Shown here: in pieces, positions 1 through 46,369 of the stretch
Position numbering within the stretch: the stretch's first letter is position 1
Layout of the letters: every line of letters begins with the position of its first letter
Origin: Candidatus Altiarchaeota archaeon
GTDB lineage: Archaea > Altiarchaeota > Altiarchaeia > IMC4 > JBDREA01
Direction of reading: 5' to 3'
Length of the DNA: 46,369 nucleotides
Assembly (NCBI GenBank): GCA_043820265.1
Contig: JBDREA010000098.1
Coordinates: 1-46,369, forward strand
The notes under the pieces: generated by a model
Seen by the model: the letters and a program-made list of their open reading frames with translations, nothing else
Database searches by the model: none
What the model was told of the DNA's origin: nothing
Position numbers and translations under genes: made by a program

Positions 1-492
1 CCCTGGTTCGATTCCGAACCGATTCAAGGCTATCTCAAATATTTCTTTATCCGGCTTCATGACACCTTCAACACACGAATAGATAGTATGTCTGAAATGT
101 CTCTCCAGATCAAACCTGCTTTGAAAAACATTCAATGCATGACAAGTAAGATTGGACAACAACCCAAGTTGATAGGTCTCACCCAATACATTGAGTACGT
201 CCTCGGTTTCAGCAAAGACCTTAGCATCATCTAGTCTGCACTTCCAAAGCCTAGACAAGTCTTCGAGTTCCCCCTCTGAGATTTCCGTCCCCCAGCTAGA
301 AAAGAATTCGGCAAAAAATTCCTTTTCAATGTCGTGGTCTGCAGTCATCAAGGGTTCGACAGTCTTCGTTAAAAAAACATTAGCATCAAAATCAGAAGGA
401 AAAGGATATTTTCTCGCGATCTCAAGTGTAGTCTCATAAGTAGAAGCATAAACCAAAGTATTCCACAAATCAAAGATAACTGCTTTGACCAT
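1..492 (-). CDS. HAD-superfamily hydrolase (3' end outside window)
   Basis: Manual translation, not in ORF track: MVKAVIFDLWNTL (motif I), LGLLSN (motif II), GVMKPDKEIF (motif III); open to window edge. Confidence 0.88.
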   Translation of the reverse strand, partial: MVKAVIFDLWNTLVYASTYETTLEIARKYPFPSDFDANVFLTKTVEPLMTADHDIEKEFFAEFFSSWGTEISEGELEDLSRLWKCRLDDAKVFAETEDVLNVLGETYQLGLLSNLTCHALNVFQSRFDLERHFRHTIYSCVEGVMKPDKEIFEIALNRFGIEPG

Positions 493-495
493 TTT

Positions 496-1125
496 TTAGA
501 AATAGATATTGTAATTGTTTTGAATATCCCCCACTTTACCAACAGGGCCGTGACCAGGAAAAATCTTTTCGACCTCAAATTCCTCCGAAAACGAAATCAA
601 CTTCTCCATTGACTTCTTCAACTCGCCAAAATCCCCGCCTGGAAGATCGGTTCGGCCCACTCCATCAGAAAAGACTGTGTCCCCTGTGAACAATGCCTTC
701 TCCTTGGGACAATAAAGACAAATACTCCCCTTCGTATGGCCAGGAGTATGCAAAACCATAAGAGACAGCCCACCAATCTTCAATTCATCCCCCCCCTTCA
801 ATTTTCTATCGACGGACTGAGGGCCGATAAGGTCACCAAACAGCTCGCTTAAAATAAATGTGTCATTTCCAGATTCAAGAACTTCAGCATCAATCTTATG
901 AACAAAAACCTCACAGCCAGATGACTCCACGAGTTTTTCGTTTCCCTTGACGTGATCGTAGTGAGCATGGGTATTTATTAATGAATCTAGCGTTATACGT
1001 AACTCCGAAATCGCTCGGAGCACAGGTTCGGGATCAATTCCTGAATCAACGACGACCGAATTACCCTGGTCGTATACCAAAAAACAGTTGCTCCCGCTGG
1101 AGTAGCTGATAAGGGGGACAATCAT
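496..1125 (-). CDS. MBL-fold metallo-hydrolase (glyoxalase II-like)
   Basis: THAHYDH, HTPGHT, LFTGD, GRTDLPGG, PGHG motifs; ATG at 1125 preferred. Confidence 0.92.
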   Translation of the reverse strand: MIVPLISYSSGSNCFLVYDQGNSVVVDSGIDPEPVLRAISELRITLDSLINTHAHYDHVKGNEKLVESSGCEVFVHKIDAEVLESGNDTFILSELFGDLIGPQSVDRKLKGGDELKIGGLSLMVLHTPGHTKGSICLYCPKEKALFTGDTVFSDGVGRTDLPGGDFGELKKSMEKLISFSEEFEVEKIFPGHGPVGKVGDIQNNYNIYF

Positions 1126-1242
1126 AACAAAGATATTCCCACACAACCAATTAAAACTGTTCCAGTCGGGTACCCCAACCCTAGACGAGAACTCTCAACA
1201 GGAAAATCCCGCTTAACAAAATAACATAAATTTCCAAAATAC

Positions 1243-1281
1243 GCCGAGGTAAACGCAAGCCTTCAGCTTGCTGACCTCGAC
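1243..1281 (+). repeat. tRNA-Ser acceptor-stem mimic hairpin, copy 1 (empty form)
   Basis: GCCGAGGTAAACGCAAGCCTTCAGCTTGCTGACCTCGAC; TACGCCGAGGT (1240-1250) equals 1418-1428 at the tRNA start. Confidence 0.8.
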
Positions 1282-1306
1282 AAGCACAACAAAGAAATGG
1301 CCTTTT

Positions 1307-1397
1307 GCCGAGGTAAACGCAAGCGCTAAAAATCGCCCTGCGATTTTTGCGCCCAATGAGCGAAGCTCATTAGGGCCTACGGCTTGCTAACCTCGGC
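1307..1397 (+). repeat. tRNA-Ser acceptor-stem mimic hairpin, copy 2, with two inserted bulged-hairpin modules (1324-1351, 1352-1375)
   Basis: GCCGAGGTAAACGCAAG[28 nt][24 nt]CCTACGGCTTGCTAACCTCGGC; ends match both strands of the tRNA-Ser acceptor stem. Confidence 0.8.
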
Positions 1398-1420
1398 TAC
1401 GTACTCAAAGATAACCCTAC

Positions 1421-1547
1421 GCCGAGGTGGCGGAGCCAGGTAACGCGCGGGCCTTGAGATCAAAAAACCAAAATCAACAAAACCGAGTGCGAGACAAGCG
1501 AGCCCGTGGTCCTTCGGACCTCTTGAGTTCAAATCTCAACCTCGGCG
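1421..1547 (+). tRNA. tRNA-Ser(TGA) with 42-nt intron at 37/38 (1459-1500)
   Basis: Acceptor GCCGAGG/CCTCGGC; anticodon arm CGGGC-CTTGAG^A-GCCCG; long variable arm; GTTCAAATC T-loop; BHB with CTTG/CAAG helix and AGA, CGA bulges. Confidence 0.95.
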
Positions 1548-1562
1548 AACTATAAAAAAAGA

Positions 1563-2318
1563 ATGGCTGAAGAAGAAAAAAAGGCAGAGGAAACAAAGGC
1601 TTCCAAGGAGAAGCCTGAAGTAAACGAAGCCCCAAAGATCCCAGAAGAAAAGCCAAAGGCAGCTGAAGCTCCGAAGGTCCAAGAAGAAAAACCCGAAGTA
1701 GCCGAAGCGTCAAAGGCTCAAGAAGAAAAGCCAAAGATAGAAGAATCTAAGCCAAAAGCTGATGAAGTATCGGCTGTCAAAAAAGAAGAGCCTAAAACTT
1801 CTAAGCCTGAAAAAAAGATTGCTAAGACAGGACAAGAAAAGACCTCCGCTGTAGAAGAAGAAAAACCCGAGGAAACAGATGAGAACTTCCAACACAGAGT
1901 CCGAGTAGGAGGCGTGGTCTTAGACGGAAACCTGCCGTTAGAGAGAGCCCTCACAAAGATAAAGGGTGTTGGACCCAGGATTTCAGCTGCCATCCGATTG
2001 TCCTATAAAACAGACAAGAAGAGAATCGGGGAATTCTCAGACTCAGAAATCGAAGAATTAGAGAAAGTCCTAGAAAACATCGCAAATCGATTACCATCAT
2101 GGATGGTCAACAGACAGAAAGACCCAACAAGCGGGAAAAACCTCCATTTCCTTGGGCCAGAATTAGACATGATACATCGAGATGATATCAACTTGATGAG
2201 AAGGCTTAAGACCTACAAAGGAAACAGACACAGCCTCAACTTACCCGTCCGAGGGCAGAGGACTAGGACGTCTTTCAGAAAAGGGACAACTATTGGAGTA
2301 AACAGGAGGAAGAAATAA
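1563..2318 (+). CDS. rps13: 30S ribosomal protein uS13 with ~105-aa K/E/P-rich N-terminal extension
   Basis: ALTKIKGVG, LPSWMVNRQKD, YKGNRHSLNLPVRGQRTR; first gene of the conserved operon. Confidence 0.96.
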   Translation: MAEEEKKAEETKASKEKPEVNEAPKIPEEKPKAAEAPKVQEEKPEVAEASKAQEEKPKIEESKPKADEVSAVKKEEPKTSKPEKKIAKTGQEKTSAVEEEKPEETDENFQHRVRVGGVVLDGNLPLERALTKIKGVGPRISAAIRLSYKTDKKRIGEFSDSEIEELEKVLENIANRLPSWMVNRQKDPTSGKNLHFLGPELDMIHRDDINLMRRLKTYKGNRHSLNLPVRGQRTRTSFRKGTTIGVNRRKK

Positions 2319-2839
2319 TGGGCGACCCAAGAAAACAAAGAAGGAAATATTCGCGCCCATCGCATCCATGGAAGGCCGATAGAATCTTGGAGGAAAACGA
2401 GCTCCAAGAAAAATACGGTCTAAAAAACAAGAAAGAGATATGGCGAGCCAGATCAGAAATCGGTAGATACCGAGAAATCGCAAGAAAATACCTCGCATCA
2501 CCCGAAGAAGAAGGTTCAGCCTCAGAAATCAAAAAGACGCTTGAAAAACTCAATAAACAAGGCATACTAAAATCAGAAAAAATCGAGGACATACTCTCCC
2601 TGACTGTGGAATCGCTCTTAGAGCGAAGACTGCAGACGATAGTCTACAGCAAAGGTTTAGCAAACACCCCGAAACAAGCCAGACAGCTTGTAGTGCACAG
2701 ACACGTCCTCCTAGGAGACAGAGTAGTTGACATACCCAGATTCATCGTCCCCGCAGGCGAGGAAGAAAAACTGACTATATCAAAGAATATTGCGATTGAA
2801 CATGGCCAAAGAAAAGAAGAAGAATCCAAAACCGACTGA
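2318..2839 (+). CDS. rps4: 30S ribosomal protein uS4
   Basis: [44 protein letters not shown]. Confidence 0.97.
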
Positions 2840-3431
2840 AGAAGAAGCTTCAAAGGAAGTCAAAGAGACATCCAAGCCTCCCAAAGAAAAGTCTTCGGCT
2901 AAAAAAGAAAACCAGGTAGAGGAGACAACAAAACCTGAAACCGAAGACCCTAAGGAAGGAGAAACGCAAGAAAAACAACAAATCGAAGAAAAGCCCACCC
3001 AAAAACCAGCCCCTCAGAAACCAGAAAGCTTCCAGCAAAAAAGAGAGGGTATGTGGGGTGTACTGCACATCTATTCATCAAAAAACAACACAATCCTCCA
3101 TGTCACAGACCTGACTGGAGCAGAAACCATAAGCATAAAAAGCGGAGGGATGGTGGTAAAATCCCAAAGAGAAGAATCATCACCGTATGCTGCAATGCAG
3201 GCCGCCCAAAGGATGGCAGAGGAAATCCAAGACAAAGGATTCACGGGATTACACATCAAGGTAAGGGCGCCCGGAGGCCACAATGGCCCACTATATCCTG
3301 GCAAAGGCGCGCAAGCAGCTATTAGGGCAATATCAAGAACAGGAATCCACATAGGCCGAATCGAAGATGTTACACCAATACCCCATGACGGATGCAGGGC
3401 TAAAGGAGGAAAAAGGGGTAGGAGAGTCTAG
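2802..3431 (+). CDS. rps11: 30S ribosomal protein uS11 with ~80-aa charged N-terminal extension
   Basis: [49 protein letters not shown]; ATG at 2802 overlaps rps4. Confidence 0.96.
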
Positions 3432-3434
3432 ACC

Positions 3435-4040
3435 ATGAATGTAAAACTGCTAAAAAAAGGGAAAACCCGAGTTGAATTCAATGTTAAAGGCGTCGACATA
3501 AAGCTTTTGAACACGCTAAGAAGGATTGTGATATCAGAGATTCCGACCATGGCAATTGAAAAAGTCATCGTCGACGACAACAACTCGGTACTCCACGATC
3601 AATTACTCGCCCACCGCCTTGGATTGATACCCCTGACAACAGACTTAAAGACATACATTTTTCCATGGGACTGCTCATGCAAGGGAAAAGGGTGCGGAAA
3701 ATGCACTGCCATACTGAGTTTGGATGTTAAAGGGCCGGGAGTGATTCACACCTCAGACATGAAATCCAAGGATCCAAAAGTGAAACCCGTTTATGATACA
3801 TCAATAATTGCCAAATTATCAGACAAACACCGTATCAAACTCAAAGCCGAAGCGGTTTTAGGTCAGGGAAGAGACCATATCAAATGGCAGTCAGGTCTGG
3901 CAAGTTACCTGCAAAAAAAGGATGACAGCTTTGATTTTTTTATAGAATCATATGGCCAGCTCCCAGTTAAAGAGCTAACAATAAAGGCCTTCACATACTT
4001 AGAAGACGAAATCACTGAACTGAAAAAACAGTTCAAGTAA
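3435..4040 (+). CDS. rpoD: RNA polymerase subunit Rpo3 (D)
   Basis: NTLRRIVISEIPTMAIE, NNSVLHDQLLAHRLGLIPL, CSCKGKGCGKC, HIKWQ. Confidence 0.96.
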   Translation: MNVKLLKKGKTRVEFNVKGVDIKLLNTLRRIVISEIPTMAIEKVIVDDNNSVLHDQLLAHRLGLIPLTTDLKTYIFPWDCSCKGKGCGKCTAILSLDVKGPGVIHTSDMKSKDPKVKPVYDTSIIAKLSDKHRIKLKAEAVLGQGRDHIKWQSGLASYLQKKDDSFDFFIESYGQLPVKELTIKAFTYLEDEITELKKQFK

Positions 4041-4059
4041 CCCGCAAGAGCACCTATAT

Positions 4060-4144
4060 GCGGGGGTGCCTGAGTCTGGTCAAAGGGGCACGGTTGAGGG
4101 CCGTGTGGCGTAGGCCTGCGCGGGTTCGAAGCCCGTCCCCCGCA
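4060..4144 (+). tRNA. tRNA-Leu(GAG)
   Basis: GCGGGGG/CCCCCGC acceptor ends; CACGG-TTGAGGG-CCGTG anticodon arm; long variable arm; GGTTCGAAG T-loop; usual position between rpoD and rpl18e. Confidence 0.95.
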
Positions 4145-4180
4145 AGAAATCTTAAAAAAAACTAGAAAAAAAGAGGAAAG

Positions 4181-4546
4181 ATGCCCCAGTCGGTAGAATA
4201 CAAAAATCCTGGACGGATAACATTGATAAAAGAGCTAAGGTCCGCGGCGAAGATAAACGGCGCACCGATTTGGAAGTCTATAGCCGAAGAACTCTCAAGA
4301 TCGAGGAGGCAACGCAGAGAAGTCAACCTAAGAACGATCAATCAATACACAAAAAAAGACGAGACAGCAATTGTCGCGGGAAAAGTCTTGGGTGACGGAT
4401 TTTTAGACCATAAAGTGGACATTGCAGCATTCAAATTTACTGAAGGAGCCAGAAAAAAGATAGAGGGAACAGGCGGGAAAGTCCTTAGTATAGACGACTT
4501 GATAAAAAACAATCCAAAAGGATCAAAAGTCAGGATTATAGGATAA
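4181..4546 (+). CDS. rpl18e: 50S ribosomal protein eL18
   Basis: APIWK, RREVNL, IVAGKVLGDG, NPKGSKVRII. Confidence 0.96.
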   Translation: MPQSVEYKNPGRITLIKELRSAAKINGAPIWKSIAEELSRSRRQRREVNLRTINQYTKKDETAIVAGKVLGDGFLDHKVDIAAFKFTEGARKKIEGTGGKVLSIDDLIKNNPKGSKVRIIG

Positions 4547-4548
4547 AG

Positions 4549-4992
4549 ATGATTATAGATGCCAAAGACCAGGTATTAGGAAGAATGTGCGCCTATGCGG
4601 CAAAGCAGGCTTTGCTTGGAGAATACATCATTATAGTGAATGCTGAAAAAGCAATCATCACAGGCACCAAAGACACTATTTTGAAGAATTACATGGCCAA
4701 ACTCAAGATCCAAAACAAAGGCAACTATTTAGACGGGCCATTCCATCAGAAGCGACCCGACAAATTCCTCAGAAAAGCGATTCGAGGGATGCTCCCATAC
4801 AAGAAAGACAGGGGTAGGCAGGCATATAAGAAAATTCAGGTTTACATTGGCGTTCCAAAAGCAGAGATTGAGGAAAAACACAAGATAAAGGTTACTGACA
4901 AGGAACTTAAAGATCAAGTACACGCAAAAACGAATGTGGACCAATATATGACAGTCGGGAACGTATGCAGATATATGGGGGGTAAATGGTGA
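4549..4992 (+). CDS. rpl13: 50S ribosomal protein uL13
   Basis: IIDAKDQVLGR, IVNAEKAIITG, IRGMLPYK, VYIGVP. Confidence 0.96.
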   Translation: MIIDAKDQVLGRMCAYAAKQALLGEYIIIVNAEKAIITGTKDTILKNYMAKLKIQNKGNYLDGPFHQKRPDKFLRKAIRGMLPYKKDRGRQAYKKIQVYIGVPKAEIEEKHKIKVTDKELKDQVHAKTNVDQYMTVGNVCRYMGGKW

Positions 4993-5423
4993 TGGCCCAA
5001 TCAAAGAGTAAATCCAAAGTTGTGAATACATCAGGAAAACGCAAGGAAGCAATCGCCAGAGTCACAATACAAGAAGGACAAGGGATAGTAAGAATAAATT
5101 CTATGCCATTGAAAAACTGCCAACCCAATGCAGCTATGATGACGATCAGACGAGCTCTGGATCTTGCATCAGATGATATTGAGTTAGGCAAGTTGAACAT
5201 TTCGGTAATTGTGAAGGGCGGAGGAATAATGGGGCAGGCAGAAGCAGTCGCCTGCTCGATAGCTAGAGGTTTGCTCGAATGGAGCGGAAGCGAAAAGCTA
5301 TTAGAAAGATACCATGGATATGATAGAACGATAATTGCCGGGGATTACAGACAGACTGAAGTTCACAAGCCAGGCCAAAGCAGCAAAGGTCCTCGCCATA
5401 AAAGACAAAAATCCTACAGGTAA
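4986..5423 (+). CDS. rps9: 30S ribosomal protein uS9 (start may be 4992)
   Basis: SGKRKEAIAR, VKGGGIMGQAEA, KRQKSYR C-terminus. Confidence 0.96.
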   Translation: MVMAQSKSKSKVVNTSGKRKEAIARVTIQEGQGIVRINSMPLKNCQPNAAMMTIRRALDLASDDIELGKLNISVIVKGGGIMGQAEAVACSIARGLLEWSGSEKLLERYHGYDRTIIAGDYRQTEVHKPGQSSKGPRHKRQKSYR

Positions 5424-5429
5424 AACAAG

Positions 5430-5627
5430 ATGATAATTCCAATAAGGTGTTTTAGTTGCGGAAAACCCATATCACACGACTGGGAGGAGTATGACCAAAG
5501 AGTGAAAAGTGGGGAAAAAATAAAGGATGTGTTAGACAGTCTAGGCCACAGTAGGTACTGCTGCCGAAGGATGTTTATAGGCCATTCAGAAATCATTGAT
5601 GAGATAATGGTCTACAAGAGGGTTTGA
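5430..5627 (+). CDS. rpoN: RNA polymerase subunit Rpo10 (N)
   Basis: [12 protein letters not shown]...RYCCRRM. Confidence 0.97.
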
Positions 5628-5634
5628 GAATAAA

Positions 5635-5814
5635 ATGGAAAAAATAGAATACACTCGATATGAGAGGGCCCGTTTGATTGGCGCGAGGGCGCTTCAGATA
5701 AAGATGGGCGCCCCGGTGTTGATAAAAGATATTGGGGAGCTTACTCGGCCGCTTGACATTTCAAAACTCGAACTAGAAACAGGAGTGTTGCCGATTACTG
5801 TTAAAAGAAGATGA
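5635..5814 (+). CDS. rpoK: RNA polymerase subunit Rpo6 (K), 59 aa, missed by ORF track
   Basis: Manual translation [30 protein letters not shown]...[10 protein letters not shown]; stop overlaps rps2 ATG. Confidence 0.96.
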
Positions 5815-6530
5815 TAGATTCAGATAATACGACTCAAGTCGAGGACGACAAACAATACACCCCCCAGCAAGGGGGAGGACTATTGGTTTCACTTGACGAC
5901 TATTTATCCAATGGAGTGCATGTCGGCTTGAAGTATAAGACAAAGGATATGATGCCTTTTGTGTATAAAGTGCGGCCAGACAAGTTGTGCGTCTTTGACG
6001 TCCAAAAAATAGACGAAAGAATGAGTGTGGCAGCCAAGATGATTTCCAGTTATGACCCCAAGGACGTCTTAGTAGTATCTAACAGGATGTATGGGAGGGC
6101 GCCAATTAAAAAGTTTGCGAAATACACGGGTGTTAATGCTTTAAGTCGGAGGATGGTGTCGGGAGTATTAACGAACCCCCGTCTCGAAGAATTCAAGGAG
6201 CCGAAGTTGCTGATTGTGACAGATCCGACGGCTGACCAGCAGGCAATAAGCGAAGCGACCAATGCGGGCATTCCTGTTCTCGCTATCTGCGACACAAATA
6301 CGAGAACGAAAAACATCGACTTCATCGTTCCAAGCAACAACAAAGGGAAAAACTCTTTAGGGCTGATATACTGGATTTTGACCAGAGAGGTTTTAAAGTA
6401 TCAAGGAAAGGAGGACTTCGACGCCCCACTTGAGGAATTCATAAGCAAGGCCGAACCCCAACCCTACATCTTGACCCAACAGGAGCAGCTAAGGCTGAAA
6501 AGACAGAAGAACAGGAAAAGGAGAAGGTAG
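5811..6530 (+). CDS. rps2: 30S ribosomal protein uS2
   Basis: [41 protein letters not shown]. Confidence 0.96.
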
Positions 6531-6560
6531 AGGAGAAGTTATCGCCTTGTTTTGTTTCTA

Positions 6561-7235
6561 TTACCTTTTTTCTTCAAAGAGCAGTTTGCAATTGGCTACG
6601 TCCTGGAGGGTGGGAATATCAATTTCTAAGAACTTTCGACCTTCGAAAATTCTTTTTCTTTCAAGCATTATAACGGTTTTGTTCGGATTTACTCCCCCAT
6701 TTATCAGGAGCCTGGCAGTCTGGATGAATCCGTCGCGGATAATGGTTGTCAAATCACGGTATTCACTTCCATTCTCTGCATTTGCCCTCCACCATTCACT
6801 GATATCCTCCTTAGGATCCTTCTCAGGGGTACCCAACTTTACAAATCCGCTTGGATCATGGGATAGGCCGCTCACATTCGTTATTATGTTGTTAGGATCG
6901 ATCCCCATAGCGCATTGGAGGCTGTTGTCTGTGTGCACCAAGGGAAACAGGTCTGGGTCATGACCGATCAATCGCCCACCCCCAAGAATTAGTGGAAGAG
7001 CTTGGATATCCGCTCTTTCGGTACTTCTTGGACGTATTGTGAACACACACCCCCTCACCTCATGAGGTGCGCCCCTATTCTTACTATTTAATGCTGACTG
7101 GTTCATATATGCATCCAGCAGTGCAACTACCCTTTTGGCAGAGACATTAATTTCTCCGCTACCAGAGTCACCTATAGCCATGAGATCAACGGGAGGATTT
7201 CCACCACTGAGGAAGGTTCGGGTCCTGACAACCAT
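6561..7235 (-). CDS. hypothetical protein (start uncertain, 7235 or 7277)
   Basis: Long ORF filling the gap between eno and rps2; no motif recognised. Confidence 0.6.
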   Translation of the reverse strand: MVVRTRTFLSGGNPPVDLMAIGDSGSGEINVSAKRVVALLDAYMNQSALNSKNRGAPHEVRGCVFTIRPRSTERADIQALPLILGGGRLIGHDPDLFPLVHTDNSLQCAMGIDPNNIITNVSGLSHDPSGFVKLGTPEKDPKEDISEWWRANAENGSEYRDLTTIIRDGFIQTARLLINGGVNPNKTVIMLERKRIFEGRKFLEIDIPTLQDVANCKLLFEEKR

Positions 7236-7283
7236 GGTGATATTTATGAAGGAAGGATTATGTAAAAGATAGGTCAATAAAGG

Positions 7284-8567
7284 CTACATAGGCTTCCTGA
7301 AGTCCTTCCCCGCGTATTTGGCTTTGCTTCCTAGTTCTTCTTCTATTCTCAGTAGCTGGTTGTATTTGCTGTTTCGCTCGCTTCTTGCGGGTGCTCCGAA
7401 CTTGCTTTGACCGGAGTCTAACCCAACGACGAGGTCTGCGATGAAGTTGTCTTCGGTTTCGCCTGAACGGTGGCTGACGGTGACTCCCCAGCCGGATTTG
7501 AAGCTGAGGTTCGCGGCGTCAATCGATTCAGTCACTGAACCTATCTGATTCACTTTTAGAAGCAGTGCATTCGCTGCCTCCTTTTCGATTGCGGTCTTGA
7601 TCCTCTCCACGTTCGTTACGAGAAGATCGTCTCCCATGATCTGGATTTTTCCGCCGAGCTTTTTGTTCATCTCAACCCAGCCCCCCCAGTCGTCTTCGGC
7701 CATGCCATCTTCGATAGAAACTATGGGGAACTTGGAAACGAGGTCTGCGTAGAAGTCTACCATCTCGCCTGAAGAATACTTCGTATCGCCGACCTGGTAG
7801 TGGTCTTCGTGGAAGAACTCACTTGATGCTGGATCCAGTGCCAGGGCGATTTCTGTGCCATATCCCGCTTCTTCTGTCGCCTTCACCATCAATTCAAGGC
7901 GTTCCTCGCTTGTTTTAATTGGAGGCACGAATCCTCCTTCATCGCCGAGTTGGGTTGAGAGGGCTCCAAATTTGGATTTGAGCATCTTTTTGATTGTGTG
8001 ATAGGATTCCACACCCATCCTAAGCCCCTCGGCAAAGGATTTAGCGCCGACTGGCATGTACATGTGCTCCTGGATGTCGTTTTCCATGCCTGCGTGCTTT
8101 CCCCCGTTTACGACATTAAGTTGAGGAACCGGGAGGGTAACACCCTTTCTTCCTGAAAGTTCAGCCAGATAAGCATAGAGAGGCTTGCCAATTAAGCCGG
8201 CAACGGCTTTGCATGACGCCATTGAAATGGGAAGGATGGCATTTGCACCTACCCTACTTTTTGTTTTTGTGCCGTCTAATTCGTTCATAAGACCGTCTAA
8301 AGCTTTTTGCTCTCTGACATCTTGACCTACAATCTTTGGGCCCAGGATTTTATTTACATTCTCAACCGCCTTTCTTACACCTTTCCCATTGTATCTGTCG
8401 TCTTTGTCTCTAAGCTCGAGTGCCTCATGGGTCCCCGTAGATGCACCAGATGGGGCCATCGCCCGAAATAGGTGCCCTGCCACAAAAATGTCTGCTTCAA
8501 CTGTCGGATTTCCCCGGGAATCCAATACTTCTCTCGCTACGCATTTCTCAATTGTGAAACTTGCCAT
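7284..8567 (-). CDS. eno: enolase
   Basis: AREVLDSRGNPTVE, PSGASTG, GDEGGF, SIEDG, LLKVNQIG, VSHRSGET, KYNQLLRIEE. Confidence 0.98.
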   Translation of the reverse strand: MASFTIEKCVAREVLDSRGNPTVEADIFVAGHLFRAMAPSGASTGTHEALELRDKDDRYNGKGVRKAVENVNKILGPKIVGQDVREQKALDGLMNELDGTKTKSRVGANAILPISMASCKAVAGLIGKPLYAYLAELSGRKGVTLPVPQLNVVNGGKHAGMENDIQEHMYMPVGAKSFAEGLRMGVESYHTIKKMLKSKFGALSTQLGDEGGFVPPIKTSEERLELMVKATEEAGYGTEIALALDPASSEFFHEDHYQVGDTKYSSGEMVDFYADLVSKFPIVSIEDGMAEDDWGGWVEMNKKLGGKIQIMGDDLLVTNVERIKTAIEKEAANALLLKVNQIGSVTESIDAANLSFKSGWGVTVSHRSGETEDNFIADLVVGLDSGQSKFGAPARSERNSKYNQLLRIEEELGSKAKYAGKDFRKPM

Positions 8568-8776
8568 GCTCTCACCTCAAAACCAAACATAAAAAAAAAA
8601 AACAAAAGATATATATTGATTGAATGTATAGTTTTTAAATGGCCTCATACAGGGTCACCCAGCAAGAGAGATGAAAAAGGATTTTTGATCCGTGAAGCTG
8701 GGAGTTACTATGGGGCTACACCCACCTTCTATTATTCAGTTTTTATTGGATTAATTGTAATCTAATATCCATTGAA

Positions 8777-9223
8777 ATGAAGCCTAAACATATTATTTCT
8801 ATCGTCTTGGTGTTTGCTGTCGTCTTAATATATTTTTTCGTGATCACGCCCCAGGACAACCGTATGCAGTTTTTCAGCTCCGAGGAAGACATATTCATTA
8901 GAGACTATGAACAAGCATATAGCCCAGTAAAAGAGTGTTCAATGAATTTTACAATATATCATTCAGAATGGAAGAAACGGACTCAGAGAAGCATTAATGA
9001 AAGAGACTGTGGGAGATTGATTTTGTTAAACCAAGAGATCTTGGGATTGAATAATAGATGCCCTCAAGTTTTTAGGGAGTATGAGGAATTTTTTAACAAA
9101 AACCAGGAAAAAATCGAAAATGACGCTTCTTTGTGGACTAACCACATCAGTTTCGAACAAACTTTTAGTGAAATGCGGTATTTTGATGCAAAGGCAAAGG
9201 TTGTTCTAAGCGCCTGCAGTTAA
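8777..9223 (+). CDS. hypothetical N-terminally membrane-anchored protein
   Basis: N-terminal hydrophobic helix; 148-aa ORF. Confidence 0.65.
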   Translation: MKPKHIISIVLVFAVVLIYFFVITPQDNRMQFFSSEEDIFIRDYEQAYSPVKECSMNFTIYHSEWKKRTQRSINERDCGRLILLNQEILGLNNRCPQVFREYEEFFNKNQEKIENDASLWTNHISFEQTFSEMRYFDAKAKVVLSACS

Positions 9224-10321
9224 CGATTTTAGATTAAATTCAGTTTCTTTCTTCTTGAGTTGGGTCTGAGTGAATAACCCCAATAATACCAAGGACAAAA
9301 CTCCAATTTTGATCAACAATCCAAAAAAATTTTTCTCCTGTTCCAGTAGGTCTTCACTCGTTGAACCGCCTAATCGCTGGTATTTTTCTTTTAATGAGTA
9401 GGCAGTTATCATTCCCAGGTCTAAACCACTACTTTCCCTTGTTTCAGGTCTTTTTTCTGCAACTTCGGGGTCGTATGATAATTTATTTAACGGGAAGTCC
9501 GATTTGGGGGAAGGCTGACCTTGGAAGATATCACCTTCTGATGAGTATGATTTTAAAAGTTCAATAACCATTTTTTCAGGAGTGTATCCTATCTTGATGA
9601 ACCTAAAGGTATAAAGACCAGTTGAATTCAAAGAGTAGTGAATCTTCCCGTTTTCATCGGTTAATGCCTCATATACGGGATAGCCTAGAAGAGAGCCGTT
9701 TTCATGGATTGAAATTTTTACCTGGCTTACAGGTCTCAGATATTTTCTGTCTCTTACCACAATCTTCGCCAATTGCCCGATAATTGGGGGATCCGGCAAA
9801 AACATTATTTTGAACTTCGTTTTTTCCGAATATCTAGACCTAGTTGAGCAAAGCTCTTCGTATTCTTTGAACACGGGGGTCTGGTTTTTTTTCCCGAAGA
9901 ATAACCCTAATACATCACCCTCTCTCGAACAGTACCTTTTTTGGAAGATGCCCTCGCCTCCCAGCCAGCATTCCCCTGAAATATCTGAGGCAACAGGCAT
10001 CGGAGTCCAATTTGTGTCATTTCCCCGATAAAAGAATATGTTCCATTCAGCCCCATCACACAGGCATAATGTGGGAGGACATCCAACATCATTTATCTTA
10101 CATAACCTTTGACCAGTCAGGGATTTTGGAATGGACCAGTAAGTATCTAATAACGTGTTTTCAAGAATCGATTTCAAACTTGATCCATCGTTCACGTTTA
10201 CGCAATCCCTGTATTGCATGCCTTCTGGGAACTCCACTAAAACACCCACTTCCTTTGAACTGACAGATTGGGTAGATAATATCAGGGATATCCCCAGAAA
10301 AACCAACATAGATTTTTTCAT
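9206..10321 (-). CDS. secreted/surface protein: Cys-rich DUF4430-like N-domain, prealbumin-like beta domain, C-terminal TM anchor
   Basis: Signal peptide; LCKINDVGC...W..FY..W...EGDVLG; TDENGKIHY...G.Y...KIGY; C-terminal hydrophobic helix and basic tail; domain names are tentative. Confidence 0.65.
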   Translation of the reverse strand: MKKSMLVFLGISLILSTQSVSSKEVGVLVEFPEGMQYRDCVNVNDGSSLKSILENTLLDTYWSIPKSLTGQRLCKINDVGCPPTLCLCDGAEWNIFFYRGNDTNWTPMPVASDISGECWLGGEGIFQKRYCSREGDVLGLFFGKKNQTPVFKEYEELCSTRSRYSEKTKFKIMFLPDPPIIGQLAKIVVRDRKYLRPVSQVKISIHENGSLLGYPVYEALTDENGKIHYSLNSTGLYTFRFIKIGYTPEKMVIELLKSYSSEGDIFQGQPSPKSDFPLNKLSYDPEVAEKRPETRESSGLDLGMITAYSLKEKYQRLGGSTSEDLLEQEKNFFGLLIKIGVLSLVLLGLFTQTQLKKKETEFNLKSLTAGA

Positions 10322-10326
10322 TGATC

Positions 10327-11037
10327 TCAGATCGTAAGAGAGTATTCTTTTTTCAGTTTTTCGCCGTCCACTTCAATTTCGCGAACGAGGGTGCCCTTCC
10401 TTTGAGCTTCGATTCTGAAAAGAGAGGCATCCTTTTTTACTTCGTCACCTGCCACTAGATCTGTTATCTCGTACTTGTTTGTAACTTTAGCCTCATTAAA
10501 GCTTTGTTTTGAAAAATCAAATAAGGATTCATCGATTATCTTTTTTATTGCATCTTTTGGTAGGACCACATTGCATGCTTTCACATCAAGTTCAGATCCT
10601 GGTTTGGGGAGCTTTTTTTTGCATTTCAGCTTATAGGACTTCTCTTTTGCCGACACCAAGTCCACCAGAATTATTGCATCGGAGAGCTTCTGATAAAATT
10701 CTTTCAGTTGAGATGCTTGGAGCTCTCCTTTGATCTCAATTGTCCTAAGTGTGCCCTTCTTTTTGGTTTTACCCACAGAAAATCCGAGTGAGCCTAAATC
10801 ATCTTCGACATCTCGACGAATAAAAACTGTACCCGATACACTGAATGATCCCCCGATTTCGGAAAGCATTTCTCCAAACAAATTTGAATAATCCACGGTG
10901 GAGCTTGCTTTAATCGATTTCGCAGAAGACTGAAGAAATATCGAGGGCCCAACATAAGATCCCCTACCGTATCGGATAAATCTCTCATGAACCCAACCCT
11001 CAGGGGCCCCCTCGACTAACTGTTTGATGAAATGCAT
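10327..11037 (-). CDS. conserved archaeal hypothetical protein
   Basis: 236-aa ORF; N-terminus MHFIK...VHERFIRYGRG and LKCKKKLPKPG resemble an uncharacterised archaeal family. Confidence 0.7.
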   Translation of the reverse strand: MHFIKQLVEGAPEGWVHERFIRYGRGSYVGPSIFLQSSAKSIKASSTVDYSNLFGEMLSEIGGSFSVSGTVFIRRDVEDDLGSLGFSVGKTKKKGTLRTIEIKGELQASQLKEFYQKLSDAIILVDLVSAKEKSYKLKCKKKLPKPGSELDVKACNVVLPKDAIKKIIDESLFDFSKQSFNEAKVTNKYEITDLVAGDEVKKDASLFRIEAQRKGTLVREIEVDGEKLKKEYSLTI

Positions 11038-11133
11038 TTCTTCTGGTTATTTCTCTTTGAAGTATAAATATTGATACAGATATAGGTAACTAAACGTTAT
11101 TCTTTTGTCCTTGGGATAGGGTATCGAGTTGAA

Positions 11134-11655
11134 ATGGAAAGCGCATTATTGGACATCAATTTGACCTTGATCCAGGTTTACGGAATTATTTTTCTTTTAG
11201 GGTCTCTGACTGTAGCTTCACTAAGCGATCTTAGGAGGATGGCCGCCCAAAAGGATTTCGCAGAGGTATGGATTATCTTTTCGGCCCTAGGATTACTATA
11301 CGACTTAGCTAGAATTGTTTACTCTGAATTCGGTTTATTATCTTTTTGTTTGAAGTGGGCAGTGATTGCAGCTATAGGCTACTTAGCTTACAGTCCTAGA
11401 ATTTCTTTTATGAGTCTGTCCTTTATGGATGTGGCAGCAATTGTTGCCGTGAATTCCATGTTGAACCCAGCGCTTATCGTTGGCTTTCTGGTTGTGTTGA
11501 TTATTTCTTCAGAGTTCATGTCTCCGATTATGAGAAGCTATGGAAGTATGGAGGCCTACCCATTTCTTCCGATTATTTTGTTTTCAACAGTGATTATTTT
11601 CTGTTTTTCGCAACTTGCGAAAGCAGATATCGAGGTATTGCATATCTCATTTTGA
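11134..11655 (+). CDS. prepilin peptidase-like (A24-type) membrane protein
   Basis: Multi-TM; ASLSDLRR (first Asp), FMDVAA (second Asp, lacking the usual GxGD glycines), YPFLP C-terminal motif; close to a pilin gene. Confidence 0.6.
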   Translation: MESALLDINLTLIQVYGIIFLLGSLTVASLSDLRRMAAQKDFAEVWIIFSALGLLYDLARIVYSEFGLLSFCLKWAVIAAIGYLAYSPRISFMSLSFMDVAAIVAVNSMLNPALIVGFLVVLIISSEFMSPIMRSYGSMEAYPFLPIILFSTVIIFCFSQLAKADIEVLHISF

Positions 11656-11667
11656 TGGAGAGAAAAA

Positions 11668-12228
11668 ATGAGCTCAGATAAATTGAAGGGTAAACACAAG
11701 ATGATTCTCGGCACCACCATAATAGTCGCTTTAGTAGTACTCTTCATATCTACTTTAACTGTGGGTGCCCTGACCTACTACTTTCTTTTTTCAGATTCAG
11801 CTGAAAAACCACTTGAGGAACAAAACATCGGGCAAACAGATAACCAAGCCACTGAAGTCATTCCGACTTCATCTACTCTCTACGGAAATTCGCCCGAGTC
11901 CCCAAAAGTAGACTCCACCTCGACAATCATGGTCTCCACTTCGACTTTCATCCCAACAACGACCTCATTAAATGATACCACGACTGCTATTCCTGGAAAA
12001 GTTGAATGCGCCACAATAAAAGACTGCCCCGAAAACACTGTAACGTATATCTGCAAGGAAGGAAACGTCATCAGGAAAACCCAAAGCTTCTACTGCACAT
12101 ACCCCGGAACCGAGGAAAGCAGATGCAAGTCAAGGGAATACCAGTACACCGAAGACTTCTGCCAGAAAGGAGAGCGATGCATTGATGGAATGATCAAATG
12201 TCAATCCATAATAAATCAGGGTTCATGA
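11668..12228 (+). CDS. membrane-anchored protein with Ser/Thr-rich linker and Cys-rich domain
   Basis: N-terminal TM, STSTIMVSTSTFIPTTTS linker, 8-Cys C-terminal module. Confidence 0.75.
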   Translation: MSSDKLKGKHKMILGTTIIVALVVLFISTLTVGALTYYFLFSDSAEKPLEEQNIGQTDNQATEVIPTSSTLYGNSPESPKVDSTSTIMVSTSTFIPTTTSLNDTTTAIPGKVECATIKDCPENTVTYICKEGNVIRKTQSFYCTYPGTEESRCKSREYQYTEDFCQKGERCIDGMIKCQSIINQGS

Positions 12229-12752
12229 ACAGGACCCTTTATGATACCTGTGGCAGTTCTCGTCGTACTATCTCCACCGATTTTGGCATCGTAGGTGATG
12301 GCAATATTGACGTTTAGATTCTCCTCTTTTGGGCTTCCTGGAGCGCATGCTTCCCCCCAGATACCGAAGTGCTCTCCCTTTGGAACAAGTACACTGCTAC
12401 CCCAATTCATCGGTTGGTTAAAGTCGCCGTATTCTACCCAAACATTCGTGCACCCCCCACCTGGGAAGTTGACATCAGCCATCGTAATCTCGATTGTAGT
12501 GCCCAACGTATTTAAGAAAGTGCCTCTGAACTCATAAAAATCTGTGAGGTAGTTCACAGTTACCGTATTAAGTTGAGGCTTAATCGGAGCGAATCCTTTC
12601 ATTGTGTAGACTTCAGCTGAAATGTTAAAGAATCCGAGGTCCCATAAAACCACACCCACCATGAGGACGACCATTATAGCCCAGCCGTAGTTGAGGAGGA
12701 ACTCCATAGCTGCCTGCCCATGATCCCATCGGCCAATATATGGGTCTTTCAT
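12216..12752 (-). CDS. type IV pilin-like protein (class III signal peptide)
   Basis: G^QAAMEFLLNYGWAIMVVLMVGVVL: G|Q cleavage site, Glu at +5, YGW motif of archaeal pilins. Confidence 0.85.
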   Translation of the reverse strand: MKDPYIGRWDHGQAAMEFLLNYGWAIMVVLMVGVVLWDLGFFNISAEVYTMKGFAPIKPQLNTVTVNYLTDFYEFRGTFLNTLGTTIEITMADVNFPGGGCTNVWVEYGDFNQPMNWGSSVLVPKGEHFGIWGEACAPGSPKEENLNVNIAITYDAKIGGDSTTRTATGIIKGPVHEP

Positions 12753-13027
12753 TCTTTGAAAACTTTTCTTATGTCTGTGGTCGATTTATGAAGAATGTAA
12801 CATGACAGGAGAAGCGCGATAAAACCTATTATTAAGGTCACGTTCCGTACCGTATCACTAAGTTGACCAAGTAAAGACACGGTCACACTCACGATAACCA
12901 AGACGAGGGCAGGTGTCAGATGTTCGTAGGCTTTGAGGGCACCTAAAGTCTTTTTTTGCAGAGTGACGAGTTCATCTACGCTCTTTTGTAATTCCTCGAT
13001 CGAAGTTTCGTTTTCTTTGTTGTTCAT
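12749..13027 (-). CDS. small two-TM membrane protein with N-terminal coiled coil
   Basis: ATGA-coupled to both neighbours; two hydrophobic helices. Confidence 0.7.
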   Translation of the reverse strand: MNNKENETSIEELQKSVDELVTLQKKTLGALKAYEHLTPALVLVIVSVTVSLLGQLSDTVRNVTLIIGFIALLLSCYILHKSTTDIRKVFKE

Positions 13028-13740
13028 TTTTTGCCTTTTTCGGCTTTTTTAGCTATGGGTTTCCCTTTTTGGATTTGTTCTTTTTCTCGGATCTGCTTTT
13101 TCTGCCTGAGCTTGGACGATTCGCCCCACATCTGTTTATATAGAGTCATCGGCGATATAAAGCTGTCGTATATCTCAAATGATTCTGTGAAGTAGCTGGA
13201 ATAAAAGTTTATTAGCTGGTGGGTGTTCATTCTTTCAGTTACTATACCTGAAACCGATAACGCATTCATTAGAGTGTCGCAGCGGGAAGATAGTTCCTTC
13301 AAAGTCACTCGGTCCCCCCCTGATTTATCGATTGAAATAACAATATAGAACAATCTGTCGCGTATTTTGTTTATCTTGATGTGCGCTCGCATGTATTCCG
13401 AGAAATGCTCATAATAAGCCAACGCCATCTTATCGTCGCGCTTTTGTATCCGCTTTTTTAACTGTCCAAGATAATCCTCTAAATCCAGGTTTGTTGTCCG
13501 CATAACAATCTGAATTGGAAAAGTTAGGTTGTTTAGTAATTCCAGAAATCCATAGATGACGGAATCCTTGTCCCCCTCCTGTAAGGCGCCGAAGTTGACA
13601 GGTTTAACTTTGACCAAAGCTAAGACCTTGCATGTCTTTAAAAAAACACCGTCGGCTCTGACCGAAGAAATCTCCATCATCTGCTTGACCGCGGGGCTCA
13701 TCCATTTCTGCTTTCCGCCGCCGAAAAAAGGGATGTTCAT
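13024..13740 (-). CDS. TraC-like / VirB4-associated protein without ATPase domain
   Basis: ISSVRADGVFLK...VKPVNF.L...DSVIYGF..LLNNLTFPIQIVMRTTNLDLEDYL...RLFYIVI resembles the family encoded upstream of VirB4 in CPR and Gram-positive T4SS-like loci. Confidence 0.65.
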   Translation of the reverse strand: MNIPFFGGGKQKWMSPAVKQMMEISSVRADGVFLKTCKVLALVKVKPVNFGALQEGDKDSVIYGFLELLNNLTFPIQIVMRTTNLDLEDYLGQLKKRIQKRDDKMALAYYEHFSEYMRAHIKINKIRDRLFYIVISIDKSGGDRVTLKELSSRCDTLMNALSVSGIVTERMNTHQLINFYSSYFTESFEIYDSFISPMTLYKQMWGESSKLRQKKQIREKEQIQKGKPIAKKAEKGKK

Positions 13741-13816
13741 GACAGTAAATAATAGATTGTTTGGATTAAAAGAATCACGCCTCTAAATAGCCTCTTCCGC
13801 TATGCTTTCCTACATC

Positions 13817-14644
13817 CTAGATCAAGTATATGATGATTGCCCCAAAAAGGATACACAGACCCCCAAGAAGCTTAGATTTCCATGAATCCTTTTCTCCAAG
13901 CAGGAAGTAACTAAGAAGGAATCCTATGACAATGTTGACTTTGTGAAGCGGTACCACGACGTTGACGTCGGCCAATGCGAGAGCTTCATAGTAGGCAAGA
14001 AGGGATAGAAAGGAGAGGAACGATATGGGAAAAATGCGGTGTGCCTCCTTTTTGATAAGCCCCCACTCTTTTCTGAGGTGCCCATCTCTCACAAGAAGCA
14101 ATCCCAGAAATGAAATAGTCACCACAAGTGTGATCGGTGGATAAAGGACTCTTGAACCGTGCTCGACTCCTGCCTTCGCCGATACTGCGGCAAAGCTATA
14201 GAAGAATCCTGAGGCTAGTCCGTGAAAGGATAGTTTTTTTGCCCTATAGAAGATAAGCGACCCAGAAAAGATCAATAAGATGGCAAATATCAAAGAGGTT
14301 GTAGCTTGTTCCCCTAAAAAGAGAAATGCGAGAACAAGGACAAATACAGTTTGAGCATTTCGCATCGAGTATGTAGAAAAAAAATCCTCTTTGATACCAA
14401 CCATAAGATAGTAAAGCCCAAGAGCTCCTGTCACTCCACCAACCAACACTGCAACCCAGTACCATTTATCAGCTGAAAAATCACCGAAAAAAACGACTAG
14501 AGGAAGATACAAGATAATAATGAATCCCCTAAAGACGAAACTCAGCGCAAGGGGATCGATATGTTTCAACTCCCTTTTACTGAGAGCCACCCAGAAAGCA
14601 TTGAAAAACGCAGCCAACAAAACAAAAATCACCCAGGAAACCAT
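13817..14644 (-). CDS. EamA/DMT family transporter
   Basis: About 10 TM in two repeats, FLFLGE and YFLLGEK; real start MVSWVIF at 14644. Confidence 0.88.
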   Translation of the reverse strand: MVSWVIFVLLAAFFNAFWVALSKRELKHIDPLALSFVFRGFIIILYLPLVVFFGDFSADKWYWVAVLVGGVTGALGLYYLMVGIKEDFFSTYSMRNAQTVFVLVLAFLFLGEQATTSLIFAILLIFSGSLIFYRAKKLSFHGLASGFFYSFAAVSAKAGVEHGSRVLYPPITLVVTISFLGLLLVRDGHLRKEWGLIKKEAHRIFPISFLSFLSLLAYYEALALADVNVVVPLHKVNIVIGFLLSYFLLGEKDSWKSKLLGGLCILFGAIIIYLI

Positions 14645-14684
14645 ATCTTCAAATAGAGTTTTGTGAATTAAATACAGGGGAAAA

Positions 14685-15398
14685 TTATTTTTCTGCGTTC
14701 TCCCAAAGCAAGGCAAAGTAGTTTTTGAATGATTTTGCCACGTCGGCGCCTTCAATGACTGTGGCGACTGGTATTTCACTCCATGTGATCGTTGCGGTTT
14801 TATTTGCGTAGATGAAGGTTGTGGTCGGTGCCGCGTAAGAGTCGGGGATGAAACGAAAGGTTGTGTATGCAATGGCGACACTCTCCGATTGTCGCGCGGA
14901 TTCCTGAAGGATGACCTTTGCGCGTATCTTCTTTTTTCTCTTCGCCATCTGGAATTGATGGAAGTTGTGGTCCATTATCTCAAGGAACCGTCCTGATGAG
15001 CCGAATGCAACGTATTCTTTGCAGTTTAATATGTCGTTTAGTATTGCCCTTATGCCCTTGCGGCCCTTATAGACTTGCGCCTCTTCTTTCTCTTTTGACT
15101 GCGAATGTATTGTCTCTAATTCTGGAAGGATGTCCTTGGCTGCTTGTTCCTGTTGTTTGATGATCTCAAGGAATCTTCTTGGAGCAGTGGCTTGGAAGAC
15201 ACGTCTGGAAGATACGATGACATAGGAAACGAGCCCTTTTTCGATGAGACCTTCGATGGCGTCGTAGGTCGTGGTTCTGTTGACTTGGGCTTTCTTTGCT
15301 ATCCTTCCCGCCTGTGTTTGGCCCAGTCTTAAAAGAGCCAGGTATACTTTTGCTTGACTTAGGGGAAGACCAAGACGCATCACTGAATTCTCGTCCAT
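14685..15398 (-). CDS. TrmB-family transcriptional regulator
   Basis: LGL..SQAKVYLALLRLG...IAKKAQVNRTTTYDAIEGLIEKGLV wHTH; VYKGRKGI and PLD-like effector domain. Confidence 0.9.
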   Translation of the reverse strand: MDENSVMRLGLPLSQAKVYLALLRLGQTQAGRIAKKAQVNRTTTYDAIEGLIEKGLVSYVIVSSRRVFQATAPRRFLEIIKQQEQAAKDILPELETIHSQSKEKEEAQVYKGRKGIRAILNDILNCKEYVAFGSSGRFLEIMDHNFHQFQMAKRKKKIRAKVILQESARQSESVAIAYTTFRFIPDSYAAPTTTFIYANKTATITWSEIPVATVIEGADVAKSFKNYFALLWENAEK

Positions 15399-15529
15399 TA
15401 TGGGGGTGTGGGAGATCCCAGATTTAAACTTTGTTGTAAGGAACCTCACAACATCAATTAATAACTTGGCGCTTCGGGCTTATAAGTGAACTCCCGATAG
15501 ACCAGTGGAAAAACATTTGAGGTGAAATT

Positions 15530-16534
15530 ATGAAAACAAAAATAGCACTTTTAGCAGTAATCATGCTACTTGCAATTGGAGGATTACTGAGTGTAAATCT
15601 GCGAGAAAACACCATCTATGACCCAAACATAGGAACAATAACAGGAAAAGCAGTCGCCCCACTAACAGTTGTTCGAATCGGTTATCTTCCAATTGCAAGC
15701 GACCTGAGCTTTTTTGTGGCAAAGGAAAACGGTCAATTTCAAAAACACGGTCTAATCGTAGAACCCATAAAACTTCAATCAAGCAACCAGGCCATAGATG
15801 CACTAATCGCAGGCAGGGTCGATGGAACATCAATAGTAGCCCTGGAAGCCCTCCTAGCACTAGAAGAAAAATATCCAGGGGAATATGTTATCTATGAGGT
15901 GACGGCGGCAGAGAAAGACACGGAAGTCCACAAGATCATTGTGAAAAAGGACTCGGACATCAAAACGCTAAAAGACCTCAAGGGAAAGACCATCGGCACT
16001 TTTCCAGGATCCCAGATGAAGGTGTTCACGAAACTCGTACTCGGTAACTACATCGACACGTCAACCATCACCATCTTCCAGATGGCACCCGCCCTGCAGA
16101 CGCAGGCTCTAGCTTCTGGTCAAGTAAACGCTCTCTTCACCCTCGAGCCAGTCGGCACGATCGCAGAAAAGAAGGGAATTGCCAGAGTAATCGCAGTAAA
16201 TCCGCTCTACAACGAACTCCTCAAACCCTTCCCCACAGCAGCGTCAGTCTTCTCAAAGGAATATGCAAACGAGAATCCGGGGGCTGTGGCAAGCTATGTC
16301 AAAGCGATCGAAGAGGCCCACGACATCATAGAAAAAGACAAAGTCCAAGCGAAAAAAGAGATGGAGAAGTATACCTCCGTCGGCCCAGAGATCTCCTCAG
16401 AAATTGGGACCTACAAGTACTGGGGAGTGGAGGAAATCGATGTGGATGCAATTGAAAAATTGATCCAACTCTACGTAGACAATGGACTTATGAAAGGTCC
16501 CTTAGACGTTGAATCCCTAATCTATAGGGGATAG
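15530..16534 (+). CDS. NitT/TauT-family ABC transporter substrate-binding protein
   Basis: Signal/anchor; VRIGYLP, FFVAKENG.F, DLKGKTIG, ALASGQVNA..EP. Confidence 0.9.
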   Translation: MKTKIALLAVIMLLAIGGLLSVNLRENTIYDPNIGTITGKAVAPLTVVRIGYLPIASDLSFFVAKENGQFQKHGLIVEPIKLQSSNQAIDALIAGRVDGTSIVALEALLALEEKYPGEYVIYEVTAAEKDTEVHKIIVKKDSDIKTLKDLKGKTIGTFPGSQMKVFTKLVLGNYIDTSTITIFQMAPALQTQALASGQVNALFTLEPVGTIAEKKGIARVIAVNPLYNELLKPFPTAASVFSKEYANENPGAVASYVKAIEEAHDIIEKDKVQAKKEMEKYTSVGPEISSEIGTYKYWGVEEIDVDAIEKLIQLYVDNGLMKGPLDVESLIYRG

Positions 16535-16556
16535 TGTGTAACAAAGAGAAAATGGG

Positions 16557-17300
16557 ATGAAAACCGTTGTGAACATAGAAAAACTGGCTAAGAGTTACCA
16601 GGGAGAACCAGTCCTTGCCGACCTCTCGCTACGAATCGGCGAGGGCACCTTCATATCCCTTGTGGGACCAAACGGCTGCGGCAAGACGACATTGGTGAAA
16701 CTCATAGCCGAAGTCGAGCAGCAAGACTCGGGAGACATAACAGTGAGAGACGGCACGAAGGTTAGCTTTGTCTTTCAGAACTACCAGGAGTCGTTTCTCC
16801 CCTGGAGGACGGTCGAAGACAACATCGCATTGCCTCTAGAAATCACAGGGGATTTGAAGAAAGACGACAAGCTTGCCTCCGTAATCAAGGAATTCAACCT
16901 GGGCGAACACAAGAATAAACAACCCTATGAGCTCTCCGGAGGCTGGGCTCAGTTGACAGCCATCGCGAGAGCCGTGGTTGTGGACCCGGATATCCTCATC
17001 CTCGATGAACCATTCAAATCCCTCGACTTCCACGCCGCACAAAACGTTATGGGAAAGCTCCTCGCCTACTGCGAGAAGAAGCGGATAACGACAATTCTCG
17101 TTTCCCACGACATCGACCAAGCCATCCTGTTTGCCGACAGGCTTTTAGTATTCTCTCAAAGACCAGGCATAATAAAACACGACTTAGACATCCAACTTCC
17201 AAGGCCCAGGAAGGTTGCACACCTTGGGGAAACACAATTCTTTCATCTGAAAAACACCACACTAAAACTCATCTACGATGGCTTCAAAAACGCTGGTTAG
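16557..17300 (+). CDS. NitT/TauT-family ABC transporter ATP-binding protein
   Basis: GPNGCGKT, FVFQ, LPWRTV, LSGG, LILDEPF, VSHDIDQA. Confidence 0.93.
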   Translation: MKTVVNIEKLAKSYQGEPVLADLSLRIGEGTFISLVGPNGCGKTTLVKLIAEVEQQDSGDITVRDGTKVSFVFQNYQESFLPWRTVEDNIALPLEITGDLKKDDKLASVIKEFNLGEHKNKQPYELSGGWAQLTAIARAVVVDPDILILDEPFKSLDFHAAQNVMGKLLAYCEKKRITTILVSHDIDQAILFADRLLVFSQRPGIIKHDLDIQLPRPRKVAHLGETQFFHLKNTTLKLIYDGFKNAG

Positions 17301-18021
17301 CTTGATTATCATAGTCTGTGTATGGCTGGCTTTAAGCTCATCTGGATCGATAAAAAAAGCCCTCCTCCCACCACCAAACGAGGTCTTTATTAGTCTAACC
17401 CACCTGGTAACGACCGAGGAATTTTACATTCACTATGGTTCGTCAATGAAAAGAGTTTTAGTGGCAATTACAGTGTCCAGCCTTTCTGGTATCGCCCTTG
17501 GGCTTGCTATGGGTCTGTCAAAGACTATCCACGACCACCTACACTTTCCCATAGACTTCCTGCGCACAATGCCCTCTCCTGCACTAATCCCTATGGCACT
17601 TTTGTTATTTGGCATCACAGAGACAGCAAGGATAGCGGTGATTACCGTAACCTGCACGGTGATGATGACATTAAACACAATCTACGGGGTTGCAAGCGTA
17701 AAAAAGACCCGACGTAATTACTTCACAATAATCAAGGCAACCCCCTATCAAACCCTCACAAAACTCGTAATCCCTGAAGCAATGCCTTACATAGTTACAG
17801 GCCTAAGGACGGCACTCTCAGTCAGCTTGATCGTTGTCGTCGTAACAGAGATGATCATGGGCACGGAATCAGGTCTTGGGTATATAATCTCCGAAAATCA
17901 GCTTCTCTACGAAATCCCAGAAATGTACGCCTACATCCTCGTCTTGGGGATAACAGGCTACCTCCTAAACTATGCAGTCGTCCGACTTGAAAAAAAGATC
18001 CTTTACTGGACAGGCCAATAG
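17278..18021 (+). CDS. NitT/TauT-family ABC transporter permease
   Basis: LPPPNEV, LRTMPSPALIP, VIPEAMPYIVTGLR, GLGYII. Confidence 0.92.
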   Translation: MASKTLVSLIIIVCVWLALSSSGSIKKALLPPPNEVFISLTHLVTTEEFYIHYGSSMKRVLVAITVSSLSGIALGLAMGLSKTIHDHLHFPIDFLRTMPSPALIPMALLLFGITETARIAVITVTCTVMMTLNTIYGVASVKKTRRNYFTIIKATPYQTLTKLVIPEAMPYIVTGLRTALSVSLIVVVVTEMIMGTESGLGYIISENQLLYEIPEMYAYILVLGITGYLLNYAVVRLEKKILYWTGQ

Positions 18022-18027
18022 GTGACC

Positions 18028-18174
18028 CTAAATGTCCTTGAGGCCTATAGAGGAATCTTCAAACCTTCCCCGAAAAGAATTGCCGTTTTTCAGCGTGCAT
18101 CCCCTGCGATAGTCGTGGGCAATACAAGAACCGTCACAGAACCTATTGTTATCTAAGTGGCATCTATCACTCAT
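18028..18174 (-). CDS. putative 48-aa Cys-rich small protein
   Basis: Manual translation MSDRCHLDNNRFCDGSCIAHDYRRGCTLKNG...; GGAG upstream; short, unverified. Confidence 0.4.
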   Translation of the reverse strand: MSDRCHLDNNRFCDGSCIAHDYRRGCTLKNGNSFRGRFEDSSIGLKDI

Positions 18175-18260
18175 AAACCATCAACTCCGACTTGGTGGAC
18201 TAATCAATTAGATGGAAGATGTTTAAAAAAGAGGGATATTACTAAATATTCTTCCGGCAC

Positions 18261-18392
18261 TTAGAAAAAAATTGCGTAAACGATTATCAATCCAAAGATC
18301 AAGATGACTGGCACCAGTATGTAGGCCAAAAATTTCGCCCCATCTCCGCTAACCACCACTTCCTCATCATAAAATGTGTCTTCGTCTTCCAT
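18261..18392 (-). CDS. putative 43-aa single-TM protein
   Basis: MEDEDTFYDEEVVV acidic head plus a hydrophobic helix. Confidence 0.45.
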   Translation of the reverse strand: MEDEDTFYDEEVVVSGDGAKFLAYILVPVILIFGLIIVYAIFF

Positions 18393-18470
18393 TAAAACCA
18401 CAAGAACAAATAAAAAGGCAGAACAAGTTAAAAAACAAACTGCTCTCAAAAAGGAAAGTGTCTGTTTAGC

Positions 18471-18572
18471 GGGATATACATAAGACCCCCCCTCGGTCAC
18501 GGAAAAGTTCCGCGCCCAAACTTTCAGGCCATTGTTCAATTTGTCAAATTTTGGGGGTCTTATGTATATCCC
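18471..18572. mobile_element. 102-bp MITE with 20-bp perfect TIRs and 14-bp TSD; candidate mini-casposon
   Basis: TIRs GGGATATACATAAGACCCCC (18471-18490) and GGGGGTCTTATGTATATCCC (18553-18572); direct repeats AGTGTCTGTTTAGC at 18457-18470 and 18573-18586, the latter overlapping the tRNA-Gln 3' end. Confidence 0.9.
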
Positions 18573-18582
18573 AGTGTCTGTT

Positions 18583-18655
18583 TAGCCCTGGGAGGATTCG
18601 AACCTCCGTCGTCGGTTCCAAAGACCAACAGGATAGGCCACTACCCTACAGGGCT
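18583..18655 (-). tRNA. tRNA-Gln(TTG)
   Basis: AGCCCTG/CAGGGCT acceptor; TTGGT-CTTTGGA-ACCGA anticodon arm; GGAGG-TTCGAAT-CCTCC T-arm. Confidence 0.96.
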
Positions 18656-18705
18656 GTGAGAATTGCTATTATATGCTGAAGGAGGCGAAGCCTCCTGAAG
18701 CTCCC

Positions 18706-18788
18706 TTCTTTCTTTTTCGTCACGCTCACGACCGGAGGTCGTGGCGCACAAGGAAACTTTGTTTCCTTCGTGACGTTTTTCTTTCTTT
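18706..18788. repeat. 83-bp repeat, copy A, with two bulged-hairpin modules (18723-18746, 18747-18772)
   Basis: 82/83 identical to 18888-18970. Confidence 0.92.
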
Positions 18789-18830
18789 CCGTAAACGCTT
18801 TCTTTCTTTTCCTAAAAGAAAGAAAGGGTT

Positions 18831-19032
18831 TGCGCCCACCGGGATTTGAACCCGGGTATTCAGCTTTCTCCGATCCCTTGTTTCGATTTCTTTCTTTTTC
18901 GTGACGCTCACGACCGGAGGTCGTGGCGCACAAGGAAACTTTGTTTCCTTCGTGACGTTTTTCTTTCTTTTCTAAAGAAAGAAAAAGGTTCTTGGAAGGC
19001 TGAAGTCCTAAACCAGACTAGACTATGGACGC
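18831..19032 (-). tRNA. tRNA-Gly(TCC) with 127-nt intron at 37/38 (18866-18992)
   Basis: GCGTCCA/TGGGCGC acceptor; TCAGC-CTTCCA^A-GCTGA; CCGGG-TTCAAAT-CCCGG T-arm; BHB with CTTC/GGAG helix and CAA, AAA bulges. Confidence 0.93.
18888..18970. repeat. 83-bp repeat, copy B, inside the tRNA-Gly intron
   Basis: One mismatch against copy A (G18903 vs C18721). Confidence 0.92.
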
Positions 19033-19120
19033 GTAGTTTGGTTTTTAAATTTCTAGGAATAATTTAAGACATTGTACTTAAAAAAAGTCTTTTTTAATTT
19101 TTGTGAGGTGTTTTTGGAAG

Positions 19121-19792
19121 ATGAAAGATGGTTTGATCGCTTTGAATATGAAGGTTTATGAGCAGTCTACTGGTGATGGTGGATTTAATATCGCTAAGTT
19201 GTGCGATGATGTGGCGTCGGAGTCGGGTGCTGATTTTGTGGTTTGTCCTTCTTCGGATTTGATTTTTAGGGTTTGCCAGGAAGTTGATATTCCTGTTTTT
19301 GCTCAGCATGTTGATAACTGTGGTTTTGGTTCTCATACGGGGAGGCTTCTTCCTGAGGCTGCTTTGGCTTCTGGAGCCTCTGGTAGCTTGATCAATCATA
19401 GTGAGCGTCGTTTGCAGCTTGCAGATATTGAGGCTTTGGTTGAGCGTTTGCGGGCTTTGAAGATGACTTCGATTGTCTGCAGCAATAATATTGCTACGAC
19501 TAAGGCGATTGCTGCTTTGGAGCCGGATTACGTCGCCATTGAGCCGCCTGAGCTAATTGGGAGTGGCATCAGTGTTAGCGCGGCTCAGCCTGAGTTGATT
19601 ACTGGAAGCGTTGATGCCGTCAAGGAGGTTTCCGGTAAGGTCAAGGTGTTGACTGGGGCCGGGATTTCGACGGGCGAAGATGTGAAGAAGGCGTTAGAAC
19701 TTGGCACGGTCGGGGTGTTGCTTGCATCCGGTGTTGTCAAGGCCAAGGATCCTAGGATTGTGCTTTTGGATTTGGTTGCCGGACTGGAATAA
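19121..19792 (+). CDS. tpiA: triosephosphate isomerase (archaeal type)
   Basis: NMKVY, AQHVD, GSHTG, LINHSERR, EPPELIG, GAGIS, GVLLASGV; GAGGTG RBS. Confidence 0.97.
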   Translation: MKDGLIALNMKVYEQSTGDGGFNIAKLCDDVASESGADFVVCPSSDLIFRVCQEVDIPVFAQHVDNCGFGSHTGRLLPEAALASGASGSLINHSERRLQLADIEALVERLRALKMTSIVCSNNIATTKAIAALEPDYVAIEPPELIGSGISVSAAQPELITGSVDAVKEVSGKVKVLTGAGISTGEDVKKALELGTVGVLLASGVVKAKDPRIVLLDLVAGLE

Positions 19793-19815
19793 GTTTATTT
19801 TTTGGGGTGGTTTGA

Positions 19816-20731
19816 ATCTTTGTTTTTGGTAAGCAGAGGCTAGTAAATATTGCGGGAGTTAAGGTTGGGGGGCAGGTTAATGTGCCATGTTGCCTTATCT
19901 CGACTATTTTTTATGAGAGGGAGAGCCTTTTTTTGGATAATGAGGAGAAACGCTTTGATGAGAAGAAGGCCGAAAAACTGATTTTCGCCCAAGGAGCAGG
20001 CGGTTGATGAAACTGGCATTTCTGGGATGGTTGACGTTTATTTATCGGATTCTGTTTCGGCTCGTCGGAGGTTGGATTTTGTCTCTGATTTGACGGATTT
20101 GCCGATTTTGATTGATTCCACTGAGGCGCAGGTAAGGTTGGATGCGGTTAATTATGTCGAGGAAGTAGGCCTTATAGATCGTGTGGTCTATAATTCCATC
20201 AATGCTGGAGTCAGTAGTGAGGAGATAACGGCTTTGAGAGATTCTTCCATTTCTGCTGCGATCGTTTTGGCTTTTAACCCCACGAAAAGCGATGTTTCTG
20301 CACGTATCGATATGCTTGAAAACGGAGGAGGTGCCACAGAAAAGGGGCTTCTTGAAATCGCAGCGAAGTGCGGATTAAAGAAGGTTTTAGTGGACACTGG
20401 TATCACACGGATTGGGGATGGAGCCGGCTCTGCATTTCGGGCGATTCCTGTGATAAAAGCCAAATTTGGGTTACCTTCCGGCTGTGCCCCCCACAATGCG
20501 GTCTCAGCTTGGGGGTGGTTTAAGGAGATTGGTAGGCCTAAACATGTGGATTGGTCTTCTAATGCGATGGCTGCGATGCTTGGGGCTGACTTTATCTTGT
20601 ATGGTCCGATAGAATTCAGTCGAGAGGTTTATGAGGAATTGGCTTTGGCTTCGAATTTCCTTTCAGAAGCGGGCAAGGAGATGGGTCTTCGGATACCAAA
20701 GGATAATCCCTTCAGGAAGTTGAGTTATTAA
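19816..20731 (+). pseudogene. mtrH: MtrH/MtxH-family pterin methyltransferase, frameshifted near 19990 and with ATC at the expected start
   Basis: Frame 1: IFVFGKQRLVNIAGVKVGGQ...STIFY...FDEKKAEKLIFAQ; frame 2 continues EQAVDETGISGMVDV...PILIDST...VYNSIN...GLPSGCAPHNAVSAW...GADFILYGPIE. Confidence 0.82.
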
Positions 20732-20733
20732 AG

Positions 20734-21039
20734 ATGGTTGCAAAAGATGGAATTGAACTGGAATTCGATCCTAATGGATTTATTGTAGTTGACGTCGACT
20801 CTGAGAAAAAGAAGGTTATTCTCAGACTTTATGGATACGACCGAAAGTTGAAGGGAAGGTTGGAGGGTTTAGACTATGAAGTCTTGATGAGAAAAGTGCT
20901 TAACGATGAGTGGGTTAGTCGTTTGGATCATGCAGGGTATCTTGGGAGAGAGCTTCAGAAAGCGGAGATAGCAATAAAAAATAATTTGAAGTATGTTCAA
21001 GACGATCCCTTGGGATTTGATTCTCTTTCCAGACGGTAA
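20734..21039 (+). CDS. DUF4346-domain protein
   Basis: DPNGF, VSRLDHAGYLGRELQKAEIA...YVQD. Confidence 0.85.
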   Translation: MVAKDGIELEFDPNGFIVVDVDSEKKKVILRLYGYDRKLKGRLEGLDYEVLMRKVLNDEWVSRLDHAGYLGRELQKAEIAIKNNLKYVQDDPLGFDSLSRR

Positions 21040-22088
21040 TCGATGACTATCTCTTCTAGGTCTCGTTGGAGTCCTTTCTTTTTTATTGGTGTTAGGTCTT
21101 TTTCTTTTACATAGTAGCAGTCGTTGAGGCTTCTAAGTATCGCTGCATCTGCCGTTCTTATCCCTTTTTTTATCAGGAACTCCCGGTCTTTTAGGTCTCC
21201 GATAAACACTACTTCGGCTTTTTCCAGCTGATTCCAATCCTTTTTCTTGATTTTTCTCCGAAGAAACGTCAGTCCACCGTATTCTTTCGGAAATATTCCA
21301 ACGGGCTGTATTTCCTTTTGTCCGATTTTTTCCCATAGGATCCGGTATTCTTCGATTTGTCCTGCCTTCTTTTTCATTTTAGCAAGGCTGGAATCAAGGT
21401 TTCTTATGACGTGTTCTCGTTGACCTATCTCTTTGTCTTTATGCAATTCCAAACGATATATTCTCTTGGCTTGTGTAGTCTGGTCGTTTAGTGCTTTGAT
21501 CTTTTCCTCGTTTTGAGTAATCTTTTCTTTGAGGAGTTCGACTTGTCTTCTGAGGTTTCGAAGCATCTGTTCTTCTTGGGATAATTCCTTTTTTTGTGGG
21601 TGAGATTTCTTTTTTTTGGGTTGTGGCTTCGGTTCTTCTTCAGAGAGAAACTCTGCTGCTGCTTCGATGGATATACCTTGCAGTACAAGATCTTTTACGT
21701 CGTCCCCAAGTCCTTTGGATTCTATTTTTTGGAACTTGTTTTTGTAATGTTGAAACGCGTTTAATGCTGCAGCTAATGCGTCTCTTTGATGGACGTCTCC
21801 TGGATTGAATTCCTTTGTCATTTCGTTTTTCTGCGAAACTGGTAGGGGCTCTTTTGGAGGGAAAACGGGTGCACCCAACGAAGAAGCAATCTTTGATACG
21901 AAATCGGGAACTGGGGAAACGTCTGTTGCCACAAGAGAAACGTGCCCTACGGAAATCAGATGCTCTATGGTCTTTTCAACCCCCACATGACGTCCGCTGA
22001 ATAGTTCAATTATTGATCCAGAAAGATCAATGGATGCTAGACCGATTGTTGTGCCGGGGTCTATTCCCACGATGAGATAGGGGGGCAT
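20997..22088 (-). CDS. DUF460-domain protein (RNase H-like N-domain plus coiled coil)
   Basis: LIVGIDPGTT, VATDVSP.PDFV.K, HQRDALAAA; coiled coil. Confidence 0.85.
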   Translation of the reverse strand: MPPYLIVGIDPGTTIGLASIDLSGSIIELFSGRHVGVEKTIEHLISVGHVSLVATDVSPVPDFVSKIASSLGAPVFPPKEPLPVSQKNEMTKEFNPGDVHQRDALAAALNAFQHYKNKFQKIESKGLGDDVKDLVLQGISIEAAAEFLSEEEPKPQPKKKKSHPQKKELSQEEQMLRNLRRQVELLKEKITQNEEKIKALNDQTTQAKRIYRLELHKDKEIGQREHVIRNLDSSLAKMKKKAGQIEEYRILWEKIGQKEIQPVGIFPKEYGGLTFLRRKIKKKDWNQLEKAEVVFIGDLKDREFLIKKGIRTADAAILRSLNDCYYVKEKDLTPIKKKGLQRDLEEIVIDYRLERESNPKGSS

Positions 22089-22104
22089 AGTAGGCCTATA
22101 ATTT

Positions 22105-23481
22105 CTAATCTATGAGTTTTGTTTGCTTCTTTTTTATGGGGTATTGTCCTGTGAGACAGGCCACGCAAAGTTTTTCCTTTGGAAATCCGATGGATTCGAC
22201 GAGTCCTTCTATGCTTGTGTAGTGTAGACTGTCTGCACCGATTTTCTTTCTTATTTGGTTGACTGTCTTTTTGGAAGCTATGAATTCGCCCTTGGTTTGC
22301 ATGTCTATCCCATAAAAGCATGGATGCTTTATAGGTGGGCATGCAATCCGTACATGAACTTTTTCGGCGCCGGCATCTTTAAGTAGTTTTACTAGCCGTT
22401 TTTGAGTGGTTCCTCTAACGATTGAGTCGTCTACTAATATGACCTCTTTGCCTTTTATCTCGCTTGTGATGGGATTCATTTTCAAACGTACGTTGAAGTC
22501 TCTCATGCCCTGCTCAGGTAAAATGAATGTTCGGCCGACGTAGGTGTTTTTCATTAATCCCTCAGAGTAGTATATTCCGCTTTCCTCTGAGTATCCGATT
22601 GCCGTTGTAATTCCCGAGTTCGGGACGGGTATCACTATGTCTGCGTCGATGTCTGGTAGTTTCGCTGTTGCCTCGTGGTATAGGTTCCATCCAAGCTTCT
22701 TTCTAACTTCGAATACTGATCTGCCGTTGATGACAGAGTCGGGTCTTGCGAAGTAGACGTATTCGAACATGCAGTGTTTGACTTCGTCTTTTAAGCCGAA
22801 ATGGGAGGACAACTTTCCCTTCTCGAGAACTAGTATCTCTGAGGGTTTTACGTCTCTTACAAGAGGGACCTGTATTGCATCGAGTGCGCAACTTTCTGAT
22901 GCGAATACGTGTGTTCCGGCCTTATATCCATAGACCAGCGGCCTTATTCCATGAGGGTCTCTGACTGCGATCAACTTGTCTCCCGAAAGAATGGTCAGGC
23001 AATATGCGCCCTCCAGGTATCTCATGGTCTTTTTGATGGCCTCGACCAGGTCGCCGCATTGGATATGTTCTCTTGCTATGATGTGTGCTATAACCTCTGT
23101 ATCGGAGGTCGTGGAAAATATGTTGCCTCTGTGCTCCAATCTAGTCTTCAATTCAAAGGAGTTGACAATGTTTCCGTTGTGGGCTATCGCAAAAGAACCC
23201 ATTGCGTAGTTGATCAGAAGTGGTTGGGCGTTCTGGAGCCTGCTTTCACCGGTCGTCGAATATCGGACATGCCCTATTCCAACGTTTCCCTCAAGATCTA
23301 TTTCCCGAAAGACTTCGGAGACCAACCCCATGTTCTTATAGGCGCGGACCTTGCCTTTGTGGAATGTCGCCATACCAGCGGACTCCTGGCCGCGGTGTTG
23401 CAGCGCATATAATCCAAGATAGATTCGAGAATAGACTGGTTCATCAGACATTATCCCGAAAACAGCGCATTTATCCCTCAT
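22105..23481 (-). CDS. purF: amidophosphoribosyltransferase
   Basis: N-terminal Cys after short propeptide, LQHRGQESAG, GHVRYST, AHNGN, CMFEYVYFARPDS, VDDSIVRGTT, PCFYGID, CVAC. Confidence 0.98.
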   Translation of the reverse strand: MRDKCAVFGIMSDEPVYSRIYLGLYALQHRGQESAGMATFHKGKVRAYKNMGLVSEVFREIDLEGNVGIGHVRYSTTGESRLQNAQPLLINYAMGSFAIAHNGNIVNSFELKTRLEHRGNIFSTTSDTEVIAHIIAREHIQCGDLVEAIKKTMRYLEGAYCLTILSGDKLIAVRDPHGIRPLVYGYKAGTHVFASESCALDAIQVPLVRDVKPSEILVLEKGKLSSHFGLKDEVKHCMFEYVYFARPDSVINGRSVFEVRKKLGWNLYHEATAKLPDIDADIVIPVPNSGITTAIGYSEESGIYYSEGLMKNTYVGRTFILPEQGMRDFNVRLKMNPITSEIKGKEVILVDDSIVRGTTQKRLVKLLKDAGAEKVHVRIACPPIKHPCFYGIDMQTKGEFIASKKTVNQIRKKIGADSLHYTSIEGLVESIGFPKEKLCVACLTGQYPIKKKQTKLID

Positions 23482-23537
23482 TCTTTTTTTACTCAGAGGA
23501 GTTTATTATTTCTCATTGGAGTTATATAAGCGTCAAA

Positions 23538-24710
23538 ATGAGGTTTCAGAGTTCGACTAAGGGGATTTGCGGGGAAGGTTTCCATGCCTCTGGAATTCGT
23601 CTGGGAAAGTGCGGGGTCACATTAATATTGGCTGCTTGTCCGTGCACTGCAGTGGGCGTCTTTACAAAAAACTCTGTGAAGGCTGCCCCTGTTGTTTTGT
23701 CCAAACAGAGGATTGGGGGCAGAATAAAAGCTATTGTCGCAAACTCCGGGAATGCTAATTGCTGTGTTAAGGGCGGATTGGATGATGCCAAAGCGATTGG
23801 GGATTATGCTTCTGAAAAGCTTGGAGTCCCTAAAAATTCCGTTTTGGTTGCATCAACGGGTGTAATTGGAAAAAAACTGGATTTGGGTTTGATAGAGGAG
23901 TTGACGAAAAAAGCGGCTTATAAGCTTAAATCCAACTCTCAGGCGAGCTTGGATGCCGCAAAAGCCATCATGACCACCGATACGAAAGCTAAGATGTATG
24001 CTGTAAAGAGCGGAGAGTTATTTGTGGGAGCAATAGCTAAGGGTTCGGGCATGATTCACCCGGATATGGCGACCATGCTCTGCTTTATCACAACGAACGC
24101 GAAGCTGCCTAGAAAACAGCTTCAATCTAGCTTAAACGATGCTGTGGCTGAAAGCTTTAATATGGTTTCCGTAGACGGCGACCAGAGCACAAACGACACA
24201 GTGATTCTTTTAAGCAATGGGTTTAAGAAATGCAAAAAAGATCTATTTCAGGGAATGCTTAAGCAAGTCTGTGTGGAGATAGCTAAAAAGATCGCAGCGG
24301 ACGGGGAGGGGGCGTCCAAATTTTTCGAGGTGAATGTCTCCGGCGCTAGATCTGAAAAAGAAGCCAGGATAGCAGCCAAAGCCGTCGAATCTTCTCCTTT
24401 GGTGAAGACTGCCTTATATGGCTCTAATCCGAACTGGGGAAGGATTGCGGGAAAAATCGGTTCAGTGATCGATGCTAGATTTGAGCGGATGTCGATAACG
24501 TTTTCGTCCAAAACTGAAAAAGCAAAGGTTCTCTCCAAGGGCGTGGGGATAAAATCAAAAGATTCTTTAACTCTCAGAAAAGCCAAAAAGATCCTCAGAT
24601 CAAAGGAGATAGTAGTCACAGTGAATCTCGGATCTTGTAAAGGTAAAGCAACCGCTTGGGGATGCGATTTGACGCCAGAGTACGTTAAGATCAATGCAGA
24701 ATACAACTAG
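23538..24710 (+). CDS. argJ: ornithine acetyltransferase
   Basis: GVFTKN, NSGNAN, ASTGVIG, IMTTDT, KGSGMIHPDMATML, DGDQSTNDT, DGEGA, NWGRI, INAEY; ATG at 23538. Confidence 0.96.
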   Translation: MRFQSSTKGICGEGFHASGIRLGKCGVTLILAACPCTAVGVFTKNSVKAAPVVLSKQRIGGRIKAIVANSGNANCCVKGGLDDAKAIGDYASEKLGVPKNSVLVASTGVIGKKLDLGLIEELTKKAAYKLKSNSQASLDAAKAIMTTDTKAKMYAVKSGELFVGAIAKGSGMIHPDMATMLCFITTNAKLPRKQLQSSLNDAVAESFNMVSVDGDQSTNDTVILLSNGFKKCKKDLFQGMLKQVCVEIAKKIAADGEGASKFFEVNVSGARSEKEARIAAKAVESSPLVKTALYGSNPNWGRIAGKIGSVIDARFERMSITFSSKTEKAKVLSKGVGIKSKDSLTLRKAKKILRSKEIVVTVNLGSCKGKATAWGCDLTPEYVKINAEYN

Positions 24711-24713
24711 GAA

Positions 24714-25331
24714 ATGAGAGTCGCTGGATCAGACATAAAAGTCGTGGAGGGATTGATAGCCCTAAACGGGGTAGTCTTCATCATGTCCATGGCGAACCAG
24801 GAGATGGTTTTTCAGAATATGGGCATGTCTTTTTCTTCCTTTTTCATTAAACCCTGGACCATCATCACGAGCATGTTCGTGCATGCCGGATTCCACCACA
24901 TACTCTGGAACATGATAGGGCTTTTCATGTTCAGCATGTATCTTGAGAGGCTTATCGGAGAAAAGATACTCTTAAAGATCTACATGATCGGCGGGATATG
25001 CGGCGGACTCCTGTACCTTTTTACTGCAATGATTGGTTTAGCCCATCCAAACACCATCGTAGTCGGCGCAAGCGGGGCGATTTTCGCATTGGGTGCGACA
25101 CTCGCCGTCCTGCGCCCCAACATCCAGATATACCTGTTTCCCATACCCTTCCCCATGCCCCTCTACGTCGCCGTGTTCTTCTTCATGGTCGTGATGAGCT
25201 TTCAGCCAGGGGTCGCATGGGCAGGCCACTTCGGAGGACTGGCAGCAGGAGTCTACTTTGGCTTCCAACTGAAAAAACAAACACCAGAATACCAGATAAT
25301 TACACCATACGGAAGGACTAGATACTATTAA
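24714..25331 (+). CDS. rhomboid-family intramembrane serine protease
   Basis: PWTIITSMFVH, HILWNM, VGASGA, GHFGG. Confidence 0.94.
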   Translation: MRVAGSDIKVVEGLIALNGVVFIMSMANQEMVFQNMGMSFSSFFIKPWTIITSMFVHAGFHHILWNMIGLFMFSMYLERLIGEKILLKIYMIGGICGGLLYLFTAMIGLAHPNTIVVGASGAIFALGATLAVLRPNIQIYLFPIPFPMPLYVAVFFFMVVMSFQPGVAWAGHFGGLAAGVYFGFQLKKQTPEYQIITPYGRTRYY

Positions 25332-27091
25332 GCAAAGTATTCGTTCCAGCTTTTGACTTGTAGTTCTTTGTTTTTTACGTATTCGATTGCTTGGACTGAT
25401 GCTTTGGCGCCGGCGTAGGTTGTTATATAGGGTAGGTTTAGCTCGATTGCCGCCCGCCGGATTTGGTATCCGTCTTTGTCTTGCTGGCCGAGTGGGGGAG
25501 AATTGATTATCAAAGAGATTTTTCCTCGTTGGATTAAATCCAGGATGTTGGGTTTCCCTTCGCTGATCTTTTGGGTGAGAGAAGATTTGATTCCGTGTTT
25601 TTTGAAGTAGTCTCTTGTCCCTTCAGTTGAAGTGACTGAGAACCCAAGTTTTTGAAAGCGCTGGGCGACAGGTAACATTAGGGCTTTGTCTTCTCCCCGG
25701 ACACTTATGAAGACGTTACCTTCCATGGGAATCTTATTTCCGGCAGATAGCTGGGATTTGTAGTATGCTGTGGGAAAGTCAGCATCCAATCCGATTACTT
25801 CGCCTGTAGACTTCATCTCAGGAGAGAGGACAGGATCAACTCCCGGAAGTTTTAGGAAGGGAAAAACGACCTCTTTTACTGCTACGTGTTTGATTTTACG
25901 CATCGGATAAAGATCAGATGCCAAGTCTTTCAGTTTTTGGCCCACAATGACCTTGGCTGCAAGTTTGGCAAGTGGGATACCAACTGCCTTGGATACGAAT
26001 GGAACAGTCCTAGATGATCTTGGATTGGCTTCGAGTGTGTAGACAACTTTATCCTTAACAGCGTATTGCACATTCATCAAACCTATGATATTCAACTCTA
26101 AAGCTAGATTCCTAGTGTATTCCTCAATTGTCTTGATTACTTTTTTGGAAAGTGTTTGAGGAGGGATAACACATGCAGAGTCTCCCGAATGAACACCAGC
26201 AGCTTCGATATGCTCCATTATCGCGCCAATCAAAACGTCTTTTCCGTCGCATACTGCGTCGACGTCTACTTCTACGGCATCCTGCAGGAATTTGTCGATC
26301 AGAATCGGGTGTTTGGGAGACACCTTGGTAGCCTCAACCATGTAGCTATTCAGCTCGTCTTCGGCATAGACTATCTCCATTGCCCTGCCACCCAACACAT
26401 AGCTTGGGCGCACAAGAACAGGGTAACCGATTCTTGCCGCGATGGCTTGGACCTCCTTAAAGGTAAATCCAGTGCCCCATTCAGCGGAGGGCATGCCCAG
26501 TTTCTCCAATACTTTTCCGAAGAAATTTCGGTTCTCTGCCCGGTCGATGTCAGAAGGTTTTGTGCCGAGGATTTTGACGCCGTTTTCCGCGAGCTCAGAA
26601 CATAGGTTGATTGAGGTCTGGCCTCCGAACTGGACCATTACTCCAAGAAGGTTTCTATCTTCGATTTCCACGACATTCAGCACATCCTCTAATGTAATGG
26701 GTTCAAAGTATAGCTTGTCTGAGATGTCGAAATCCGTTGATACGGTTTCGGGGTTGTTGTTGATGATAATCGTTTCTATCCCAATCTCTTTAAGGGCAAA
26801 AATGGCATGTACTGTGCAGCAGTCGAATTCAATACCTTGTCCAATCCGAATCGGTCCCGAACCCAGAATGATAACTTTTTTTTCATTAGATGATTTTGAT
26901 TCGTTTTCGGATTCGTAGGTGGAGTAGTAGTAGGGAGTGAATGCATCGAATTCTGCCGCACATGTATCTACCATCTTATATGAGGCCTTCAAGCCTTCCT
27001 TTAGCCTAAAGTCTCTGACTTCAATTGTTTCCCCTATATGTGAATCGAGGAAACCCATCCGCTTAAGCCTTAAAATTTTCTCTTTGTCCAT
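25328..27091 (-). CDS. carB: carbamoyl-phosphate synthase large chain, C-terminal half
   Basis: YKMVDTCAAEF, GSGPIRIGQGIEFD, RPSYVLGG, EANPRSSRT, MKSTGEV, MGS domain; lacks the N-terminal ATP-grasp. Confidence 0.95.
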   Translation of the reverse strand: MDKEKILRLKRMGFLDSHIGETIEVRDFRLKEGLKASYKMVDTCAAEFDAFTPYYYSTYESENESKSSNEKKVIILGSGPIRIGQGIEFDCCTVHAIFALKEIGIETIIINNNPETVSTDFDISDKLYFEPITLEDVLNVVEIEDRNLLGVMVQFGGQTSINLCSELAENGVKILGTKPSDIDRAENRNFFGKVLEKLGMPSAEWGTGFTFKEVQAIAARIGYPVLVRPSYVLGGRAMEIVYAEDELNSYMVEATKVSPKHPILIDKFLQDAVEVDVDAVCDGKDVLIGAIMEHIEAAGVHSGDSACVIPPQTLSKKVIKTIEEYTRNLALELNIIGLMNVQYAVKDKVVYTLEANPRSSRTVPFVSKAVGIPLAKLAAKVIVGQKLKDLASDLYPMRKIKHVAVKEVVFPFLKLPGVDPVLSPEMKSTGEVIGLDADFPTAYYKSQLSAGNKIPMEGNVFISVRGEDKALMLPVAQRFQKLGFSVTSTEGTRDYFKKHGIKSSLTQKISEGKPNILDLIQRGKISLIINSPPLGQQDKDGYQIRRAAIELNLPYITTYAGAKASVQAIEYVKNKELQVKSWNEYFA

Positions 27092-27119
27092 TAGATCTGC
27101 ACTATAGAATTGTTCCTTT

Positions 27120-27170
27120 TATAGTGGAGGACATAACTTTATAAACAATCTCTTATGTCCTCCAATATAT
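27120..27170. promoter_or_regulatory. 51-bp inverted-repeat element enclosing TTTATAAA, in the carB/ubiA divergent spacer
   Basis: TATAGTGGAGGACAT-N18-TTATGTCCTCCAATATAT; both arms recur inverted at 35232-35282. Confidence 0.65.
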
Positions 27171-27273
27171 CTGAGGCCCCATCTCATCTAAGAGTGGTCT
27201 AGAAAGATGTGGCCTCAGCCATATTTAAGGGCTTTACATATTAAAACTTGGAGAAAAAGTCCAGTTTGACAAT

Positions 27274-28155
27274 ATGAAAATCCAGGAGATATTGAACTAC
27301 ACGAAGGCGTTTTTCGAGATAATTAGGGTCAGAAACTGCCTTCTCGGGTTTGTCGGTGTCATGTTGGGAGCATTACTGGTCTCTCAAGGTAACTTTAGCG
27401 TCCTTTTTGCACAAAAAACAGTCTTTGCAGGATTGGCAGCGGCATTCATCCTCGGGGCGGGAAACGCGATAAACGACTACTCCGATTATGAAATAGATAA
27501 AATCAACCGACCGAATAGGCCTCTGCCGAGTAAGAGAATCAGCAGAAGTGACGCCTTGATGATGACTTTGACGCTTTTTCTTCTGGGTTTAGCCCTCTCG
27601 AAGGCAATAAACAGGTATTGCCTCTACATCGCCATTTTTAACACGGTTCTTTTGGTCCTCTATGCGGTATATTCGAAAAAAGTGCTGTTTCTTTCTAATC
27701 TGACGGTCAGCTATCTTGTAGGTTCAATCTTCATTTTCGGAGCACTTTCAACGATTGATTCGGGTGTGAATCCGTTGACGTTGCCTGGGATCCAGATAAC
27801 AGGAATCCTAAGTATCTGTGCCGGCTTAATGACAATCTCGCGCGAGATAGTAAAGGACATCGAAGACATAGAAGGCGATAAAAAATCGTATTCTCTGACT
27901 CTGCCCATCCACTTTGGGGCAAAAACCGCAAAAAAAACAGCTCTTGTTTTCACTATTGCAGCAGTCCTATTGAGTCTATTGCCCATGATATTTGCACCTC
28001 AGGGATTCGATACACTCAAGTATTTGATATTCATAGGTGTGGCAGATATTAGTTTCCTGTTTTCATTTACCATGCACCCCAGCCTGGCTCAGCAGGTCAT
28101 GGTTGCAGGCATGGCATTCTCGCTTATGGGGTTTTATGCCGGCTTCCTCCTCTAA
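27274..28155 (+). CDS. digeranylgeranylglyceryl-phosphate synthase (UbiA family)
   Basis: GNAINDYSDYEIDKINRPNRPLPS, REIVKDIEDIEGD, TLP; multi-TM. Confidence 0.9.
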   Translation: MKIQEILNYTKAFFEIIRVRNCLLGFVGVMLGALLVSQGNFSVLFAQKTVFAGLAAAFILGAGNAINDYSDYEIDKINRPNRPLPSKRISRSDALMMTLTLFLLGLALSKAINRYCLYIAIFNTVLLVLYAVYSKKVLFLSNLTVSYLVGSIFIFGALSTIDSGVNPLTLPGIQITGILSICAGLMTISREIVKDIEDIEGDKKSYSLTLPIHFGAKTAKKTALVFTIAAVLLSLLPMIFAPQGFDTLKYLIFIGVADISFLFSFTMHPSLAQQVMVAGMAFSLMGFYAGFLL

Positions 28156-28215
28156 GCAAAGACTTTTAAGAGCCGCCAACATAAAGATAACTCAAATTTT
28201 ATTTGTAAGTCCAAA

Positions 28216-28411
28216 TAGCTCAGCCTAGTGCGTGAGATTTCGCTACGCGAAATCTACGCCCTAAGGATGCGAAGCATCCTTGGGCACTAGGAATCACGAA
28301 GTGATTCCTGTGTGCAAGTTCGCTTTGAGCGAACTTAGCACCCAACGTCGATTTCATCGACGTTAGGGCGCAGAAATCCCAAAAGGGATTTCTCGCGGAG
28401 CGCGTGCTTGG
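28216..28411 (+). repeat. duplicated tRNA-Thr 5' half interrupted by six abutting bulged-hairpin modules (28231-28397)
   Basis: TAGCTCAGCCTAGTG + 167 nt + GAGCGCGTGCTTGG versus tRNA TAGCTCAGCCTGGTGGAGCGCGTGCTTGG. Confidence 0.88.
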
Positions 28412-28448
28412 CGAGAAAGTAAGAATAAACGTAAAGTAGAAAAATTAA

Positions 28449-28522
28449 GCCCCAGTAGCTCAGCCTGGTGGAGCGCGTGCTTGGTAAGCACGAGGCCCTG
28501 GGTTCAATTCCCAGCTGGGGCT
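28449..28522 (+). tRNA. tRNA-Thr(GGT)
   Basis: GCCCCAG/CTGGGGC acceptor; CGTGC-TTGGTAA-GCACG anticodon arm; CTGGG-TTCAATT-CCCAG T-arm. Confidence 0.97.
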
Positions 28523-28682
28523 TAATCTTTTTCTTTTGTTTTCTTCTTGAAGGGATTTCCTTGTTTGTTTTAGGGTTGAGGGTTATCGAAATAGAAAAAG
28601 TTACTTTTTGATAATAATCAATAAATCACATAACTTATTAATACTTAATCCTAATATTATTTTGGAAATCGAGGGTTGAAAA

Positions 28683-28856
28683 ATGAAACCTGAAAAGGAT
28701 AACTTATTGGGGAAAATGCTTGAAGACTTTCAGAAACACTGTGTTAAAGCCCCAAAAGGCGTGGACCTGGATTACTTATTCAGCGGCTCAAGAGATTACT
28801 CCGGAGATTATTCAGGGGGGGAAAAGTCTAAAGACAAAACGATTTCTATCCAGTAG
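28683..28856 (+). CDS. putative 57-aa protein
   Basis: MKPEKDNLLGKMLEDF...; GAGGG upstream after an AT-rich promoter-like tract. Confidence 0.35.
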   Translation: MKPEKDNLLGKMLEDFQKHCVKAPKGVDLDYLFSGSRDYSGDYSGGEKSKDKTISIQ

Positions 28857-28882
28857 CTTTCTATTGCACACTCATCGATTTG

Positions 28883-29500
28883 TTACCATCTGTCTTCTGG
28901 TCGCACACATCTTCCCTCGGTTAAACAATTTCTTTGGCCAGCCGACTCTTCACAGAAGTAGGCAACCTGGCAGGGTTTGTTGAAAAGACAGTGCTCAAAC
29001 ATCTCGGCTGTTTTGTTGAATCGACATGATGCCTTGTTGGAATTAGGATTCAGACAGGTGTAATCTACCCAGTCATGGTAGACGTCATTGTCCTTGCAGT
29101 ACTTTATTGAATAATGAGGAGAACTGCAGTCCTCTTTTGTCCTGCACTCGATCTCGCATTCCTCGCAGGGTCCCCCGCAGTCGATTGCGGTCTCGTTTTG
29201 GTTTTGGATGCCATCATCACAGGTTGGCAGTGGGATGCTTGTGGTAGAAGTCGAAGTAGTCGAGGTGCTGGTCGAAGAAGTGGAGCTGGTCGTCGAAGTA
29301 GATGAGGTAGATGGGGTTGAAGTCGAAGAAGTTGATGTAGATGAGGTTGAAATCGTTGAGGGAAGCGTGAATTTAGGGCATTCTTCGACTGTTGGGGCCT
29401 TGCTTCCATCCCAGCAGCTCGCGCCTTTTTCTGCGCCGATGCATCCTGAAAAAAAGACCAACAACAATACGAATAAAGAAGGCCAAAAAAATGATGTCAT
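28883..29500 (-). CDS. lipoprotein with Ser/Thr linker and Cys-rich modules
   Basis: Lipobox FFSGC, poly-S/T, CDDGIQNQNETAIDCGGPC and further Cys modules. Confidence 0.8.
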   Translation of the reverse strand: MTSFFWPSLFVLLLVFFSGCIGAEKGASCWDGSKAPTVEECPKFTLPSTISTSSTSTSSTSTPSTSSTSTTSSTSSTSTSTTSTSTTSIPLPTCDDGIQNQNETAIDCGGPCEECEIECRTKEDCSSPHYSIKYCKDNDVYHDWVDYTCLNPNSNKASCRFNKTAEMFEHCLFNKPCQVAYFCEESAGQRNCLTEGRCVRPEDRW

Positions 29501-29611
29501 TGTAACTAGACAATGGAACCAGAAAATAAAAGAGAAACGACGAATAGATACCTTGGTATGAGGGGGTATGATATTTCGCAGGTTTTTATGGACACATAAC
29601 TATAAACCCAC

Positions 29612-30196
29612 ATGGTAGTACAATCTGCTATGCTTGCTATTGTCGATCACATCCGCCAGATAGTAGACCATCTGGATGAAAGACAGCTAAACCAGATGCT
29701 TGAAGATATTAAAGTTGCAGATAGGATTTTTCTTATGGGAGCCGGTAGGTCGGGGCTCGCGGTCAGGGCATTTGGCATGCGTCTCGTGCAGCTTGGATTA
29801 AAGGCGTATATAGTTGGTGAAACGATAACGCCTGCGATTGCAGAAAATGATCTCTTCATTGCAGTGTCAGGGTCTGGTGAAACCTCTACTGTGGCGAATG
29901 GTGCAAGGATTTCAAAGAAGGTGGGGGCAAGAGTTTTGGCAATCACGTCTTATCCTGAATCGACTGTTGGAAAATTGGCTGATGATGTTGTCGTGATCAA
30001 GGGTAGGACAAAGATTGATGTGGAAAAGGATCATGTAAAAAGCCAGTTAGAGGGTAAACATTCTACTCTTACGCCCTTGGGGACCTTGTTTGAGGATACT
30101 GTTATGGTTTTCTTTGACGGAGCCATTGCGGGGTTGATGAATGTTTATGGTGCTGGAGAAACAGATATGAAGCGAAGGCACACTTCGCTCGAGTAG
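29612..30196 (+). CDS. hxlB: 6-phospho-3-hexuloisomerase (SIS domain)
   Basis: GAGRSG, VGETITPAI, SGSGET, PLGTLFE, H..LE C-terminus. Confidence 0.94.
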   Translation: MVVQSAMLAIVDHIRQIVDHLDERQLNQMLEDIKVADRIFLMGAGRSGLAVRAFGMRLVQLGLKAYIVGETITPAIAENDLFIAVSGSGETSTVANGARISKKVGARVLAITSYPESTVGKLADDVVVIKGRTKIDVEKDHVKSQLEGKHSTLTPLGTLFEDTVMVFFDGAIAGLMNVYGAGETDMKRRHTSLE

Positions 30197-30204
30197 AATA
30201 TAAC

Positions 30205-31269
30205 TTATTCTATCCTAAACCTTAGGATTGCCGCCAGACCCCCAAGAGAGTCAAGCTGTGCTCCCGAGTCAAGTTCGGAGTTTAGGAAATGAATGGTTCC
30301 TTTTTGTTTTTTTACCCCATCGATCAATGATTCAAGAGTGTTTCGGTTTTCAAGTAGGTATTTCGTAGATATTAACAGTGTTTTGATTGCGCTAAGGGAG
30401 CTTGCTTTAGAAACATGTGTTAGGCCATAGGCTGCCAATCCGGATTCCTTTCCTATGTGGGTCAGCAGTTCATCGATTAATGTCGCATCTTGGGCTGCAC
30501 TCAATTCTTCTGAGAATTTTTTCGTTATTGGACGCTTTAACACCTCCAAAACTCCGTTTTGACCATATGAGCCGATGTTTTCGACAACTCCCTTTTTTGC
30601 CAGTTCGGGATTTTTTTCTTTTAGGTAGTCGTGAAATGAGTTCTTTTCGAATCCGCATCCCGCCAAAATAAAACCTTTTAAACTTTCTTTGGAAACTTGA
30701 TTCACTATTGTTTCTGCAAGTTCTTTGTAGAATTCCTCTTTTCTTTTTTCCCTGCCTTCAAGGTACTCTTTGCCGCCAATATTTTTCCTCAGGTCGATAT
30801 AGGATGATCCGGATTCTCTGATGAGACCTAATGTCGCCTCTCCTTCATCGACTACCACGATGAGAAGCTTAGGTTTGAGAGACGCTTTTTCTGCGTCATC
30901 TAGTCTTTGTTTTTCGAGTTTCGTCCAACCCTCTTTTTTTATGGAAAGCTCGGTTCCTGGCTCGATTATTAGAGCATGATGGGAGCCTATGGGTGTCAGG
31001 TCTTCAGGTCCCTGGCTAATCGTTCCGAGAATGCGCAATACATTTTGATTGGCATACTCTGTTTTTTCCACTTCAATTACTAAAGTTATCTTTTTTCTTT
31101 CGCCTCCGTCGCTTCGGCCCATGTCGGATTTCTCCTTTATTCTTCTGACTGTGGGGGCTTTAACCAGGTCCCGGGGCTGGATTATCTGGGAGAGATACCA
31201 TAGGTCGTCTATGCTTTCTACTCGTAGTTTTACCAGGTTTTGTTTGTAGTCGCGATAGAAAACCTTCAT
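30205..31269 (-). CDS. pelA: archaeal Pelota (mRNA surveillance)
   Basis: ESIDDLWYL, LRILG.I..GP, GSHH, AAYG, QLDSLGGLAAILRF. Confidence 0.94.
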   Translation of the reverse strand: MKVFYRDYKQNLVKLRVESIDDLWYLSQIIQPRDLVKAPTVRRIKEKSDMGRSDGGERKKITLVIEVEKTEYANQNVLRILGTISQGPEDLTPIGSHHALIIEPGTELSIKKEGWTKLEKQRLDDAEKASLKPKLLIVVVDEGEATLGLIRESGSSYIDLRKNIGGKEYLEGREKRKEEFYKELAETIVNQVSKESLKGFILAGCGFEKNSFHDYLKEKNPELAKKGVVENIGSYGQNGVLEVLKRPITKKFSEELSAAQDATLIDELLTHIGKESGLAAYGLTHVSKASSLSAIKTLLISTKYLLENRNTLESLIDGVKKQKGTIHFLNSELDSGAQLDSLGGLAAILRFRIE

Positions 31270-31284
31270 TTTAAAATCGAAACC

Positions 31285-34200
31285 TTATTTTTTCCTTTTT
31301 AGTTTTTTGTCTAGAAGCAAGAGGTCTCTTTTTATTTTTACCTCGATGTCTGTTGGTTCAATCTCTTTTGAATCCTCTTTGACTTCGATTCTTATCTTTC
31401 TAGGGGGCTTTTTTTCCGTGGTTGCGTGGATTTTTTTGACTTTGCGTTCTTTTTCAGGTTTCTTCTCTTTTGACTTTCCTTTTTTCTTTTGGGCTTTAGG
31501 TTTGTGTTCAGGGGGGGCTTGCTTTTCTTCCGGTTGAGATGGTTCTTTAATTGCGGGTTCTATTGGCATTTCATCTGTGGGAAGAGATTGTCCTCCGGTT
31601 TGAAGTTCTTTTTCAGATCCCCCCCCTACTTCTTCCTCAGCTGGTTGCTCGGGGCCATTGGCTTCCTCAGACCCTTCGGGTTTGCCCTCTTCAATAATCA
31701 ATTGCCCTGCAATGGGAGCTGCGGATTTGGTTGGCGGAGCTAGGGGGATTAATTCCTCACCTAGAGGTAAATCCTTTTCTGAGGATGGAAGTTCTTCTGT
31801 TAGAGGAACGTCTTGGTATTGTTGCTCTTCCTTTGTTAATTGGTCTTCTTCGCTTGGAGCTTCATCGGTGTTTTGTTCGTCAGCTTCCGCCCCCAGTGTA
31901 GCATCCCCTGGATGGCCAGGTTCTTCTTGAGCTATTGCGTCTTCTACTTCTTTTATTTTTTCATCTTCGATTAGGATAGGTTCTTCATCTACAAGTTGGA
32001 CTCCAAAATCTGCGACATCTATCATCTCCTCCAGGTCTTCGTCGGTTATCTCAACTTCTTCTTCTACGATCGTGTCTTTCTCATATACTTCCTCTTCGAG
32101 TTTGGATTCGCCCCAGATGGATTCCACGATTTCGTCTGTGAGGTCCGAGAAGGCTTCGTTTGGTTTTTGCCCCTGTTTGTGGACTCGCCGATAAAACCAG
32201 TAGCCGACCACTAAGGCAAGTAATGCTGTACAAAGTAGGATTACTGCGAAAAGGAGATATATCGCTATTGAAAGGTTTGAGAAGCGTGAGGATGAATCTT
32301 CGGTTTCAAGTCTTGTTAAGAGGTCTCCTGCGTTAACCATCCCTTCGTCGTTGCCCAGTTCGCTGTAGAGTTCGAGCGCGTCTTCAGCGAATCTCTTCGC
32401 TTGGGTTTCATCGCCTTTTGAAAGGTAGAGGAGCGCGTTTTGATAGTATTCGTTGGCTAGGTCTGTTGAGGATTGCCTTCTGAGTTTTTCTGTGCATGAG
32501 CTGATTATTTTTCCTGCATTCTCCACCCCTTCGTGGTCTGATACCTCGTTGTAGGAGTTTCTCGCCTTTTTCGCAAAGGCGCATGCCAAGTCAAATTGCC
32601 TGGAATCCTGATACTGGCTGGCTTGCTCCAGGTATGCATCTCCTGCATATTTTGATGTCGCCCCACTCAGTTTTTCTGCGAGGATCAAAAGCAGTTTGTC
32701 GCTTTTTTCGATCCCGGAACTATCTCCCAGTTCCTGATAAATCTGTCTTGCATCCGATACATAGGACTTGGATGTCTCATATTGTCTTTTATCGAAGTAG
32801 TCGAGTGCTTCTTGGTAGTAAGAGTCGGCTTTCAGATAGTCTTCTGCGTTTTGCATTAGTATGTTGGCTTTTGATACGCCGCTCTCGTCGTCTAGCTCGG
32901 TGTATAATCCTTTTGCTTCAAGAGCGAGCCGTTTGCCTTCCTTGAAGTCTCCTCCCCGATAGGAGTCTCGGGCCCTGGAGAATACATCCTTTACTTCATT
33001 GTATTTTTTGGAGAGCTCGACAAATCTTTCAAGCTCGGCTGTTTTGTTTTTCGCAAACAGTTCTCTGTATATTTGAAGGGACTCCTTTCCGTTTTTTGCC
33101 GCTTCGTCGAATTTTTCTGCATCAAATAGGGATTTGGCTTCTTCATGGAATTTTTTTGCCTCAAGAAATTTCGTCGACTTATTTATGACATTGTTCAACT
33201 CGTGCAGTTTGCCTATGTACTCCAGTTCGAGGTATCTGGTTTTCGCCTCCAATGCCTTCTCCTTTGCCTCAAGATAGAATTCCTGGTGGAACAGTCCCAG
33301 AGATTGCTCATATACTTCATCGACTCCGAGGATGAGGAGATACCTTGGATTTACTTCATAGAAGTAGAGGTCATTCAGAGTGTATACTATCAGGTCTTCA
33401 AATCCATTGGCATCGATGTCTTCTATCAGTATCCCCTGTATTGGAGTGGGATTTGTGTAGGTCCATTCGACGTTTCCGGTCAGATCCAAGGAGACAATCT
33501 TCTTTCTTCCAGAGACGATGATGATCTCCTTTTCGCCGTCGTGATCAACGTCTCCTACCGCAAGTCCTTCGCTCAAATCCGGATTCTTGTATGACCAAAG
33601 GAGTGCTCCAAAAGAATTGAGGACGTAGAGTTTGTCATCTACTCCCAAAGCTAATATCTCTGAGGTTCCGTCCCCTTCGAGGTCGTCAACCAAGACTTCA
33701 CCAATCCGTCCTGAAGTTGTATAGCTCCATTTTTGGTTTCCCAAATAATCGTAGAGGAATACGTGCCGGAATGCGCCTGCCACCAGATCCGGATACCCTA
33801 ATCCTTCGAAGTCGTGGGATGTCAGGGCCCAGACTGCAAACCCAGGCTCATGCTCCCAGATGAGTGCACCGTTGGAGTCTAATGCATAAAGAACTGCATC
33901 TTGTGTGCCCACTAATACTTCGCTTAAATTGTCTTGGTTTATGTCAGCGGCGTATAGGGTATAGGCTATGTCGTGGTCATAGTCTGCCCACTTCAACATG
34001 CCGTAATCCAGTCCCTCAACCCGTTCCAACACGTAAACTGGATTGTTCCTTGAAGCCTGAGGGAGATGGGAACTTATGATAAACTCTGGGTCGCCGTTGC
34101 CGTCAATATCCTCGACAAAAACAGTTCTTATGTCGTTGTTGGGCCAAATCTCGTTTATCCTCTGCTTCCATAAGAGATTGCCTTTGTCGTCTGTTACATA

Positions 34201-34404
34201 GACGTCGGATCGCTGGGGGGAAGTGGAGGAGATGATTATCTCCAGATGGGAGTCGTTACTTATGTCTGCCAGCCTTGCGTCCTGACCCCCTACTCCCTGA
34301 ATCCACTTCAGATTCAAAGGTTCTAAATCTTCTGCTAAAACTGGGGCAGATAATAAAATCAGGAGTGCGAACGTCGCATATAGTCTTGGAAGGTTCATAA
34401 TCAT
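31285..34404 (-). CDS. large surface protein: FG-GAP/VCBS beta-propeller, TPR-like repeats, TM, acidic then basic tail
   Basis: Signal peptide; repeated DxDxDGxxE motifs; ~7 helical A...A...Y..L repeats; TM near residue 720; E/P-rich tail. Confidence 0.82.
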   Translation of the reverse strand: MIMNLPRLYATFALLILLSAPVLAEDLEPLNLKWIQGVGGQDARLADISNDSHLEIIISSTSPQRSDVYVTDDKGNLLWKQRINEIWPNNDIRTVFVEDIDGNGDPEFIISSHLPQASRNNPVYVLERVEGLDYGMLKWADYDHDIAYTLYAADINQDNLSEVLVGTQDAVLYALDSNGALIWEHEPGFAVWALTSHDFEGLGYPDLVAGAFRHVFLYDYLGNQKWSYTTSGRIGEVLVDDLEGDGTSEILALGVDDKLYVLNSFGALLWSYKNPDLSEGLAVGDVDHDGEKEIIIVSGRKKIVSLDLTGNVEWTYTNPTPIQGILIEDIDANGFEDLIVYTLNDLYFYEVNPRYLLILGVDEVYEQSLGLFHQEFYLEAKEKALEAKTRYLELEYIGKLHELNNVINKSTKFLEAKKFHEEAKSLFDAEKFDEAAKNGKESLQIYRELFAKNKTAELERFVELSKKYNEVKDVFSRARDSYRGGDFKEGKRLALEAKGLYTELDDESGVSKANILMQNAEDYLKADSYYQEALDYFDKRQYETSKSYVSDARQIYQELGDSSGIEKSDKLLLILAEKLSGATSKYAGDAYLEQASQYQDSRQFDLACAFAKKARNSYNEVSDHEGVENAGKIISSCTEKLRRQSSTDLANEYYQNALLYLSKGDETQAKRFAEDALELYSELGNDEGMVNAGDLLTRLETEDSSSRFSNLSIAIYLLFAVILLCTALLALVVGYWFYRRVHKQGQKPNEAFSDLTDEIVESIWGESKLEEEVYEKDTIVEEEVEITDEDLEEMIDVADFGVQLVDEEPILIEDEKIKEVEDAIAQEEPGHPGDATLGAEADEQNTDEAPSEEDQLTKEEQQYQDVPLTEELPSSEKDLPLGEELIPLAPPTKSAAPIAGQLIIEEGKPEGSEEANGPEQPAEEEVGGGSEKELQTGGQSLPTDEMPIEPAIKEPSQPEEKQAPPEHKPKAQKKKGKSKEKKPEKERKVKKIHATTEKKPPRKIRIEVKEDSKEIEPTDIEVKIKRDLLLLDKKLKRKK

Positions 34405-34445
34405 CCAATAAGAAATGAGAGAAGAAACTTAAATAGGATTCACAT

Positions 34446-35171
34446 TCAGCCGACTAGGTAGAAGAAGGAGTCTTCGAGGCTGTCTTTGCCGGTTTGGGCG
34501 AGTATTTCTTCTACTGTGCCGATGGCTTTTTGCTCTCCTTCGTCTATGATGAGTATTCGATCGCAGAGTCTGACTGCTTCGTCTAATGTGTGGGTGGAGA
34601 AGATTATGGTTTTTCCCCGGTCTTTGAGGTCTTTGACTGTGTCAAACATTTTTCGAGAAGATACTGGGTCAAGGCCTGATGTGAGCTCGTCTAGGATGAC
34701 AAGCTCTGGATTGTGCACGAGTGTCTTTGCTATAGCTGCCCTTCTTCGCTGGCCTTTGGACATTGTCTTTATTACTTTGTCGGGTGTGTCGTCTAAATCG
34801 ACTAGTTTTAGGATTTCCGATACCGCTGAATCGAGGTTTTGTACGCCGTACAGCTCCCCTATGTATCTTAGATGTTCTGAGAGATTCATTTCGCCGTATA
34901 AGTAGTCTTCTTCGGGTAGGTAGCCCACTAGCTCTTTGACCTCGATCCGGTTGTGTATTACATTAAGACCCGAAACGATGCATTCCCCCTCGGAGGGTGT
35001 GATTATCCCGGAGACTACTTTCAAGGTGGTGGTTTTCCCTGCGCCGTTTGGACCGATGAATCCGAATATCTCGTTTTTTCTGACATTAAAGGAGAGGTTT
35101 TTCACTGCGTATTTCTCCCCATATCGTTTGGATAGGTTGTCTGCTGAAACGAAGTATTCGCCCTCACTCAT
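34446..35171 (-). CDS. ABC-2 type ATP-binding protein
   Basis: GPNGAGKT, GYLPE, MSKGQRRR, ILDELTSGLD, STH. Confidence 0.93.
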   Translation of the reverse strand: MSEGEYFVSADNLSKRYGEKYAVKNLSFNVRKNEIFGFIGPNGAGKTTTLKVVSGIITPSEGECIVSGLNVIHNRIEVKELVGYLPEEDYLYGEMNLSEHLRYIGELYGVQNLDSAVSEILKLVDLDDTPDKVIKTMSKGQRRRAAIAKTLVHNPELVILDELTSGLDPVSSRKMFDTVKDLKDRGKTIIFSTHTLDEAVRLCDRILIIDEGEQKAIGTVEEILAQTGKDSLEDSFFYLVG

Positions 35172-35186
35172 ATTACACAATTATGG

Positions 35187-35282
35187 TGGAGAGCATAAAA
35201 AATGGTCAATATAAGGTAATTATGCTCTCCAATATATTGGAGGACATAAAAATTGGTTCAGACAGCCATGTCCTCCACTATA
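35187..35282. promoter_or_regulatory. array of four GGAG(GA/AG)CAT half-sites in two inverted pairs, in the ATPase/permease divergent spacer
   Basis: TGGAGAGCATAA (35187) / TTATGCTCTCCA (35220); ATATATTGGAGGACATAA (35232) / ATGTCCTCCACTATA (35268). Confidence 0.65.
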
Positions 35283-35312
35283 TTAGGTTTAATGGTACAT
35301 AAATTAGACAGT

Positions 35313-37172
35313 ATGAAATGGAAACGTCTTCTTGTGATCTCAAAATACGAGATGAAGCAATACCAAAAGAGCCACCTGAATGTCGGAAGCATTCTGGGCA
35401 TCTGTTTAGTCTCTCTGCTATTGCTTGTCAATCCTTCTGTTAAAAATGTGGAGCTTCCGAGTGCCCAAAGGTTGTATCGTATAGGTTTCTACCAGGAGGG
35501 TGACATCGTTTCCTGGATGCGCGTTTCTTTTCCTTTTAGGATGATCTATTTCCAGGAGATCCTTGGCATGGTCGAGGCGCTCGAGGAGAGAACGGTTGAT
35601 GGGGGACTGATAATCCAGGGAAACATCGTAAACGTCATGGGTTCTGGCACCATGAAGTCTGATGGGGCGCTGAACCGGATAGAGGAGGAATTCAAATACA
35701 TCAACAACGAGCAGATTAGAAAATCGGTTAATGAACAACCTGAGATGGCAGGGATTCTTCTTCCTTTGAGAGTGCAGGTCATCGAGGAGGAAGTCGACTA
35801 CGAAAAAATCATTAATGGGTCGCTTGACATCAAAAGGAAGAGGTTTCTGCAGGAAAAGCAAAGTGACACCATAAAGTCGTTTCTTGGGAAGGACGTAGAT
35901 ATCTTTAATGATCAGAAATCCATAAATGTGAAGGTGAGCGGAGCAGGAGGTGATGGGAGCGGCACCATAGACTTGTCGAGGTTTGACGAATCTGGCTCTG
36001 GTTCGGATTCATTTGGTGCATCGGGGATAAGGCAGGAGGAATCTCTCGTTCTTCCTGATGAATTACGTGTAGATTTTCCTTTTATGAATCTCTTTCGAAA
36101 CATGATGTTTTTAGCCCCCTCTATCATACTTTCACTGATGTTTTCGCTTTCGCTGATAAGAGAAAAGGTGGATAGAAGCCTGAACAACCTTTTTTCCGCC
36201 CCGCTCGGAAAACTGGATATAATTTTGGGTAAAGCCCTCCCCTACATCGTTTTGATGACGCTTATAAATGTTATCTATGGATTATCCATTTCGTCAGGTT
36301 TTGAGGCATTGAAGGTCACTTTCATCTTCATGTCAGTATCCATCGTGATTTTATCTACTGGTTTGTTTTCGGTTGTCATCTCGAGAAGTTACAGGGAGCT
36401 GACTTTTATCGGAAGCTTCTACATCTTCATCTTTCTTTTCATGATTGTATTGCCGAATGTTTTTGCGGGAATAAACGCTTTGGCTCTGATTTCCCCCATA
36501 AGCCACATCACTTCAATCGAAAATGGAGCCTCGATTTCATGGATTGAGTTGATTCTTTCACTTTTTCCATACCACATCCTCACAGTCTCTTTTTTGGCGT
36601 TTACGGTCTTTACCTTCGATGCGGATGTGTTGTTTTCCGATTGGAGGATAAGGGATATCGTCGAGCACTACCACGTCATGCTGTCGCATGCTTTGAGAAA
36701 TAGTGCAGCTTACGTGTTTGTGTCGGTTGCGTTAATCGTGCCTTTTGTATTTTTGATCGAAAGCATCTTTTCGTATCTGATAATTCCTTTGGGGCGTCTT
36801 TCTTCTGTGACCTCTCTTTTGATTTTCGCAGCCATTGAGGAGCTCGCAAAGATTACGCCATTCATCATCTTGAGAAAGAGGCTGATTAAACCGCTTTATT
36901 ATGGTATTTTAGCGGGTACAAGCTTCTTTGTGACTGAAAGGATTTTCAACATCTATTTGATCAGTAAAATTTTCAGCTACTTCGGAGGGCCTTACCTGTA
37001 CTTTATAGCAAAGAATTTGCTTGCCACATGGGGGCTGCATATAGTTACGGTCGTGTTTATGGCATACGGATTCACCCATCTTTCTGGAAGAGTGCAGAAG
37101 ACGGGTTTATTTATCCTTATCGTATTGCTCCACTTCGTATACAACCTGAATTTAGTCTACCAAATCCTCTAA
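35313..37172 (+). CDS. ABC-2 permease fused to a C-terminal PrsW-like glutamic protease domain
   Basis: REK....L.SAP....IILGKALPY permease motif; AAIEELAK, FFVTER, LH, LHFVYN PrsW motifs; start MKWKRL preferred. Confidence 0.82.
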   Translation: MKWKRLLVISKYEMKQYQKSHLNVGSILGICLVSLLLLVNPSVKNVELPSAQRLYRIGFYQEGDIVSWMRVSFPFRMIYFQEILGMVEALEERTVDGGLIIQGNIVNVMGSGTMKSDGALNRIEEEFKYINNEQIRKSVNEQPEMAGILLPLRVQVIEEEVDYEKIINGSLDIKRKRFLQEKQSDTIKSFLGKDVDIFNDQKSINVKVSGAGGDGSGTIDLSRFDESGSGSDSFGASGIRQEESLVLPDELRVDFPFMNLFRNMMFLAPSIILSLMFSLSLIREKVDRSLNNLFSAPLGKLDIILGKALPYIVLMTLINVIYGLSISSGFEALKVTFIFMSVSIVILSTGLFSVVISRSYRELTFIGSFYIFIFLFMIVLPNVFAGINALALISPISHITSIENGASISWIELILSLFPYHILTVSFLAFTVFTFDADVLFSDWRIRDIVEHYHVMLSHALRNSAAYVFVSVALIVPFVFLIESIFSYLIIPLGRLSSVTSLLIFAAIEELAKITPFIILRKRLIKPLYYGILAGTSFFVTERIFNIYLISKIFSYFGGPYLYFIAKNLLATWGLHIVTVVFMAYGFTHLSGRVQKTGLFILIVLLHFVYNLNLVYQIL

Positions 37173-37176
37173 AAAA

Positions 37177-38274
37177 ATGAAGAAGTCATGGATAATAGCA
37201 AAAAGGGAGCTTAAAGCGATGCTTAGGGAGAGGACGGTAATGCTTGTGGTGTTGGTTGAACTGCTGCTTGTTATTTTTTCTGGCCTATTGAATGTGGGGT
37301 ATGTTTTATTGACAACTCCTGAAGCAAGCGCGGAGCTGCAGAACCTGAACTCTTTTGTCGCAGTTGGGATAATCTCGAACACCCCTGAGAAATTCGCATT
37401 GTCGCTTTTTTCATCGAAGATGCCTTACGTCGTCTATGATGATGTGGACGAGGCATTTGCTGACTTCAGGGAGGGGATGATCGATGTTATCTTTATCGGA
37501 GACATAGAGAAGTCTGAAAACGCCTCTCAGATCGTGGTATACATTCCTGAAAACAGCCCAAAAAAGGACCTGATAAAGTTGAGCCTTAGAAACATCCTTT
37601 TAAAGTTGGAAAAGGAGATCAGAGCCGAAAGGATTGTTGAATATAAACCGGACATAAAGCTTTACTCGGTGGATTCAAAATCTGGGAAGGCTTCAAGGGA
37701 AATCGAGATATACTACATCTTCACAATACCCCTTCTCCTCTTTCTACCAAGCCTAATAGCGGGCTCGCTTGTAATAGACTCAATAACTGAAGACCTAGAA
37801 AACAAGACGATAATTAACTTGATGGAAGCCCCACTCAAAGGTTTTCAGATCGTTTTAGGCAAAAACTTGGGGGCCATAATCATTTGTATGGCGCAATCGG
37901 TTGCATGGGTTTTTATTTTGAGCTTTCTTTCTCTGGGAATCCAAAACCATATGAGCCTTATTTTCATTTCGTTTCTTTATACTGTGATCTTTACAAACAT
38001 CGGGAGTTTCGTTTCTCTTCGACTAAAAAACCTGAGGAACTCTCAGGTGGTGCACACAGGAGTATCTATGGCATCCATAAGCTTATTCTCCCCTTTAGCC
38101 AACCTCTCAAACCAATTAGTAGCCAACTCGCCATCATACATTTTCACAGGCCTTGCTTCCGGAGCAACACTATTTGATTTCAGATACCAGGTGCTCCTCC
38201 TTCTAATGGTTTTTTTAGTTACAGGTATGATAAACCTGAAATCGGCTGTGGAGCTGGAAAACCTTTATGACTGA
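37177..38274 (+). CDS. ABC-2 permease
   Basis: IIAKRELK, DSITEDLENKT...L.EAP....IVLGK; multi-TM. Confidence 0.87.
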   Translation: MKKSWIIAKRELKAMLRERTVMLVVLVELLLVIFSGLLNVGYVLLTTPEASAELQNLNSFVAVGIISNTPEKFALSLFSSKMPYVVYDDVDEAFADFREGMIDVIFIGDIEKSENASQIVVYIPENSPKKDLIKLSLRNILLKLEKEIRAERIVEYKPDIKLYSVDSKSGKASREIEIYYIFTIPLLLFLPSLIAGSLVIDSITEDLENKTIINLMEAPLKGFQIVLGKNLGAIIICMAQSVAWVFILSFLSLGIQNHMSLIFISFLYTVIFTNIGSFVSLRLKNLRNSQVVHTGVSMASISLFSPLANLSNQLVANSPSYIFTGLASGATLFDFRYQVLLLLMVFLVTGMINLKSAVELENLYD

Positions 38275-38409
38275 AAACAGATATTGCATATTTAAGTTGA
38301 TTTAGGTAATATTTCACACATAGTATTTTGGACTTAGGGTTTGGTTTTGGGGTGTTTAAGATTTAAGCATAGATAGGGGCATACCCCCTACGTCTGCGAT
38401 AAACAAACC

Positions 38410-39189
38410 ATGCCCGAAGAAAAAGAAAAAACTGAGGCAGAAGGCCAAGACAGCCTAGTTGTTGAAGAACCTGAGCCACCCAAGGCTGAGAAAGCCAAAG
38501 AGTTATATACTCGGCTGGAACGTGACGAACTACACAGAAAGCTGGGAGAATACATCCCCAAAGGCTCTCTGATGCTTCTCGAGGGAAAAGACGGATTCGG
38601 AAAAAGCATTATCTGTCAGCGCTTCATCTATGCTTTTCTTGAACATGGCTCTACCGTAACATACATCAGCACAGAGCTTTCTACAAAGGACTTCATCGAG
38701 CAGATGGATTCTGTGAATTATGACATCAGCAGCCACATGATAAATGACCGGTTGCTTTTCATACCCCTGTTCCCGTTCATCGGTGGCGCAACGCTACAGA
38801 CCGACTTCATCAACCGCCTTTTGGGGGCCAGAGAGCTCTTCCGATCTGACTGCATAGTCATCGACACCTTCTCCTTTCTTTTGGTCAAAGACAACATCAC
38901 AGAAGCAGAGACCTTTAACGTGGTGAAATTCTTCAAAAAGATCGCTGACACAGGCAAGACCATCATTTTCACAGCAGACCCAGACCACCTAAACGCAGAA
39001 CTACTCACCCTCCTTCGCTCGGTAGCAGACATTTACTTCGAGTTGACTACAATGGCTCTGGCAGGAGACGTTAAAAGGTACATAAATGTTAATCGCTATA
39101 AGCGGGCCCCGGGAGACGTCGGCTCAAGTGTTGCCTTCCGAGTCGATTCGGGCTCCGGCGTAAACATCGACATATCGGCTATGGCATAG
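38410..39189 (+). CDS. flaH: archaellum ATP-binding protein FlaH/ArlH
   Basis: RDELHRKLG..IP.GS, GKDGFGKS, YISTE, FIEQMDSV.Y, IVIDTFS, FRVD. Confidence 0.93.
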   Translation: MPEEKEKTEAEGQDSLVVEEPEPPKAEKAKELYTRLERDELHRKLGEYIPKGSLMLLEGKDGFGKSIICQRFIYAFLEHGSTVTYISTELSTKDFIEQMDSVNYDISSHMINDRLLFIPLFPFIGGATLQTDFINRLLGARELFRSDCIVIDTFSFLLVKDNITEAETFNVVKFFKKIADTGKTIIFTADPDHLNAELLTLLRSVADIYFELTTMALAGDVKRYINVNRYKRAPGDVGSSVAFRVDSGSGVNIDISAMA

Positions 39190-39196
39190 GAAAAAA

Positions 39197-40834
39197 ATGG
39201 CTCAAATAACCCCCGAATTTCAGGATGCGATGAACCGTAATCCGCGTTTAAAAACATATATCTCTAACCTAAAGGACATCCCCATCCCCACGTTTACAGC
39301 CCAGCTAAACCGGGATATGAAACACGAAGATTTCCCGAATTACATTTACCCGGTCGGGGACCCGATTTTCATCCATGCCTACAAAAAGAGAGGGGAGGGG
39401 ATGTTTTGGCAGGCGATAGAACCTGAGCTCAACGAAAAAGAAAAGGAATTCTATGAAGAGGTTTCAGACAAGCTCATAGCAATCGCGCATATGCTCCCAT
39501 CTGAAAGCGAATCGGAAGAACTCACAAATATCCTCTCCAAGCTCCTAAACAACGCCTGCGAAGTAGAAGGGGTCTCTTCAGACCAACTTGGCGAAAAGTA
39601 TTCTGAGGTTTCTGTGACAAAAAAGATCAAGGTAAACCTTCAGGAATACCAAAATTTAAAATACATGATGATCCGTGACCGGGCGGGCTACGGTTACCTT
39701 GAACCCCTGCTCAGAGACCCATACATCGAAGATATCCATGTCACAGGCGTGGGAAGAGTCTACATGGTGCATAAGATATTTGATGTTTGTCCGACAAGTA
39801 TCGTATTTGAAAATGACATGGTATTGGACAGATACGTCTTCGATGCGTCTGAGAGAGTGGAAAGACCAGTTTCTGTGGCAAGGCCTGTTATCGACGCAGT
39901 AATGCCGGACGGAAGCCGTGTGAACTTCATCTATGGCAGAGAGATAAGCCTTGAAGGAACGAGCTTCACAATCAGAAAATTCGCCAAAATTCCAGTCTCA
40001 ATAACCCAGCTTATCAGTTGGAACACCGGGGCAGCCAAGAACGCCGCCTATCTCTGGCTTTGTCTGGAAAATGGTATGAGCTTATTCGTCTGTGGGGAAA
40101 CAGCTTCTGGGAAGACCACGACGTTAAATGCCATTTGTGCTTTCATCCGTCCGGACGCAAAAATCTTCACAGTAGAAAACACGCCAGAAGTGACTATGCC
40201 GCACGAGATCTGGCAGCATCTTCTGACAAGGGAGGCGGGAAGAGACACCGACATAAAGGAGTTTACCCTACTTAAGGCAGCCCTACGAAGCAGGCCCAAC
40301 TACATTATAGTGGGTGAGATTCGGGGAGCGGAAGGGGCAGTTGCGTTCCAGGCTATGCAGACCGGCCACTCCACGATGGCAACATTCCACGCGGGATCCG
40401 TCCACCAGATGATTCAGCGTCTGATAGGTGACCCCATAAATGTCCCCATCGCATTTATTGATAACCTGAACGTTGTATTGATCCAACAGGCGGTGTACCA
40501 CAACGGTAGGTTTATTAGAAGAATCCTCTCCATCACCGAGCTCACAAAGTACTACGACGAACTCAACAAAGTAGGCTCCTCGCAGGTATTCCAATGGGAC
40601 CCAGTTAAAGACGAACACATCTTCCGAGGATTTCACAACTCCTTCGTTTTAGAGGAAAAAATCGCCAAACAATTGGGATACGAGGACCCGAGAGAGATAT
40701 ACAACGAACTAGATAAAAGGGAGCGAATCCTCACAAAGATGGTGGACGAAAAGATCTTCAACTACTTTGATGTCTGGAAGGTCATCAAGGCATATCGAGA
40801 AGACGGAGAAAAGGGCCTGCCATTCACTATATAG
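39197..40834 (+). CDS. flaI: archaellum motor ATPase FlaI/ArlI
   Basis: IYPVGDPIFIH, DPYIEDI, GETASGKT, ALRSRPNYIIVGEIRG, QAMQTGH, GLPF C-terminus. Confidence 0.96.
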   Translation: MAQITPEFQDAMNRNPRLKTYISNLKDIPIPTFTAQLNRDMKHEDFPNYIYPVGDPIFIHAYKKRGEGMFWQAIEPELNEKEKEFYEEVSDKLIAIAHMLPSESESEELTNILSKLLNNACEVEGVSSDQLGEKYSEVSVTKKIKVNLQEYQNLKYMMIRDRAGYGYLEPLLRDPYIEDIHVTGVGRVYMVHKIFDVCPTSIVFENDMVLDRYVFDASERVERPVSVARPVIDAVMPDGSRVNFIYGREISLEGTSFTIRKFAKIPVSITQLISWNTGAAKNAAYLWLCLENGMSLFVCGETASGKTTTLNAICAFIRPDAKIFTVENTPEVTMPHEIWQHLLTREAGRDTDIKEFTLLKAALRSRPNYIIVGEIRGAEGAVAFQAMQTGHSTMATFHAGSVHQMIQRLIGDPINVPIAFIDNLNVVLIQQAVYHNGRFIRRILSITELTKYYDELNKVGSSQVFQWDPVKDEHIFRGFHNSFVLEEKIAKQLGYEDPREIYNELDKRERILTKMVDEKIFNYFDVWKVIKAYREDGEKGLPFTI

Positions 40835-42589
40835 GTGATTGAAATCGGATTCGAGGAAGAAATTTATCAGGCAGGGTTTCACTCGGTGGACGAGTTCGTA
40901 ACAAAGATAGCTTTCCCCGTAATTGTCGGCGCAATAGTGTTTATGCTGATAGGATTCGCAGGAATCTATTTTGCAGAATTAGGCGGATTTTATTATTTTC
41001 TTCCCTTGAGTTTCCTCGTATTTGGAGGACTTATTATCATGGCGTATCCCCAGATAGTCTTTGAAGAGAAAAAGGCTGACATACACAAAAACATCCATTT
41101 GTTTGTCACATACATGGGATCGCTTTCAACCCTGCATCTACCTAGAAAGGAGATTCTTAGAACAGCAGCCCGAAGAGAGGAATACGGAGAGACTGCAAAG
41201 ATCATCAAAAGGATAATCTATCTCTCGGACCACTGGAACCTGGGATTGGACAAGACATGCGCCCGGATGAGCGGACTAGTGCCCTCAAAGATACTGGGAA
41301 ACTTTCTTGACCGAATGGCTGCCGCCCTTGACTTCGGAGAAAGCATGGAAGAGTTTTTGCTGGGGGAACAAAATGCGGTCATGACAGAGTATGAGGGGGA
41401 ATACACAGAGGCGCTGAAGCGTCTGGATGTGTTAAACGATGTAATCACTTCTCTTGTCATTGCGGGAGCCTTCATGCTTTCAGGGACATTCCTATTGCCG
41501 TTAATCATGGGCTACTCTATGTACTTTCTCTTAGCGGGATCATTTCTTTTCATGGTGTTCATCGATGTTATGATAATCATAGTCATAGGCAACTTCGTCA
41601 CCCAAGACCACATACTGCATCAGCTGCCGATAAAGGATGAAGAATTCATCAAGATGAAACAGTCCCTTTACAAGACAATCCCAGCAACTGCAATTCTTTT
41701 TATTCTTGCTTTCATCCTTTGGTATTTGGACTATGTTCCCCTGGCCCTGGGAGTCAGTTTGTCCCTGTTACCCCTTATTTACACTGGCCGGCTGGCCAAA
41801 AAACAAGAAGCGACCGTACTTCGCAGAGACTACGGATACACCTCTTTTATCCGCTCGCTTGGAGGTTCAATGAGCGCTAAAGGTGGAAGCCTTTACGGAA
41901 CACTGGGACCGATTAGAATACATAACTACGGAGTCCTAAACGACCTGATCCAAAGGCTTTACATGAGGCTGAATATCGGTGCGGACAAAGTGAAGGCTTG
42001 GATGTATTTCAGCGGAGAAACTGGCTCAGAGATGATAGAGAAATTTTCGACCATATTCATCGAAGTGATCCGGGTAGGCGGAGACCCGAAGGTTGCTTCA
42101 GAGATTATCAGTAAAAACTTCACAAGGCTTATGACTGTAAGAGAACTGCGCCTTCAGATGTCGGGAAGCTTTAAGGGAGTATACTATGGAACAATACTTG
42201 GATTAGCTGGCGCAGCCTATGCGAGCGCAGAGATGAGTGTGTTATTGCAAGACACCCTATCCTCAACTATGGGTAACTTGGGATCAGGTGCCATGGAAAA
42301 GGTTGGTTCAGCGGGATTGGATCTCTTTGGGATAATGGACTCAAGCATAAACTTACCACTCGCAAAAGACGTCCTGTTTTTAATATTGGTTGTTCACGCG
42401 GGTTTGACCGCGTTGTCAATTAAGGTGGCAGATGGAGGAAACAAATACGTGGCCCTTGTAGATTTCGTAATAATGGTTTGGCTTGTCGCAATCATCGCTT
42501 TGAGCTTGCCATATATGTTTGAAAACATGTTTGGTATCGGAGGAGAGGCCGAGGCAGCGCGCGAAATAGGTACTGTGGGAAGTCTTTAA
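40835..42589 (+). CDS. flaJ: archaellum membrane platform FlaJ/ArlJ
   Basis: GTG start; FVTYM, EYGE, PS...NFLDR, FIRSLG, W.YF..ETGS..I; multi-TM; follows flaI. Confidence 0.93.
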   Translation: MIEIGFEEEIYQAGFHSVDEFVTKIAFPVIVGAIVFMLIGFAGIYFAELGGFYYFLPLSFLVFGGLIIMAYPQIVFEEKKADIHKNIHLFVTYMGSLSTLHLPRKEILRTAARREEYGETAKIIKRIIYLSDHWNLGLDKTCARMSGLVPSKILGNFLDRMAAALDFGESMEEFLLGEQNAVMTEYEGEYTEALKRLDVLNDVITSLVIAGAFMLSGTFLLPLIMGYSMYFLLAGSFLFMVFIDVMIIIVIGNFVTQDHILHQLPIKDEEFIKMKQSLYKTIPATAILFILAFILWYLDYVPLALGVSLSLLPLIYTGRLAKKQEATVLRRDYGYTSFIRSLGGSMSAKGGSLYGTLGPIRIHNYGVLNDLIQRLYMRLNIGADKVKAWMYFSGETGSEMIEKFSTIFIEVIRVGGDPKVASEIISKNFTRLMTVRELRLQMSGSFKGVYYGTILGLAGAAYASAEMSVLLQDTLSSTMGNLGSGAMEKVGSAGLDLFGIMDSSINLPLAKDVLFLILVVHAGLTALSIKVADGGNKYVALVDFVIMVWLVAIIALSLPYMFENMFGIGGEAEAAREIGTVGSL

Positions 42590-42636
42590 AGAGTATTTAA
42601 TATGATTGGGCAATAACTCAACAAGGAAAAAAAAGA

Positions 42637-44238
42637 ATGGCTGGGCTTCTAGGAAAACTAAAGGGTATCGGAAAGAAGAAGGATGCTGACTCATCTGTTC
42701 CCAAGGATACGCCGTTGCCCACTGATGGGGGGTCTCCAGTTGAGGGAGGTGGGACGCTCCCACCAGGCGTGACAGCGGTTGGAGGAGAAAACCATCCCCA
42801 AGGAGTTACTGCAGCCTCTGGGGGACCCTATCCGGCAGGATCCGGGGGTCTTGCTAGTCCTGAAACCCAGGCCAAACTCTTAGAGATAGAAGCAAAGACC
42901 ATGGAAATCGATGCACTCAAAGAACAGCTTGGAACCATAGATGACAAATCCAAGAGCATTGAAGTCAAGTTAGCTGAAACAGAAAAAATCACTAAGAAAA
43001 GCAAGGAGAAGATTGATGAAATCGATAAAAACATGAAGAAGTTCCTTAGCTTATATGAGATGGTCACAAATCAGATTAATCCCTTTGTTGATTCAAAGGT
43101 TTTTGAGCGGTCGGCATCTAATGCTTCTCTTTTGGATTCCATGCAGGAGGTTGCTCCGCCTGCGCCAGTCATTGAAGAGGAATATGTGGTAGAAGAGGAA
43201 CCGATAAAGGTTGAGGAGCCTTTAGTCCCTAAAGCGGCACCTGACAGGGAAGAGGCTGAAACAGTTGGCGAACAAGAGATCGAATCTTCGCTTAAATCCG
43301 AAGAAGGAGACGACGTTTTGATTATGGAGGCCGTCCACCACAAAGACAACTCTTTAGCGCTCAAACTTTTCGCTTCAATGGTGAACGCAGACGAAGCAAA
43401 AGAAAAAAAGAGCGCGATTTTAAAGAGTCTAGTCGATTTGGGTTGGATTACCCCCCGAGCCCACGCAGACATATCTAAGGAACTGGGAGCAGATGATGAA
43501 GAGGAATATGAAATCGAAGGTCAGGATGTGGGAGAAGAAGAAGATAGTCAACTACCCTTACCTCCTGTCTCAAGCGAGGAGTTGGAGAATCTCGCTCCGT
43601 TGATGAAGTGGATTGATGGCTTAACAGACAAGGTGGGGGTAGATGGTACGACAGACATCCTAAAATATCTTGTGAAACTGGGTTGGGTGACCCCTGATGC
43701 CCACGAAGAACTCTTGAATTATATCGCCGGTGATAAAAGTATGATAACTGGGCCTGGAGGACAGGGTGGACCGGCCCTCATACCGTTAGATGAATATGAG
43801 AAGACCTCAGAAAAGGAGGCTATGGCGCAGAGTTGGATGAGGTACCTGCTGGATAAAGTGGGTGAGGATGGTGCAAAGGAGGTGTTATCCACCTATATTG
43901 AATTTGGATGGGTCACAAAGAAGGCTTACACACAGCTCTCCGAATCGTTTGGGTCCTTTGATGAGATAGACCGTTTAGGGGGGGATCTGAACTATGACCT
44001 GTCTTCAGCCGATCATGCGACTTCGCTCTTTTTCATCTCTAGGATAAAGGGGATGGATGATGCAGAATATGTGTACAAATCCATTGAGAGGATACTTGCT
44101 CAGAGGGGGTTCTCAAAAGAGGGGGATTCCGTAAATGAGTCGGAAAAAGACGGTGACTTGGGTTTTGGGGAAGGATTAGACACTTCAGATTCACTATTAG
44201 AAAATAATCGAGAAAATAAAAGAGGTAGAAAGAAATGA
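42637..44238 (+). CDS. archaellum accessory FlaC/D/E (ArlCDE) fusion
   Basis: Coiled coil plus LSLYEMVTNQINPF (FlaC); three repeats of L..LGW(I/V)T (FlaD/E); DHATSLFFI. Confidence 0.88.
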   Translation: MAGLLGKLKGIGKKKDADSSVPKDTPLPTDGGSPVEGGGTLPPGVTAVGGENHPQGVTAASGGPYPAGSGGLASPETQAKLLEIEAKTMEIDALKEQLGTIDDKSKSIEVKLAETEKITKKSKEKIDEIDKNMKKFLSLYEMVTNQINPFVDSKVFERSASNASLLDSMQEVAPPAPVIEEEYVVEEEPIKVEEPLVPKAAPDREEAETVGEQEIESSLKSEEGDDVLIMEAVHHKDNSLALKLFASMVNADEAKEKKSAILKSLVDLGWITPRAHADISKELGADDEEEYEIEGQDVGEEEDSQLPLPPVSSEELENLAPLMKWIDGLTDKVGVDGTTDILKYLVKLGWVTPDAHEELLNYIAGDKSMITGPGGQGGPALIPLDEYEKTSEKEAMAQSWMRYLLDKVGEDGAKEVLSTYIEFGWVTKKAYTQLSESFGSFDEIDRLGGDLNYDLSSADHATSLFFISRIKGMDDAEYVYKSIERILAQRGFSKEGDSVNESEKDGDLGFGEGLDTSDSLLENNRENKRGRKK

Positions 44239-44702
44239 GCGGTTTTGGAGAAGTGGCGACACAATTGATTCTTTTTATTGCAATTATGGGCATAGTGGCA
44301 GGACTAGTGGTTTACTTTAATTTCTACATATCTGAGACTAAAGGGGCTATGGGAGACCAGAAAAATTACATCAAAAATCAACTGCGTACGGAGATAACCA
44401 TTCCAACAGTTTATTATAAGGCTCAAGCAGGAAATGATGATATATGGGTGTATACCAAGAATGTGGGGAAGACGAATATGAAAACCAGCTGCATAACATT
44501 ATTCGTAGATAACCAAGATATAAATCTGGCTGCAACAGACATCATTTTTGCGGGAAATCGCACTGCAGCAACCCTTTGGAGACCTGATGAGACGCTTCTA
44601 TTGAATGCAAGCGGAAATCTGGATCTGGCAGCTAGCCAGGTTTTCGAAGTCCTAATCGCAACATGCACTGGGGTGACAGACAGCTTCGAATTTTCGACTT
44701 AA
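44235..44702 (+). CDS. flaG: archaellum protein FlaG/ArlG
   Basis: TQLILFIA N-terminal TM, LRTEITI, YTKNVG, W.P.E. Confidence 0.85.
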   Translation: MSGFGEVATQLILFIAIMGIVAGLVVYFNFYISETKGAMGDQKNYIKNQLRTEITIPTVYYKAQAGNDDIWVYTKNVGKTNMKTSCITLFVDNQDINLAATDIIFAGNRTAATLWRPDETLLLNASGNLDLAASQVFEVLIATCTGVTDSFEFST

Positions 44703-44734
44703 ACGGGGCGTTATGGTAAATAGGAGGCAAGGAA

Positions 44735-45199
44735 ATGAGTTTTAGCACAGTTGCAGCCCAAGCCGTGTTTTTTACTGTCGTCTTAACTGTGTTTGTACTG
44801 CTTGTCTCAACATACAACGATTATATAACAGATACTGGAGCTGAGGTGTTAGGTCAGCATAACAGTTTGAAAGATAGATTGGAAACAGACATCAAGGTAA
44901 TAGGCTTCACATATGACAATTCGACCACACCAGATAACGTAGCCATCATCCTTGAAAACAGCGGGGAAACCAAGTTAAAGACAAATTGCATAGACGCATA
45001 CATTGACAGGGTATGGGTCGCCGATGATACCATCACGATAACATTACTAAACACCTCATTTGACCCTACACTATGGAATCCTGGAGAGCAAGCAAGAATA
45101 GATATTGAAGAGAATTTGTTGACAGGTGATCATGAATTATCTGTTGTTACCTGCGAGGGAGTTTTAGCCAATAAGCTGTTTTATACATGCTGCGGTTAG
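44735..45199 (+). CDS. flaF: archaellum protein FlaF/ArlF
   Basis: MSFSTVAA N-terminus, TM, LETDIKV, ENSG, WNPGE. Confidence 0.8.
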   Translation: MSFSTVAAQAVFFTVVLTVFVLLVSTYNDYITDTGAEVLGQHNSLKDRLETDIKVIGFTYDNSTTPDNVAIILENSGETKLKTNCIDAYIDRVWVADDTITITLLNTSFDPTLWNPGEQARIDIEENLLTGDHELSVVTCEGVLANKLFYTCCG

Positions 45200-46281
45200 A
45201 TTAGCGTGTTCATCTGCCAGATGCGTAGCGGATTGTTTATCTTCTTCTTGAATTCATCGGATATGGTTGACAGCTGGTTTTCTGACAATTCATAGGTGCT
45301 CTGAAGATAACTTAGTATATTTTTAACATTTCTTGTGGGTTCATCAACCGCATGTTCAAGGGCGTAGTGGAGGTAGGCGGCAATGTTGGTTTTCCAATTT
45401 TTACCAAAGAAATCTTTTCCATACTGATCTGGTTGTGCACCTATGTATTCAAATATTTCTTCTATTCTTTGTTTACTGGATAGTTCCTTATATTTTTTGT
45501 ATGCCGCTGTCGGTCGAGCCGTATAGCTTTTAGGGTCTAGGATGAGAGTTACGAGATCTTCGATTATTGCTACTCGCATAATTTCCTTATGGCGCTGTTT
45601 GTATCCTAAAGAGTATAGTAACTCCATTGATTTCGCTACGTAAATATCTAAAAAAAATCTTTTTCCCAGATAATCCACCCCATCATAGCTTCTGTCTATT
45701 GCAAGATTGCTAAGCATGTTCAAAAGCAGGTTGAAGATTATCATTGAATTTTGGTCTGATCGTTTTTCAGAGGGTAGTCCGACAACAGATATTACTAGTA
45801 ATTTGAAAAAAAAATTGGACACTTCTTTTCCCATAAAATATATTGAGAAGAGCGATGTGACAAAGTCTAAGTTGTCTTTTCGCCCCATCTTCTCTTGGAT
45901 GCTGTTGGCCCATTCCTCTTTTTGTTGGAGGTTTTTTATGATATGTTGGGCGTCGGTTTCCTCGTGAGGGCTAAATGAGTATCTTCTGACCCATGCATGT
46001 ATGATCTCTGGGTTGGAATAGAAGGGAATTCTTGGTTTTCCACCGACGTGGTATTTTTGACCTTTTATTAAAAATTCTTTTTTTGAGAAATTGTTAAGGC
46101 TTTTTCTGTACGCTTCCTGGGTTTTAACTCCGAGAAGCAGGTTTTCTTTTGCTAAAGTGTAGCTCCAAGACTCCCCGTTTATCATTCTAAGATACAGTCG
46201 GGTCAGAGAATCCTCGGATTTCCCTGTGAGGTCTTCGAGTTTTGCTTGGATTCCCTTGGTTGTGATGGGTGAATTAGTCAT
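45196..46281 (-). CDS. hypothetical protein, possible N-terminal winged helix (start uncertain)
   Basis: Long ORF; ATG at 46281 follows AT-rich TATA-like tracts; helix-helix-GGKPR wing pattern. Confidence 0.6.
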   Translation of the reverse strand: MTNSPITTKGIQAKLEDLTGKSEDSLTRLYLRMINGESWSYTLAKENLLLGVKTQEAYRKSLNNFSKKEFLIKGQKYHVGGKPRIPFYSNPEIIHAWVRRYSFSPHEETDAQHIIKNLQQKEEWANSIQEKMGRKDNLDFVTSLFSIYFMGKEVSNFFFKLLVISVVGLPSEKRSDQNSMIIFNLLLNMLSNLAIDRSYDGVDYLGKRFFLDIYVAKSMELLYSLGYKQRHKEIMRVAIIEDLVTLILDPKSYTARPTAAYKKYKELSSKQRIEEIFEYIGAQPDQYGKDFFGKNWKTNIAAYLHYALEHAVDEPTRNVKNILSYLQSTYELSENQLSTISDEFKKKINNPLRIWQMNTLI

Positions 46282-46369
46282 TTCAGGCCCATGAAGATAC
46301 AATATATACCACTGGAGTATATAATATACACTAAGTGAGGGTTTATAAATTAAACCGATTTTTCTCAAA

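Follow-up and report, generated by a model that had tools for sequence, protein, structure and literature searches.

Why does the 5' flank of an archaeal tRNA gene carry two hairpins that begin with the first bases of that very gene, and why is one of them enlarged by further hairpins? The question is raised by a contig of a Candidatus Altiarchaeota archaeon (46,369 nucleotides, analyzed at full length and here called the window), in which two such units stand before tRNA-Ser(UGA) (Table 1). The first 8 nt of this tRNA gene are repeated at 1243 and 1307, as the initial annotation had recognized. Unit 1 has the layout GCCGAGGT-aaac-GCAAGC-cttca-GCTTGC-tg-ACCTCGAC, in which the 8-nt arm matches tRNA nt 1-8; four nucleotides separate it from an inner hairpin (6-bp stem, 5-nt loop), and two more lie between this hairpin and the inverted arm. 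With the 3' arm ACCTCGAC its second pair is a C.A mismatch, leaving an outer helix of 6-7 bp on the plus strand; the outer helix of unit 2 is a perfect 8 bp (arms GCCGAGGT/ACCTCGGC). After removal of a 52-nt block (about 1324-1375) from unit 2 by script, the two units agree at 35/39 positions; MAFFT misplaced this 52-nt gap at the sequence end, and the figure given is that of the script-based removal. Three cut points are equally possible, with the insert starting anywhere from 1323 to 1325. No target-site duplication is seen at the junction of the insert, read from the sequence, nor around units 1 and 2, whose flanks differ (aatac/aagca vs ctttt/tacgt). Hence the earlier description of the second copy as the first plus two modules, one of 28 nt with a T bulged on the 5' side and one of 24 nt with an A bulged on the 3' side, inserted without target-site duplication, holds. 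So does its reading as an empty and a filled site: a unit homologue in a genome of the same genus (G001:C235) is likewise empty, and by eye the spacer 3' of that homologue resembles the one between units 1 and 2 (common motif ATGGC..TTTT). The spacers at our locus (23 nt and 25 nt) are without coding capacity. The tRNA-Ser(UGA) gene, with an intron of about 42-45 nt, is not called by default ARAGORN.

Table 1. Features of the window discussed in the text.
Feature	Position	Strand	Description
Unit 1, 'empty' tRNA-end hairpin repeat	1243..1281	+	50.3 bits with covariance model R1
Spacer separating units 1 and 2	1282..1306	+	
Unit 2, hairpin repeat with 52-nt double hairpin in inner-hairpin loop	1307..1397	+	from sequence and predicted fold
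L module of unit 2 insert	1324..1351 (28 nt)	+	clamp CGC/GCG, 5'-side bulged T, 9-bp stem, 3-nt loop
R module of unit 2 insert	1352..1375 (24 nt)	+	clamp CCC/GGG, 7-bp stem, GAA loop, 3'-side bulged A
tRNA-Ser(UGA)	1421..1547	+	Rfam match 42.8 bits; intron at canonical position, about 1459-1501
Ribosomal protein S13 gene	1563..2318	+	first gene of S13-S4-S11-RpoD cluster; starts 15 nt past tRNA-Ser
Second, identical copy of the tRNA-Gly intron LR double hairpin	18723..18772	-	in T-rich cassette repeat between tRNA-Gly and tRNA-Gln
tRNA-Gly(UCC)	18831..19032	-	canonical intron holds T-rich palindrome and LR double hairpin (18905-18954)
Partial tRNA-Thr(GGU) copy	28211..28415	+	D-arm and 5' side of anticodon arm

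The pair of units is not a chance arrangement. The 18-mer that opens them has no copy in the whole 1.97-Mb assembly other than those at 1243 and 1307, and their fold energies lie far beyond those of shuffled sequences (z -4.4 and -7.2; 0/200 shuffles equal). They are also not a known conserved non-coding RNA, a match that the initial annotation had held open against its own reading. Only the tRNA passes the Rfam gathering score in the region of the units, and the best other match is SNORA31 (19.3 bits against a cut-off of 40, E 0.46), so that a known RNA family was ruled out. Descent from tRNA copies shrunk by deletion between D-loop and T-loop arrays was dropped as well, since no D-arm or T-arm residue is left. 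The earlier name 'acceptor-stem mimic' fits in part. The 5' arm is the tRNA start, but the 3' arm of many relatives repeats tRNA nt 1-9/10 in inverted form (CACCTC...) and not the 3' end of the tRNA (CAACCTC...), suggesting that the likeness to an acceptor stem is partly a by-product of an inverted copy of the tRNA 5' end.

Units of this kind are found beyond the locus. An earlier structural scan (8-bp arms with an inner hairpin) gave 66 matches, mostly overlapping or unrelated, among which the units on contigs C86 and C2 were absent; it was replaced by a covariance model, R1, built from 13 units. Applied to our genome (G000), R1 detects 9 different units, spread over 5 tRNA loci, and it overlooks unit 2 because of the insert that this unit carries. 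Matches occur in 19/49 genomes of the order and in 23/61 Altiarchaeota genomes, and in 0/5 outgroup archaeal MAGs. Among 33 matches examined in relatives, 31 precede, by 7-225 nt, a tRNA gene (Ser, Met) on the same strand and share its first 7 nt; the spacers span 6-225 nt, with a minimum of 7 nt by the ARAGORN tRNA start and of 6 nt by sequence reading. Orientation and position relative to the tRNAs are constant across two orders. An A recurs opposite position 3 (CCTCAGC) and seems to be conserved, not random. An assembly artefact was rejected, as the same architecture recurs in 23 independently assembled genomes. By the genomes compared, each unit is a copy of an Altiarchaeota-specific hairpin repeat that precedes tRNA-Ser and tRNA-Met genes.

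The arms of the units change together with the tRNA. In the A1 unit set 92.3% of the cells pair and 9/14 pairs have changed on both sides, a result matched by 0/500 shuffles, and one-sided (G.U) cells amount to 0/182. Counted on the tRNA strand over 43 places, the pair cells comprise 532 Watson-Crick pairs, 30 A.C, 9 G.U, 29 others and 2 gaps. At the orthologous tRNA-Ser(GCU) locus the sequence is GTCGAGG in our genome and GCTGAGG in G001, shared within each genome by the tRNA, the two leader hairpins and a functionless 3' relic. As this relic follows the tRNA sequence too, the tracking needs no selection on an RNA. We favor, at somewhat better than even odds, the view that units and double hairpins are palindromic repeats of the DNA level that gene conversion would hold in step with the tRNA.

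A functional role of the units in the pre-tRNA 5' leader has to be weighed against this view. There they might guide or delay RNase P or RNase Z, protect the 5' end or hold the acceptor strands, with the insert being tolerated or modulating. A function in the leader would also explain the constant orientation and position of the units, kept in 31 of the 33 matches and across two orders. The strong arm covariation speaks for it too, as do spacers down to 6-7 nt that leave no room for a promoter and TATA-like boxes seen by eye 15-45 nt upstream of the distal unit at many loci. The genome further holds a candidate RNase P RNA (39 bits, below the Rfam cut-off). Folding the leader together with the tRNA, as the initial annotation had advised, does pair the unit arms with the tRNA acceptor strands in the minimum-energy structure, but this structure has an ensemble frequency of 0.0008 and the pairing follows trivially from the repeated complementary 8-mers. 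The functionless relic, moreover, co-varies equally well, and the excess of A.C over G.U (30 to 9) argues against selection for pairing in the RNA. Nor do the units, by sequence and predicted fold, resemble an RNase P minihelix with its continuous stack of about 12 bp, T-loop cap and single-stranded 3' end: their loops of 3-8 nt are without TTCRA and form no T-loop, an asymmetric 4x2 internal loop between the outer 8 bp and the inner 6 bp interrupts the stack, and the nucleotide that follows the 3' arm shows no conservation. Upstream units are finally absent from the syntenic locus in G001, from 4/10 inspected tRNA-Ser loci of relatives and, as far as R1 detects them, from 38/61 Altiarchaeota genomes. 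A search of sequencing runs gave three DNA runs that share 3-5% of the sampled words, and none of RNA. We consider a leader function unlikely, and the roles suggested by the initial annotation, as RNase P/Z substrates or as competitors for the 5' strand of the tRNA, find no support here.

The insert of unit 2 belongs to a second family of the genome. We term its members double-hairpin elements (DHEs), each made of a 5'-bulged hairpin (L) followed by a 3'-bulged hairpin (R), both closed by a 3-bp G+C clamp. A strict scan for single hairpin modules gave 294 raw matches and 168 after overlap removal, against about 10 in a Markov-1 genome, and 41/168 lie within 300 nt of the 24 detected tRNAs where 1.4 are expected. 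Adjacent modules are strictly ordered: the strict scan has 42 LR, 0 RL and 2 LL pairs, and the sensitive scan 56 LR, 0 RL, 5 RR and 1 LL (Markov-1 control: RL 1). The sensitive detector is unspecific for single hairpins (225 Markov-1 matches vs 410 real), and only its adjacency patterns were used. These include nested arrays (LLRR three times, LLLRRR once), and an identical inner pair stands within different outer pairs on contigs C42 and C51. By blastn 49/63 LR pairs are unique in sequence. The position profile of 74 oriented modules reads C-N-C-T-A-R, with CNC-T-A at the base of L modules and no GTAG; DHE ends have the form CNCTAA.../...TTAGNG. Overlap with stop-free frames has to be read against a genome of which 93% lies inside some frame of at least 100 codons. 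In unit 2 the insert is one LR pair; the minimum-energy and centroid predictions both fold it into two hairpins stacked within a multiloop, and every bulge is a single base. DHEs are, on this pattern, an abundant family of variable sequence and constant structure in this genome. The notion of discrete inserting units thus stands for the type of element, which recurs genome-wide and at fixed positions in tRNA copies, and is refined in one respect: the inserting unit would be the LR pair, a 52-nt double hairpin, and not each single module.

Where the modules sit is highly restricted. The same geometry that the initial annotation had seen in a tRNA-Thr array is indeed present in the partial tRNA-Thr copy of the window, whose D-loop holds six modules (28231-28396) immediately ahead of the 3' D-stem strand; one parser reads their bulge sides as L L L R R R, and the register of the last module is ambiguous in a stricter one. 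Altogether, 6 D-loop arrays all stand just before G22 (21/22) of pseudo-tRNA copies and 7 T-loop arrays all between A59 and T60 (59/60), the host copies being without an anticodon arm. Such hairpins also lie in the canonical introns of 6 tRNAs. One of these, tRNA-Gly(UCC), was detected only after in silico removal of the hairpin pair, and at least 5 tRNA genes of this genome are uncalled by standard ARAGORN and were found once hairpin pairs or palindromes had been removed in silico. Modules further occur in the cores of MITE-like palindromes and in palindromes unrelated to tRNA.

Comparison with relatives, as proposed earlier for copy number and module content, reveals variation in both. The G001 locus syntenic to ours has no upstream unit, unit types are swapped among tRNA-Ser loci between the two genomes, and at the orthologous tRNA-Ser(GCU) locus a four-module array is present in our genome and absent in G001. 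The latter difference also takes in flanking sequence of the relic, and no orthologous site differing by exactly one DHE was found between the genomes. We also found no transposase, recombinase or other enzyme linked to units or DHEs in this genome. A single Y1 transposase match (PF01797) adjoins a 430-aa ORF and has no flanking modules, and two reverse transcriptases (RVT_1 matches) are not near any array inspected; both were rejected as an explanation of the elements, as they are unlinked to modules and arrays.

The two reverse transcriptase genes do bear on the idea that the modules and the T-rich cassette move like introns at the RNA level, with the splicing endonuclease and the RtcB ligase placing them into tRNA-like loops and a reverse transcriptase copying the product into DNA. 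T-arm arrays lie between loop nt 6 and 7 (59/60), a geometry identical to that of the canonical intron site 37/38, where six tRNAs carry such hairpins. By eye, 3/7 T-loop arrays end in TGAG-NN and could pair with the loop TTCA as a 4-bp central helix, but 4/7 are without complementarity. The predicted fold of unit 2 contains no bulge-helix-bulge (two 3-nt bulges 4 bp apart), and module stems have no G.U excess (3 G.T or T.G among 12 internal mismatches). A position inside a complete tRNA gene, as expected of archaeal tRNA introns, applies only to the arrays in the six canonical introns, not to unit 2, which has no tRNA around it, nor to the D-loop and T-loop hosts, in which the missing anticodon arm means that nothing selects for splicing. 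The occurrence in MITE cores and non-tRNA palindromes also stands against such movers, which we regard as very doubtful. We give just as little credence to att-site scars, that is, to units and partial tRNA copies as duplications left by integrative elements that use tRNA genes, with hairpins arising by later decay and not by insertion. Same-strand partial copies within 700 nt accompany 11/22 tRNAs, the upstream copies stopping in the anticodon loop and the downstream relics beginning in the T-loop; these two loops are reportedly, in an account attributed to Williams in 2002, the classical crossover places of integration. Contig C162, with two tRNA-Ser genes with encoded CCA ends and taken as phage-like or bacterial, was excluded from this count, yet it is included among the 24 tRNAs of the proximity count. 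Partial tRNA genes derived from integration are documented in archaea (PMC3293823; bioRxiv 10.1101/2022.07.05.498093), and in both systems tRNA fragments stand beside an intact gene and are broken in the anticodon and T loops. Such scars are direct tRNA repeats bordering an integrase-encoding element, but the gap between copy and tRNA is only 6-225 nt here, with no integrase, recombinase or element between them. The inverted 3' arm, which integration models do not predict, the LR order (42 to 0), the nesting and the fixed points at 21/22 and 59/60 would all be left unexplained.

We return to the preferred reading, to which we assign a probability of roughly 0.55: the locus would consist of two stacked layers of non-coding palindromic DNA, a tRNA-end hairpin repeat and an inserted DHE, selfish or neutral. 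In the first layer a unit would consist of a short, variable hairpin between the first 7-10 nt of the neighboring tRNA gene and their inverted copy, and it would probably lie in the transcribed leader. Its arms may follow the local tRNA acceptor sequence by homogenization of the DNA, presumably through gene conversion among the short direct repeats of one locus together with correction between the palindrome arms. In the second layer, unit 2 would be a hairpin of the unit 1 type whose inner loop took in one 52-nt DHE. Such elements appear to land at the exact edge of the loops of existing helices and in the center of older DHEs, giving rise to nested arrays, and as selfish or neutral mobile DNA they would survive only at harmless sites, such as pseudo-tRNA copies, tRNA introns, MITE cores, terminator palindromes and this leader hairpin. 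The uniqueness of most LR pairs, unlike ordinary MITE or REP families, counts against this reading and leaves room for de novo generation or very old copies. A bolder and rather improbable extension is that Altiarchaeota carry a structure-targeting micro-element of a kind not described before: a double hairpin, about 52 nt long and with mirrored bulges, that would insert into DNA or RNA where a hairpin loop has its 3' edge. The targets would be position 6|7 in anticodon and T loops of 7 nt, the D-loop end, the center of an earlier element and the tRNA-end hairpin with its loop. A single mechanism would in that case account for tRNA introns, disrupted tRNA copies, nested arrays and MITE cores, with the tRNA-end hairpins as landing pads.

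Hairpin-forming mini-repeats are known from bacteria and organelles, and several systems share traits with the elements described here. Bacterial REPs and BIMEs carry a GTAG or CGTC tag beside the palindrome, and RAYT genes are flanked by REPs. Our modules resemble them as imperfect bulged palindromes of 20-40 nt with inverted clusters and compensatory stem substitutions, but differ in that no such tag and no stand-alone, REP-flanked RAYT was found in this genome, in their far higher diversity and in the insertion into loops of other hairpins. Intron transposition occurs in Thermoproteales, and the similar sequences in introns of different tRNAs recall such systems of tRNA disruption and intron spread. 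Similar in form are the mitochondrial DHEs of chytrids and fission yeast, small non-coding elements of two adjacent hairpins, located between genes and inside structural RNA genes and thought to be mobile without a known enzyme (PMC10085805). Two adjacent hairpins are the repeated unit here as well; however, mitochondrial copies are nearly identical, even between species, and the archaeal pairs are mostly unique. Their host is an organelle, not an archaeal chromosome, and as far as that description goes, mirrored single-base bulges, 3-bp clamps, central nesting and a preference for tRNA loops are features of our elements only (PMC10085805). Within the phylum, Ca. Altiarchaeum hamiconexum is given, in one survey, the highest density of conserved MITEs among archaea, 146 per Mb (PMC11602168). 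Our units are likewise non-coding, with terminal inverted repeats (8-bp arms, one mismatch in unit 1), and MITE-like palindromes of this genome carry modules in their cores. In contrast to MITEs, the units have no target-site duplication, and their arms are the neighboring tRNA 5' end instead of fixed element ends; the LR pairs, for their part, form no large set of near-identical copies, and the one PF01797 match of this genome is unlinked to them.

In the open literature searched we found no hairpin repeats that copy a tRNA 5' end and change with it, no LR-ordered nesting double hairpins and no insertion at constant points of tRNA-like loops, the canonical intron site among these. Among the matches listed there was no archaeal 'double-hairpin element' and nothing on such elements in connection with Altiarchaeota tRNA introns; those listed for Altiarchaeum repeats and palindromes concern, by title and abstract, only CRISPR, viruses, MITEs, a review and symbiosis. 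Since at least five tRNA genes of our genome stayed uncalled until hairpins were removed, the tRNA sets of Altiarchaeota MAGs are probably under-called. The combination of three features in one archaeal phylum, tRNA-copying hairpins, nested LR double hairpins and fixed sites in tRNA-like loops, bears on the open question of how introns, fragments and split forms of archaeal tRNA genes originate. If the single mechanism of the bolder extension were to act on RNA, through the splicing endonuclease, RtcB and a reverse transcriptase, Altiarchaeota would be a present-day case of archaeal tRNA intron spread.

Upstream of tRNA-Ser(UGA), the window carries two hairpin repeats, units 1 and 2, whose arms repeat the 5' end of the tRNA (see table). 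The initial annotation read them as an empty and a filled site, and this is borne out: once 52 nt are taken out of unit 2, the two agree at 35 of 39 positions. The insert lacks a target-site duplication (zero duplicated bases), as had been proposed, and its cut point is ambiguous over three adjacent positions. On either strand, both units give the expected fold (z -4.4 to -7.2; 0 of 200 shuffles as good), and their first 18 nt are unique to them within the assembly. Rfam reported only tRNA here and no known conserved ncRNA family over the units. The contig belongs to a 1.97-Mb assembly (172 contigs, 45% G+C), and its S11 gene is closest, among named relatives, to those of Altiarchaeota MAGs (78-81% identity). 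ARAGORN at default settings does not call the tRNA-Ser(UGA), which is followed, after a gap of 15 nt, by S13, S4, S11, RpoD, tRNA-Leu, L18e and L13. The interval before the S13 start codon is empty in the window, while relatives' loci L002 (G001:C229), L007 (G035:C207) and L020 (G017:C11) hold there a related palindrome, GCCGAGGG...CCCTCGGC, or a repeat of the final 14 nt of the tRNA. In the stretch from the beta-lactamase-fold gene to tRNA-Ser/S13, a short hairpin at 1164-1190 (AGTCGGG-loop-CCC-TA-GACGAGA, bordered by AGTC and (T/G)GACGAGA) is conserved in six or more relatives (L002, L006, L007, L011, L012, L020); its stem shows compensatory changes, the spacer around it is not alignable, and it has no Rfam match.

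Units, inserted hairpins and associated genes in the window (contig C98) and on other contigs of the same genome (G000)
Feature	Position	Strand	Description
Metallo-beta-lactamase-fold gene	496-1146	minus	divergent; on the other side of the units from tRNA-Ser(UGA)
Unit 1	1243-1281		5' GCCGAGGT = tRNA nt 1-8; 3' end = inverted copy of GCCGAGGT
Unit 2	1307-1397		5' GCCGAGGT = tRNA nt 1-8; 3' end = inverted copy of GCCGAGGT
Insert hairpin 1	1324-1351		clamp CGC/GCG, bulged T on 5' side, 9-bp stem
Insert hairpin 2	1352-1375		clamp CCC/GGG, 7-bp stem, bulged A on 3' side
tRNA-Ser(UGA)	1421-1547		intron at canonical position; Rfam 42.8 bits
tRNA-Gly(UCC)	18831-19032	minus	unannotated; canonical intron with T-rich palindrome and double hairpin
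Units	C141		upstream of tRNA-Ser(GCU)
Two units	C2		upstream of tRNA-Ser(GGA)
Two units	C86		upstream of CAU tRNA
Three units	C154	minus	upstream of a degenerate tRNA-like sequence (21460-21730), built on its own 5' end

The units form a family whose arms vary exactly with the acceptor of the local tRNA (GTCGAGG, GCCGAGG, GCCGAAG or GCTGAGG). When 13 units from six genomes are aligned, 92.3% of cells are paired and 9 of 14 pairs have changed on both sides, a level of pairing that 0 of 500 shuffles and no slid register approach. R1, a covariance model of this alignment, finds nine distinct units at five loci of the genome. It also matches 19 of the 49 genomes from the order and 23 of the 61 from the phylum, among them 5 of 8 genomes of one family in a second order. 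The outgroup, a small control, gave none in five MAGs (labelled Iainarchaeum, Thermoplasmatales, Hydrothermarchaeota, Bathyarchaeia and Micrarchaeota). Among the relatives' matches with DNA retrieved, 31 of 33 sit 7-225 nt upstream of a same-strand tRNA and two lack one; these tRNAs are mostly tRNA-Ser, with three tRNA-Met, and the few ARAGORN labels Ala, Thr and Pro (with introns) for genes starting GCCGAGGTGG are probably mis-assigned. The tRNA-like sequence on C154, whose acceptor is GCTGAGG and whose anticodon region holds a long insert, was called as a tRNA by none of the tools used. Regarding the units as acceptor-stem mimics, as first suggested, holds for the likeness only, which arises because each is a palindrome on the 5' end of the tRNA gene. 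In many relatives the outer helix reaches 9-11 bp with a 3' arm that is an inverted copy of tRNA nt 8-10 (CACCTC...), differing from the tRNA's own 3' end (CAACCTC...). The second hairpin of C141 and of the same-genus genome G001 pairs tRNA nt 6-13 with a complement absent from the whole tRNA.

The inserted hairpins belong to a separate, abundant class of modules. A strict scan of the genome (3-bp clamp, one bulged base, perfect stem of at least 7 bp, loop 3-6) gave 294 raw matches, 168 without overlaps, versus 10 in a Markov-1 random genome. Clamps include CGC/GCG (45), CAC/GTG (36) and CCC/GGG (27); modules with T bulged on the 5' side (L; 59) and with A bulged on the 3' side (R; 46) are the two strands of one design. 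The 74 perfect T-bulged modules share the loose consensus C-N-C-T-A-R-R-A-W, and G.T is not over-represented among single internal mismatches (3 of 12). Neighbouring modules of the strict scan are ordered LR 42 times and RL never; the rest are LL (2), LLRR (2), LLR (1), LRR (1) and LLLRRL (1), the last being the window's tRNA-Thr array with an ambiguous register of its final module. A sensitive detector, used for adjacency patterns only since its singles are at chance level (410 real vs 225 control), counts LR 56, RL 0, RR 5, LL 1, LLRR 3 and LLLRRR 1, and one RL pair in the control sequence. These patterns make the LR pair of ~50-56 nt the elementary unit and larger arrays nested pairs. The unit 2 insert is one such pair; discrete insertion, supported by the empty and filled units, would hence concern the pair and not, as initially held, the single module. 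That a pair moves as a whole into the middle of an older one is best supported here by the pseudo-tRNA copies on C42 and C51, in which different outer pairs enclose the same inner pair. Relatives elsewhere in the genome exist for 14 of 63 LR pairs, mostly as part of a larger repeat. Relatives' loci, some overlapping and seven chosen because of module matches, are enriched (51 modules in 158,577 nt vs 3 in control); from loci of other phyla the type is absent (1 in 134,969 nt vs 2 in control).

Modules cluster at tRNA genes: 41 of the 168 lie within 300 nt of the 24 detected tRNAs (1.4 expected), and 14 of these tRNAs have at least one within 400 nt. With contig C162 omitted, 11 of 22 tRNAs have same-strand partial copies within 700 nt. 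C162:1-2457 (2.4 kb), with two tRNA-Ser genes with encoded CCA ends among small ORFs, looks phage-like or bacterial and not part of this archaeon. Partial copies flank tRNAs on C136, C42, C86, C51, C141, C2, C168 and C48 and at window 28211-28415; upstream ones stop in the anticodon loop, downstream relics start in or near the T-loop, and these ends fall at intron positions 37/38 and 59/60. Arrays stand exactly before the D-stem 3' strand in six upstream copies (C136, C42, C86, C51 twice, window tRNA-Thr), and the likeness in geometry between unit 2 and the tRNA-Thr array, noted earlier, holds. Seven 3' copies (C136, C141, C168 twice, C48, C2, C74) have the array between A59 and T60. Both 37/38 and 59/60 separate the sixth from the seventh base of a 7-nt loop closed by a 5-bp stem. 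Modules also occupy cores of MITE-like palindromes (ccaccggtcta...ttgaccggtgg; caaata...tatttg). After in silico removal of arrays, ARAGORN calls tRNAs with hairpins and a T-rich palindrome in the canonical intron on C10, C125, C166 and C86 (5.3 kb) and the window's tRNA-Gly(UCC), six with the already known C145. The tRNA-Gly(UCC) had been missed by ARAGORN and the Rfam scan; just after it, upstream of tRNA-Gln, this cassette occurs again with an identical double hairpin (18723-18772). Many tRNA genes have the T-rich palindrome (AACCYTTTTCTTTT..AAAAGAAAAGCGTT, then CACGRAAAAGAAAAC) directly at their 3' end (C141:21887-21935, C133:5794-5834, C51:22053-22087; relatives' L014, L029, L030, L011, L012). 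It looks like a two-way oligo-T terminator, and it also begins the canonical intron in several tRNAs, a place in which a terminator would be expected to shorten the precursor.

That the units serve as a functional leader RNA is unlikely in our view. They probably do lie within the tRNA leader: in relatives the gap from the proximal unit to the tRNA can be as short as 6-7 nt, the 23-nt spacer between unit 2 and the tRNA in the window has no TATA-like box, and A+T-rich boxes stand 15-45 nt upstream of the distal unit at many loci, at no fixed distance, which places the promoter probably upstream of the units. In the minimum-energy fold of 1235-1550, unit arms do pair with the acceptor strands of the tRNA; the fold makes up 0.0008 of the ensemble, and pairings of this sort are bound to appear on paper wherever complementary 8-mers are repeated. 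The 13-unit alignment has no G.U among 182 cells. Over 43 distinct places (602 cells, tRNA strand), 532 are Watson-Crick, 30 A.C, 9 G.U, 29 other and 2 gaps; a sense-strand helix under selection should give the opposite A.C:G.U ratio, although many A.C cells are one recurrent feature (3' arm ending CCTCAGC), hence not independent, and its recurrent A may carry meaning. Most telling are the orthologous tRNA-Ser(GCU) loci of G000 and G001: both comprise hairpin A, hairpin B, tRNA, T-rich palindrome and a 3' tRNA relic, and every piece, the functionless relic included, reads GTCGAGG/CCTCGAC in the former and GCTGAGG/CCTCAGC in the latter. The locus thus evolves in concert, for which selection on the hairpins is not needed.

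Intron-like mobility of the modules at the RNA level seems improbable: a bulge-helix-bulge signature is partial in three of the seven T-loop arrays and absent around the unit 2 insert. Integration is documented to leave partial tRNA genes behind (PMC3293823; bioRxiv 10.1101/2022.07.05.498093); we give little credence to units and partial copies being integration scars. We favour, at roughly 0.55, both the units and the LR pairs being DNA-level palindromic elements, selfish or neutral. The genome has a single Y1 transposase, beside a 430-aa ORF and with no modules at its flanks, and two reverse transcriptases. Among known elements, the double-hairpin elements of fungal mitochondria, bacterial REP/BIME repeats and MITEs come closest. 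The texts consulted contain no description of hairpins copying and tracking an adjacent tRNA 5' end, of strict LR order with nesting, or of the fixed loop positions of the arrays. According to PMC11602168, Altiarchaeum is the archaeon with the highest MITE density, and some of the present repeats might be among the MITEs tabulated in its supplement. The units turn over fast: the syntenic locus of G001 lacks an upstream unit and has a related palindrome between tRNA and S13, the unit most similar to unit 1 precedes tRNA-Ser(GGA) in G001, and the inner hairpin of the G001 GCU-locus unit matches that of the G000 GGA-locus unit. The units would be transcribed as leader and homogenised by gene conversion and arm-to-arm correction, and LR pairs would arrive by insertion and not by de novo growth.

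Follow-up and report, generated by a model that had tools for sequence, protein, structure and literature searches.

A candidate casposon-type miniature element of 102 bp at the 3' end of tRNA-Gln in an archaeal genome

The element and its position on tRNA-Gln

The window, by which we mean the whole 46,369-nucleotide stretch that was analysed, is contig C98 of an archaeal MAG (G000) that comprises 1,968,205 bases in 172 contigs and is 82% complete with 1.3% contamination. Positions 18457-18586 hold a 14-nt repeat, a 102-bp element and the 14-nt repeat again, with tRNA-Gln on one side and, on the other, a T-rich tract beyond the left repeat copy. On the same strand, some 80 nt past this tract, a 44-aa ORF starts; it is one of ten surrounding ORFs that look like housekeeping genes. 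The features of the locus, in which the inverted repeats are designated TIRs and the flanking direct repeat TSD, are as follows.

18457-18470, no strand: left TSD copy, AGTGTCTGTTTAGC, an exact direct repeat of 18573-18586 that abuts the left TIR
18471-18490, plus strand: left TIR, 20 nt, GGGATATACATAAGACCCCC, 100% complementary to 18553-18572
18491-18552, no strand: core, 62 nt, non-coding, conserved in the copy found in a second genome (G039)
18553-18572, minus strand: right TIR, with a 3' end reading ...TATATCCC, 100% complementary to the left TIR
18573-18586, no strand: right TSD copy, identical to the left; 18583-18586 are the 3' end of tRNA-Gln
18583-18655, minus strand: tRNA-Gln(UUG), the intact target gene (ARAGORN, ttg; Rfam RF00005, 60.3 bits)
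18595-18601, minus strand: T-loop segment TCGAATC, counted at -15 to -9 from the upstream cut
Neighbouring ORFs: EamA transporter, TrmB regulator, three-gene ABC transporter, triose-phosphate isomerase and MtrH-like methyltransferase
Further neighbouring ORFs: DUF460, an amidophosphoribosyltransferase-like protein and the 44-aa ORF, which belongs to no family

The coordinates and sequences of the TIRs, core and direct repeats were all confirmed as given in an earlier, sequence-only reading of this DNA, and neither the TIR nor the 14-nt repeat can be extended by even one base in either direction. Since ARAGORN places tRNA-Gln at 18583-18655, the right repeat spans 10 nt of trailer plus the final 4 nt of the tRNA; read on the tRNA strand, it consists of GCTA (tRNA positions 70-73) followed by the first 10 trailer nt, and the upstream cut lies between tRNA positions 69 and 70. 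ARAGORN and Rfam thus agree with the earlier statement that the tRNA is left intact, with its last 4 nt included in the repeat. The tRNA-Gln gene is presumptively the 'leader' side of the integration site. The 102-bp element itself carries no gene. As single-stranded DNA it folds into a hairpin with a 20-bp stem (z = -5.4), and its core gave no match to Rfam families at E<=1.

The 102-bp structure is more than chance. With up to 3 mismatches allowed, the TIR 20-mer is present at two places only in the window, and two matches were reached in none of 100 shuffles; the whole MAG also contains two occurrences only. The 14-mer repeat, with up to 2 mismatches, is likewise confined to two places in the window, and at least two loose matches were seen in 6 of 100 shuffles, a test that ignores the exact flanking position of the repeat. 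An inverted-repeat scan of the whole 1,968,205 bases of the MAG (12-nt seed, arms 20-600 nt apart) returned 164 inverted repeats, including 28 with arms of at least 14 nt and 4 with arms of at least 16 nt, and a directly abutting direct repeat was present in only one of the 28, the 102-bp element. The MAG contains 40 GGGATATA sites and 35 TATATCCC sites, and among pairs of these within 40 kb, a flanking repeat of 14 or 15 nt (up to 3 mismatches) was found for the 102-bp element only. Of the 16 tRNAs detected by ARAGORN in the MAG, tRNA-Gln is the one whose terminal 14-mer is duplicated downstream.

A second copy, and searches for further copies and a partner

Relatives were sampled as 49 genomes for the order and as 61 genomes, representing one class, for the phylum. 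When the locus was compared by BLAST with 41 genomes (G000 and 40 relatives), the element itself was matched only in G039, a genome from another family of the same order that is 84% complete, at 89% identity over 70-71 nt, and BLAST of the 102-bp query against the order's 49 genomes matched G039 alone at E < 0.001. The G039 copy is approximately 99 nt long, and its homologous core has a 3-nt deletion. The contig that carries it, also numbered C98, has base 7 of the left TIR as its first base; the right TIR has 1 mismatch to the G000 TIR, and the arms show 3 differences over 14 comparable nt, which gives the G039 copy an older appearance. To its right, the flanking sequence bears no relation to the G000 locus, there is no tRNA in 8 kb on the right-flank side, and the 14-mer of the flank occurs exactly only once in G039, where the contig is cut inside the left TIR. 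The tRNA-Gln(UUG) of G039 lies on a separate contig and has no element.

Altogether, the element was present at tRNA-Gln in none of the 7 relatives examined (G039 and 6 others). More distant relatives have diverged beyond base-by-base comparison of the empty site, and the element is missing there; in G001, which belongs to the same genus, the locus has no alignable ortholog, and the tRNA that matches is split by an intron and lies in other surroundings. Two copies of the element were found in all, one per genome, in G000 and G039. Logan contigs of one study (runs X1-X3) include parts of the window at about 2x depth, with no contig across 18208-18580.

The mini form is real and exists at more than one locus, as is expected of a MITE, being present on contig C98 of G000 and, truncated by the contig end, on contig C98 of G039. 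Because the same form of about 100 bp was recovered at different loci in two independent assemblies, assembly collapse is excluded, which removes the collapsed longer element that the sequence-only reading had named as a finding that could overturn it. The presence of one mini form at two loci in two genomes also argues that the whole form moved or was transferred, and did not arise by deletion in place. The perfect TIRs and TSD of the G000 copy make its recent insertion plausible.

Searches with up to 3 mismatches to the TIR 20-mer in the 49 genomes of the order gave, beyond G000 and G039, single matches with 2-3 mismatches in 6 genomes, none of which matches the 102-bp element at E < 0.02, and the TIR-like matches in G042 and G043 were rejected as copies, being in coding-looking sequence with no core. 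At up to 2 mismatches, the class and phylum search returned nothing beyond G000 and G039. The pattern GGGATATA-N70-100-TATATCCC was detected in the phylum in G000 and once in G030, where the match is not a copy, having no TIR past the 8-mer. Three public collections, consisting of species genomes, metagenome contigs and viral contigs, were also scanned for the element ends. Among 185,579 species genomes, the exact TIR 19-mer matched G039 only, and it had 0 matches in the viral contigs. A degenerate 19-mer gave 4 single matches in metagenome contigs and a 16-mer gave 7 in viral contigs, all of which were discarded, having neither core nor partner arm. The casposon-end pattern at the same distance from the T-loop was sought in the 61 genomes, and only the G000 site was convincing. 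At a site in G010, tRNA-Pro is followed after 10 nt by GGGGATAT, but this is the start of a 31-codon ORF resembling a zinc ribbon, and the 14-mer there has no second copy on its contig, so we read the match as chance.

No autonomous partner with the same ends was found in G000, the 61 phylum genomes, or the genome, metagenome and viral collections, using exact-word scans, which diverged ends would escape. The search for the TIR and for other copies proposed in the sequence-only reading was therefore productive in part, yielding the G039 copy and no cas1-solo plus polB element with the same ends. That reading had also regarded the same TIR around a DDE-transposase IS as grounds for abandoning it, and none was found in the genome, the phylum or the collections; it had accepted, too, that it would be weakened if the lineage held no casposon with these ends, and within the searched data this is the case.

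To look for a casposase by protein family, Cas1 (PF01867) was used, and neither G000, searched in full (82% complete), nor G039 (84% complete) gave a match. Of the 61 phylum genomes, 15 had Cas1 matches, 18 in total at 17 loci. All 13 loci that were checked with Pfam have Cas2, Cas4, Csa1 or CARF-type neighbours and are thus CRISPR adaptation modules, and the other 4 (L076, L078, L079 and a split gene in G050) were judged by the sizes of neighbouring ORFs only. Viral contigs scanned with an alignment of 10 of the 18 phylum Cas1 matches contained a single Cas1 locus, which was rejected as a casposon, having a Cas4-sized ORF adjoining Cas1 and no GGGATATA ends. G000 and G039 each have two PolB genes (PF00136), and these are size-matched between the genomes (784/777 aa and 734/734 aa); both pairs look cellular, and PF03175 matched only inside one of the PF00136 genes. 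Neither a casposase nor a casposon PolB was found in the MAG, in G039 or in the 61 phylum genomes. The ten neighbouring ORFs include no transposase, integrase, Cas1 or PolB, which, with the MAG-wide Cas1 search, agrees with the earlier observation that the window has no cas1 or polB. BLAST of the MAG against itself revealed only short repeats, many of them at contig ends, and no complete repeated IS, indicating that mobile elements are under-assembled. Since the G000 and G039 MAGs are incomplete, and mobile DNA tends to drop out in binning, the absence of a casposase is weak evidence.

Comparison with casposons and competing explanations

The element shares with casposons, which are self-synthesizing Cas1 transposons, an arrangement of TIRs flanked by a TSD (20 nt and 14 nt, respectively, both perfect), and encodes neither a Cas1-family integrase nor a family B DNA polymerase. 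Because these are two defining features, we do not file it among the casposons; it is classed as a casposon-type MITE, set apart from casposons proper, and like other MITEs it is short and non-coding, with TIRs and a TSD.

The M. mazei casposons MetMaz-C1 and, at tRNA-Leu, MetMaz1FA1A3-C2 resemble the element in having a 14-bp TSD divided 4 + 10, an intact tRNA, the TIR start GGGATATA and a 3' terminal C. According to one study (PMC6977970), the 14 bp comprise the final 4 bp of tRNA-Leu and 10 bp more, site-specific integration requires the TSD plus 30 bp of the tRNA, and the casposon end has a 3' C. The MetMaz-C1 TIR is printed elsewhere as 5'-GGGATATAGGTAACTC..., with a 14-mer TSD (PMC10359463). 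The comparison with described casposon TIRs, which the sequence-only reading had proposed, was made by eye and against printed casposon sequences only: the first 8 TIR bases of the element, GGGATATA, are the same as the MetMaz-C1 TIR start (8/8), and 12 of the first 16 match, with divergence after base 8. By simple arithmetic, the chance of the 8/8 match is approximately 1.5e-5. The TIR start GGG(G)A... of family 2 was compared with the printed GGGATATAGG... (PMC10359463), and both this start and the 3' end ...TCCC(C) are present in the element. Published tables of TIRs and TSDs are located in supplements and may be relevant to judging how typical a terminus GGGATATA is. The M. mazei casposons differ from the element in size (~10 kb versus 102 bp), in gene content (Cas1-solo, PolB and HNH versus none), in TIR length (at least 31 bp versus 20 bp), in the start of the TSD (CGCA versus GCTA) and in target (tRNA-Leu versus tRNA-Gln), and the element's host is from another archaeal phylum, an uncultured one, where the searches revealed no casposon.

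In A. boonei, TSDs of 14-15 bp are located at the 3' end of tRNA-Pro (PMC6614799, PMC5137440), integration requires the segment TCAAATC at 9-15 bp upstream of the point of insertion, and only the 3'-terminal TCCCC of the element end is needed, with C-3 and C-4 critical and one terminal nt dispensable (PMC6614799). AciBoo-C1 is therefore similar to our element in its TSD over the end of a tRNA gene and in the motif at -15 to -9, where the element has TCGAATC, and its TIR ends in TCCCC, compared with TCCC. It differs in being full-length and autonomous with a 37-bp TIR, and while a CC dinucleotide matters for AciBoo-C1 where leader and TSD meet, the TSD of the element begins with GC. What the sequence-only reading had stated of M. 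mazei (TIR start, TSD length, tRNA 3' end) is in accord with PMC10359463 and PMC6977970, as is its account of a 14-15-bp TSD at a tRNA 3' end in A. boonei with PMC6614799 and PMC5137440; the string 'atata', given there for the A. boonei TIR, is absent from the main text of the latter two papers.

Five euryarchaeal casposons described by Krupovic in 2014 overlap the last 4-7 nt of tRNA genes and leave the tRNAs unaltered (PMC4046053), and the same footprint is present here, with 4 + 10 = 14 bp duplicated and the tRNA intact. Judged at the level of sequence, then, the footprint matches family-2 casposon integration in TSD length, tRNA register and terminal TIR bases, and in all there are three or four mostly independent points of agreement with a mechanism that is both rare and highly specific. 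We consider it probable that the 102-bp element is a non-autonomous mini-casposon mobilised by a casposase, that is, a MITE with casposon-type ends. The casposase as actor is inferred from the footprint, and TCGAATC in the T-loop would, by analogy, be the recognition determinant.

In the mechanism that we propose, a casposase, here a Cas1 integrase of family-2 type provided in trans, would have inserted the element. The casposase would bind the 3' part of the tRNA-Gln gene, with the T-loop and T-stem acting as 'leader', and join the element's two 3'-OH ends (...TCCC-3') to the strands of the target at points 14 bp apart, cutting on the leader side between tRNA positions 69 and 70. Gap repair would then duplicate the 14 bp, composed of the last 4 tRNA nt and 10 trailer nt, leaving the tRNA intact and the element flanked by AGTGTCTGTTTAGC. 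Having no coding capacity, the element would depend on a casposon that is absent from the assembly, and this partner may be unbinned, lost, or on another replicon.

Mobilisation in trans has experimental precedent in M. mazei, where a gene-less mini-casposon was integrated in vivo by a chromosomal casposase (PMC10359463). Such laboratory mini-casposons, for which integration in trans by casposase has been achieved in vitro with A. boonei and in vivo with M. mazei pRS1520, are like the element in being TIR-flanked and in carrying no transposition genes, but they are man-made marker cassettes of kilobase size, whereas the element is natural and 102 bp long.

Several observations stand against a casposase. 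Two known copies are few for a MITE, neither a casposase nor a longer element with these ends was found, the Pfam-checked Cas1 loci of the phylum are CRISPR modules and the PolB genes look cellular, the G039 copy has no tRNA in the 8 kb beside it, and the 20-nt TIR, whose identity to the M. mazei TIR fades past base 8, is shorter than those of published casposons, which range from 25 to 602 nt, with TSDs of 1-27 nt, median 15 (PMC4046053).

The competing explanation that survives best, although we regard it as unlikely, is that a non-Cas1 transposase that escaped sampling, such as a DDE enzyme making a long stagger, gave rise to the MITE and moved it, and that the 14-bp TSD and the tRNA site came about by chance. 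Most prokaryotic MITEs derive from IS elements, and a few IS families (IS4, IS481 and IS1182) can give duplications longer than 10 bp; the lack of any casposase found in the lineage and the under-assembly of mobile elements, with short repeats at contig ends, are also compatible with such a source. IS-derived MITEs of archaea and bacteria resemble the element in being small, with no ORF, with TIRs and a TSD, and in using a transposase in trans. However, their ends are those of a DDE-transposase IS, and no IS or other transposase-bearing element with the ends seen here was found in the genome, the 61 phylum genomes or the three collections; the neighbouring genes, moreover, are housekeeping. 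The TSDs of IS-derived MITEs are typically 2-10 bp, and a non-Cas1 origin needs three independent coincidences, the 14-bp length, the cut at tRNA 69/70 and the GGGATATA terminus, a combination of agreements that we know of in no DDE family.

It is very unlikely that tRNA-Gln received a full-length casposon of which deletion in place later left just the ends, so that the 102 bp were never mobile as a unit. The presence of one copy per genome would fit this history, and casposon decay is documented, as solo-TIRs in 43 M. mazei strains and as degraded copies with no TIRs in M. burtonii (PMC4779613). The M. mazei solo-TIRs are, like the element, small, casposon-type and beside a conserved target motif, but they are single ends and immobile, whereas the element has both ends and both TSD copies. 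G039, in addition, shares the mini form and its core junctions at another locus, and the tRNA-Gln site of G039 is empty; two independent deletions in place would not yield the same 59-62-nt core, and the perfect TIRs and TSD also speak against long decay. Thus, of the two options offered by the sequence-only reading, a MITE mobilised by a casposase and a casposon reduced to its ends, the mobilised MITE fits better, since the same mini form and core are found at another locus in G039; the link to an actual casposase gained no support.

That the structure is not mobile at all, but a hairpin terminator or small RNA by the tRNA, an attL/attR recombinase scar or an assembly artefact, is scarcely credible: the long hairpin fold and the location in the tRNA trailer would suit it, and tRNA 3' ends are likewise targets of tyrosine-recombinase elements, which leave direct repeats, but the duplication abuts the inverted repeats exactly, unlike recombinase att sites, there is no integrase nearby and no Rfam match, 0 of 7 orthologous tRNA-Gln trailers carry the element, and the same sequence was independently assembled in G039 in a different context. 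In tyrosine-recombinase att elements, the repeats are att cores, an integrase is present and no TIRs abut the repeats, an arrangement that the 102-bp element does not have; elements of this kind are described at the same tRNA-Leu of M. mazei (PMC4779613).

Meaning for casposons and CRISPR adaptation

The casposon forms known so far are large autonomous elements, decayed solo-TIRs and laboratory mini-constructs. No description of a natural casposon-derived MITE was found in the literature covered, which included the accessible parts of PMC13343696 and PMC6452270, with supplements and subscription journals outside coverage, and PMC6563490 makes no mention of casposon-derived MITE-type terms. Within that coverage, a natural casposon-type MITE is new, and solo-TIRs and laboratory mini-casposons have already been described.

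With the mini-casposon as the preferred reading, a natural 102-bp element of this kind would mean that MITEs parasitise casposases, as they do DDE transposases, that very short DNA can undergo site-specific integration in vivo, and that casposase activity extends, or at one time extended, to a phylum with no known casposons. The element also offers a small natural pair of substrate and target, consisting of the 20-nt ends and the 3' segment of tRNA-Gln plus 14 bp, that is directly testable in established casposase assays. It has been proposed that the CRISPR adaptation machinery descends from casposons, and a further idea, which we hold to be quite doubtful, is that a casposase naturally integrates DNA of about 100 bp beside a tRNA 'leader', giving a repeat-insert-repeat structure (14/102/14 nt), in a phylum with no casposon seen. 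If this were true, the structure would represent, in a living organism, a stage between the insertion of transposons and the acquisition of CRISPR spacers. It would also point either to a casposase lineage still to be discovered, which might reside on a viral or extrachromosomal replicon, or to cross-mobilisation by another Cas1.

Neighbourhood of the insertion at tRNA-Gln

The probable casposon-type MITE stands between tRNA-Gln and a 44-aa ORF, parting the two. This ORF starts ~80 nt past the element on the tRNA strand, and matched no Pfam family. On the other side, 175 nt separate tRNA-Gln from a second tRNA upstream of it. An ~85-nt hairpin-rich segment, for which no Rfam family was matched, occurs both within the intron of this second tRNA and in the spacer that divides it from tRNA-Gln.

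18261-18395, minus strand: 44-aa ORF; acidic N-terminus, hydrophobic C-terminal half (translation, judged by eye)
18706-18790: hairpin-rich segment, spacer copy
18831-19032, minus strand: second tRNA (Rfam, 45.3 bits), with a ~130-nt intron
18888-18975: hairpin-rich segment, intron copy

The intron and spacer copies are 98% identical, and a further copy of the intron segment, with 90% identity, was found on another contig of the same MAG (C26:236-284).

In the same-genus relative G001, the best match to tRNA-Gln (contig C2; positions 2038-2236 of stretch L062) is interrupted by ~120 nt, an intron, and received no ARAGORN call. No alignable counterpart of the intron-less tRNA-Gln locus was found in this genome.

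tRNA sites in another genome of the phylum

In genome G010, tRNA-Pro(GGG) is followed by exactly 10 nt and then GGGGATAT (C1:154290-154328, stretch L101, minus strand), a geometry identical to that of a casposon end. However, GGGGATAT is here the beginning of a 31-codon ORF with CxxC...CxxC, and no second copy of the site's 14-mer was found on the same contig; the resemblance is best put down to chance.

Similar short palindromes, with the form CTTTCTTT...AAAGAAAG, were observed after or inside many tRNA genes of G010 (L101 1600-2400) and of the MAG, and may represent a lineage-wide flanking or intron signal of tRNAs. A CGTTCACGAAA-like word adjoins these palindromes in G010 and in tRNA trailers of the MAG.

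Repeats at contig ends

Contig ends of the MAG carry numerous repeats of 145-320 nt with 86-99% identity (for example, C57/C95, C18/C34, C3/C156 and C10/C50), and therefore other repeated, possibly mobile, elements are collapsed or unassembled in it.

A methyltransferase gene in the window

20027-20731, plus strand: MtrH-family methyltransferase (PF02007, 239 bits)

This gene adjoins that of triose-phosphate isomerase, and its presence hints at methyl-H4MPT-type C1 metabolism in the uncultured host lineage.

Follow-up and report, generated by a model that had tools for sequence, protein, structure and literature searches.

An intron-bearing tRNA-Gly(UCC) gene of a Candidatus Altiarchaeota archaeon with a 50-nt double-hairpin insert and a second copy of it in the 3' trailer

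In the transposed intron families of Thermoproteales, different tRNA genes of one genome share intron sequence (Fujishima et al. 2010, as summarised in PMC4090602), and intron transposition as treated there is the nearest published idea to the arrangement described below. The route by which archaeal tRNA introns arise "remains open", in the words of a 2026 preprint abstract (bioRxiv 10.64898/2026.10.13.758758). In the class II intrastrand triplex motif of the bacterial PIT/BoxC elements (Holder et al. 2015, PMC4666352), pyrimidine, purine, and reverse-Hoogsteen purine domains follow one another on a single strand, with C-G-G and T-A-A triplets and short loops; the PIT/BoxC elements are G/C-rich, scattered through bacterial genomes, and linked to instability. 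The highest density of conserved MITEs among archaea is reported for Ca. Altiarchaeum hamiconexum in PMC11602168. Our literature search gave nothing on tRNA introns of Altiarchaeota: Altiarchaeum, tRNA, and intron were co-mentioned only in an unrelated context, and the word "intron" was absent from the Altiarchaeales comparison paper PMC4975002. A search for mirror repeats or triplexes at archaeal tRNA genes likewise returned nothing relevant.

We analyzed a stretch of 46,369 nucleotides, the whole of contig JBDREA010000098.1 from a Candidatus Altiarchaeota archaeon (assembly GCA_043820265.1), which is called the window here. We assign a probability of roughly 0.7 to the reading that its tRNA-Gly(UCC) gene is a working, cis-spliced gene whose composite intron consists of an old 77-nt core and a 50-nt repeat insert copied between the intron and the trailer, with splicing deduced from the anatomy of the gene.

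The tRNA-Gly(UCC) gene and its BHB motif

ARAGORN with introns allowed identified a tRNA-Gly(tcc) on the minus strand (18831-19032) that is interrupted after position 37 by an intron of 127 nt. The gene was missed by default ARAGORN and by Rfam at gathering thresholds, and was recovered with laxer Rfam filters as RF00005 (tRNA) at 18831-19032(-), with 45.3 bits (gathering 29), E=2e-8, and model positions 1-71. The cloverleaf was retained in the minimum free energy (MFE) structure; together with the span of the RF00005 match, this indicated that the exons form a complete tRNA. Because default finders overlook genes of this kind, the tRNAs of these genomes are undercounted. The exons, the intron, and the strands of the central helix of the BHB motif were placed as follows.

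18993-19032, minus strand: 5' exon of tRNA-Gly(UCC), positions 1-37, with the anticodon TCC at 18994-18996 (ARAGORN, Rfam)
18866-18992, minus strand: intron of 127 nt at the canonical position 37/38 (ARAGORN, BHB reading, constrained fold)
18831-18865, minus strand: 3' exon of tRNA-Gly(UCC), positions 38-73 (ARAGORN, exon BLAST, Rfam)
18995-18998, minus strand: 5' strand CUUC (nt 32-35) of the central 4-bp BHB helix, followed by the 5' bulge C36 A37|A at 18994-18992 (BHB reading)
18866-18871, minus strand: 3' strand GGAG (18868-18871) of the central BHB helix and the bulge AA (18866-18867) before A38 (18865) (BHB reading, constrained fold)

The initial annotation had proposed a canonical 37/38 intron with an intact BHB. 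The intron coordinates, 18866-18992, were identical in both analyses, and the proposal was borne out by the ARAGORN call, by the fully paired central helix, and by the constrained fold. The anticodon region formed an hBHBh' motif, in which the 5-bp anticodon stem UCAGC/GCUGA was followed by the central helix CUUC/GGAG (4/4 paired) with the bulges CA|A and AA|A, and by the distal helix GAACCUUU/AAGGGAUC (7/8 paired), to which GAACC (18987-18991) and 18872-18879 contributed. A manual reading of the anticodon loop as CUUCCA|...|A agreed with an intron at 37/38. Forcing the precursor into the canonical BHB gave -72.4 kcal/mol against -75.0 kcal/mol for the unconstrained MFE structure, a cost of 2.6 kcal/mol; the MFE structure preserved the cloverleaf and three intron hairpins (z=-5.8), and 0 of 200 shuffled sequences folded as well. 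Ten intron-bearing Gly-UCC genes, the present one and those of nine relatives, were compared. The central helix was paired 4/4 in nine of them and 3/4 in the remaining one, although its 3' strand varied among GGAG, GAAG, GAGG, and GAUG, and the distal helix was good in seven.

The genome under study, designated G000 (82% complete, 172 contigs), contained just one Gly-UCC gene by ARAGORN, its remaining Gly genes being GCC and CCC, and BLAST of each exon against it gave no second copy of either. Thus both methods failed to find, within this 82%-complete genome, an alternative Gly-UCC gene beside which the present one could be a pseudo-tRNA, as the initial annotation had considered. The gene order triosephosphate isomerase, tRNA-Gly, tRNA-Gln was conserved in the closest relative, and in the Gly-UCC genes of relatives the exons differed by changes that compensate each other within the anticodon and T stems. 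The neighbouring triosephosphate isomerase had its best match, at 77%, in an archaeon, against 54% for a Ca. Altarchaeum genome and about 59% for Thermococcus, a pattern that is not decisive for taxonomy. A split or permuted tRNA gene was rejected, the two halves being adjacent, ordered, and on one strand with a BHB in cis. When 18500-19150 was scanned with Rfam at E<=1, just two tRNAs exceeded the gathering threshold, and no credible small RNA comparable to the C/D box RNA of the tRNA-Trp intron appeared within the intron.

The splicing endonuclease was represented in G000 by a single PF01974 match, a short EndA, and the RtcB gene was intact. The EndA frame (contig C115, L040:1390-1986, minus strand) was interrupted by a TAG lying 19 codons ahead of a conserved C-terminal stretch, which continued in the same frame; the reading frame was without a stop in 5/5 relatives. 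The TAG may reflect a sequencing variant, truncation, or read-through, and it counts against reading the tRNA-Gly locus as a working gene. As judged from the anatomy of the gene, the precursor would adopt a cloverleaf that carries a canonical hBHBh' motif, both 3-nt bulges would be cut by the splicing endonuclease, and RtcB would then ligate the exons. Oligo-T tracts stop archaeal RNA polymerase. The T5 run at the start of the intron (CCUUUUUCUUU) may thus hinder efficient transcription of the 3' exon, which likewise counts against a working gene; such a run was also present in the introns of all relatives.

The double-hairpin insert, its repeat family, and its trailer copy

The tRNA-Gly locus was searched in 41 genomes, and 18 loci were taken from genomes other than G000 (L011-L039 minus those of G000). 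In 16 of the 18, a Gly-UCC gene was called by ARAGORN; seven of these genes were intron-free and nine had an intron, with lengths of 38, 47, 74, 77, 77, 84, 109, and 125 nt (the 125-nt intron in two records of one relative). The 77-nt introns of the relatives G013 and G017 aligned end to end with that of G000 except for one block (127 - 50 = 77), and in the alignment this single block was absent from G013, G017, and G039. Since the 77-nt introns align around one block, the intron is old and the 50-nt block at 18905-18954 recent. The comparison of intron length among relatives that the initial annotation had suggested therefore pointed to a lineage-specific addition of 50 nt. In a relative of the same genus the intron measured 125 nt, began with the same element, and continued with a different sequence that lacked the 50-nt module. 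Unrelated hairpins had been taken up by the same intron in G005, G017, G033, and G039, and such independent gains in several lineages identify the intron as a tolerant site. To that extent the suggestion that the intron is a "neutral haven" was supported, but "neutral" oversimplifies the matter: the element that hosts the insert is conserved and structured, and the insert occupies its centre loop. The insert and the copy of its surroundings behind the gene are located below.

18905-18954, no strand assigned: 50-nt double-hairpin module, between CGT (18955-18957) and TCACG (18900-18904) (covariance-model matches; gap against the 77-nt introns)
18706-18788, minus strand: 83-nt copy of intron positions 18888-18970 with one mismatch, in the 3' trailer of tRNA-Gly, with the module copy at 18723-18772

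On the plus strand, the first hairpin of the insert, CGC-t-CACGACC-gga-GGTCGTG-GCG, occupied 18905-18928 (24 nt), and the second, CAC-AAGGAAAC-ttt-GTTTCCTT-c-GTG, occupied 18929-18954 (26 nt); both sequences were base-exact as first reported. Each has a CGC/CAC base, one bulged base, and a stem of 7-8 bp. Each hairpin core occurred twice in the window against 0.06-0.07 expected, a count attained in 0 of 100 shuffles. Put back together, CGT and TCACG give the empty-site centre CGTTCACG, so that no target duplication is needed, and the scaffold is itself palindromic; neither a target duplication nor terminal inverted repeats were seen at the insert site. The earlier claim that the intron was enlarged to 127 nt by one module family held for these two GC hairpins, which account for the 50 nt, and failed for the U/A-rich hairpin, which is part of the older 77-nt core. 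The intron may therefore be pictured in two layers: an old core of 77 nt, made of the splice-site-adjacent helix (GAACC.../...GGAUC) and a three-part pyrimidine/purine element, and a 50-nt insert of two abutting hairpins, which would have entered the centre loop where no pairing is disturbed.

A structural scan of G000 detected 34 module loci with the scaffold ACGC-T-stem-loop-stem-G-CGCGC-stem-loop-stem-A-GCGT, which is identical on both strands. The family unit has a CGC/GCG base, one bulged base, and a variable stem of 8-9 bp, and two units stand head to tail. A high-copy exact repeat was rejected: the exact hairpin sequences occurred at just two places in G000, and the scaffold, not the sequence, defines the family. 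We built a covariance model from an alignment (A3) of 44 single-hairpin units from 22 other loci, with the intron hairpins excluded. In this alignment 96.2% of the stem cells were paired, compared with 65.6% in shuffles, 133 stem cells were changed on both sides against 31.7 expected, and G-U accounted for 4 of 478 stem cells. The model nevertheless matched both intron hairpins, at 18929-18956(-) with 23.2 bits (E=1.3e-4) and at 18903-18928(+) with 21.5 bits (E=4.7e-4). The two GC hairpins are thus members of the module family of this genome, as had been claimed, by a model built without them. It also matched the trailer copies at 18747-18774(-) and 18721-18746(+). With filters off, the window held 11 matches at E<0.01, all in three tRNA-adjacent clusters (1322-1377, 18721-18956, and 28229-28399). 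The first of these is a two-hairpin module about 50 nt upstream, on the promoter side, of an intron-bearing tRNA-Ser(UGA) (1420-1548), and the last is an array of about six units just upstream, again on the promoter side, of the tRNA-Thr(GGU) at 28448.

Hairpin matches were distributed patchily among genomes, with 47 in G000, 15 in the same-genus G001, 73 in the distant relative G030, and 0-6 in the other 38 genomes; 19 of the 41 genomes had no match at E<=0.01. Within G000, 18 of the 34 module loci lay inside or within 150 nt of detected tRNA genes, windows that make up 0.69% of the genome; 16 had no detected tRNA nearby, and four were inside tRNA introns. The patchiness, the two-strand symmetry, and the scarcity of G-U together agree better with a palindromic repeat at the level of DNA than with an RNA under selection.

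Duplicates of the T arm and the acceptor 3' strand were also observed behind complete tRNA genes of G000 (C2:9090-9146, C136:6233-6288, C168:11683-11735 and 11775-11821, and C141:21974-22042), with a two-hairpin module held in the T-loop (59/60) of the duplicate. Modules as T-loop introns of hidden tRNA genes were rejected, since their removal in silico at 20 sites yielded no new tRNA; the four sites with tRNA calls after removal were known upstream genes, and the duplicates are therefore 3'-end fragments and not genes.

The insertion point in the tRNA-Gly intron was identical to those in the tRNA-Gly trailer, the tRNA-His trailer, and the tRNA-Arg(ACG) intron, and the modules at these four sites were mutual closest relatives, which suggests that one event possibly spread with the host element. 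The identical insertion points could accordingly represent one old insertion carried along with its host element, as opposed to a site preference. The events are not independent, since this type of host element accommodates both two of the 34 loci and the three modules most closely related to the insert.

The intron and trailer copies of the 83-nt block were 182 nt apart and had different flanks. The block runs from a purine arm through centre, module, and centre to a second purine arm, and its borders lay inside the low-complexity purine arms and not at the splice sites. In the trailer, a complete module-free element (18776-18830) was followed by an extra centre, a module, and an arm. The insert with its purine arms would have been copied either from intron to trailer or from trailer to intron. 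The likeliest route would be a recombination or template-switching event between the purine arms, which are nearly identical, and no dedicated enzyme would be needed for it.

Near-identical copies so close together are difficult for short-read assemblers, and two further readings have to be weighed: a dead gene, or pseudo-tRNA, and a chimeric contig that received the 83-nt repeat twice through mis-assembly. Contigs from three public DNA runs of one study contained intron-free Gly-UCC genes of other community members. A contig of run X1 covered 18649-18834, and with it the trailer copy, with three differences, while none of the public contigs extended over the intron interior, which is not evidence of absence; the coverage of the region by these contigs counts neither for nor against the gene or its intron. 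We regard either reading as very improbable. The exons are intact and belong to the sole Gly-UCC source found, the BHB is perfect, and the 77-nt intron of relatives is extended to 127 nt by exactly 50 nt placed in a loop. Moreover, a single base distinguishes the two copies, and their flanks are not the same.

The initial annotation had seen the intron as a neutral parking place from which the modules spread as RNA, the excised and possibly circular intron being copied back into DNA at new sites. Some observations are in keeping with this: the Gly intron tolerates 38-127 nt and gained hairpins independently in several lineages, a block derived from the intron recurs in the trailer, tRNA introns host four of the 34 module loci, and the routes of archaeal intron gain are still open according to the preprint abstract cited above. 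Against it, the scaffold is symmetric across the strands, and the proportion of G-U pairs (4/478) is that expected of DNA palindromes and not of RNA-selected stems. Furthermore, 30 of the 34 loci lie outside introns, including the promoter-side sites and the 16 without a tRNA nearby, the copied block has its borders in purine arms instead of splice sites, and its sister copy resides in an unspliced trailer. The symmetric scaffold, the few G-U pairs, the tRNA-distant loci, and the unspliced trailer copy together point to copying at the DNA level, and we consider spread through RNA quite unlikely.

The pyrimidine/purine element of the intron core and tRNA trailers

The U/A-rich hairpin at 18958-18986 had a perfect 13-bp stem. 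As a candidate member of the GC-hairpin module family it was rejected, because it belongs to a core element found order-wide. This element has the layout (A)ACC, pyrimidine run (Y), loop of 3-5 nt, complementary purine run R1, centre CGTT(S)ACG, and second purine run R2. Its parts in the intron and its module-free form in the trailer are listed here.

18974-18986, minus strand: pyrimidine run Y (UUUUUCUUUCUUU), 5' arm of the U/A-rich hairpin (hairpin search, BHB reading)
18958-18970, minus strand: purine run R1 (AAAGAAAGAAAAA), Watson-Crick partner of Y, with the loop AGA at 18971-18973 (13-bp perfect stem)
18887-18900, minus strand: purine run R2 (GAAAAAGAAAGAAA), mirror image of R1 and putative third-strand domain of a class II triplex motif, also read as (G)AAAAAGAAAGAAA (sequence reading; family-wide mirror test)
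18776-18830, minus strand: module-free Y/R1/centre/R2 element directly behind the 3' end of tRNA-Gly (mirror 13/13), consisting of AACC, Y at 18814-18826, R1 at 18798-18810, CGTTTACG at 18790-18797, and R2 at 18776-18789

G000 contained 19 pyrimidine/purine hairpins with a stem of at least 8 bp, and 14 of these stood directly behind a tRNA 3' end (nine) or a 5' exon (five). All 14 tRNA-linked hairpins were in the sense orientation, with R2 invariably on the far side. The Arg-ACG, Met, Trp, Gly, and Val introns of this genome start with the same element, and the relatives searched also gave matches to the element part of the query. Since many tRNA 3' ends, both in G000 and order-wide, are followed immediately by this element, the intron core and the tRNA trailers are homologous.

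Several further observations were made on this element and on the surroundings of the gene. Full pyrimidine/purine/mirror elements without a detected tRNA in front were found in G000 at C154:21435-21467, C10:6423-6445, and C42:1245-1268; these may mark genes for tRNAs or other stable RNAs that are invisible to ARAGORN. In the closest relative, the tRNA-Gln(UUG) gene (L075:988-1185) had a 123-nt intron that opens with the same pyrimidine/purine element, while the tRNA-Gln(UUG) of G000 in the same syntenic place (18583-18655) was intron-free. Behind the latter, at 18457-18586 of the window, was an element of 102 nt, single-copy in G000, that is bounded by perfect terminal inverted repeats of 20 bp (18471-18490 and 18553-18572). 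A direct repeat of 14 nt flanks this element, and the second copy of the repeat extends over the final 4 nt of tRNA-Gln. Two tRNA-Ser genes on another contig (C162:1436-2032) encoded their CCA end and looked bacterial, in contrast to the rest of the tRNAs in G000, and this contig may be foreign or contaminating.

The mirror relation between R1 and R2 was tested on 44 distinct sense elements with a centre of at most 14 nt, taken from G000 and the loci of relatives and comprising 32 different R1 strings. R1 and R2 were perfect mirrors over their whole overlap (8-16 nt) in 41 of the 44 elements, and in two of the three exceptions the script had mistaken an inserted module for R2. When R1 and R2 were re-paired 1000 times, the number of perfect mirrors was 10.8 +/- 2.6, with a maximum of 20, against the 41 observed; the copies are related and non-independent, and these figures overstate the case. 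In the comparison of mirror with direct orientation, the mirror orientation won 35 times, tied nine times, and never lost. We know of no DNA rearrangement that produces mirror repeats. Loop 1 is 3 nt long, and loop 2, which is 7-8 nt in empty elements, is 58 nt in the Gly intron because the module sits inside it. The strands show a three-way covariation for which a triplex, predicted from the sequence, is the only explanation that we have. Were the triplex to form, the centre would be a loop, and insertions would be tolerated or even attracted there. We tentatively propose, as a possibility that we hold to be less probable than its contrary, that an intrastrand triplex element is located at tRNA 3' ends and behind 5' exons, that the introns are captured or copied trailers, and that the centre loop is a preferred landing site for hairpins.

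The same distribution also raises the question of whether anything selfish is involved, since the hairpins and the pyrimidine/purine element could be signals of tRNA expression, acting in termination, 3' processing, protein binding, or protection from integrating elements, with the intron copy retained for its function. The proximity of 18 of the 34 module loci to tRNA genes (inside or within 150 nt, in 0.69% of the genome) agrees with such a role, as do the order-wide, sense-only occurrence of the core element beginning right at tRNA 3' ends and the co-variation of its three strands. The GC modules, however, vary from 0 to 73 copies among related genomes and have no match at E<=0.01 in 19 of the 41, their stems are freely variable, the same-genus relative lacks the insert in tRNA-Gly, and a terminator within an intron would harm the gene. 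We therefore judge this explanation unlikely and retain that of a working gene with an old intron core and a later repeat insert.

Significance and comparison with known systems

The intron core is recognisable as a tRNA 3' trailer element, and nested within it is a dated, exact insertion of 50 nt. Together these provide testable sequence evidence for the origin of an intron from flanking DNA and for its later growth by repeat insertion; if the tentative proposal made above is true, they would also give a concrete sequence trail for the origin of archaeal tRNA introns. Under the same proposal, a nucleic-acid triplex would be a working part of tRNA gene architecture, in termination, in end protection, or as a recombination hotspot. 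If the triplex holds up, the mirrored purine run would represent a kind of conserved structure that is unusual at tRNA genes.

The tRNA-Gly intron is a member of the canonical class of archaeal BHB introns processed by EndA and RtcB, with which it shares the 37/38 position, the hBHBh' geometry, and the predicted cleavage after the second bulge base; G000 has RtcB and a single short EndA gene, the latter with the in-frame TAG. Such introns are usually a few tens of nucleotides long, whereas this one has 127 nt and a repeat nested in a conserved triplex-type element. As in the Thermoproteales families, intron sequence is shared across tRNA genes of one genome; in G000, which belongs to another lineage, the shared element doubles as a standard tRNA 3' trailer, a feature outside the description given in PMC4090602. 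With PIT/BoxC the element has in common the domain order and the triplets, but it is A/T-rich, archaeal, and conserved order-wide, and it is fixed at tRNA 3' ends and intron starts, while the term "tRNA" is absent from PMC4666352. The insert is a member of the double-hairpin repeat family of this lineage. Like REP, BIME, and REPIN sequences and archaeal MITE-like repeats, the modules of this family are short palindromic hairpins that are paired or arrayed, multicopy, patchy, and non-coding. They differ from these in having a fixed CGC...GCG scaffold whose stems are variable from copy to copy and show compensatory changes, and in their strong clustering at tRNA genes.

Follow-up and report, generated by a model that had tools for sequence, protein, structure and literature searches.

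Nested inverted pairs of bulged hairpins in a tRNA-Thr fragment of an archaeon of the Altiarchaeota

How does a broken copy of a tRNA gene come to hold six hairpins stacked in its D-loop, and what is the unit from which such a stack is built? The locus that raises this question belongs to a Candidatus Altiarchaeota archaeon. The window, by which we mean the whole stretch of 46,369 nucleotides that was analysed, is contig C98 of a 1.97-Mb MAG of 172 contigs that is 82% complete. Along its + strand, a gene for a UbiA-family prenyltransferase (27274..28155; Pfam), the conserved upstream neighbour, is followed by the left part of a tRNA fragment, the hairpins, the right part of the fragment, a spacer, and finally an intact tRNA-Thr(GGT) at 28448..28523 on the + strand (ARAGORN; Rfam RF00005, 67.1 bits).

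The fragment is a dead copy of the 5' half of this tRNA-Thr(GGT), as its alignment to the intact gene reveals. Its left part (28210..28230, + strand) contains a degenerate acceptor strand, the 5' strand of the D-stem and the D-loop, and its right part (28398..28411, + strand) contains the 3' strand of the D-stem, the 5' strand of the anticodon stem, and the loop up to the second anticodon base. The insert between them, 167 nt at 28231-28397, is flanked by TAGCTCAGCCTAGTG (28216-28230) and GAGCGCGTGCTTGG (28398-28411). When these flanks are joined, 28 of 29 positions match the neighbouring gene, and the alignment runs on into the degenerate acceptor strand from 28210. Zero bases are repeated at the two edges of the insert; that is, there is no target duplication, and excising the array restores the tRNA sequence exactly. 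The site had been described in the same terms beforehand, as a 29-nt copy with one mismatch and no target-site duplication. Neither ARAGORN nor Rfam, even at E up to 1, calls a tRNA at 28210-28411, the only match being the intact gene (28449-28522). Searches of the window, of five other array loci and of the array itself (E up to 1) gave no Rfam family except tRNA at the gathering score; the highest-scoring hit on the array, CRISPR-DR17 (21.6 bits, E = 0.15), falls short of its gathering score of 42. Thus a known non-coding RNA, which the preliminary description had named, together with invariance across relatives, as an argument against mobility, is not recognised here at the gathering score.

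The six modules of the array abut one another, and each one consists of a 3-bp foot, one extrahelical base, a perfect stem of 8-9 bp and a loop of 3-4 nt, according to a strict descriptor scan that gives the same parse as that proposed earlier. The extrahelical base, or bulge, lies on the 5' side in the first three modules, which we call A1 to A3, and on the 3' side in the last three, B3 to B1; none of the six is assigned to a strand. Module A1 (28231..28258) has the foot CGT/ACG, bulge g, a 9-bp stem and the loop tac; A2 (28259..28284) has the foot CCC, bulge t, an 8-bp stem and the loop gaa; and A3 (28285..28312) has the foot CAC, bulge t, a 9-bp stem and again the loop gaa. On the other side, B3 (28313..28340) has the foot TGC/GCA and a 3' bulge a, B2 (28341..28368) the foot CCC/GGG and a 3' bulge a, and B1 (28369..28397) the foot CGC/GCG, a 3' bulge c and a 4-nt loop. 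Folded as RNA with its flanks, the array has an energy of -115.2 kcal/mol (z = -11.2), which 0 of 200 shuffles equal. Folded as DNA, it forms six hairpins on each strand, with -61.5 kcal/mol on the + strand (z -13.6) and -61.3 on the - strand (z -14.0). Three of the six modules have twins with identical arms at other loci of the same genome: the arm of A2 recurs at C141:22000, that of A3 at C140:8297, and that of B1 at C10:6454. An apparent flip of a module between the window array and C140 was discarded, since the difference vanished once C140 was read on the opposite strand.

A genome-wide search by structure, compared with shuffled sequence, had been suggested in the preliminary description. 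Our descriptor required a 3-bp foot, a 1-nt bulge, a perfect stem of 7-12 bp and a loop of 3-7 nt, and low-complexity A/T hairpins (6 of 204 rows) were dropped before counting. The genome holds 177 perfect modules of this kind, against 21, 22 and 22 in three Markov-1 shuffles. Their arrangement is far from arbitrary: where modules abut, an A module (5' bulge) is followed by a B module (3' bulge) in 41 cases and the reverse order occurs in 0, with 5 cases each of AA and BB, and the three shuffles contain no abutments at all. The architecture of B mirrors that of A, so a pair looks alike on either strand; likewise, a covariance model of the pair (R1) gives each locus a nearly equal score on the two strands. 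For example, the innermost pair of the array (A3 and B3, 28285-28340), which is one of the five pairs used to build R1, scores 68.7 bits on both strands.

If abutting A-B pairs are excised repeatedly, 45 pairs are removed in total, of which round 0 accounts for 41, round 1 for 3 and round 2 for 1. In the window array, A3 and B3 leave in round 0 and the middle pair, A2 and B2, in round 1, and the outer pair, A1 and B1, is the sole excision of round 2. We conclude that the unit is the inverted A-B pair, rather than the single hairpin, and, because iterative excision removes the outer pair in the last round, that the array reads A1A2A3B3B2B1: of its three pairs, each inner one is lodged in the middle of the one around it. 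The earlier proposal that units were added one hairpin at a time does not survive this result: with A-then-B 41 times and B-then-A never, pairs are nested in the centres of pairs. Two arrays seem unbalanced (AAB and ABB); in these the partner is interrupted or has a foot with a T.G. The ends of a pair form degenerate inverted repeats of about 9 nt, CNCTAR...YTAGNG.

One might ask whether the array is an artefact of the assembly, or a chimera, given a MAG of 172 contigs whose assembly is broken by repeats. The same architecture, however, occurs at about 50 loci of this genome, in 38 other genomes and on one metagenome contig, and on its 46-kb contig the window array has a central position, with syntenic genes on both sides. 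We therefore regard an artefact as exceedingly improbable.

The preliminary description had further held that structure is conserved among the modules without sequence. A family defined by structure is indeed what we find, and the supposed absence of conservation must be given up: a consensus taken from 119 modules (43 of 162, whose foot or arm start did not fit, were set aside) shows that a degenerate sequence pattern, CNC-T-ARRRA, exists. Among these 119 modules the foot is CGC in 45, CAC in 33 and CCC in 27, and 84 have T as their bulge. Arms begin A-R-R-R-A/T; in 104 modules the final base of the arm is C, which gives a closing C-G pair. Triloops dominate, the commonest loops being GAA (20), TTC (13), AAA (8) and TTT (8). 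The arms themselves are diverse, with 96 distinct ones among the 119 modules.

When did the window array arise? The order CPSase-ubiA-tRNA-Thr is conserved, with UbiA present at 8 of 12 relatives' loci examined (the synteny blast was run without loci L013 and L015). In a genome of the same genus, the distance from ubiA to the tRNA is about 51 nt, versus 292 nt in the window, and neither the fragment nor the array is present between the two genes. The tRNA-Thr loci of 14 relatives contain 0 modules, so an array invariant across relatives, which had also been named as an argument against mobility, is not observed. By this comparison, fragment and array together are a gain of about 240 bp in this lineage, lacking in relatives. 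A tandem duplication that included the leader of the tRNA gene is not supported, the leader-versus-spacer alignment scoring 19.0 against a shuffle mean of 18.8.

Beyond this locus, model R1 at E up to 0.001 finds matches in 39 of 61 genomes of the phylum, with 0 to 87 per genome and 22 genomes without any, a patchy distribution that looks like that of a repeat family. (With a strict IUPAC probe, the genomes in which pairs are detected number no more than 3 of 49 and 3 of 61; comparison with the covariance model shows this probe to be far too insensitive.) Among the 80 metagenome matches listed, at least one contig carries a true pair, and 0 of 19 pattern matches in viral contigs is one. At the best loci of 18 other genomes, the flanks are those of a T-loop in at least 8. 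The carrier there is a tandem copy of the T-arm, the 3' strand of the acceptor and the trailer, directly after a tRNA. Phe (two genera), Gly, Thr, Arg and Pro all provide examples of this layout, which spans several families and two orders. In one case the distal copy amounts to nearly an entire tRNA-Gly, and its D-loop and T-loop both carry insertions.

Such recurrence lends some weight to a different reading of the pairs, in which they are functional cis-elements kept by the host, either structures of pre-tRNA leaders, trailers and introns, or DNA cruciforms at tRNA genes, that bind a protein or set the ends of transcripts, and have been inherited, and duplicated along with the sequence around them, rather than inserted. 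In its favour, a T-arm copy with a pair in its T-loop, placed after a tRNA and a short trailer, recurs across families and orders. The window array might be cast in the same role. The A-rich spacer of 36 nt between the fragment and the intact gene (28412..28447, + strand) lacks a T-run, which leaves room for transcripts that start at a promoter upstream of the fragment to read through, and the array may lie in the pre-tRNA-Thr leader, as the best promoter-like A/T box is upstream of the fragment. Against this reading stands the absence of pairs from 22 of 61 genomes and from the tRNA-Thr locus of the 14 relatives. The sites that pairs occupy, and the way in which their stems change, bear on it as well.

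With regard to sites, 11 of 41 independent arrays are no more than 100 nt from one of the 25 recognised tRNAs, against an expectation of 0.16. The association with tRNAs that had been suspected is thus a strong enrichment, and the part of that claim which fails is specificity, as 27 of the 41 arrays are away from tRNAs, mostly within the loops of other palindromes. The sites fall into recurrent classes: the T-loop TTCAAA^TC (7 arrays); the 3' end of the D-loop directly before GAGC (3 arrays, including that of the window); CGT^TCACG in a T/A-rich cassette of tRNA introns and trailers (3 arrays); the TA^TT loop of the CACCGGTC hairpin (5 arrays); the dyad AATA^TATT of another palindrome (5 arrays); TGCG^TGTAAC (3 arrays); and the centre of a resident pair. 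In relatives, hairpins like CACCGGTC adjoin Y1 transposase genes. Edges are exact, without target duplication, at an A^T or G^C step, and in 29 of 45 cases the base on one side of a pair is complementary to that on the other, versus 0.21 at random junctions.

Filled and empty versions of the same site can be compared directly. The paralogous site CACCGGTCTA^TTGACCGGTG is filled at C147:18505 and empty at C59:14210 and C168:12776, and filled and empty paralogues also exist for CGT^TCACG, TGCG^TGTAAC and AATA^TATT, as well as for a cassette in genome G030. The near-identical copies in G030 are embedded in larger repeats, as comparison of their flanks indicates, so that autonomous movement of the pair itself is presumed. 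The window offers three more pairs, again without assigned strand. One (1324..1375) belongs to the leader of an intron-containing tRNA (1421-1547), where it fills the loop of a small hairpin repeat; an unfilled copy of this repeat lies at about 1240-1280. Another (18723..18772) occupies the T/A-rich cassette between tRNA-Gly(TCC) and tRNA-Gln, and the same pair is found at 18905..18954, within the 127-nt canonical intron of that tRNA-Gly(TCC). This real, intron-bearing tRNA-Gly(TCC), whose long intron carries a pair, is missed by both ARAGORN and Rfam.

The tRNA fragments that carry pairs have a regular form of their own. The 5' fragments, which span positions 1 to about 36, precede the neighbouring gene; the 3' fragments, from about 47 to the 3' end, follow it; and one tRNA-Thr(TGT) has copies of both types. 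Their inner borders fall regularly in the anticodon loop or where the T-stem begins. The explanation that we favour below does not account for these borders or for the duplications.

For the reading of pairs as inherited cis-elements, these observations are awkward: 27 of 41 arrays are far from tRNAs, many of them in hairpins of IS type and in palindromes, and filled and empty paralogous sites exist side by side, together with 25 partner modules that have decayed with random mismatches. It is important, then, to ask at which level the pairs work, as DNA or as RNA. Among six related pairs at one site type, 98.3% of cells are paired, and 7 of 24 stem pairs have changed on both sides while 0 have changed on one side only. 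Double substitutions that preserve pairing are what a cis-element kept by the host would show; all of the stem changes, though, are Watson-Crick double substitutions, and G.T accounts for 2 of the 22 mismatches among the 25 decayed partners. Strand symmetry and a lack of G.U pairs misfit an RNA read from one strand, and T-rich terminators separate tRNAs from the downstream copies, leaving some pairs behind them. Taking both sides together, we judge the cis-element reading unlikely.

Loops of the GNA type form very stable DNA mini-hairpins. DNA hairpins or cruciforms fit the observations better than a one-strand transcript does, because of the strand symmetry, the triloops closed by C-G, the lack of G.T pairs, the lack of a bulge-helix-bulge motif (BHB), and the pairs behind terminators. 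The BHB result deserves detail, as it bears on the suggestion that pairs belong to the RNA level, either as introns cut out by the splicing endonuclease or as RNA ligated into tRNA loops and then reverse-transcribed. We required a 4-bp helix between 3-nt bulges and were lenient in allowing shifts of up to 3 nt and either strand. Only 2 of 41 arrays then show a BHB (the null rate is 3%), and in the window array 2 of the 4 central pairs form; our positive control, the canonical intron of tRNA-Gly(TCC) with its 127 nt, passes. Hidden introns were also sought by excising the 45 pairs in silico, which gave no new tRNA (ARAGORN, 16 before and 16 after), and the carriers are fragments, not whole genes.

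What speaks for the RNA level is, in the first place, position: pairs lie in D- and T-loops, where reviews describe non-canonical introns of archaea, some lie inside true canonical introns, and excision of the window array restores the tRNA sequence exactly. An RNA route has moreover been proposed for fungal double-hairpin elements, which likewise lack target duplications (PMC2800124). As to enzymes, this genome has two copies of a group II intron with reverse transcriptase, which would serve the second variant. Across the phylum, nevertheless, 7 of 61 genomes have a reverse transcriptase, and pairs occur in only 2 of these. Against the first variant, only one EndA gene was found, of the single-unit type, which is the strict type. 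Given this, and the G.U pairs that are not seen, an origin at the RNA level strikes us as improbable.

Which enzyme might act on such DNA hairpins? In the 82%-complete genome, Cas1 and IS110 transposase gave no match, and two tyrosine recombinases are encoded elsewhere in the genome. The preliminary description had pointed to a structure-specific enzyme acting on single-stranded DNA, of the HUH or RAYT kind, and had looked to co-occurring Y1/HUH transposases. Y1 transposase turns up in 17 of the order's 49 genomes without co-occurring with pairs: these are found in 12 of the 17 genomes with Y1 and in 21 of the 32 without, in a table weakened by the under-assembly of multi-copy IS in MAGs. Genome G036 has 17 Y1 matches and zero pairs, and G013 and G017, which are fairly contiguous, have pairs and no Y1. 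Nor are there R1 matches beside Y1 genes (0 in 12 loci from 7 genomes), and the single assembled IS605-like element (C94) has unlike end hairpins.

The ends of contigs, on the other hand, tell more. Nine of them carry AATAA followed by ATA-T-CCCCACAGC-TGA-GCTGTGGGG-TAT, a hairpin with foot ATA, a bulged T, a 9-bp stem and a triloop, which abuts the junction and has the exact geometry of a module. In the relative G027, where a complete copy is assembled, the homologous end directly follows a Y1 transposase ORF of 192 aa, on its 3' side, and a matching left end is found at eight other contig ends of the present genome. By these ends the genome has at least eight or nine IS200-type copies, whose interior is missing from the MAG. 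With IS200-type ends at contig breaks, the count of a single assembled Y1 is too low, and the co-occurrence tables are weakened. The module consensus still differs from every IS end hairpin seen. The HUH/RAYT link is therefore circumstantial: neither co-occurrence nor gene neighbourhood ties the IS200-type element to the pairs. Of the mechanism proposed at the outset, what is favoured is a level of DNA hairpins.

The same evidence bears on the closest bacterial comparison, namely that the pairs are true REP/REPIN repeats served by a dedicated, domesticated Y1 transposase (RAYT). REP, BIME and REPIN sequences are very numerous short imperfect palindromes, oriented by their asymmetry and arranged as inverted doublets, for which an IS200/IS605-like enzyme is the presumed mover (PMC2817692, PMC3479197, PMC3733652), and they bear a conserved GTAG or CGTC tag at the foot (PMC3733652). 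Our pairs, too, are inverted doublets of short imperfect palindromes (A-then-B 41, B-then-A 0), with an extra base that gives orientation; Y1 transposases are frequent in the phylum, and the IS200-type end hairpin shares the geometry. The tag, by contrast, is absent, its place being taken by the consensus CNC-T-ARRRA. No Y1 gene is flanked by pairs in the 12 loci of 7 genomes, no single-copy Y1 gene co-occurs with them, and the host is an archaeon. Further, the two hairpins of a pair differ from each other, there are dozens of stem sequences per genome, and pairs nest at their centres. REPIN families are unlike elements whose hairpins differ and whose 119 modules have 96 distinct arms. We give this identification a slim chance.

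Insertion sequences of the IS200/IS605 group and their derivatives, the PATEs, have both hairpins on one strand, in the same orientation and with similar sequence, and IS608 is known for the recognition of sub-terminal DNA hairpins with an extrahelical T. They resemble the pairs in lacking a target duplication, and the right end of the IS200-type element here, which shares the module geometry, adjoins its junction beside an A. A pair instead combines modules that are inverted and differ in sequence. In this genome, pairs occupy the TA^TT hairpin loop of PATE-like elements, which are their targets and not pairs themselves. In integrons, the attC site is folded single-stranded DNA in which the strand is marked by extrahelical bases and not by sequence, and in this it is like a pair; it is, however, one long imperfect hairpin per gene cassette beside an integron integrase, whereas pairs come without cassettes, are strand-symmetric and have perfect stems. 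A classical MITE would share the degenerate inverted ends, and it would differ in its target-site duplication, which is absent here.

Double-hairpin elements (DHEs) are known from the mitochondria of chytrid fungi and of Schizosaccharomyces, with related hairpin repeats in sponge mitochondria; according to the passages cited, they are non-coding elements of two adjacent hairpins (PMC10085805, PMC2800124). The same passages have them scattered intergenically and in RNA genes, thought to be mobile, with no flanking duplications and no known enzyme, in copy numbers that vary between relatives; they are GC-rich and conserved in sequence between copies, some being identical across species (PMC10085805, PMC2800124). 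Compared by description, pairs and DHEs are alike in their two adjacent hairpins, their scattered copies and the lack of flanking duplication; they are unlike in that DHEs are known only from mitochondria and that these passages mention no bulge rule, strand symmetry, nesting or targeting of tRNA loops.

Among archaea, the non-canonical introns and disrupted tRNAs are alike in having intervening sequence in D- and T-loops and fragments beside intact genes. In Caldiarchaeum, for example, a 5' fragment of tRNA-Thr(GGU) lies upstream of the gene with a mobile element between the two (PMC3293823), and a preprint on Asgard archaea tells of D-arm insertions missed by software and of the arrival of introns as an open question (bioRxiv 10.64898/2026.10.13.758758); the word 'hairpin' is absent from that preprint. 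Our pairs are unlike these introns in having no BHB at their edges, and in that their carriers are incomplete copies of tRNAs, so that nothing needs splicing. Overall, DHEs (compared by description), REP/REPIN and IS200/IS605 derivatives are closest in kind and none fits as a family, and we found no comparable element described for Archaea in the literature searched.

With moderate confidence, we hold that the array consists of three nested copies of a double-hairpin element of 50-60 bp, a small non-coding insertion element that works as DNA hairpins. Each element comprises two palindromic modules of roughly 24-32 nt in inverted orientation, the left one made up of a foot CNC, an extrahelical T, an arm A-R-R-R-A..S-C, a triloop, the return arm and the foot, and the right one its mirror in architecture. 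It folds identically on either strand and ends in degenerate terminal inverted repeats of about 9 nt. Its sites are the loop or junction of hairpin-forming DNA, including the 3' ends of the D- and T-loops in redundant tRNA fragments, the apex of IS200/IS605-type end hairpins and of other palindromes, and the two-hairpin junction in the tRNA intron and trailer cassette. Entry may take place while the target is single-stranded or cruciform, and entry at the centre of a resident element yields the AAABBB nesting.

Presumably, an insertion into an essential tRNA gene could reach fixation only where partial tandem duplication leaves an intact gene in place. The carrier would then always be a fragment beside an intact tRNA as a matter of survivorship, and the restriction to tRNA fragments is probably to be understood in this way. 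As for the mover, the candidate is an IS200-type Y1 (HUH) transposase acting in trans, which seems to us the most plausible enzyme by analogy because the IS200-type element here ends in a hairpin of identical geometry. A more specific version of the whole would be a self-nesting, shape-defined archaeal mobile DNA, moved by a structure-reading enzyme of single-stranded DNA (perhaps Y1 in trans), which invades tRNA D- and T-loops specifically and survives only by way of partial gene duplication; this we offer quite tentatively and think somewhat doubtful.

The pairs form a phylum-wide family with a simple grammar: inverted, nesting pairs that prefer the loops of hairpin DNA, above all the D- and T-loops of tRNAs. 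For annotation and assembly the consequences are practical, since pairs conceal tRNA-like sequence from annotators, and multi-copy IS elements that share the hairpin geometry of pairs break MAG assemblies. The recurrence of one layout across the phylum makes a conserved function, rather than selfish spread, conceivable, and pairs could thus have a function for the host. They also provide a testable substrate for structure-specific enzymes of single-stranded DNA. How archaeal tRNA genes come to be interrupted, split and accompanied by fragments is an open question, as the Asgard preprint has it (bioRxiv 10.64898/2026.10.13.758758), and pairs are insertions at such positions that can be dated and counted. 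If our reading is true, an element defined by its shape would be a concrete agent of tRNA disruption, of the formation of tRNA fragments, and of the enlargement of introns.

Double-hairpin pairs (elements of 50-60 bp in which a module with a 5' bulge abuts one with a 3' bulge) are found inside and beside tRNA genes. A tRNA-Gly(TCC) gene on the minus strand of the window, at 18831-19032, was undetected by both ARAGORN and the Rfam gathering search; it contains an intron of 127 nt (18866-18992) at the canonical position, whose edges form a good bulge-helix-bulge splicing motif. The intron contains a double-hairpin pair, together with the motif CGT^TCACG, a recurrent site of pair insertion (^), and a T-rich palindrome. 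Elsewhere in the window, another intron-containing tRNA (1421-1547), probably Ser-UGA, is preceded by a leader region (1207-1420) in which a mini tRNA-like repeat occurs twice, each copy laid out as the 5' strand of an acceptor stem, one hairpin, and the 3' strand of the acceptor. The second copy carries a pair in its hairpin loop; the first copy carries none.

Altered tRNA copies also occur in other genomes of the phylum. On contig C73 of genome G039 (locus L205, locus positions 1440-1800, minus strand), an intact tRNA-Gly(GCC) is followed downstream by a second tRNA-Gly copy, running from about position 8 to the 3' end, with hairpin insertions in both its D-loop and its T-loop. At a tRNA-Pro locus on contig C6 of G056 (L220), direct repeats that span the T-arm, the 3' end and a stretch of trailer of 42 nt or more flank a partly N-masked segment of about 190 nt, and the distal repeat carries a pair. 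This arrangement resembles both termini of a small element that has integrated.

Pairs are not confined to tRNA sequences. The source assembly, G000, contains structured repeats of 230-450 nt (C57:2880-3330, C168:12580-12810, C147:18420-18620, C148:1860-2060 and about eight more), each with two CACCGGTC-TATT-GACCGGTG hairpins and the terminus GGTTGTTTACA, and some copies hold pairs inserted in their hairpin loops. Because similar hairpins adjoin Y1 (HUH) transposase genes in G030 and G006, these repeats look like ORF-less derivatives of IS200/IS605 elements. The same assembly has one complete IS605-like element (C94:8476-10079, minus strand), which encodes tnpA (132 aa) and tnpB (402 aa) and has end hairpins based on CCCAC..GTGGG. 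An IS200-type element is inserted at least 8-9 times, always adjacent to AATAA; its right end lies at the ends of contigs C30, C51, C54, C61, C79, C80, C137, C154 and C155, its left end at those of C117, C11, C127, C156, C166, C3, C55 and C75, and its interior, including the transposase gene, is missing from the assembly. Two further repeat families terminate 9 and 5 other contigs.

Short contigs of G000 also carry two reverse transcriptase/maturase genes of group II introns (C108:208-1185 and C111:773-1948), one with an Rfam domain V match directly downstream. For tRNA splicing endonuclease, a single gene was found in this assembly, and it is of the single-unit type (C115:4306-4566, minus strand); the search places a TAG within its catalytic-domain match, and the open frame stops at profile position 73 of 85.

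Separately, we observe a recurrent cassette directly after tRNA 3' ends and also within tRNA introns, in which a T-rich/A-rich palindrome is followed first by (A)AGCGTTCACGG, or a variant of that sequence, and next by an A-rich run. Copies lie at 18773-18830 and 18955-18990 in the window and, outside it, at C141:21887-21935, at C86:5360-5428 and in two extracted loci (L034 and L117); the cassette is spread across several genomes of the phylum and one metagenome contig. Two possible readings are a unit resembling a terminator and the core of a mobile intron.
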